A stretch of DNA of 64,000 nt from Sminthopsis crassicaudata (lineage: Eukaryota), in the NCBI RefSeq assembly GCF_048593235.1, contig NC_133620.1:464223261-464287260 (forward strand), given 5' to 3'. Below the pieces are notes generated by a model, which saw nothing but the letters and a program-made list of their open reading frames with translations, was not told the origin of the DNA and did no database searches. Made by a program: the position numbers and the translations under genes. Positions 1 to 64,000 of this stretch are shown here, piece by piece. Positions within the stretch are counted from its first letter, which is position 1; each line of letters opens with the position of its first letter.

Positions 1-1139
1 CTCCTCTTTTTACAGTTGAGGAAACTGAGGCACAAAGGAGCCAGAATGTAGAATCTGAACTCCAGTCTTTCTGAGTCCAGAACCAAGGAGGCAGCCGCCA
101 GCCCTGCCTCCTTTTTAGGTTCATCATCTAGTAAGGAAGAGCCATAAACAGGATGTTTATTCATACATTTCCACCTTATTTTGTGTCTTTCTCAGAATTT
201 CATCTCAGAAAACCTGAATATAACAGAATGTTTTGTGAGAAGGTCAGGGATGTCCGCTGAGACCAGCATGATAATATCTTGGCTTAAAAAATGTGGGAGA
301 GTTAGGATACATTATACTTAAGGGAAGGTCAGAGGTTGAGTTCCCAGGGGATGGGGAAGCTTACAAGACTTCAGATAATTTTTTTTTTTAATTGGTATTT
401 ACTAGACTTCTGAATTAATCTCTTCCCATTCCCCCAGGAATGGGAATTCCTTGGAGGAAACCCAAGATTTTCCAAGAGTCACAGCTGTGACTCTCAACCA
501 CCTGAATACTTCCATGAGAACTTGGGTTCTCTGTCTTCAGGATACAACTAAGGGATACTAAAAGATGAATATTCCAAAAGAATCTATTCTCATGTCTGGT
601 GGCACACCAGACTCCTCAAAAGCACATAAAGGCAGCTGTCCATCCAACATGAAGGGAAATCTGGGTACCTGATTCCTTCTCCTGCATCCTTATGGCCACT
701 TATGCCCCTGCTTTTCCAAGGGAAAGCGGTTTCATGTTCTCCCAAGTGTTCCCTTTTATAAGTACTAAGCCCCTCTTCCCTTTTCTAAACTCCCGTCCAT
801 GACTGTACTCAAAGACATCAAAATATACATTGATAATTCTTCAAAAAGGACCGAATCAGGGAATCTTTTCTCCCAAGATCAGAGAGGAGAGAAGAGTGAG
901 CAATGATGGTGGGAAGTTTTAAAGAAGGGAGTTCAAGTTGGATGACCTCATTCTTGTTTGTGAAACATGATTCTGGGTTTCTCTAAGTGTGGGTGGAGGT
1001 GGTTGGGGACAGGAAAAAAGAGAGACAGGAACCATCACTGTGTGGATGGCGATTGAGTGGGAAGATGCCTGAACTATGGCAACAACCCAGCTGATGCTAC
1101 CCATTGTAAATTTGTAATGGCTGAAATAAATTGAATTTG

Positions 1140-1940
1140 TCATTGAATTCATTTCCTCAATGAGCATTTATTAAGTGCCTACTGTCTTCCAGGTACTGTC
1201 TATACTAGTGCTAGGAATACAAAGATAAAAATGAAACAATTCCTGCCCTCAAAAAGCTTACATTCTATCGAGGGAAGGCAAAATACTACACAGTAAATAT
1301 TAAAAAATATATATTCACAATATCATTTCCAAGAGGGAGAGCACTAAAAACTTGGAAAGAGATGAATGAGATTAGGACTCATGTAAGAAGGGGTGCTTGA
1401 CCTGAGTTTTGAAGGAAGTCTTAGGAATTCTAAGAGGAAAATGTGAGAAAGTTGTAGCTTGGGAACCATGAAGACAGAAGATGGAATGTCATGTACATCC
1501 CTGCTTGCTGGAGTATTTAATCCCCAGACAATAATAGCATTCAATAACCTCTATAAAGACAGGCTGGAGCCAAAATTGTAAAGGGCTTTCCTGCATTTTG
1601 TCTTATAGATAACAAGTTTCCACCGGACCTTTGTGAGCAGGGCGATGACAGGGTCATCTGGGCTTTCGGAAGCTCAGCTTGAAGCTGGGCAGAGCTAAAA
1701 AGGTTTGTAGTAGATGGTGAGGTCCCATTAATTGGGACGAGGGAGATGTGAATAAAGAGAAGGCAACTTATCTTAAAAATACTGTGAATAGGGAATGAGC
1801 GAGATGGGACCGCCCATTGGATAGGTAGAGTCAAGGATAATACTAAGGCTTTAGGTGACTCACAGGAAGGAGGTCCCTTCCCCAATGGTAGGGAAAAGAT
1901 AACAAGCTTTAATTTAGATTTGTTGAGTTTGAGATGCTTA
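1140..1940 (-). mobile_element. L2 LINE 3' relic
   Basis: cattcattt...gagcatttattaagtgcctact...ctgccctcaaaaagcttacattct, typical of an antisense L2 3' end. Bounds approximate. Confidence 0.6.
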
Positions 1941-2892
1941 TGAGAAGGTTCCTCTTTCTAGGTTCAAAAGAATCCTGGGTAAAGGGGAGGAGGAGTTGGA
2001 AATGATGATCCAAGAGGTTCTTTAATGGTAATTTAGGACTTTTCAGCTTTTTTCTACTCATGAACCTGTTTCACCCTAAATTTTTTTACATGATCCCAAG
2101 TATATAAAATAGATATACAAATCAGAGATAATAAATCATCATTTCTTCACTCCCTCATTCAGTTACAAGACCCCATTATGGGGTTGTGGATCCTCAGTTT
2201 AAGCTGGGCTTTAAATAGCAAATAATTGTAAAGAATATTATGACTAGAATGCTAAATTATCTTGGCTGTACATTTCTGTTTTTAAAAAGGGGTTTATGGA
2301 ACAAAAAATTATTGAGAAGCATTGTAAAAATTGGATATGCTGGTAAAAATATCCATTAGATATTTGCTGATGTTAGTCTGAACTTAAACAGGAAGACTCA
2401 AGCTGCATATTGAGATTAGGGAAATATCTGTGTAGAGAGGAGAGTTAGATTCATAGGACAGAAACAGTATAGACAGAAGAGTCTATTGGACAGAGCATTA
2501 GAGTGTGTGCACTTACATATGAGAGAAATTACCAATGATTTGGAGATATTCAGAGTTCCCTTCTTCTAAACTACTGATTTTAACAAAAATTCAGCCTCTT
2601 GAAAGGCATTGTTGATAATGAGATTGCACTAACATTTTTTCTTCAAGAATCCAATCAATGGTCAAGTAGTCATCATATTTTACAGCTGGCTTGCTGACAA
2701 ATTCTTTGAATAGATTGCCAGAGGCTGGGGGTGGTCTGGGTATAGAAATGAGTATCTCTGTCCAAGGGTGACATGATGTCACTCTCAGTTCCTCATTGAA
2801 TATCTACCCTTTGAAGGATATACAAACTGGTGAGCCCACTGTCATGATTGTCTTTGGTTTAAGAGAGATGGCCATATACCAAGATAAAGTTG

Positions 2893-4210
2893 AAATGGGT
2901 TCATGATTTAGACATAAATATTGATATTATAAGCAAATTAGAAGAACAAAGAATAATCTCCTCTCAGATCTGTGGAGAAGGAAGGAATTTATGGCCAAAG
3001 AAGAACTAGAATAAATTATAAAATGCAAAATAGATAATTTTGATATATTAAAGTAAAAAATTTTTATACACACAAAACTAATGCAGACAAGAAGAGAAGC
3101 AATAAATTGGGAAACTATTTTTAACATTCAAGGGTTCTGATAAAGGTTTCATTTCTGAAATAGAGAATTGATTCAAATTGATAAGAATTCAAGCCATTCT
3201 CCAATTGATAAATGGTCAAAGGATATGAACAAATTTTCAGATGAAGAAATTGAAACTATTGCTAGTCACATGAAAAATGCTCTAAATCACTATTGATCAG
3301 AGAAATGCAAATTAAGACAACTCTAAGATACCACTAAACACTTTTCAAATTGGCTAAAATGACAGAGAAGATAACAATTAATGTTGGAAAGTTTGTGAGA
3401 AAACTGGAACACTAATACATTGTTGATGGAACTGTGAACAAATCTGGCCATTCTGGAGAGCAATTTGGAACTATGCTCAAAAAGTTATCAAACCGTGCAT
3501 ACCCTTTGACCCAGCAGTGTTACTACTGGGCTTATATATTAAAGAGATATTTAAGAAGGGAAAGGGACCCACATGTGCAAGAATGTTTGTGGCAGCCCTT
3601 TTTTGTGGTGGCAAGAAACTGGAAACTGAATGGATGCCCATTAGTTGGAGAATGATTGTATAAATTATGGTATATGAATATTATGGAATATTTTTGTTCT
3701 ATAAGAAATCATCAGCAGGATGATTTCAGAAAGGCCTGGAGAGACTTAAATAAACTGATGCTGAGTGAAATGAGCAGAAACAGGAGATCACTGTACACAG
3801 CAACAAGTTCATATGATGATCAATTCTGATGGACATGGTTCTCTTCGACAATCAGATGATTCAGGCCAGTTCCAATAATCTTGTGATGATGAGAGCCATC
3901 TCTACCCAGAAAGAGGATTGTGGGAACTGAGGGTGGACCAAAACACAGCATTTTCACTCTTTCTGTTGTGGTTTGCTTGGATTTTTTTTTTTTTTTTTTT
4001 TGTCATTTTTTTCTTTTTTAATCTGATTTTTCTTGGGCAGCAAGAGAATTATATAAATATATCTGCCTATATTGAATTTAACATATATTGGATCACTTGC
4101 TATCTAGGGGAGGGAGTGGGGGGAAAGAAGGGGGAATTGGAAGGAGAGTCAGTGCTGAAAAATTATCCTTGCATATGTTTTGAAAATAAGAAAAACTTCT
4201 ATAAAAAAGA
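2893..4210 (+). mobile_element. 5'-truncated, degraded LINE-1 (ORF2 3' end + 3' UTR)
   Basis: L1 ORF2 C-terminal signature region (ggaacactaatacattgttgatggaactgtgaac...) and marsupial L1 3' UTR ending in an A-rich tail; many stops. Bounds approximate. Confidence 0.85.
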
Positions 4211-4842
4211 GATGCCATCTTTTTATTAATAACATGCTGATCTTATTAATAAAATGATTAAATTACCCAGAGACGATGTTTCTTGAACCTTTTTTAATCA
4301 TCACACATAGGAATTGAGTCACCAATGAGAGTCCAGCAAAAGTGACTGAGAGGGAGAAGCCCAGATGGCAGGAAGAGCACCAGGAAAGAGTAGTAGTCTG
4401 AAAACACGGGGAAAAGACAGGCAAAAGGGATCTTGATCCATTTCAAAAGCTGCAAAAAGATCAAGAAGAATAAGGATTTGGAAAAGGTCATTAGATTTGG
4501 CCATTAAGAGATCACTGGTAACCTTAAAAAGAACAATTTGACATTTAGCAATCCTGGAACAAGATTAAAGAAATGATAGAGTGGGGGTTACCAGGGGATG
4601 TTTTACTAGTATAACAAGGTTATTAGATTGTATCATATTCAATCTGGTACTTGACTCATTTCCATATTTAATGTAATAGCTTTGAGCTCTAGGGTAATCC
4701 AGGATACATTTGCATATTTTTTCATTAATTAATAAAATTTCAACATATCTCTCAATCAAGTAAGCTCATAGCTTCCACTCTAGTTAATTAAATAGAATGT
4801 ATTTAATAAAATGGAGATACCTCCTTTCCCAACAGTGGTTCC

Positions 4843-5070
4843 TCATCTCTTTCTTTCTTTCTCCCTCTCTCTTTCCCTCCCTTTCTCCACCACTCTCTCT
4901 TTCCCTTTCTCCTTGTCTTTCTGTCTCTCTGTATCTCTTTCTTTTTCTCTCTTTCTATCTCTGTATCTCTTCCTCAATATACATGCATTTACATATAGCA
5001 ATATAAAGATACACTTATTTATATATGTAAATATAAATATATACATTTATATATGTATATGTATGGATTA
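4843..5070. repeat. CT-rich then AT-rich low-complexity/microsatellite tract
   Basis: (CT/TC)-rich run followed by (TA)-rich run; source of several spurious ORFs. Confidence 0.85.
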
Positions 5071-5679
5071 ACTTAATATCAAAGTTACTGGCTATACAAT
5101 TTAATGTGTAATCAATTATAACACAAAGACATAAATAACTACTTATGACATTTTAGTTGTGAGAATAATCACATTCAGAGTCACTTTAAACACCAATGTA
5201 ATTGCAGAAGATTTCTTACTTCTGGAAACACAGTTCTACCACTCAGAAATATGGAATAAAGTATCTTCTTGAAAATTTTTTTCATCCTCTTTGCAAGATA
5301 AAAATTTTAAAAGTTCAGTCACATGAGAAAAAGCCTGCTTCATTTTCTTTATCCTTTTTTCAACTGAGGCAGGAAAACAGTCTTAAATTCTCTCAAATTC
5401 AAAGGTCTCTTCAAACTGGGTTAAAACTGCCATTTCCACGGTATTCCATTTGACTCTTAAAGAAATAGCGACAGTATTTGTAATTATCTCTGACACTAAA
5501 ACAGATGATACACACATACTGAATGACAGAAGAGAATGGGTCCTTAGATTCCAGAGTAGTAGTGAGACATTAAAGGGGCAGACCATGGAGACAGGTTGGG
5601 TTATGTAGGTAAATGAAGAGAAAAAAAGGAAAATGGATTGGGAGAATAAGGTTAAGACAAGTGTCCAAAATGGCAGTCA

Positions 5680-5850
5680 GGAGGCAAGGTGGATACAATG
5701 CTGGTCCTAAAGTCAGGAAAACTCCTCTTACCGGGTTCAAATCTGGCCTCAGACTCTTACTAGCTAAGTAATCCTGGGTAAATCATTTTACTTTATTTGC
5801 CTCAGTTTCCTCATCTGTAAAATGAGCTGGAGAAAAAAATCAAAGCACTT
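5680..5850 (+). mobile_element. MAR1/MIR-type CORE-SINE
   Basis: B-box-like gggttcaaatctggcctcagac and CORE gcctcagtttcctcatctgtaaaatgag. Confidence 0.7.
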
Positions 5851-5854
5851 CAAT

Positions 5855-6395
5855 AATGAGTAATGGGTACTCCTTAATTGGGGAATGGCTGAACAAATTG
5901 TGGTATATGAATGTAATGGAATATTTTTGTTCTATAAGAAATTCCAAGCAGGCAGACTTCACAAAAACCTGGAACGATTCACATGAACTGATGCTGAGTG
6001 AAGTGAACAGAACCCGGAGAACATTGTACACAGTAATAGCAATATTGTATGATGAACAACTATAATAGACTTAGCTCTTCTCAGCAATGCAACGATCCAA
6101 GAATATTCTAAAGGACTCATGATGGAAAATGCTCACCACATTCAGAGAAAGAATTATGGAGTCAGAATGCAGATCGAAGCAGAACTCTTTCACTTTTGTT
6201 TTTTTCTTTCTCATGGTTTTCCCTTTCATTCTGATTCTTCTCTCACACCCTGATTAATGTGGAAATATGTTTCCATGATTGTACATGTATAATATATCAA
6301 ATTGCTGGAAAGGGAAGGAGAAAAAAATTAGAGTTCAAAATCTTACAAAGATGAATATTGAAAAGTATCTTTAAAGGTAATTAAGTAAAAAAGGA
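5855..6395 (+). mobile_element. LINE-1 3' fragment
   Basis: ggggaatggctgaacaaattgtggtatatgaatgtaatggaata... L1 ORF2 end/3' UTR, homologous to 3640-4200. Bounds approximate. Confidence 0.8.
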
Positions 6396-6689
6396 AAGAA
6401 AACCATAAGTGGAATTGTGAAGAGTTTGACATAACTAAAAAACAACAGAATGACAAAAAGTGACCATAGTTCACAAGAACCAAAAATAGGTTCAGTGTGA
6501 GAGAATGGAAGGGTTCAGAGAAGTTTATGCTTGGCAAATAGATTTTGGAAATTGTTCAGTTCCAAGAGAGGCAAAGATTTAAGATTTGATTGAACTTGAA
6601 TAGGATTGAAATAAGATACAGGAGGAATTATACATATCAACAAACTGTGTATTAGATTTGTTAGAAAGAGGGTAGTCAAAAGGTTCTAT

Positions 6690-6820
6690 GAAAGAGCACT
6701 GGTCCTGGTCAGGAGGACCATTTCAAGTCTGGCCTCAGATGCTTAACACTTACTAGCTGTATAATTCTGGACAAGTCGCTTAAGTTTAATTGCCTTTGGG
6801 ATAAAAAAAAAAAAAAAAAA
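6690..6820 (+). mobile_element. WSINE1-like SINE
   Basis: agagcactggtcctggtcaggaggacc...ctggcctcagatgcttaacacttactagctgt...polyA. Confidence 0.7.
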
Positions 6821-7169
6821 ATTGCTAGTCATTATAATTAGGTAGGGTTTTTTAAAAGAAAAATTCTTATTTTTACTAATGTCTTTAAAAAAGAAATCAC
6901 CTTCATTTCCTCATTTCCTAATCAATGAGCCATCCTTTGTAAGACAAACTAAAAAGAGAAAACTGAATATGCCTGTCTGACAGCATATGCTGTGTCTCAC
7001 ACCCATAGTTCCCTTCTCTGCAGAGAAGGAAACAAGATTCTTTCCCCAACTTTTCTCCAGAACAAGCTTACTCATTTTAATTATAAAGAATCCCATTATT
7101 TTTATGAGGGGAAGAGTTCTTTCTGTTTATATTGTTTTAGTGATTGTGCATATTGCTTTCATGGTTCTG

Positions 7170-7639
7170 TGTTGGGATTGCTGAGTGAGGACTGGGGTTG
7201 TCTGGATGGTGACAAGGTGAGAATTCAGGTTTTCTGGACAATTACAAGGTGAGAACTCAGGTTGACTTGATAGAGGGGGCAAGCTCATTGGCTGGGGTGG
7301 TTCTTCCCAGAAGCCCTTGCATTATCCCACGCCCATTCTCTGGGAGGATAAAAAGAGACAGCACTGGGCGCAGAGAGCAGATCGGCCTGGAGAAGGATAA
7401 GAGCTGGAGGAGATTCAGAGCCAGGATTCAAGAAGGAAGACTCTGAATTGCATCAGGCTTGACGGGGCTCTCTGCAGGAAGGGAAGTCACTTCTTTGGAC
7501 AAGAGTTAACAGCAACTGCCTGGAGACAACGGTTCGTTACAGGAAGAAGAATCTGTCGGAGAGATTTGAGTAGAAGACACAGCAGATCTCTTCCCAGAGA
7601 GCGCGATCCAGCAGCTTCTAGAGACAACAGCTCGCTACA
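7170..7639 (+). repeat. 5' LTR (470 bp)
   Basis: Starts TGTTGGG, ends GCTACA. Matches 10219-10688 except at 3 positions (ctctgAattg/ctctgCattg; ctCgCtaca/ctTgTtaca). Inverted CCAAT (ATTGG 7287-7291) and TATA-like GATAAAAAG (7347-7355). Confidence 0.97.
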
Positions 7640-7642
7640 ATT

Positions 7643-7660
7643 TGGCACCCAACGTGGGGC
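7643..7660 (+). other. Primer-binding site 1, tRNA-Lys1,2 (CUU) type
   Basis: TGGCACCCAACGTGGGGC versus canonical TGGCGCCCAACGTGGGGC (17/18; the mismatch is at a CpG). Lies 3 nt after the LTR-terminal CA. Confidence 0.92.
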
Positions 7661-7711
7661 AAGGACTTTTGCTTATCCTGACAAGAGGAGCTAGACCAGA
7701 CCTTCGCAATT

Positions 7712-7729
7712 TGGCGCCCAAACAGGGAC
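7712..7729 (+). other. Primer-binding site 2, tRNA-Lys3 (UUU) type
   Basis: TGGCGCCCAAACAGGGAC versus canonical TGGCGCCCGAACAGGGAC (17/18; the mismatch is at a CpG). Preceded by CA+ATT, like PBS1. Confidence 0.9.
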
Positions 7730-7794
7730 AGACACAGTCCTGATTCTAGTGGAAAAGCTTCAGATCTAGATCTCAGTCTCTCTGACCCAGAACC

Positions 7795-7800
7795 GTGAGT
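7795..7800 (+). promoter_or_regulatory. Candidate retroviral major splice donor (GTGAGT) in the leader
   Basis: gaacc|GTGAGTaa between the PBS and the gag ATG, the usual position. Confidence 0.55.
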
Positions 7801-7897
7801 AACGAGGAAACTTTGTTAAAGATTAAGTGAGCGTGCTAATAGATAAATAAGGAACTTAACTTGTTAAGGGCTAAACCAGGAATCTCTTATAGCTGAA

Positions 7898-9721
7898 ATG
7901 GGGCAGATGTTAGCTATATTCAATCCCTGGACCTCAGCTGACTCAACCTCAGCCCCAGAAGCAACCTCAGCTCCATTCAGGAGTGGTACTATAGAGAGTA
8001 TAATCAAGATAATTGAGGAGCAGAGTTTACTTGTAACCTGGGTACAGATTGCTAAACTCTTGGCTGCATTAAGACGTACATCCCCTTGGTTCTTAGAGGA
8101 AGAAAAGATAGATGTAGATAAATGGAAGCTAGTGGGATATGAAATGAAAGAATTTCAAGCAAAAAATGGGCCTCGTTCAATTTCTGCAGAAGTATTTTAT
8201 ATCTACAACATAGTTCAATTAGCCTTAAACTATCAAGCAAGTTGTAGGAGAAGGAAAAGTTTTAAAAATGAACAGAGGAGGAAGTGTGAGGAAAAAAGGA
8301 AAGATCAAGATCTTTCCCTAGAGCAAGAGGATTTAAATGAGGAATTATGGTATGATTCTCTTGAAGAAGCTTCAACCCTGCCTAGAGAACAGATTATTGA
8401 CAGGCCCACATCAACCCCACCTTCAGAGATGGAGGAAGAAAGAGGGGAAGAGGCAGAAACACAAACAGAATTGCCTGTGAAGAAGCCTAAGCCTATGACA
8501 AGATTAGAAAAAGCATTGGTTAAAGCTAAGAGAGAAGGACAGGATATAAGTGATTTTATACATGCATATCCTGTGATTGAAAATACTGACTCTGTAGGTA
8601 AAAAAAGGAGAAGATATGCACCTTTAGATTTGAATAAAATTAAGGATTTGAAAAAAGGTTGTACCCTTTATGGGGCTACATCAGCTTATGTCAAAATGTT
8701 ACTAGATGGTTTGTCTTATGAAGTCCTAACCCCGAATGATTGGAAATCCATAGCAAGGACATGTCTGGAACCTGGAGAAAATTTATTATGGCTTGCAGAA
8801 TTTCATGAATTATGTAAAATTCAAGTCAGATGCAATTTGGAAATAGGAGTTAACACACAATTCACTTTTGAGCACTTGGCTGGTGAAGGTCGGTATGGAG
8901 AGAATTCGGAACAGATTAATTATACCATGACAATATATGAGCAAATTGCTAAGGCTGCAATAAAAGCTTGGGGTGTCCTCCCTGGACAGAAAGATCGCGG
9001 AGAGGCTTTCACTAAAATACAGCAAGGTCCCAATGAACCTTTTGCAGATTTTGTGGGACGTTTGCAAACTGCTGTCAAAAGAACTATTGGAGAAAATGCA
9101 GCTACAGAAATAATGACCAGACATCTGGCTAAGGAAAATGCCAACGAGATTTGTAAAAGAATTATATGGGGATTAGACAAAGATGCTCCTTTAGAGGAGA
9201 TCATAAGACGCTGTGCTACAGTGGGAACAAATGCTTTTTACACCCGGACAATGATGAATGTGGAAAGACAGGGTCCCTCCTGGCAAGGGCCTTCTAGAGA
9301 AACTCGGCGATGTTTTCAATGTGGAAAAATTGGGCATCTAAGAGCTCAGTGTAGATATGGAGATACAGTGAGAAGACAGGGTGAGAGAAGACCTAAAACC
9401 CCATGTCCAAAATGCAACAGAGCACTCCATTGGGCATCAGAGTGTAGAATAATTCAGGGAAATGGGATGAGGGGCCCAGGTCCAGGGCCCCAGGCAAAAA
9501 AGACTTGGGGCATGATGGCAGCTGATGTTATACCCAAAGAGTCTTTAGAAGGCCAGGACTCTGATTTAATCAACCAGCAGAAAAGCAATCACATGGCAGA
9601 AAGGGATTACCTGATAAGTGAGTCAAAAGGCAATCAGATTGCAAAAATGGATTATACTTGGGGAGAATACAGGCCTTTTAAACCAACAGGGCTATGTCCA
9701 GTGCAAACAATTCCAATGTAA
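7898..9721 (+). CDS. gag: Betaretroviral Gag polyprotein (MA-p12-like-CA-NC), 607 aa, intact
   Basis: MGQ start. MA motif SPWFLEEEKIDVDKWKLVG resembles MPMV CPWFPQEGTIDIKRWRRVG. CA starts PVIEN and includes YGATSAY and LTPNDWKSIAR. Major homology region IQQGPNEPFADFVGRL. Two CCHC knuckles, CFQCGKIGHLRAQC and CPKCNRALHWASEC. Confidence 0.96.
   Translation: MGQMLAIFNPWTSADSTSAPEATSAPFRSGTIESIIKIIEEQSLLVTWVQIAKLLAALRRTSPWFLEEEKIDVDKWKLVGYEMKEFQAKNGPRSISAEVFYIYNIVQLALNYQASCRRRKSFKNEQRRKCEEKRKDQDLSLEQEDLNEELWYDSLEEASTLPREQIIDRPTSTPPSEMEEERGEEAETQTELPVKKPKPMTRLEKALVKAKREGQDISDFIHAYPVIENTDSVGKKRRRYAPLDLNKIKDLKKGCTLYGATSAYVKMLLDGLSYEVLTPNDWKSIARTCLEPGENLLWLAEFHELCKIQVRCNLEIGVNTQFTFEHLAGEGRYGENSEQINYTMTIYEQIAKAAIKAWGVLPGQKDRGEAFTKIQQGPNEPFADFVGRLQTAVKRTIGENAATEIMTRHLAKENANEICKRIIWGLDKDAPLEEIIRRCATVGTNAFYTRTMMNVERQGPSWQGPSRETRRCFQCGKIGHLRAQCRYGDTVRRQGERRPKTPCPKCNRALHWASECRIIQGNGMRGPGPGPQAKKTWGMMAADVIPKESLEGQDSDLINQQKSNHMAERDYLISESKGNQIAKMDYTWGEYRPFKPTGLCPVQTIPM
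9457..9491 (+). promoter_or_regulatory. -1 ribosomal frameshift signal (gag-pro type)
   Basis: Slippery heptamer G GGA AAT (9457-9463) in gag frame, 7-nt spacer, then stem GGGGCCC (9471-9477) / loop AGGTCCA / GGGCCCC (9485-9491). Confidence 0.8.
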
Positions 9722-9725
9722 TTGC

Positions 9726-9918
9726 CAGATGATGAGAAGAGATTTAGAAAGTGGTAAATAGAAGAAAATTAGATAGGTTAACTGCCTGGGGGAGAGGGTT
9801 TGCTTGTATTTCTTCAGCAGGAGAAGGAATCAGATGGGTGCCAACGAGTCATATTCGCCTTGTCCATCAGAGAGAGACAGAAAAAGAGAAAGATCTCAAA
9901 ATAAAGGAGAAGATCTAA
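9726..9918 (+). pseudogene. Decayed integrase C-terminal domain relic
   Basis: Translates as QMMRRDLESGK*KK, then with a frameshift LDRLTAWGRGFACISSAGEGIRWVPTSHIRLVHQ...*. Matches the betaretroviral IN CTD motif W..P..WGRG(F/Y)AC...W.P..H. Confidence 0.85.
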
Positions 9919-30301: not shown

Positions 30302-32669
30302 CTATTTGAAATACACTTTGTTGTTGTGTGAGTGCTTTGGTTTTTTTCCGTTTCTCTGACAGAAGGCTGGCTAATCAGGGCCTGAAGCTCTGGCACTCCC
30401 TGAAAAGGTGATTGAAAGAATTGAAAGATTAAAAGAAAGGAAGGGATCTCAGATGGCATCTAGTACAATTGCCCTGGTGGAAAATTAGGAAACTGACTTT
30501 TACCCCCCTATTTAAGTGACTAGTCTGAGGTCACACAAGTAGTGAGGCAGCTGGGAGACTCCATGAGTGAGAGAGTACCAGATAGGGTATTCCAGAAGGA
30601 TTCATATCTCTTGGTCTTGGGCTCTCTGAACACCAGGGAGGAGCCCAGCTTCCCTGCCTCTGAGGAGTCAAGATAAATGGGGGGATTCCATTTCCGCTGG
30701 AAGCTTCTGTAGATGGTACAAGGATCTCACTGCAAAGACTTTTTTTTGGTCAGCCTTTCAAGATTTCCCACTGGGGAGCCGATGAGTTAGGCTATTATTT
30801 AGTTATGCTAAACCAGCACAATTAGGATTAAGGAAAACAGAATTTAAAACTAGAAGGGACCTCAGAGATAACTTAATTAAGTCAACCCCCTTTGTTTGGC
30901 TCCAAGTGGAGGCTGAGGGACTGCTCTGGAGCCACATGAGGCTCCTCTCAGACATGACTGAGCCTAGATTCTATGGCTATAGTCTTTTCTCACTCAACCT
31001 GCTTCACTAGTCCATCTGGTTCCTTATAATTGTAAATATATCACAATTTAAAAACAAATTACTTCTTTCTGATAAACATTTTCCTATTTTCCATCTTTCT
31101 TGGGAAGAGAATGAGAATTTCTGCCTTCAAAGAGGCTGTTTGTCCCTTTTGGGAGGCCTCATTTCTCCACCTTCGTAACACTTTAGAAAGCCTAGCTTGG
31201 ACCATTGCTCTGAAGACCAAAAAAAGGTCACAGACATACTGGAGAATGAGAAAGCATTTATTAAGTGCTGGCCGTGTGCAAATTGTCCTGCTGAAAGCTT
31301 GGGAGGAAGAGACTACCCCACCTCCTAGGGAGCTCACATTCTAATGAGGGATATAATATTTCACTTGCAAGTCAGAAAGAAGGCTCCCATCGTCCTTTGG
31401 ATGGATCTTTAATGTTCTTATTAAATCCGATTAGTTTTTGCTACTGAACTAATTGACAATGCCAAGGATTTTGGTGGAGTGAAATTGTTTTGGATCTCCA
31501 AGAGCTGGGGCCGCAGTGCTTGCCGGAGTCATTGCCAGTTGGCATCTGGGTGGAAGTTATTTACCCAAACATGGCCTTGGGGAGGTTGGGCTAGAAGTGG
31601 GACCTGTGCTTTTGGAGAGGTTCTTGCCAAGGCTTCTTGGGCTGACCTACCTGTCCATGGCATTTAGGGGGTACAGAAGATGGTCCCTTCTCCACGGTGC
31701 TTCCTCCCTTCCATGAAGGCTGTGGGGGCCAGATGAGAAGCAGACCCATGTTTCTGCCAGGGCTCTAGGCTCTGTCCCTTGGGATCTGAGGGGAGGTAGA
31801 AGTGGTTGAATTTGCCCAGCATAAGCCCTCTCCTGGCTCTAAGCATCTTTCAGGTTCAAAGAGTTGTACCCCAAAGTGGAAAAGATGATGTTGAGGCCTT
31901 TCCACAGTGCAGTCCAGGCAGGTAAAGGACCAACCTCCACCTTCACAAAGTCCCTGGATTAATCCTTGCCTTAGGACATCCCATAAAGTCAGGGAAATGC
32001 TAAAGGAAGTAAGCAGCTTTGGTGGGAGCTGGATCTATACTGAATCTTGAACTAGTCTAGGAAGCAAGGAAGCACTTGGATACTCTGGGTAGCTGATGTA
32101 TCCTTGTGTTTTTCAGTTAATTCTGTGATCCATTTGAGGTTTTCTTGGCAGAGATAAACCACTGTAGTGGTTTATCATTCTCCAATTCATTTGACAATTG
32201 AGTAAATAGGCCCAGAGGGATTTGCCCAGTCACATAGGCACTATCAGTAGCAAAGCTGGGGTTTCCAAATCATCCAGACTCATCCAACCCTCTTTCCACT
32301 GCACTATCCAAAGTTGTCCTGGTTTTCACCATCTCTTTTAAAAGCAAAGTGGTGAAGGAGAAGTTCAGAGAAGATACGAAGGAACCACCATTGATCAGTT
32401 AGGAAAAGAAATCTTTGAGGCTCTCACTTTGTATGACACTAAGTGGGCATGTCTGAATCCCTGGGCATACAGACACAAGGTCTTCCCCCAGGGAACCCTA
32501 GAGAAGAATGCTTGTGGTGTGGGATGGCGGAGTCTGTGTATTGGATTAATACAAATTACTTATAAAATTAGACATTCCCTAGCCAAATTCCTCAAAAGTA
32601 ATACTAATTCTGATAAATGACGAGTACTTATAGGCACAAGACATTTTTGGATAAGTTGTTTTGGGATTT

Positions 32670-33610
32670 TTTAAAAAACAGCTTTTTATTTTTCAAAATT
32701 ACGTGCAAAGAGTTTTCAACATTCACATTTGCAAAACTTTGTATTCCAAATTTTTCTCCATCCCCTCCCTCTCCTAGACAGCAAGCAATCTGATATAGAT
32801 TAGACAAGTGCAATGTCCTCTAAATGTATTTCCACATTTGTCATGCTGTGCAAGAAAAATCTGATCAAGAGAGGGGGGAAACCAAGGAAACTAAAAACAA
32901 AAAAAAGTTGAAAATAGTATACTTTGATCTACATTCAGTCTCCATAGTTTTCTCTCTGGATGTGATTGGCATTTTCCATCCCAATTCTATTGGAATTGCT
33001 TTGAATCAGTCATTGTTGAAAAGAGCTGTGTCCATCAGAGTTGATCATGACATTATTTTGTTGTTGCTGTACACAATGTTCTCTTGGTTCTACTCACTTC
33101 ACTTAACATCAGTTCCTGTAAGTTTCTGCAGGCCTTTCTGAAATCCTGATGATCATTTTTTATAGAATAATATCCCCTTACATTCATAAACCATAACTGA
33201 TGGGCATCCACTCAGTTTCCAGTTTCTTGCCACATCAAAAAAGGCTGGTACAAACATTATTGCACATGGGGATACTTTTCCCTCTTTTATGATCTCTTGG
33301 GGATATAGACCCAGGAGTAGCATTAAAGGATCAAAGAGTATGCATAGTTTAATAGCCCTTTGGGCAGTTCCAAATTGTTCTCCAGAATGGTTAAATCAGT
33401 TCACAACTCCACCAACAATGTATTAGTGCCCCAGTTTTCCTACGTTCCCTCCAACATTTATCATTTTTTTCCTGTCATCTTAGCCAGTCTGAGGGGTGTG
33501 AAGTGGTACCTCAAAATTGGCTTAATTTGCATTTCTCTAATCAGTAGTGATTAAGGGCATTGTTTCTTATGACTAGAAATGACTTTAATTTCTTTGACAA
33601 TTGTTTGTTC
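32670..33610 (-). mobile_element. LINE-1 3' fragment
   Basis: Reverse complement of the L1 ORF2 end/3' UTR (gatgggcatccactcagtttccagtttcttgccac...; gggcagttccaaattgttctccagaatgg). Bounds approximate. Confidence 0.85.
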
Positions 33611-36600
33611 ATATTGGATACTAAGTTGTACTAGTTGGGTACAGTCAAAAGCAAATGCTTTTTTAGCATTTAGGATATCTAAAAGGCACAGCAGATGGAG
33701 GCCTAGCCCTGGATTTAGGAAGACCTAAGTTAAAATCAACCTGACCCTAGTGACTCTGGGCAAGTCACTTACCCTGTTTGCCCCAGTTTTTTTATCTGCA
33801 AAATAGGGGAAATAGCACATATCTCCCAAGATTCTTGTGAGGATCAAATAAAGCGCTTGGCACATAGTAATAACAAACACAAGATAAACATTTGCTATTA
33901 CAGTGTCAGCACTATACAAAGAAAGAAAATGCCCTAATTCTGTGATAGTTGAAAAGTTATGGAGAACAGAAATCTTTACAATTATTGTTTTTATTCAATT
34001 GTATCCAACTCTTTGTGTACCTACTTGGGGTTGGAAAAAATCCTGATGTATTGCTTCCTTTCTAGCTCATTTGACAGGTGAATAAACTAAGGCAGATAGA
34101 ATTAAGTGACTTACTTAGGATGACACAACTAGTAAGTGTCTGAGGTCAAAATTGAATTTAGGAAAAAAAGAGTCTTCTGACTTCAGGCCCAGTACTCTAT
34201 CCGCTGTACCACTTAGCCATCAAAAATCTTTTTTGCCCATACACACAAATATGTATAATCATATACATATCTACTACATATGTATACACATATGATTTTA
34301 ATCTTGTCTTTTAAAGGTTCTCTTTGAGGACAAAAACTTTTATATTCCTAATGCTTAGAATAGTATTTTGCACAATAGTTCCTTGCACACAACAGACATT
34401 TAATAAATACTTCTGTAATTACATTGCATTGATATCATGCCATGTAATCTGCTTGTTTGATTTCTGTTTATCTTTTTGCTTTTCCAGATCTGAATTTTTA
34501 TTCACATTCTTCCCTGTCTGGGATGCCTTCCAATCCCTACCCGTTATTATTATTTTTTTTTGAGTGGGGAGAGAAAGGGAAGTCAATTGGGGATAAATGA
34601 CTTGCCCAGGGTCACAAAGCTAGTGAGTGTTCAAGTGTTTGAGTCTGGATTTGAACTCAGCTCCCTGACTCGTCTCATTTTACAAATGAGAAAACTGTAG
34701 CTGTAATTGAAGGACTTGGCAAAGGTAGGATCCAAACCAAGTTATTTTCTTCCTTCCTGTTTAGAGCTTTTTCCACTATACTAACTACTGTATTACCCTA
34801 TTAAAATGTAAATATTACTCTAGGGTTAATTTTATTTAAACTATCTTCCCTTTATTCTGCACAAAGTAAAGATTTATAATAAATGCCTGTGGAATAGAAA
34901 AATCCATTTTTTTTTTAAGTAAGTCATCATCATGCTGATGACCCTGGTGTTATGGTGACTGTGAAGTCTTGAATGTTCTGCCAGTAAAGCTCAGGCGCCA
35001 GCAACTCTTACTCATCTGGAATAATTTCCAAGTCTGACCCACTGATAACTGAATGTCTGCTGGTTCTGACAGCTTCCCTGAGTTTAGAACATGGTAGTGG
35101 CCAGCTGAAGACAAATCAAGGAGAGGTTGTGCAAAACAAAGGCAGATCCTGCTCATCCATGAAACTACATCCTTGACATTCTTGGCAAGGCCCTGAAATA
35201 GGCTACAGGGCCATCCACAAGCCTCTTTCCCACCTGGATACACTCCTTTTGGACTCTGACTTTATTCACCGTGTTCTCTCACCACTGGGAAATATCCAGC
35301 AAGATCCAATCAATCTTGTTTTTCATGCTTCTTCAGAACCCTCTTCTGATTGGAAGACTACAAATTCTTCAAGCTCCATTTAAGGGGACACTGAGCAGAC
35401 AGTTCATTTCCTACCTGAGCTATATTTATATGGGTGTTTTCCATCATGCCCCTTGTCTTCCCTTTTTTTATCTTTCATGTTTTGTCTTCACTGGATTGTA
35501 AGCTTGAGAGCAGTGACTTTTTTGTTCATGTTTTACCCCTAGTGGTTAGCATAGTGCCTGGCACATAATAGGCATTCTGTTCCAGTTGCTAAGGAGTCTG
35601 TCTATTCCGTCTTGTTCTGTACTCTTCCATCTTGTGCCTCTGTCCTTCCTGCTTTTCCCCTTTCCTAGAATACATTTCATTGCTGAAACTGGATTGGCTA
35701 ATTCAATTCAATACTAACTATAAACCCAGCAATCTAAACTATGGCAGATTGCCTCTCAAAGAGGCCAAAAAAAAAAAAAAAAAAAAAAAAATTAAAAAAA
35801 AATGCCCACACTCCTATTTTAGTTCTTATCATGGGGTCCAACACAATTAAGGATCTCTTTATTCCAGCAGATTAGCTAGCTCTAGGTATCTCTTTAGAGT
35901 CTTCTGCTTCAGCCCAATTCCCAGGAATAATGTGACCACTTTTCATCCCAGTTCTGTAGATTCTTAAACTCTTGCATTAGTAGAGGCCCTTGTGCCCATG
36001 CAAATAGTCCCTGCCCTTTAGTAATTTTATACTCCAAGATGAGACTAGGATCTAGGAAACTAAATAACTGGATTAGGTCAAATAGCAGGGTTCATGTTAA
36101 TGATTTAAGTATTTAGTTACATTGGTCTCTATATACTTGGCTGTGCTCCCAACTCAGTGTTCCTAACTTGTCCTGACTGCTCCCAAATGAATATCATGGA
36201 ACATCACTTTCAAAGGAGTGGACAGAAGAGGGTTTATAGACTTTGAGGAGAGTGAAAAGGAGAGGGAAGGCCTGCTGAGTCTCTCCTGATCTTAATACCA
36301 GTGCCTTCCCTCTACTGATTATCTCCCCTGTACCCTGTATTCTTATTTAGCTTTTTCTTTGTCATTGACTGGCACTCTTTGAAAGGCACAGTTGGCCCAA
36401 AACGTGCTTTTCTAGCGGACATAAAGTGCTCCGGAGTGGAATGGGCCTGGTGTCTGGCTACTTCTTGGGGAGTTAAAAGTGATGCAGAAAGTAGGACTGC
36501 TGAGTAGCATCTGGTTAAGGAAAGCTCTGAAAGCTAGGTCATTATCCCCTAAGGCTAAGGTGAACCAATGGGAAGTTTCAGAGTAGCCTCGGGAAAGGAA

Positions 36601-36669
36601 GTTGCCTCAATTTAATAGCTCAATTAGATTTTAACCATCTATTGCTTATGAAAAAAAAAAAAGCTGGGG

Positions 36670-36990
36670 TTGTTGAAGGGGACCATGAATTCAGGAAGGT
36701 GAAGCCATGACATTCAAATGAATTAGATTTAAGGGCTGTGCAAGGTCACCTGCTCACTTTCCCCTCCAGAGCCATCAAGGTCTATGGCCAGGATGATTGG
36801 AGATGGCCCTGAAGCAGAGGGAGAAGTTAGTCTTTTTAAGTTAAGGTCTGTAACCCGTCAAAGTCAGACTAAGACCACACCCCATTCAGTGATTAAGGCT
36901 AAATACCAATTAAAGAGTGGCCTTTTTCACCTAGCCTTTAAATGAATAAACTTGGGAGGGGAAGACCCTCAGGATTCTTGGCCAAAATAG
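36670..36990 (-). mobile_element. RTE-mobilised marsupial SINE (WALLSI/RTESINE-like)
   Basis: gaaggggaccatgaattcaggaaggtgaagccatgacattcaaatgaattagattt...ggagatggccctg...cccattcagtgattaaggct. Family assignment is from memory. Confidence 0.55.
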
Positions 36991-38999
36991 TGCCCTGCCC
37001 TATCCCTAATTCTTAGAAGTCAAATTTTAGAAACAAAGTCCTTTACTATGTCCGAGAACAGGAAAGCTTCTCTTTCCCAAAAGTAGACTCATCTTGGCCA
37101 GAAATTGCCTCAGAAGCAGTCCTCTGCCCACTGAAAAGAAAATTTGGCTTAACCCCAAAGTCACACTGCTAAGTCTGGTTGGAGTCAAAGGATCTTAGGG
37201 ACCTGATCTCATGACAACACACCACCACCCACTTTGGGCCTCAGTTTCCTCATCTATTAAAAATAAGGGTATATTGAATTCAATGGTCTCCGAGGTATCT
37301 TCCAACACCAAATCCACCTTGTGGATGAAGTTCATTAATGATCAACAAAGTTGGCTCACTAGGAAGAAATTGATCTTTTTTTTAAACATCAAAATTGGTT
37401 TCCTCGCCTCAAACCTCTTCCCCTTTCCATGCATCGTCCAGTATGATGACAGTGATTTCCCAAACTTAGGTCTGATACTCGAGTCACCGCTCTTTCCGGG
37501 GCTCAATCTTCAATGGCTTACCATTATTACCAGGGTTATACTCAACTCCTCTCCACACAATCCAATCCTGGGCCCACGGGCCGTTTCTTCACATAACTCT
37601 CTATTCTCAGGCTCCATCCCTTTGCACTGGCGGCCTTTTCGGTTCTGGAATATTTCTCTCCTCTTCACCTCCAAGACTTACCTCAAATTCCGCCTTCTGC
37701 AGGTAGCTTTTCCTGGTCCCCAATGCTTTCCCTTAGAAGTTAACTTCCATTTATGTTTATGTCTTACTTGTACACAGTTGATTCTTGGTTTTCTCCCTGC
37801 ATTATAGAATGTCTGCCCTTTGGGGGCAGGAATCCCAATTTGGGCCTTTCTTGAATATCCTGAGAGCTTAGATCTGTGTAAGGGACAATGTAAACTCTGG
37901 AGGGATGACTGGCTGACCTTTAAAACCAGAATAAATGTCAGCTATTGTTTGGAGTATTTAGCATTATAAAGCTCTTTTAAAAAGTTCAAATAAGTGATCC
38001 ATCATGCTTACATTCGCTTTTCTTGTCCCTAGGGCTTAACAGTTTGAGTTTTGTTTTGCTTTTGAGGTTCCTCCAATAAAGCCGGCAGATTTGCAGACTT
38101 TTAGCCTGCAAAAAAGAAAACTTTGAATCCCAACTCTCCTGATCCTTTAGATTACATCCTAGAGATCTGAGAATTTAAAAAGCTGTCCCAGTGAAGGGAA
38201 TTGATTTTCCTAAGTTTGAGTCTAAAAGTAAAAGCAGCTGTGGCAGAGACAGATTTATGTTTGAAGTAAGCAAATGAGGTCTTAAACTAAGGTTCCAGTT
38301 TCTAGGTGAGATGGACTTGCTAGGGGGAACCTCGGCCTGCTAGGGCCCAGGGGCTGGGGAGGAGAAGGTTCTGGCTCTCGTGCTTTAACACCTCTGAGGA
38401 GTTCTTTCCTTCCAGGGTGGAGAAGCTGTCCCCGTGCAGATTAGTATTGCTAGTGGTTCTGGCTGACTACAAACATTAGCCTGTTTTTACCCAGTTACTT
38501 ACCTAGAATCCAGCACTGAATAAGAATCTATTCTTTACCAAACCCTCTGCTACACACTGGAAAGAACAAAACCAAAATGGCCACAGCCTCCCCAAGAGAT
38601 CACGTTTAATCCAGGGCTATCGGGAGAGCTGGCTCCCTGCTGGGAGTCTGCAGCTAGGCTAACAAAACGGACGCAGATATGGACAGGCTGCTCCAAATCA
38701 TGTTCTAGAGTCTAGAGTTTTCTGGCAAGTTGGTGTGGGTCTGGTTATTTTTTCCCTCCCTCCCTCAGAGTGTACTCGGACATGGCAGAGGTGGGTGGGG
38801 GCGGGGGACACTCCTGACAAACATTTTACTGAGTGTGGCAGCAGAGGCCCGGGTTGACAAGACTGCCTTGGGGTACTAGATGTGGGCCTTCGGAGGTTTG
38901 TCTTTTTTTTTTTTTTTTTTTCTATCCGTAAAATGGGAGAATAAGAGCACAGGATGGTGAGGATCGAATACTGTCCTAGTAAAAAAGGGCTGAGGGAAG

Positions 39000-41720
39000 G
39001 CGCAAAGCCCCCGGGGATATTGGAGGGAGGAGGCAGGCTCGATTTAGCCGAGGCTGGGGCTCTGCCTCCCTTCCCTACCGAGCCTGCACTCAGACTGAGG
39101 GGCCAGAACAGCGGGTTCGCCCCTCATCTTACACACGGGGCCAGGACTCCGATTCTGGACTTTATCCAGATGCTCGCAGACTCCCTCCAAGAGTCACAAA
39201 ACGAAAGTTGGTGAGAAGGGTGGTTCCGAGCAGTCACTGAGCCCGGGGGGCCCCGGGATGGGGGGTGGGACACCCCGACACTGTCGGCCCCCCAACACCC
39301 CAGTGCCACTGGGGTCCTGCGCTGCTCCGAGTACCACCTGGAGGCGGGAGCAGGATGCGAGCACCCTCCCTCCCCCCGGTCTGGTCATCCTCTCTTTTTG
39401 GGGGTGATCCTTCAGGTCCCCAGAGCGCCGTCTGGCCTTTCCCAGATGCACTGAACCTTCTAAGGAGCCCTAGCTCTGGAATGTGTCCGCGGGGCATTTT
39501 GGAGGAGAAAGGAGGGGCCCGGGTCCGGGGTCCCGGGAGCCGAGCCCCAGAGTTTGTGGCCAAGGGGACGCCTTGGGGTCTCCCATAACAAAAGGGGGCT
39601 CCCCCGGCTCGGAGGACGGAGAGAACGGGCTTTGTTCCCTTTAACGGTAATCCTCCCAAGGGCCCCCCAGGGAGCGACTGCAGGCGGCCTTTGGAGCCCT
39701 GGGACGCTCGGCCCCTCCGGGCCCTGACGCCTCTAACTGGGCCTTGGCCTTGGCCCATGGCACCCTCCCGGGGTGTGGCCCCGCGCCTCCCGCCGCGCGC
39801 GGCTCCTTTAAGACGGGGGCGGGGCCCAGGAGGAAAGACAAAGCCCCCGGACGCGCGCGCCCCGCCCCCCTCCCCTCCGGCGCACGGACCGTAGTGCCCG
39901 GATGTCGGTGTCGCCGTCGGTGACAGATGGCGCAGTGTCCGTAAGGAGGGGATTCTCCTGCTTGACCCCTCCGCCGACCCTCTCCCCCTCACTTAGCCCC
40001 CGACTCCGCTGGTCACCCACTGCCTCCCACCCTCATTGGCGCCCTCCCTCCCTCCGAAAACCGAGAGCCGGCGTCCAGCGCTTACATAACTTGACCTTTC
40101 ACCTCTTCACACTGCCCTCTATTGCGCCGCAGCCCAACTACCCGGCAGGAGCCGAGGAGGGGCGGGGCCTTCGAGAGCTGAGCGACGGTCAGCGGGAACC
40201 AATCAGGCGCGAGCGCCGGCTGGCTCTCCGCCTATTGCGGCCGTCGCCAGAAGCGCCACGGGGGAGCAAGTTAGTGTGAGCGCCGGACGGGCGGGGGGAG
40301 GAGGGCAATCTCCCGCCATTTTTCAATAATTTCCTCCGGGGCTGCCGAGGAGTCGCGGCGAACGCTGGATTCCGGGGCTTTGGGCCGAGCTCCGCGGGAG
40401 GCCGGCAGACGCCAGGGAAGAGCGGCGGCGACGGAGGTGACGGCGGCGGCGTGGGGCAGAGCTCCTCGTTCCCTTCCCGAGGGTCCTTTCCACGGCGGCC
40501 TCCGCGCCGGCGGGACTAGAGCGACGAGAGTCGGGGCTCCCGCCTCCCCCCGCCCCGGAGGGAGGGAGGGAGAGCGAGCGAGCGCGCGCAGGAGAGCGCG
40601 CGAGAGCAGCTCGCGCCGGGCCGAGAGCTAGGCCCAGCGTCGCGCGCCGGCCGGGGCTCGCGGAGCAGCCGCCCCCTCCCTCGCCCTGCGCTCCTGTCCC
40701 TTCTCCCCTCCCCCCCGGGCCGGCCTCGGTCCCGCTCCGGCTCGGGCCGGGCCCGGCTCCTGCCGCCGCGATGGCGCCGCTGCTGGGCCGCAAGCCCTTC
40801 CCGCTGGTGAAGCCGCTGCCCGGAGAGGAGCCGCTCTTCGTCATCCCGCACACGCAGGAGGCCTTCCGGACCCGGGAGTATCCTTTGGGGCCTGGTTCTT
40901 GGGCGGCGGGGGCGGCTGTCAGTGGGGTCGGGGGGCGGGCGCGGCCTCGCGGGGCCGGGGGACCTGGCGGGAGCAAAGTGCGCTCGGGTGGAGCCTGGAG
41001 CTTCGGCCGGGGCCCCGGGGAGGGGGCGGGAGGACCACGCGGCGGCCCCGAGGCCGCTTCCTCCTAGTTCTCGGCGCCGCCGCCACTGGCCATTGTTGTC
41101 AGCGCCCCCGGCCCGGGCCCCCTCCAAGTTTGTCCTCCGGGGTACTCCGGTGACACTTGTCCCGCCGCAGCTCTAACAAAGGCCGGGGTCCCGCCGACCC
41201 TTCCGGGCCCAGGGCTTGAGGGGCACTTGTTCGGCCCGGGAGCCCTCGGGTCACTTTTCTCTTGGAAGTAGTCCGGCGAGGGCGGCCGCCAAAACAAAGG
41301 GCCGTGCCCGGCGCGGCCGAGGCGCAGATAGCGGAGCCGGCCCGGAGCTGGGCAGCCTGGGACTTTCCCCGGTCCCGTCCCCGCCTCGGCGGCGACTCTG
41401 CTGCGGGCTCGGCGCCTCGTTTTGGCCCCCCCGCCTTACTTTCTTGGGCACGGGCTGTCATTGCGAGCCGCGCTCCCCTCTCTGTGAGACAGAACTTAGG
41501 GGCTCCCCCAACCTGTTAGTCTGCTGTTAGTGGTGAGGAAGGCTGGGGGGGCTCGGGAGCCCCGGCCACCCTCGCCAAGTCCGGCGGGGTGCCCTGAGTG
41601 CCGGGCCGGGGTCCGAGGGGGAATGCAGAGACAAGTGGCGTAGCCTTGGCCGTGAGGGCTCTGGTGGTGCTGGGGTCCTAGAGCCGAAGCCTCCCGAAGC
41701 ATTTAATGGGACATGTGCTG
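39000..41720. promoter_or_regulatory. CpG island / promoter of BAZ1B (approximate bounds)
   Basis: GC/CpG-rich. GGGGCGGGG boxes, CCAAT (aaccaatcag ~40197-40206) and YY1-type CCGCCATTTT (40313-40322). Confidence 0.85.
40771..40877 (+). CDS. BAZ1B: BAZ1B coding exon 1
   Basis: MAPLLGRKPF...AFRTR(E); followed by the U12-type donor GTATCCTTT. Confidence 0.96.
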
Positions 41721-44700
41721 AAGCTTAACGTTATGTCTCCTGCCATTATTCTTAAGAAGCCTTTGGACGGGAAGGTTTTAATTGGTTTGCATTTTATAGA
41801 TGAAAAATTGCTCTCTCGTGGATTGCTACAAATGGAAGCTCTTCCAGGGTTTTAAACAATCGATGTCCCCGAGGTCCTTAGTGGTCTCCCGGAAGTGAAT
41901 AAGTCCCTGGGTTGGCTAACAGTGATTGCACATAAATCTCCAGTTCCACATTCAGATTTTTTAGGCTCTGCTACTTTTGGTTTTTAGTTTCTTTACCTGT
42001 TGGTATAGACCACATAGGAAATAGTCCAAAACACTTCATTTATAGCTGTTGTTGGTGTGTGTTGAAATATATAGATGTAGAGCTTTCAGCTTCTTTATAA
42101 TTCAAAAAGATAGTTGTGAATAATGTTCTTCGGTTATATAACTGACTTTTCCTGTCAGTAATGGTGATTTATATGAAATCTAACTCAAATGAGCAGACTA
42201 GGTGTGGTTTGAGACTGAGAATTGTAAAAAAAAAACGCTGATAAGAATCATTCCTGAATTTGAATATGTTGGGTTAGGATTGGGTGTTACTTTGAACTTT
42301 GTATATAAACAAGTTTAGTTTTTCCCGTGGAGCTCGTTAAAATAAACCTGTCAGATTAATTTTCTGGTTATGATCATTTTTTGCTTGGTTTCAGCTGGGG
42401 TTTTTTCTATGCTAAGTAAACATTCAAGTATAAAGCACTTTGCAAACCGTAGACTTTTCCAAGTGTGCATGGAAGCTATAGGAGGCACAAGGAAGGAGCA
42501 AGGACTCTTTGAATGTTAATCTGTAGTTGCACCGCACAAGAATGTGACCCCGGGTTTGTCTTGATGAAAGCTAGGCAGCTGGAGATGGAGTTAAGTTGCA
42601 GTTACCAGCCAGAATTGCACTGGGCAGTTGGAATGCTGAGCTGTTATGGCTTCTCACTTTAATATTTTAATTTATTTGAAGTATAAGATTATGTGAAAGT
42701 GAACTGGGTTAGTGAGAACACAGAAGATAAAAAGACAAATTAGAAATTCTTTTATTTTTCCTCACCATTAATAATGCAGCACTTTATTTTTCTTGCTTTT
42801 CTGTTGCTGGAGGAAATGTCAGTTTCAGCTTTTCTGACTGAGGATAAGGTGTGCTGTGCTTGCCTCTTTCCTTCACTCTCCCTACCCTACTCTTCCCATC
42901 AAGCTTTCTTCTGAAAGAAGCTCAATCACATTACAAGGCTAAGGAGAACAAAGGCTCTTTAACTCCACCCCCCTCGCCCCCCCAAAAGGCTGAGTGGCAG
43001 GAAGGCCAATTGTGGCCTTTCTTAGCATAAATGCACTTAAAAATCATTCTGTATTTAAACCTGTTTCTCACTAGTAGTTACTAAAGGGCTGGGATGTTGC
43101 TGTGAGATTTTGTTTTACTGCCTGTGGAGGAATCACTGAAACATGGCAACTTCAAATTGTGATTTTGTGAGTGGTTTTTGGAAAGGTAGATTTATTTTGG
43201 AAAAATTGAAATCTGAAATAGCTACAGTTTCTGCCAAATGGATATTTTTCTTTCATTTTCATTTTTTCTTCTAGTTCCCCTACTGCTATTAAAGTGAACT
43301 AAAAACAACAACAACAACAACAAAAAGAAACAAACCAAAAACCAAACCTATCAGCCTTGAGACAGGATGTAGCTGAAGTCATTTTGCCCCCCTTCCAAAC
43401 TTTTGGAATACTGGTAGATGTTTTATTTGGTTTTTTATTTAACACTGAATTGATGGAGATTAAATTGCCAAGTAAATGCTTGGCCCCTGGCTTCTATAGC
43501 CTTCTCAGCCTTTCTTTTCAGGATTGTTCCTAGTAACTGCTTTTCTGCCATCCTGGCCTAATTGCTCGATGCTCTTCTGCTCAGGTTCCATCTCCTTGCT
43601 TTAGGCCTTTGCTCTGGCTATTTCCCACTCACCATATTCTAGAACCCCTAGCTTCATTCTCCTAGCAGGAGCACAATTTCTTATGAAAAGAATGCAGTAT
43701 CCCTAAGAGCAGCCATTGTTTGTTTTTTCTTTTACTATGTTTTATTGTTGACATTTTTGTATTTACCAGGCACTTGATGTGTTCAAGTCATGTCCAACTC
43801 TTCATGACCCCATGACCCTGGTGTAGCACACCAAGTCCTTCTAACTTGTAATATGCAGTTCTTTATAGCAATTAGCAGAATAACTTAGTTCCATTCTGGT
43901 AAAGTAGGGATCTTTTATAGGAAGACATGATTGTTTTCTGACAATCTTTAGAAGATATCCCAAAAGAAACTATTAAGGGACCTCTGGCATGTCATACATT
44001 TTTAGCCTTTTGAAATAAGAATTAGTATCTGTGAGGAGGAAAACTTGGACAAATGCACTTCAAGCAGGACCTTCTCATTCCAGTTCTCTTGGTATCTGAG
44101 CCAGATTATAGTTAGCCAACCCAAATTTGGCCTTGTGATTTTTGTAGATTTTTGTAGATTTTTGTCCCATTCCTCAAGAGGTTTTCTTAATCTTTCTAGA
44201 CTTGAGAAAGCTAATCTTTGCCTCCTTCCTCCCCCTCTAGTTTGGCTGCTTGCTTATGTTGAGTTATCAGAATTACCCACCCTTTCCTCTTGCTCTTATT
44301 ATTTCATTAGTATAAGGAATTCCCAGTGAAGAAACTTTTTTTTTTTTTTTTTTTTTCCCCAGCTCAGATCAGTAACTGATCACAGGTTATGATGGCCCTT
44401 ACAGCTTTGAAAGCATAGGTCCATATGAGTCAGACAGAACCTGCCTTGCTCTTTCTTACTCTTGAGGCCTGCTTTCTGTACATACATCATGCTGTGCTAT
44501 TTCTCATAGTAGGGATTATCCTAAATGGATTACCTTATACCTGCCCAGATAAAGCTCACCTACTGTTCTGTTGGAAGCCCTGATCTTTCCTGTTGACTTG
44601 GCCATTTTACTCTCTGAAAATTTTGATGTCATTTGGAGATTTCACTGTACATTGTATCTTTTATTGATGTTTTCTTGTTTTTTTCTTTCTGACTGCCCTT

Positions 44701-47700
44701 GATCAATCTGACTTTTCACCAACCAACATGTAACTTCTTCCAGCTCCTTTAAGTATAAAGAATTGCTATAAGTCTCTCTAGGAGAAGTCTTTGTGGTTTT
44801 GATTTGTAATTTTGATATCCCTTTATTTCCTACCAGTGAAATAGTATTTCCTTTGATATCTTATGGCAATTTAGTTTTTTGTTAGAATAGCAATAGATGG
44901 TAAACTCTAAAAAAAATTTTAAAAATATTTCAAGAAATGCTTCTCTATACACACACAAAAATAAATCCTTGGAACCAAAAATAAGTTTTAAAAAACATAG
45001 CTGATATATAGTGTCTGATAGTAGATACAGCCTTCTGCCCTACAGCTCCCCCCATTGACTGTTTTAGAAATTCTTTCTAGAGCTGCATACATATTCTCTT
45101 GTCTCCCCATACCTTATATAATTGTTTATTGATTAATAGTAAATTTGCATAGCACTTTTAAGGGTTTCCTCTCCACAATCCTATGAAGTAGGTAGTTTAA
45201 GCATTATTGTTCATTGGAAGAAATTGAGAATTAAGTGACATATCTATGATCAGTAATTTTTTGTTTTTCCAAAAATAGTTTTAAACATTTCATTTTTGCA
45301 AGACTTTGAGTTCCAAATTTTTGTCACTCCCTCTCTAAGACAGCAAGCAATCTGCTATAGATTAAATATATGTAATCCTCTTAAACATATTTCTATATTT
45401 GTCATGTGCAAGAAAAGTGAGAACAAAAGGGAAAAAGCACGAGAAAGAAAACAAACAGAAGGTGAAAATACTAAACTTCTATCTACCTTCAGTCTGCATA
45501 GCTCTTCTTCTGGATGCAAATGACAGCTTGTCTATGATCACATAGCTAAGTAGGTATTGAAGCCTTGATCCTGTCTAGGTCACCTGACTTCTGGTCACTG
45601 GATCTCTTGCCTAGCATGGAAATGAGACCTGTGGGTCATAGTGCTTCTCTCCATCTCTGATCTTTTTTCTAACTAATTTTTAGTTAGTCAGAGTGTCAGA
45701 AGTGGTAGGAAAATAAAAATGTTACAGATTATTCAGAAAAATCAGGGAGTAAATAGAAACTGTTGAACCCCTCATAGTTTTATGTTTTGTTAGTTTGATT
45801 TGCCCATTTTCCTGGATTCTCATGATTATAAGCCTGGTTAATCAAGTGAGTTGTTGACTGGAAGGGAATAGTTACATTCTGGTAGTTTCACAGAGAGGTT
45901 TTTATCCCGTCATTATTAAAGCAGTCACTTGGAAGGTACTGAGGTTGGCAGAAGGTGACTGTAGGGGTACTTTATGTTGCTATAAGTTATAAGTATATTA
46001 GTTACCAGCCATGGATAGCTTGTGATTTGCATATGCTGCATGATTTTAACTTGGCCTTGAGATAGCATAGAAAGAGTTAAAAAGAAAAAAAAACTTCAAC
46101 TAATTTTTTCTTGCTTAGCTTCTAAAAAGTTGTTGCTAAAGTATGTCATTTCTTTGCAGACAGCCAGAAGGATGAGGAGAGAGGGTATTATTGTGAACTG
46201 GCTCTCAGAAGATTCTTTAGCAGCTTTCTGAAGAGAGATTTCATTTCCAGGAGGATTCTGTGGGTCTTTTTCCAGGCATAAAGCTGTCAGTACAAAGTCA
46301 ATGAATTGAATTAACTTCTCCCACTGCAAGTTGCTCATAAATTCATCTCACATTTTTCAAATAATCCCTTTTTCCTCTTTTAGCTAGTTAAGAGATCAAA
46401 GGGGAGGTCTTCTGGTTCGATTCCCCTCAGTTTACTGTTGAGGAATTTAATCCAAGGAGATTAAGGCATTTCCCCCTAAAGTCAGCTGGATTGGGATTGA
46501 TTTTATTTTAGAGAAGCAAACTGAGGTATCCAAGGTCATTTGGCCTCAAGATTGAAACTGTGTTTCCTCTTCCCTCTTCAAATCTCTCATCCTTTCCACC
46601 ATGCTGTTGCTCCTCCTCTCAGGCATAAAGATTGGAGCCTTGTAAGTCTGAGTATTATCTGACTTCTACATCTGGCTCCTGACTGGCTTTTCTCCTTAAA
46701 CAAGAGTTGCTCAGGCTGTTCCTTCTCTCTCCACTTCTCCCTGAGGCTGAGCTTTGGCCTCTAGCCAGAGTTGCCCTCTGGATGTGTTCTGGGAAAGACA
46801 GCCTGGAGCTTTCATTTGGGGTCCTGAGTAACTTCTACTTTGCCTGAGGTTGGTAGATTTTTTTTTTCCCTAGACCAGAACTCTATGTCCCAGGAAACTT
46901 CTACCAATTCAGAGAGACATTAGCTCTGTACCTTGACCCTGCTTAAGGCATTAAAATGAAGTTCCTTGCTCAAGATCACACAGCAAGCATGTGCCAGGCT
47001 TAGGACTTGAACCAGGGTCTTATAAGGCACCTGCTTGAGCCTGTCTGCTCCTCTGTGATGGGTTTAGTAGTTTTAAAAGGGCACCTGTACTCAGAAGGAG
47101 TATTGTGCTTATGGACTGAAGCCTGAGTCATTTAATGGTGATTTTGTGCCCCAGCTCTTTTCTGTACTTATTCAAGACCCTGGAGCCCCTTTAGCTTGGT
47201 ATATTTGGGTCAGGATGCCCTGGACTCTCTGTGATTCTTGTAATTAAGGCAGATATCATTATTTGATGTCATTTTCCTGAACTTGGGCCACCCCAGAGAG
47301 TATGAGGCCCGCCTGGAAAGATACAGTGAACGGATTTGGACGTGTAAGAGCACTGGGAGCAGCCAGCTGACACACAAGGAGGCCTGGGAGGAAGAGCAGG
47401 AAGTGGCTGAACTGTAAGTAGCATTGGGGTTCGGGGTTCAGAGGGGAAGTGGGGCCCAGCACTAATCTCACAAATGCTCTTTGACATTTGAAAGTTGGTA
47501 TCCTTATGGCCCTGAGGCTTGAACTCCCATCTACCCCGCTTTTCCAGGTGTGAAGTAAAGCAGACTCTGCTCCTGCTGCTAAACCTTGTTCTCTATATTT
47601 TCAGTTGTAAGGACTACTCAGGCTTAAATGCAAGCTTAAATGGGTTCGGAAAGCGGCTCTTATAGATAAGCTGTTTTATTCATCAAAATATTGGATCCTG

Positions 47701-50700
47701 GAAACAGTGTTACAGATGATTACTTTTGGGCTATATTGTGTGTCAACAATATTTTAGGGCTTAAAGCCTGGGAACTTAAGCATCATTTGAAACATTTGTT
47801 TCTATAGGAAAATACATGGGAAGATGGGGAAGTAAGAAGTATCCATTACTGGCTTTTGAGGCTGTGTAGGTAGCTCCATTTTATCCCTGCTACAGCCTAA
47901 GTCAATCATGTGTAGGTACAGAGGTGTTCAAAAGTCAGGAATTGAGAACTTAGGAGAGTTCTTGAACTTCATTTTCTTAAAAAAAAATGTCATTTTTAGG
48001 AATGCGAGTTCTATGTAGAGCAGTATAATGTTTTACTTATCCGACTTCAGTTTCCTTATTTGTAAGGTAGGGATGATGATTTGGCATGATAGAGTACTTA
48101 CATACCTCATGACATTTAGGTAAGTGAGATGTAGTGACATCCTTAAGAAAGGAAACAGACTTAGGGAGGGCAGCTTGACACATCTAGAAAGTAACCAGGG
48201 TTTGAACCAGGAGTTCTTGGCAAAGAATTGATATTTGTTCCATGGTTCAGGAAAGTACTTTGGTACAAGACAAATAAAAGGACTCATATTGTTGATATTC
48301 CTTGTAAAGTTAGGAAATGTGGAACATAATCATTAGAATACAAACTGAAGAATGGCTGTAATAATTGTTTAGCTATTTCTTTCTTTTTTTAATGTGTTAC
48401 TTTTACATCACCAGCATTTCCTGGCATTTTCTTCCTCATCCTCATCTCAGAGTTATCCCTTATAACAGAAGAAGAGAAAAAGTTCAGTAGAATTGATCAA
48501 TAAATTGATAATATTCAATAGTGGGATTTTGGGTGGTAGTATTTTCACATCCATATTTCACCAAATTCTGCAAAGAAGGGAGGAACCGGGACCTTCCTTA
48601 AATAGTTTTTGGGACAGACCTTGCTCATTATTGTTGAACAGCATTCAATTTTGATATTGGTTTGATGCATCTGTTGTTCCTTGGAGACATGGCTTCTGTT
48701 TTCCTGGCTCTGCTTACTTCCCTTTATCCTAGTTCATATCAGTTTACTTGTGCTTCTTGACATTTATTGTATAAAATAGCACTCATTATTTTCCTTTGTC
48801 TTGGAGGAAACTGCTCCTACAGGTGTGGATGAGCACCTGCTCTGCAGCTTCATCTTAGCTTCCAATGGCAGGGGCTGAAAGTTGCTGAACTTTGCCTGTG
48901 GCTGTATGGGTGGGTCCATCCCAGGCTTGAATTGGTCTCATTGACTGTTCCACCACTCGGAAAATTATCACCAGAAGACCAAGAAAAGAAAAGGGGGTGG
49001 GGGAGCTTAGGTTTTCCTCTTCAAAAGACTTAGGTAAGATAGTCCCTCAGGCCCTTTCCATCTCTAAAATTGTGATTGCCTTTTAAAAGAAGATATTTGG
49101 AAATTTTTTTTTTTTTTGAGTCTGGGGTTAAGTGACTTGCCCAGGGTCACACAGCTAGGAAGTGTTAAGTGTCTGAGAACCAGATTTGAACTCAGGTCCT
49201 CCTGAATTCAGGGCTGGTGCTCTATCCACTGCGCCACCTAGCTGCCCCTGATACTTGGAATTTGAAGGTAGAATTAAAAGGTAAAGAAGCTTCTTAGAGT
49301 GAAGGAATCTTGAACCCCACCCTGGGATGGAAGAGAAATTGTTCCTTCTACTTCTTTTTTTTGGTCAGTGAATAGAATTTCATTTTCCTGGATTGGAACA
49401 CTTGTCTGGGGTTTCGGAAGGGCTCCTTCAGTTATTGTGTTCTTGACTTGGTGTCATTGCAGATAATGTAGCTTCCTGCATTAATTCCTGATCTTAACAA
49501 AGTCTCCTGAACCTTAGTTTCTTCATTTTTGAAGTGGGAGACAAAAACAATTGTTGAATCAAATAAAATAATGGTTTTGTGTATGGTGTATATCATCCGT
49601 AGGAAAAAAACATTTCTCTCAGTCTTTTGGTGGTCTTTGCTGAACAAAAGGTGCCCTAATATTAGGGTGAGCTGGAGGGAGATCTTTCAGCAACTACATT
49701 TTTTTTTTTTTTTTGTTTTTTCCCCCCAAGAGGATTATAGATTATCAGAGTAAAGCAAATGACTTAAGTTTATGTAGCTCAGTGGTACTAAGTGGTAGAT
49801 AGATGATTCAAACCCAGTGCTTCTACCTCCAAATGCAGTCATCTTCCTCCTGTGTCACCAACAGAGCCACCCACAAAGCCAAATGCTTCCGAGTTTGTTC
49901 TGGTTTCCGTGCCAGAAAGCAGCTGATGGTTTCTAAATTATTGGGCTGTCTTTTTGACTGTTGGTAAGAAGTATTGATCGTTTTCTTATGAGATTATTAC
50001 TATCTGAATAATTGGAATGAGGCTGGTTAAAGTTTTTGTTAAAAAACAGATCTTTAACTTGAGGGGTAAAACTGAGCCACATTGAAAACTGCCAATGATA
50101 TTTTTATGGACAATATATACTATGTTCATCTCTTGGACCTTGAGTGGCATATACCTTTATCGGTAGTTTATAATTCAGGAATGAAAACCAGCTTTGAGTA
50201 GTTTGGATTTTCCTCCCAAAGTAATGGGTAGAGCGTTTCTTCTTATATCTTCATTTGAATTCTTTGATCTTTATAATTTTGTTATATTTACCTTTTGTGT
50301 GTATGTGGGGGGGGTTTCTTTCTTTTACATTGTATAGCTCTTTTCATACTTCATTATCACAGGAATTATTTCTTATAGCGTAGTAATTTTCTATTACATT
50401 CACATCCTACAAATTGTTTATTTGTTTTTCAATTGATGAGCATCTACTTTGTTTCCAAGTCTTTGCCAGTATAAAGTTTTTGATGTATGTTGGGCTTTTC
50501 TTTGACTTCTCTTGTGGTCTGAGAAGAGCAGTCTTAATATGAACATTTTAATCATTTACTTAACATATGTAACTCCAAATCTAATAGGATGGTTGGACCA
50601 ATTAAAAACCTCAGCGGTATTGGTATATCCTTTCCATAGTCCCTCTTCCATTGCTAGATGTGATGTAATTCAGTTTTGATGGCATTAGTCATTTGAAGCA

Positions 50701-53700
50701 ATTATTAATAGTTTTCCTTCTTTTGAGAAATGTGTCCCTTGATCACTTATTAGGGAGTGTCTTTTTTTGATCTTGTCTGATTTAGTTTGTTATCCCTTAG
50801 AAATATTTGCAAAAATATTCTCAACTGCTTCCATTGTTTTTGTATTTTTTTTCATGCGAAAGGTTTTTGATTTCATATGAACATTGATTTTAATATTTTT
50901 GTAATTTTTTTTTCAGTGAAAGGCTGTCTCCCCCCTTTCCTCTACCTCCCCCCATACTTTCCTTTCCCTGAAAAATACCTGATCCAGATGTGTCAAGATC
51001 TTTTTTTGTTCAGGTTATATGTATATTTTGAGTTTATTGCTACATATCCTGCAATTTGTTGGTCTGATTAAACCTGATTCTAACAGTTTTCCCAGCAATT
51101 CTTGTCAAATAAAAAAAAATTCTGATTATTTGAATGTATCGTAATTATGGTATTCTACTCTCTAATATATTGGGGTTTGAGGTCAAATTTGCGGACTTGT
51201 GCTTTGTTACTTGCTAGCTAACCATACTCTTAAATCTTATAGAGACAAATGAATCCAGTTGGATCTTACTATTTGATGTATTCTTTCTTTTGCTTCCTAA
51301 TTTGGTGAAATATATACACACTTCCACTATTCTTTTTAGTTTTAAAGGCCCCTTGATTAGATTTGCCAGACTAAGCAGACACAATCTTTCCATCTCATGT
51401 CATTATTTACTGCTTCCATGGATAGAAAACTGTCTTGAATTTTATTCTAGAGCTTCCAAATTCAAATCTTTTTCTTAGATATCTTCTTTTTAACTAGTAA
51501 TTCACTTCCAAAATGTTTTATCTATACAATTATATGTTCATTTTCTTGCTCCATATTTCAAAACCTTTATTAATACTCTCTAAATTTCTTCTGACAATGT
51601 CTTCTGTGTTAGTTATTATTATTATTATTATTTTTTGATCATTTGGGGACCTCTCCTACTATGAGAACAACACATCACTTTTTCAATGTGACTGTGTGAA
51701 ATTACCAGTCCCCATTGCACAATTCTTCTGACCCTCTGTGGATCATCTTTGATCCGAGAGACCCCAAGAATTGACATAATTTTTCCTCTTCAAAAAGAAT
51801 CTCATTTTTTTCTTAGTTCTAACAGTCCTTCCCATGTCATCATGGTCAAGATTCTCCTGCCTCTTTTGATGTTTGTTTTTACATCCAAGCCTCCTTAAGT
51901 CTCAGCTTCTGTTTGTGATGTCTTTTGTTTTTGCATTCTCTGAATGAACTACTTAGAACTCAGGCAAAGAAAAAACTGCTCACTAGTACATCAGAAGTGT
52001 TAGATGTCAAGTATGAAGTTTTTTTTTTGGGGGGGTGTTTTAAGAACAACTTCATCTTAATATCAGGGTGCAAAGAGCTGTTTCTTAAGCTTGTTTTACT
52101 TTTCTAATCAAACATTTCTCAAGAAGCACCTACTGTGTGTCAGATACTTACTGTTCAAGCCTAAAAGGATACTGGTCCTTGCATCTTCATCTTTAGTTGC
52201 TGAAAGTGTGATCCTCGTTAGTTCTCATTCTCTGGGTGTTCTCTCTGCTAGCTATTGTTGCAAGCAGCTTTGGGGGGATTTTTTACTTTCTGTGCTGTCA
52301 TTGTCTTTATTTGCTGTTAGTAAGTCATCCCCACCTCCTTCACCCACCATCTTTATCTTGGCAAAGATATTCTCTTTTATTAATTATCCTTCTTGATTCT
52401 TGGTCTTGAGCTTCTCCCTCCAAGACTATATTCTGATTTCTTCTTCAGCTCAAATCCTTCTCTTCTTCCTTCAGAAACTTCCAACCTTCCAAAGCCTGGG
52501 AAGTTGAATCACATCTGGTAGTATCAGAATCCTTTGGGTAGTTCTGGATAGCTTGAAGATAAATCTTTAAATGCCAAAAATTCTAAATTTTAGCTATTGT
52601 TACTTATTATTTTAGAAAATTTTCTATTTTTCTATATAGTATGATTCGTGTTCTTTTCTCTTTTGTAAGTAGCTGTTATTGCATATGAAATGTTGCATAA
52701 ACTTTAAAGAAACCATAAGTTAGATATTTATTTTTACTCTGAATTTAATTTTATGTTTTTTGATGACTCAAGTTCCCAATTTTTGACATTTGTTATTTGT
52801 TTTAAAGCTTCTTTTTGGCTGAGCTTATAGACTTGGATAGGAATATTGGGCTGGTCAGCCTTAGATCTCTCTACACATTCCAGCCTGAAAACTAACTTTG
52901 GACCCTAGGGAAGAGAGCAGCCCATTTGCAGGTTAGGAATGAGAGCATGGATCCTAAGTTTTCCCAGACTCCGGTAATAAAACTTGAATGCTATAGGATT
53001 CAGTGTCCCACAAAAGGACATTTTTGGTTTGGCTGACTGTTGTTGAACCATCTACCCAGTGGTCTTCAGATTGCTTTTGGAATACTTGTGTGTATCGTTA
53101 ATTTTTGTAAAACCCTTTCTGTAATTTTTGATGTTCTGTCTTCTAACTTGTCCTTTATAACAATTTTGCAAAATGACTTACTAAGAATTTCATAGCTATT
53201 AAGCATTGGACTGTACACATTTCACACGGCTGTGATAGAAAGTGACTTTGGATTGTTAATTTCTAAGTAGCAAAGGATACTTCTGACTGGGGTAATTTAG
53301 GCCACAGGTCTAACTTGAGTGCTAGCCAATAGCATTACTTTGACCAAATGGCTGAAGTTGCCAGTCGTTTTAAATTTTCATTCTTCTAACTAATAATGAC
53401 ATCTTTGCTTAGCTTGAAGGAGGAGTTCCCTGCCTGGTATGAGAAGCTTGTGCTGGAAATGGTCCACCACAACACAATCTCCTTAGAGAAGTTGGTCGAT
53501 TCTGCATGGCTTGAGATCATGACCAAGTATGCTGTGGGTGAGGAGTGTGACTTTGAGGTGAGTATCTGCTTGGGTCTGAAGCTGCTGAAGTTACTCCTGT
53601 GGTGTCCAGGTAGGGGGTGTGCAGTGGGCTCAGCTTACCTCTGAAGTATGGGAAAAAGCTTCTAGGGGCTTAAACAAAAGGTATTGCCCTCCAGGATATA

Positions 53701-56700
53701 GTTCCATTTCTGTTGTGAAAACACCTAAGATATTCAGGTGCTATGACTTAATTCAGTAACAAGCTGTGTCTATCTTATTTACTAGACCCTTTTCTTTTTT
53801 TGTTTTGGTTTTCTTTTCATAGGTTGGGAAGGAAAAAATGCTGAAAGTAAAGATTGTGAAAATTCATCCTTTGGAGAAGGTAGATGAGGAGACCACTGAG
53901 AAGAAATCTGATGGTGCCTGTGATTCTCCATCAAGTGACAAAGAGAACTCTGGTCAGGTGGCCCAGGATCATCAGAAGAAGGATCCCATCATAAAAGAGG
54001 ATGAAGGCAGGAAAGATAGTATTAGTATGTATGGTGTTAGTTTTAATCAAGGGTTTGTAATCAAAATCCAGTTCATTTTGTGCTATTCAGAAATGTTTGT
54101 CATTTAACCTCCGGGATGAGTTTATAGAACAAGAAGCAGACACTTAAATCTTCCTAGGGCAATTGAACAAGGCGGCAGCCCTGAAGTCCATTTGTTGTGT
54201 ATTTCCTGTGTTTTTGTGAATGTATGAGTACCTCAATTGCTAAGGAAGCCCTAAAGAAAAGAATGAGACTCAACTAAAGAAAAATGTAACTAAATGGCAG
54301 AAGTTTTTTTTAATTTCTTAATTTAAAATTTTAATTTAATTATTAATTTATTAATTATTTTTATTAAATTTATTAATTTTAAATTTTTAAAGTTTTTAAT
54401 TTGTTTTTAGTTATATACAAAGAAGACTTTAAAAAAAAAATGTTGTTAAAAAATTCTCTTCCTCCTGCCCCCTTTCCTTCCTTGAGAAGGCAAGCAGTGT
54501 ATTATTTATATATGTAAAGTCATGCAAATTTTCCATATTTTCATATTAGCCTTGGGCAAAAAAAGAAAATTCACATATAAAACAAAGTTTTTTAAAAACA
54601 TGCCTCAATTTGCAGTTAGACATTTATTAATTCTTTATCTGGAGGTGTTGACATTCACTAGAGTAGCTAAATCAATCACAATTGATCATATATTTCTGCC
54701 TCCCGATACAGTGATCTTCTGCTCACTTTACATTAGTTCATGTGAGTCTTCCCCAGTTTTTCTGAAATGATCCTGCTCATCATTTCTTAGAGAACAATAG
54801 AGCCATCATATGCATATACCATAATTGGTTCAGCTGTTCCCTTAATTGATAGGCATTCCCTCAATTTCCAATTCTTTGCATCACAAAAAGAGCTGCTGTA
54901 AACAAATGGGTCTTTTTCACTTTTTTTTGTGACTCTTTGGCATATAAAGTTTTCGTGAATTGATAAAAACTTGGCCTGGTGGTATATGGTTTAATAAAAT
55001 CTGTCTTTGGTTTTGATTTGAAACCTAGGAGACTGCAATTAGTGTCCAAGATAGGAGTTAGCAGGGAATTCCCATTTGTGACTTTAATTCAGCTTTTCCT
55101 CTTTTTGAGCAAGGTACAAACTAAATTGGGCTTCCCTTTTCCCACCAGCATTTCCCAGTCCAGCTAAGTGGTTGTTAATCAAAATTGTCGAGGCAAACTA
55201 TTCTTCTTCTCCTCTTCCCACTAAAAGAACACAAATTTGTTAATTTTTATGAGCATTTTTATTCAAGTGTAATATTTAACACTACTTTTAACTTTTCTAC
55301 TTCTGGAAAAGTTTTTTTTTTTTTTTTTTTAATTTTTTTTCTTTTTGGCTAGGCAGTTGAGATTAAATGTTAGTAAGTAAGTGTCTGAGGTTAAATTTGA
55401 ACTCATGTCCTCCTGACTTCAAGACTAGTGCTCTATTCACTGTGCTGTCTAGCTGTCCCTGAAAAAGTATTTTTACAAATAAGTTTGGAAGCTAGAAGTA
55501 GCATATGCTTGAAAGAGTGACATCATAAAGTATACTTCATCTATTAACCTATTAAATTCTTGAATAATATATTCATCATGGCATAAACTCATGATCTTTT
55601 TTGTCCCTTTTATTTTTTTATTTTATTTTAAAATCTTTTTTAATTGAGGCTTTGTTCTTTTTTAATTGAAAAAGAAAATAAAAACAAATAATAAATGATA
55701 TTTATATATAATATTATATAATGTAAAATATATCCTATATGATATAAAATTATATATAATAAATTGATAAACAATAAATAATAAAATAAAATTAATAAGT
55801 AAATGACTTGAATAGTTATCAGCCATCCCCACTGTTCTGTTTTGATCCCTTTTATGTAGGATCTTTCAGAATATTAAAAATGCTATAATATCCTAAAGTT
55901 TAGGAAATTAGGACTCAGTTTTTTTGGGGGATATTCTTTCCAACTTTTTCTAATATAGACTAATTTGGGGGGACCAGTTCATTTAAACATTAACAACTTA
56001 GCCCTTAGATTCTTTTTTTTTTTTTTTTTTTTTTGAGGCTGGGGTTAAGTGACTTGCCCAGGGTCACACAGCTAGGAAGTATTGAATGTCTGAGACCAGA
56101 TTTGAACTCGGGTCCTCCTGAATTCAAGGCTGGTGCTCTATCCAATGTGCCACCTAGCTGCCCCTAGCCCTTAGATTCTAATGTTTCTTCTTACAAAATT
56201 AAATAACTTAGTTCTGTCTTAAAAATTAGAATTATCATGCGACAATAACATGCCGATATATGTGCTTTGTATAAGGATATTATAGTAATGGTAATTATTA
56301 CATGATATTTTACATGGCTTTGGCAAATTTTAAATTTAAGCATTCTTTGGAAGTATTTTTATCATATGAATAGGAGTCAGGTAATAAATACTTGAATTCT
56401 TCAGGGGGAAAGAGTTGTATTCTAGACTAGTAGCCTAGGATCAATAGGACAGTGTGATTTTCAGACCTGAGATTTATTTTTCTATTATTTTTTCCTTAAC
56501 TTTTTTTTTATCCAGGTGACAGGGCACGCAGGTCTCCTAGAAAACTCCCCACCTCACTGAAGAAAGGGGAAAAGAAATGGGCTCCTCCAAAATTTCTGCC
56601 TCACAAATATGATGTGAAACTTCAAAATGAAGAGAAGGTATGTTGATTCTTCACCTTCCTTCTCAGAAGTATCAGGGAAAATTGAAAGAGTTGAAAATTG

Positions 56701-59700
56701 AAAGGAGTTCTGTTATTTAATGTAGGAATGATTAACACAGTCCTAATTTAACTACATCAGAGGTTTGAGAAAGTTATAGTAATAAATGGGAGGACAGGGG
56801 GTAAAGTTGCCCAACCACAAGGTAGGGAGGCTGGCAGCTGCAGGAAACTGGAGTTTCTGCTTCATTTCAGGGTATTATTTCTTTACAAAGGGATTGACTA
56901 TAAGTAGAAATTAATAATATTCCTCTGTAACAAAATTATTGTCATCAGTATCTTTTTTAAATTTTACATATTTAACTTATTACTTTTTAAAGTATATTTT
57001 TATTGAATCTTTTTTTTTTACTTTGCCTGAATTTACCAGTGTATTCTTTCTGATGTCAGTGAACCTTCCTTTTAGAAAGAGAAATAATGATTTAGTAAAA
57101 TTTAATTACATTGAAAAAGTTCGCCTCAATGTACTTAGGAAATTAGCAAAAAAAACAAAAAACAAAAACCAAAATAACTAATTGAAATAGTTAATAGTTT
57201 CAGTAATATGTAGCAGGTTATAAAGTAAATGACATTTTTGTATGGCAACACAAAATCTAGGAGGAAATAAAAAGACAAAAGACCTATTTATAATTATCAA
57301 ATGCATACATGTATCCAAAATATTCAGTAGTTCTATAATTTAAAAATGCTTTTTCAAGAAATAAGATAACTGTGAAAGATATTCATATTCATGCCTGTTC
57401 ATGACAATACTACCATAATTAACATAGAAATTTAGTGCTATATGAGCATAAATGCTAGAAAGAAATGTTATTTACCTAGCAACAAACACACACAAAAAAT
57501 CCTCAAAACAAAAATTACTCCAGTTCTAGTTCCTTGCTACTACAAACATTTTCGCACATGTGGGTCTTTTTTCCTTTTTTATGATTTATTTTATGATTTA
57601 TGATGTATCTGTATTCCATTAGAGACACTGCTGAGTCAAAGGGTATGTGTAGTCAAATTGTCTTTTAGAATGGTTTAATCAGTTCATGGCTCCACCAACA
57701 ATATATCAAACTATTTGGTAGTACTGGTTTTGGAAATTCATCAGTAGATCATTACAACGGATTAGATTCACTTTACAGAATGATCTCAGGAAGAGTTCAG
57801 TTTTTGATAGAACTGTCTAAGAAAGCTCGAAAGCACAAAATTAGATCTAGATGAACAGTTTCTACCATATAACCACATTTAACCCAGTGGTTATTCAACT
57901 GGGATACTGAAGGTCACACCATTAAGAAAGAAAAACCAAGCAAACAAATACCAACACCAAAAAAGCAAGGAAGCAAATAACAACAAAAGAGATGGAAAAG
58001 ACTATCTTGATCCACACTCAGTCTCCATAGTTCTCTCTAGATGCAGAAGCCTTTCTCTGTCCCAAGTCTGTTGGAATTGGCCTGAATCTCACCCCATTGT
58101 TGAAAAGAGCCACGTCCATCAGAATATTGATCATCTTGTAATCTTGTTTTGCTGGGTACAATGATCTTCTGGTTCTACTGACTTCACTTACCATAAGTTG
58201 ATGCAAATCTCTCCCACACCTCTCTGAAATCATCCTGCTCATTGTTTTCTATAGAACAATCATTCCAAAACATTGATATACCATGACTTATTCAGCCATT
58301 TAAATTAGCCACTTTCTTGGCTGGTGATGAATGTATAACAAAGAGATAAAAATTATGAAAGATAAACTGGGCATTTTAGCTGTAAGAAATTTTGAAATCT
58401 ACACAAACAAAAATCGTGCAACTAATTTAAGAAGGGAAGGGATTAACTCTGGAAAGGAAGCCCTTTATGTCAATACATCTGAAGATATATTAGCACATGA
58501 TATGTAAAAGTAAAAACCTTACTAGATAGATGGTCAAAGGATATGAATGAACAGTTCTCAGAAAGTTTCTCAGCTACTAAAAACTGCAAATCAAACTTAT
58601 TCTCATGTTCATATATCAAATTGTCAAAGATAACAAGATACAACTGGTCATATTGTAAAAAGACTAACACAGAGTTGGTTGGATTGTGAATTGGAGTGAT
58701 GATTCCACAATGCAGTTTGTAAATTAGAAAAAGAAGCTAAAATTCTATTGTTAGGCACTCCTTATTCTAGGAGTGAATAGCAAGTGCCCCAGGGACACCA
58801 ATCACTGATTATTAAGCATTTACTATGTTTTAAATACTTAGGATATGTATAAAGAATAAAACTATCTACTAGTATTTGAGTGGGATCAGAACTGGATAGT
58901 GATAAAAGCCCATCCATTGGTGATGGAATATTATGCTGTAAGAAATGTTGGCCATAATGGATTCAAATAAGGATAAGAAGATGAAATTGTTGTAAAGTGA
59001 AGTAAGCAGAACCAGAAGAAAAAATGTATATGTATATTATGTGTATGTGCATGTGACATGACATATACACATACATAATCACCCAATTATTTTTTGTATT
59101 AACAGGAAAGACATTGTTCTTTTTTTCTTTTTGGGGGGAGTGAGGGTGGAGGAGGCAATCAGGGTTAAAGTGACTTCCTCAGAGTCACAATTATTAAGTG
59201 TCTGAGGTCAGATTTAAATTCAGGTCTTGACTCCAGGGCCAATGCTCTACTACAATCTACTACCTCATCTCATTGTTTGGCTCCACAAATATTTTTCCAT
59301 CCAACAAATACTGGCTCTCTCTATTGAACTTTAATACTAAAGGATTATCTTTGGAAATCCTAGGGGGAAAAAAATCCTTAATTAAAATGGAACAAATCAA
59401 AATAGATGATAACTTGTAAGAGGTCCAAGATCTCAATTCCAACATTGCTGAGTCTTTTATTGAACAGCTGATCTAAAATAGCCATTTATGGATTGTTCAT
59501 ATAGTCCCCTCTTTCTGAAAGGCTATAATAAATGTTAGAGCTAAAAGGAACCTTTTGTCCAATCCTGCTTTTAGGTTGGTAAGATTTTTCTTTTAAGAGG
59601 TCCCACCTTTGAAAACTTATCTTTGGTCCATGTTGCATCAGGATAACTGTTGTCCTAAAATACTTAAGAGGAAGAAGTGTAACTTAAATAAGCATAGCCT

Positions 59701-61196
59701 TTATCAAATTATGGATTTTTGTTGTGAATCACTCTACTTCAAATTTTATTTCTTAAAATAGTAAATAATGGGATTGATGGTTTGAATTTTGGAAATTTTC
59801 TGCTATTGCTAAATATATAATCCCTGTAGTAGAGAGGCAGTTTTCTTGACTTAAGATGACATTTTATCTTTAAACTTGTCATTTTGTTCTTCCATGTCAG
59901 CTGATAATGTTCTACAGATGATATTAGGGTCTGTGTGGAGAATAACAAATTACAGGAAAAATAGGGATGTGGTTGCTCTTTTCACATAGTTGAAGGATTT
60001 TCATGAAAGGATTGCTATTTGCAATTCCAGAGAGTAGACAACAGAGTATCACAAGTGAGCAGTTGTGGAGAATGGACCTGGATCTCGGTATAGAGAAATA
60101 TTTCCTAATATTTTGAACTGCTTAAAACTGGAATAGACATTCCCTTAGTGAGTTGCCTGTTCATGCAGATATTTGATGACCACTTGCCAGTGATGAGGTA
60201 TAACCAAATGTTGAAGTCTATACCTAAATGAAATTAGGATTAATTGAAGCCTAGTGGCAGGTTTGGGGTAAAGGGAGTCAAATAGAGCTTCCCTGCAACC
60301 CCTTTGGATTCGGCGCAAGGATACAAAGTTAAATGAGGTCTAGTGGCGGTGAGAGTCCCCTGTAAATGAATTTACAGGCCCAAAAACCTAGATTGATAAA
60401 AATAGGTTTATTGTAGGGTTTGGAAGTAAGGTTAAAGTCTGATTAGTAAAAGGTTTTAGATAGTGGCGAACAGAGAGTCTGTGATGCAAAGCATGTTGCT
60501 TGCATGTTTCAACTCTCTGCCCCGAGATGATTCCAGCTTGGCTCTTTTATTTGCTTGAAGGGGCCTAGGATGGAGTTCCAGGTTGATTCCTTGAGGGCTA
60601 GAACCCACCAAGTGGGGATTGGGGAAACCTGAGCAGATCATTAGAATGGGGGCTGGGTACAGCCCAAATTAATTCAGATACGGATCTCTCCCCTTGGAAT
60701 ACAAAAGGGTAGTTTTGACCAAATCTTGTAAATCAAAGGTCAGTCCTAAAAGAAGTTGGAGATCAGAAAAAGAATCTTAAAGGGGCCAGTGCCCCCATCA
60801 CCAGCATTGTAGGTCTTAGGATTAGGGTGAGACTAGATATCTAGTGTCTGAGACCCTTGATCTAAGTCTTTGAGAATAACCTGTGTCTCAGAATCATGAA
60901 ATGAGCCGTTTTTCTCTTTTCAAAATTGCCATGTTGCTCTTGCTCTACATGGTAATCCCGTTTATGCCCCAATAACGAATTTTGTTTTGACTTTCTAGAT
61001 CATCAGCAATGTCCCTGCAGATAGCTTGATTCGCACTGAGCGGCCACCCAACAAAGAGATTCTAAGATACTTTATCCGCCATAATGCTCTCCGTGCCGGC
61101 ACAGGTGAAAATGCACCGTGGGTGGTAGAGGATGAACTGGTGAAGAAGCATGCCCTACCGAGCAAGTTCAATGACTTCTTACTTGATCCATACAAG
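40771..61196 (+). CDS. BAZ1B: BAZ1B (WSTF) 5' part, join(40771-40877,47297-47413,53413-53557,53823-54024,56516-56637,60999-61196); 297 codons including the WAC domain; continues beyond the window
   Basis: MAPLLGRKPFPLVKPLPGEEPLFVIPHTQEAFRTREEYEARLERYSERIWTCKSTGSSQLTHKEAW...KFNDFLLDPYK. Exon sizes 107/117/145/202/122/198 with consistent phases. Confidence 0.97.
40878..47296 (+). other. U12-type (minor spliceosome) GT-AG intron 1 of BAZ1B
   Basis: Donor GTATCCTTT (40878-40886). Branch-like TTTTCCTGAAC (47272-47282) ~15 nt before the AG. No long polypyrimidine tract. Confidence 0.9.
43302..43322 (+). repeat. (AAC)n microsatellite
   Basis: aaaaacaacaacaacaacaacaa. Confidence 0.8.
47297..47413 (+). 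CDS. BAZ1B: BAZ1B coding exon 2
   Basis: EYEARLERYSERIWTCKSTGSSQLTHKEAWEEEQEVAE(L); donor GTAAGT. Confidence 0.96.
49104..49248 (-). mobile_element. Young WSINE1-like SINE
   Basis: Near-consensus copy with polyT; imperfect TSD gata(t/c)ttggaa. Confidence 0.88.
53413..53557 (+). CDS. BAZ1B: BAZ1B coding exon 3
   Basis: LKEEFPAWYEKLVLEMVHHNTISLEKLVDSAWLEIMTKYAVGEECDFE; donor GTGAGT. Confidence 0.96.
53823..54024 (+). CDS. BAZ1B: BAZ1B coding exon 4
   Basis: VGKEKMLKVKIVKIHPLEKVDEE...DEGRKDSI; donor GTATGT. Confidence 0.96.
54305..54410. repeat. AT-rich low-complexity tract
   Basis: Almost pure A/T (ttttaatttaattattaatttattaattatt...). Confidence 0.8.
54480..55000 (-). mobile_element. Older LINE-1 3' fragment
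   Basis: L1-like minus-strand 3' UTR/ORF2 end (ctgctcactttacattagttcatgtgagtcttcccc..., ttccaattctttgcatcacaaaaagagctgc). Bounds approximate. Confidence 0.6.
55316..55458 (-). mobile_element. WSINE1-like SINE
   Basis: polyT followed by gtgtctgaggttaaatttgaactcatgtcctcctgacttcaag...ctagctgtccc. Confidence 0.75.
55620..55805. repeat. AT-rich low-complexity tract
   Basis: Almost pure A/T with (TA)n segments. Confidence 0.8.
56013..56164 (-). mobile_element. Young WSINE1-like SINE
   Basis: Long polyT; perfect 14-bp TSD TAGCCCTTAGATTC (55999-56012, 56165-56178). Confidence 0.9.
56516..56637 (+). CDS. BAZ1B: BAZ1B coding exon 5
   Basis: DRARRSPRKLPTSLKKGEKKWAPPKFLPHKYDVKLQNEEK; AG/GT boundaries. 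Confidence 0.96.
57990..58280 (-). mobile_element. LINE-1 3' UTR fragment
   Basis: Homologous to 32920-33200 (cagtctccatagttctctct...ccattgttgaaaagagc). Bounds approximate. Confidence 0.7.
60191..60800 (-). mobile_element. Solo LTR (ERV1/gamma-like, 610 bp), antisense in BAZ1B intron 5
   Basis: TGATG...CATCA inverted termini. 4-bp TSD CCAG (60187-60190, 60801-60804). Minus-strand ATAAAA TATA-like motif (~60545-60550) and AATAAA (60407-60412) are in promoter-then-polyA order. Confidence 0.8.
60999..61196 (+). CDS. BAZ1B: BAZ1B coding exon 6
   Basis: IISNVPADSLIRTERPPNKEILRYFIRHNALRAGTGENAPWVVEDELVKKHALPSKFNDFLLDPYK; donor GTAAGG. Confidence 0.96.
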
Positions 61197-64000
61197 GTAA
61201 GGATTCTTGGTTGTGGAACAGAGAACATTAAGTCAAGTTCTTGGGAGTAGGGGTAGGGGGAATACAACAGGAGCAGTTACTGCAGCAAGGATGACATTCA
61301 GGCGTCGAAACTTTTGAAACTAATAATACCCCACTGGGAAAAGAGATATTGAGAATTTGTGTCTGGTATTCTGGGGTTAAAGCTAGAAGTTCCCAATGAA
61401 ACATCATTAGTTAGGAAAAATACTTGTTCATTAGGGTTTGTATTTTGTATCAGCATCTGTGAATCTTTTGCTGAAACAAAAGGAAGTTAAATCATTTGTT
61501 CTGTTTATATTGCATTTTTGTAATAAGTCCCTCAGTCTATTTTACAGTCATCATTGGGGTTTTTAAAAGGTTTCCTAAATGTAAAAACTGAATTTATATG
61601 TTGTAGTGATTTGCAAATAAGTTGGTGAAACATTCCTTCATTCAATGCCTTTAGCAACATTTATTGTCTTTTTTCCTCATTCTTGTGCTTTGTGGTTCTA
61701 AAAAACCAATTCTGTGAATCAGACAAAATCACTTATTGGCAGTTCTTCCAAGAGGCAACCGGTATTCAGTGTAAGTTAGGTGAAATTCTCATGTTTTCTA
61801 GAAGCTGAGGTTCCTGGGAATTTTCACTTTTAGGTTTCTTTCAGGTGACTGATGAATTTGTTTTTATGTTTACTTTGCATTCTGAATTTAAGTGATCTGG
61901 ACTGCTTTTTTTCCTTAGGGATTGCAATCATGTAAAAAAATATTTTTCTAGATGTTTTTTAGGTCACTTGCCTTTGTTATAGTTCTTCCTTTCTTGTGCC
62001 CAAATTATATTTTAATTTGAAACTTTCCTGGTAGAGGGATTGAATTTCAAAGCCCAGAACCACATGCTTCCCCACCTTCCTTATAAAGTGCTAGGTTCTC
62101 ACTGCTCCAGCCCCCAGCACTTCTTCGATCCTGACAGATCTAGACTTCCAGGTGACCCTTTGTCCTTTGTGGTCATCATGGAAGTCCTCACATTCTCTTT
62201 GACCCAAAGCAACCCCATTGGTGAGGCCTCTGGAATCACCTTGTCCACTGATGGGCAGGCTTATTTAAAAGTATTTTGAGGGAGGCAGCATTTCAAAGCT
62301 AAGTGTTGGGGGACGCTAAAGGTAGTCTGTGAATGGAGTGTTTGTCTAGGATGAATCCTCTGCTTGTCCTCACCCACCTCCCACCCCCTCAGGTCTTTCT
62401 GGCAGGGCACTTTCTGGAGCTCTGCAGTAGCTGGTTTCTGGTTACATCCTGTTGCCCTCCTAAGCCCCTCTGTCCAGCTGACGTTCCTTTCTCATCTCTG
62501 TCTCTGGAAATACTTTTCTTTAGGACCTAGCTCTGGGCTTGGCTCTTCTGTGTCACCTTCCCAGTTCATCCACCCCGGTCTCTTCATATTTCCTACAGAC
62601 TTGGTATGGAGCTCCATTTAGCACATCACTTTTTACCTTAACCTGGGCAGTACTCTGTTGGTTTTTTTTGCCAGTTTTTGGGGGAATTGTGTTAGGAGAT
62701 GTTAATCTCTAAAAGTTAAGTGTCATGATTTTCTTAGTTTTTTATCTTATTTTTTTCCCGTGAGTTAAACTGTAGAAGAGATGGTACTGGCAACAAAAGT
62801 AATGACCAGTGAATGTCATAAGTTAAATTTCATAAGTGAATCTAGTACTAACAGTGGTTTTATTGATATAATTCATTTAATAAGGACATACTTTAGTTTG
62901 AAGCAAATGCCGGTTATGGCAGGTGAAAGAGGTAGTTGGCTTTTCTTGTTAGTGTGATCCAGATTGCTAAAACATGTGTCTAGATATTAGGGACAGCTTC
63001 TGCTTATATGATGACCATTACTAACAAACCATCAAGTATTTATTAAATACCTGTTGTGTGTCAGGCATGTCAGAGCATCAAGTGCTGGGGCTACAAAGAA
63101 AAGGAACAGTAAAGATATAAGCACTCCATCAATACCTGGAATAAAGAGACAGTACAAAATGGCAAACCACAAGGTCTTTTATGAAGCTTCATGAAAGAGG
63201 AGGGGGCTCTGTGAGAGGGAGGGCACTCCACAGGTTGGGGATAACCAAAGCAAGAGCACTGACCAGTCATCTCCAATGAGTGAACTCTTAGAAATCATGT
63301 CAGAGTCCCAGACTGGGAGAATTGTCAAGGGAGTAAGTTTTGGGGGGGTAGTTTCAATATGTTTATTTTGAAAATGTCTTTAGGACATCCAGCTGAAAAT
63401 GTCCATTAGGCGAGTGGTGGCTTGTGAGTCATCTGTGGAAAGCAAGAATTAAATTTATAGGAACTGAAGAGAGAATCTAGGGAGCCCGGAAAAGAAATAT
63501 GGTGAGCAACCCAAAGGCTTCTGAGACAGATGGGGAAGGAGGGAACCAGGGAAGAGGGAGGTCAAGGAAACCCACAGAGGAGGGAGAAGATTCAGGAAGA
63601 GAAGGGTATTTGGGAAGGACATGGATGGGGAAGAGGCCAACCAGCAACCACTGAAACCCCGACTCCCAGAAAAACCAAAGCCTCTGCCCTAAGGGAGCCT
63701 GCATTGTAGTTGGGGTATAGGTGGTAAGAACTAGCATCTGAAAAGCCTCCTTCACTGTGGGGTTTGAATTGACTCCTGAAGGAAGTTAGAGGGGAAGGAA
63801 GTTAGAAGGGGGGAGAAGGAGTATTCTGGGCACAAGTGCAAGATAGGAGGACAGAAGTGAAGGAGGTGCTGAGGCGGTTAATAGTTTTAAATGACAAACA
63901 GAAGAGTTTTTAATTTGATCCTGGATATGTTAGGGTGCAATGGAGTGTGTGTGGGGGGTTGATGCAGCTATTTCTGTTCTTTGGGAAAACCACCTTAGCA

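What the first reader, a model, noticed from the sequence alone, without database searches (positions are those of the whole stretch)
7636..7729. Two tandem primer-binding sites for different lysine tRNAs (Lys1,2 and Lys3), each behind a CA-ATT U5-like end
Seen: TGGCACCCAACGTGGGGC (7643-7660) and TGGCGCCCAAACAGGGAC (7712-7729). Each is 17/18 identical to the canonical Lys1,2 or Lys3 PBS, and each mismatch is a CpG-type G>A. Both are preceded by the same CA+ATT junction, and the flanks are similar (ctagagacaacagctcgctaca versus gctagaccagaccttcgca). Established: retroviruses normally have one PBS; MPMV/HERV-K-type viruses use Lys1,2, while MMTV and HIV-1 use Lys3. Inference: the leader may be a chimera of two ERV families, or a dual-primer design letting a non-autonomous RNA be copied in particles that package either tRNA. 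Priming at PBS2 would give an LTR 69 nt longer that still ends in an integrase-compatible CA. This copy's 3' LTR shows it was primed at PBS1.
Basis: partly seen in the sequence, partly recalled or inferred. Interest (0 to 1): 0.82.

Follow-up and report, generated by a model that had tools for sequence, protein, structure and literature searches.

The report
Endogenous retrovirus using two primer sites
A large family of young retrovirus-like elements in this marsupial-type genome carries two starting sites for copying its RNA, each matching a different lysine tRNA, and the ends of its inserted copies indicate that both were likely used, whereas retroviruses normally have one.

Summary
The window holds a 3.5 kb, internally deleted, young provirus (470-bp LTRs, 6-bp target duplication) of an env-less betaretrovirus-like family, likely the MEBrv 3 clade. 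PBS1 (Lys-CTT) and PBS2 (Lys-TTT) match host tRNA genes; 1,558 places carry the site-2 junction. Both sites likely prime. Of 65 fetched proviruses, 59 end at the first CA and 6 have LTRs about 69 nt longer ending at the second CA; 274 long ends were counted, and 16 of 30 sampled are solo LTRs with target duplications. Some copies hold antisense tRNA bodies read past the PBS: Lys-CTT at site 1, Lys-TTT at site 2. One integrant records both primers. Collapsed single-PBS copies are rare (43) and split 17:16 between the two PBS types. Full-length gag-pro-pol copies and older subfamilies are dual too, so neither the non-autonomous trick nor the two-family chimera is supported. Origin (possibly tRNA read-through capture) and benefit are inferred only. 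Ten literature searches found no natural precedent; one unchecked scan note describes LTRs with former primer sites in another genome.

The parts
7164..7169 (+). 5' target-site duplication (GTTCTG)
   Evidence: identical to 10689-10694
7170..7639 (+). 5' LTR, short form, 470 bp, TG...CA
   Evidence: 3 differences from the 3' LTR in 470 bp
7523..7541 (+). internal stretch resembling the U5 end, about 98 nt before the real end, with no PBS behind it
   Evidence: matched by the U5-end pattern in the family copies shown; not followed up
7640..7642 (+). linker 1 (ATT here; 2 nt in most copies)
7643..7660 (+). PBS1, complementary to tRNA-Lys(CTT) (Lys1,2), one G>A; main primer site
   Evidence: host gene L162; 59 of 65 proviruses end at the CA before it; Lys-CTT read-through in L164, L165, L170, L218
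7661..7708 (+). 48-nt spacer ending in the second CA; forms the end of the long LTR
   Evidence: 274 exact long ends followed by C/G; target duplications at this CA; 69-nt version in older subfamilies
7709..7711 (+). linker 2 (ATT)
   Evidence: 3 nt in 77 of 77 junctions
7712..7729 (+). PBS2, complementary to tRNA-Lys(TTT) (Lys3), one G>A; minor primer site
   Evidence: host genes L174, L175; Lys-TTT read-through in L177, L216 and older L173, L176, L178
7730..7897 (+). rest of the leader, with a splice-donor-like motif at 7795
   Evidence: sequence; donor function not tested
7898..9721 (+). gag frame (607 aa from the ATG), running up to the internal deletion
   Evidence: Pfam Gag_p10, Gag_p24, Gag_p24_C, weak zf-CCHC_5
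9608..9682 (+). junction of a roughly 3 kb deletion that removes most of pro and pol
   Evidence: blastn against a 6.5 kb natural copy
10205..10218 (+). polypurine tract
   Evidence: sequence; same tract before 11 long 3' LTRs
10219..10688 (+). 3' LTR, short form: this copy was likely primed at PBS1
10689..10694 (+). 3' target-site duplication (GTTCTG)

Best explanation
This is an internally deleted copy of a large env-less betaretrovirus-like family whose leader holds two complete primer-binding sites 69 nt apart, and reverse transcription likely starts at either: about nine times in ten from tRNA-Lys(CTT) at the first site and about once in ten from tRNA-Lys(TTT) at the second. Shown: two LTR end classes at the two CAs, both with 6-bp target duplications, and antisense bodies of the matching tRNA behind each site in some copies. 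Inferred: priming at site 1 gives short LTRs; priming at site 2 copies spacer and PBS1 into both LTRs; RNA from either form again has both sites, so the choice would be made anew in each cycle. A plus-strand stop product ending in the Lys-CTT copy would sometimes anneal to the site-2 complement through the shared first 8 nt, which collapses the pair to one PBS of either type. Origin (inferred, about 0.45): a single-PBS Lys3 ancestor was cross-primed by tRNA-Lys(CTT), the plus strand read through the whole tRNA and rejoined just before the old LTR end, so the spacer would be a decayed antisense tRNA. Benefit (inferred, about 0.5): a second primer pool as back-up, possibly against silencing by 3' tRNA fragments.
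For: Long ends: 274 exact matches followed by C/G, control 0; 30 of 30 sampled contain PBS1; of these, 16 are solo LTRs with a 5-6/6 target duplication, 11 follow the polypurine tract, 2 other, 1 unresolved. Proviruses: of 77 fetched 5' junctions 72 are young duals, 65 have a 3' LTR in reach, 59 short and 6 long (9%, 95% CI 3-19%). Four of the 6 long have a 6/6 duplication at the CA and 2 have it after a retained ATT. Read-through: Lys-CTT body after the short end (L164, L165 whole tRNA, L170, L218); Lys-TTT body after the long end (L177, L216; older L173, L176, L178). L218 is one integrant (duplication CATACT) with a long 3' LTR and a 5' Lys-CTT read-through. Collapsed copies: 43 against 1,558 site-2 junctions; 24 Lys1,2, 18 Lys3, 1 hybrid; 17:16:1 after merging three local clusters. 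Long copies are not one clade: 21 label changes on an LTR tree, and the nearest neighbour is short for 18 of 32. Origin: L163 shows Lys-CTT at site 2; L165 re-enacts the capture; old spacers align end to end with antisense tRNA-Lys (33-35 of 58 identities, shuffle p 0.002-0.04); L173 has the same 11-nt end before both sites.
Against: No biochemical test was run. Long and short labels cluster slightly on the tree (21 changes against 26.4 +/- 2.1; 6 of 300 shuffles as low). Collapsed copies could also arise by a template switch between the shared 8 nt without site-2 priming, and 20 of 22 examined have short 3' LTRs. Both primers in one complex rests on one locus (L218); L245 has a one-primer reading. 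The spacer-tRNA likeness is weak: an unrelated antisense tRNA-Arg reaches p 0.004-0.31 and the young spacer p about 0.58. PBS2 is hardly more conserved than the spacer in young copies (diversity 0.020 against 0.024, in a sample enriched for intact PBS2). The leader RNA folds no better than shuffles (z 0.87). Samples come from best hits or from the start of contig C1.
Confidence: 0.88

Rival explanations
1. Both sites prime, but the pair is a tolerated accident: PBS2 stays intact only because occasional priming re-templates it and because few source loci made most copies. This rival concerns the benefit, not the dual use.
For: Site 2 is used in only about 9% of copies; no excess conservation over the spacer; single-PBS copies of 6.0-6.4 kb with intact target duplications exist.
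Against: One-way loss is seen in about 2.7% of junctions, yet the pair persists across subfamilies whose LTRs align at only about 75-90% in pieces and whose spacers took two different 21-nt deletions. The collapsed copies carry several different U5 alleles, with no sign of a burst.
Confidence: 0.45
2. The second site is kept for something other than priming (Gag binding, packaging or dimer formation); priming there is a side effect.
For: In MMTV the Lys3 PBS itself is needed for Gag binding and packaging (PMC8096270, passages); site 1 dominates priming.
Against: Collapsed copies with only the Lys1,2 PBS are as common as those with Lys3, though these are end products whose own packaging was not tested. 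No stable fold was predicted.
Confidence: 0.25
3. The pair arose by recombination between a Lys1,2 ERV family and a separate Lys3 family, or by plain duplication of the U5 end plus PBS followed by a primer switch.
For: Switches between Lys1,2 and Lys3 are known in SERV and ETn (PMC8775094, PMC7472051); L173 has the same U5 end twice; the published MEBrv 3 representative has another LTR and one Lys1,2-like site.
Against: No LTR ending at the second CA without PBS1 among 30 sampled; 27 of 30 PBS2-anchored loci have PBS1 upstream and the other 3 are collapsed or truncated; duplication alone does not explain the 50-60 nt between the repeats.
Confidence: 0.35
4. PBS2 is a passive scar and long LTRs come from a single aberrant founder or from events after insertion.
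For: Slight clustering of long copies on the tree.
Against: Target duplications directly at the second CA in solo and paired LTRs; long ends also in older subfamilies, two with duplications (L204, L266); Lys-TTT read-through at site 2; short nearest neighbours for 18 of 32 long copies.
Confidence: 0.03

Closest known systems
MEBrv 3, marsupial endogenous betaretrovirus 3 (PMC11334065; sections 7 and 10, passages and supplement part 4 read)
   Same: Env-less class II element with gag-pro-pol, young identical LTRs, very many copies; Gag and 3' leader clearly alike by eye.
   Different: The published representative has an unrelated LTR sequence and one Lys1,2-like site, with no second one visible in its leader. 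Main text and supplement have 0 hits for PBS, primer or tRNA.
SERV (PMC8775094, passages), ETn/MusD (PMC7472051, section 4.3) and VL30 (as cited in PMC8775094)
   Same: One family uses different primers (Lys3 and Lys1,2 in SERV and ETn); mismatched PBS alleles lie scattered over the tree and are proposed to escape tRNA fragments.
   Different: The passages read describe one PBS per provirus, switching between copies; here both sit in tandem on one RNA and give two LTR lengths.
Engineered MLV and HIV-1 vectors with two PBSs (Voronin and Pathak; Li, Kang and Morrow): recalled, not retrievable
   Same: As recalled, initiation at both sites and deletion between them.
   Different: Artificial and, as recalled, often unstable; here natural and kept across subfamilies.
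Drosophila Gypsy with 5' and 3' PBSs (PMC1635307, abstract and outline only); bipartite PBS of Ty1/Ty3 (mentioned in PMC8096270 passages)
   Same: More than one tRNA-binding site on the RNA.
   Different: One tRNA species, sites at opposite ends, only the 5' one needed for cDNA synthesis; no second LTR end.

Membership tests
Class II (betaretrovirus-like) ERV | LTRs TG...CA, polypurine tract, 6-bp target duplication | tested here: met
   56 of 59 short-LTR copies have a 5-6/6 duplication
Class II (betaretrovirus-like) ERV | Gag and Pol closest to betaretroviruses | tested here: met
   Pfam Gag_p10/p24, RVP, RVT_1, RVT_thumb, RNase_H and integrase domains; best PDB hits 7sr6 (E 4e-153) and integrases 7usf/3jca, far above HIV-1 RT; that these entries are HERV-K and MMTV proteins is recalled; no RT tree was built
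Class II (betaretrovirus-like) ERV | lysine tRNA primer | tested here: met
Class II (betaretrovirus-like) ERV | a single PBS 2-4 nt behind the 5' LTR | tested here: not met
   two sites with two LTR end classes; this is the variant trait
MEBrv 3 clade | gag-pro-pol without env, about 7.3 kb, LTR about 469 nt | tested here: met
   copies of 6.3-7.4 kb with gag-pro and pol frames and no further frame of 200 aa before the 3' LTR; LTR about 360-485 nt
MEBrv 3 clade | RT groups with MEBrv 3 in a tree | not tested
   the published sequence was only read; Gag likeness was judged by eye
MEBrv 3 clade | same LTR as the published representative | tested here: not met
   by eye a different LTR; so a distinct LTR lineage of, or beside, the clade
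Dual-initiating retroelement | tRNA-primed DNA synthesis from both sites shown biochemically | not testable with these tools
   genomic fossils only

The most novel reading that the evidence does not exclude
A retrovirus gained a second working primer site by copying its whole tRNA primer into its own leader, which moved the LTR end, and selection has kept the two-primer switch across subfamilies as a hedge against tRNA supply and 3' tRNA-fragment silencing; the genome then holds over a thousand scored outcomes of primer choice in the germ line.
Probability: 0.3. Interest if true: 0.87.

Novelty: new variant of a known kind. Interest (0 to 1): 0.74.

Why it matters
The one-PBS rule fixes where an LTR ends. 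Here a natural, recently very active family breaks it, and each insertion records its primer in its LTR length. That gives a genome-scale readout of primer competition, two primers in one particle, PBS mismatch resolution and tRNA read-through in the germ line, which have been studied mostly with engineered vectors (recalled). It makes the proposed trade-off between priming and tRNA-fragment silencing (PMC7472051) testable. It suggests a route by which families such as SERV and ETn could switch between Lys3 and Lys1,2: a dual stage followed by collapse. Long solo LTRs also scatter a tRNA-fragment target inside LTRs, and repeat annotation would split one family in two.

Tried and rejected
Host tRNA gene for the common PBS1 variant: four pattern searches found none. 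The 12 and 5 hits were ERV copies but for one unrelated place; ARAGORN called no gene in the 5 hits or the single hit. Isodecoder origin of the G>A in PBS2: 11 of 77 junctions carry it, but my samples were enriched for it, and run X1 shows the C>T and G>A decay products at similar depth, so CpG decay suffices. RNA fold of the leader: not better than shuffles. Expression: no holder on record as RNA was listed; runs guessed to be RNA cover the stretch as contigs only, which shows nothing on level or strand. Laying DNA contigs on the old relative L173 gave no clear single-PBS ancestor. Host genes nearby: 26 of the window's 31 frames of 130 aa or more were scanned and gave no Pfam hit. L169 was dropped as read-through evidence because the published MEBrv 1 has nearly the same junction; L161, L167, L171 and L172 were dropped as tRNA retrocopies or another LTR. 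mis-called five ends through a loose pattern; one search corrects them. Papers not held. PMC8247158, PMC12789967, PMC12853362: passages searched, nothing relevant.

Full report
Observation. Both 18-mers are where stated, each behind CA+ATT. Each is the only match in the window at up to 3 mismatches and no shuffle of 100 gave one. They lie in a provirus at 7170-10688 with 470-bp LTRs (3 differences), the target duplication GTTCTG, a polypurine tract and a gag frame with Gag_p10, p24 and p24_C domains. About 3 kb of pro and pol are missing relative to a 6.5 kb natural copy. The 3' LTR ends at the first CA. Host genes called tRNA-Lys(CTT) and tRNA-Lys(TTT) by ARAGORN match the perfect forms of PBS1 and PBS2.

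Family. The own genome (G000, 3.24 Gb, 8 contigs) holds 1,558 exact site-2 junctions (spacer end, PBS, leader) and 1,763 exact PBS2-plus-leader matches. Both sites were present in 30 of the 30 best hits fetched (biased by the query) and in 27 of the first 30 PBS2-anchored loci; of the other three, two are collapsed and one is truncated. Of 62 LTR pairs, 22 are identical and 51 differ by 1% or less. Copies of 6.3-6.5 kb with long gag-pro and pol frames carry the same pair; the Pol's best solved relatives are 7sr6 and integrases 7usf/3jca, recalled as HERV-K and MMTV. The Gag resembles, by eye, that of MEBrv 3 in the supplement of PMC11334065, the env-less clade that dominates dasyurid genomes; that representative has another LTR and one Lys1,2-like site. 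The host is therefore likely a dasyurid marsupial (inference). Of the public runs listed, 20 from 7 studies of one organism hold the stretch or part of it.

Both sites set LTR ends. The spacer end followed by C or G occurs 274 times, control 0; the short end followed by C or G occurs 3,532 times with a looser pattern that includes older subfamilies. All 30 long ends fetched contain PBS1: 16 are solo LTRs with a 5-6/6 target duplication, 11 follow the polypurine tract, 2 are other structures and 1 was unresolved. Of 77 fetched 5' junctions (40 best blast hits, 37 first pattern hits on C1), 5 were not young duals and 7 had no 3' LTR in reach; of the remaining 65, 59 are short and 6 long (9%, CI 3-19%), with two segmental duplicate pairs among the short. 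Four long copies have the duplication directly at the second CA; in L108 and L130 it follows a retained ATT. On a FastTree of 95 of 98 assembled LTR rows (long ones over-sampled; two duplicates and one short row dropped) the long/short label changes 21 times against 26.4 +/- 2.1 in shuffles (6 of 300 as low), and 18 of 32 long copies have a short nearest neighbour. This is slight clustering with many origins; recombination blurs such a tree.

The primers left copies of themselves. Of 12 loci fetched from 72 Lys-CTT 3'-end matches, 6 from 38 Lys-TTT matches and 3 picked by position, several are proviral junctions where the PBS runs on into antisense tRNA, as expected when the plus strand passes the usual stop (established retrovirology, recalled). 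Short end plus Lys-CTT body: L164, L165 (whole tRNA, rejoining 7 nt before linker 2), L170, L218, and 5 nt in L166. Long end plus Lys-TTT body: L177 and L216, and older-subfamily L173, L176, L178. Long end plus Lys-CTT body: L163 (cross-priming). L168 and L217 join PBS1 to a Lys-TTT arm and are unexplained. L218 is one integrant (duplication CATACT) with a long 3' LTR and a 5' Lys-CTT read-through, which most simply needs both primers in one complex.

Collapse. 43 places have the short end joined to one PBS and the leader: 24 Lys1,2, 18 Lys3, 1 hybrid; 17:16:1 after merging three local clusters. An even split is what a mismatched PBS duplex resolved either way gives, as described for SIV (PMC6450007, passages) and proposed for ETn/MusD. 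Of 22 examined, 20 have short 3' LTRs, 1 long, 1 none. A template switch at the shared 8 nt gives the same product, so collapse does not prove site-2 priming.

Age and origin. Older subfamilies, whose LTRs align to the window's only in pieces at about 75-90%, carry the same two sites with a 72-nt interval; two different 21-nt deletions gave 51-nt intervals. Long ends occur there too, two with target duplications. The old intervals align end to end with antisense tRNA-Lys (33-35 of 58; p 0.002-0.04 in 7 related copies, sense and reversed controls p 0.08-0.85), but antisense tRNA-Arg also scores (p 0.004-0.31) and the young spacer does not. L173 has the same 11-nt end before both sites. With L163 and L165 as modern examples of the two steps, I favour capture of a read-through tRNA copy (about 0.45) over duplication or chimera (about 0.35 together). 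None is shown.

A PBS1 allele with one substitution and one inserted base is found in about a quarter of junctions (33 of 118, sample partly enriched), in 11 of 25 short and 10 of 29 long copies and in older subfamilies. It is scattered on the tree (23 changes against 21.6) and nearly unlinked to flanking markers that are linked to each other across the PBS. No host gene for it was found. L218 suggests that it is primed by ordinary Lys-CTT. It resembles the mismatched PBS alleles proposed as escape from tRNA fragments in ETn/MusD and SERV, but its frequency in short copies is higher than 50:50 reversion from the long-copy frequency predicts (p 0.0015), and L224 shows exactly its 18 nt at site 2. 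This is unexplained.

Known systems. Ten full-text searches found no natural tandem, doubly used PBS. They cover open-licence papers only, and Repbase/Dfam notes were not searchable. The nearest cases are primer switching between single-PBS copies (SERV, ETn, VL30), Gypsy's 5' and 3' sites for one tRNA, and engineered two-PBS vectors (recalled). PMC11334065 does not mention PBS or tRNA. One unchecked scan note from another genome describes LTRs holding former primer modules; searches by sequence and by place found nothing.

Verdict. Use of both sites is strongly supported by genomic fossils (0.88); origin and benefit are inferred. New variant of a known kind, interest 0.74.

Noticed in passing
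PBS1 in L132, L148, L151, L153-L156, L158-L160, L219-L230; L224:1497-1514: A common PBS1 allele (one substitution, one inserted base) is scattered over haplotypes and subfamilies, has no host tRNA gene in this assembly, and once stands as exactly 18 nt at site 2. It may be an escape allele or come from an unknown primer.
   Followed up: partly
L168 and L217 (second junction): PBS1 is followed by the antisense T arm of the other tRNA (Lys-TTT) in two separate loci.
   Followed up: no
window 7523-7541: A stretch inside the LTR resembles the U5 end, about 98 nt before the real end, with no PBS behind it; possibly an earlier LTR end.
   Followed up: no
L108, L130: Long 3' LTRs in which the 3-nt linker was kept before the target duplication, suggesting poorer end processing at site 2.
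   Followed up: partly
L169; MEBrv 1 in the supplement of PMC11334065: The MEBrv 1 junction reads as a Lys1,2 PBS, five bases of tRNA-like extension and the 3' half of a Lys3 PBS: perhaps a fixed fossil of a primer switch in another family.
   Followed up: partly
G000 matches: Most sampled matches to tRNA-Lys 3' ends are not tRNA genes but read-through copies at LTR ends or retrocopies; ARAGORN calls some of them tRNA genes (L164, L165), which would inflate tRNA counts.
   Followed up: partly
L176: An older copy with a Lys3-type sequence at site 1 and a partly duplicated spacer before site 2.
   Followed up: no
L100, L123, L164, L217: Tandem, nested or inverted arrangements of family copies.
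   Followed up: no
window 20001-22000, 29001-30000, 39001-42000: G+C-rich islands (0.59-0.73), probably promoters or exons; the long frames there gave no Pfam hit.
   Followed up: partly
window 11240-11388, 49103-49251, 55378-55459, 56019-56167: Copies of a short interspersed repeat (families D2/D3), recalled as a marsupial SINE.
   Followed up: no
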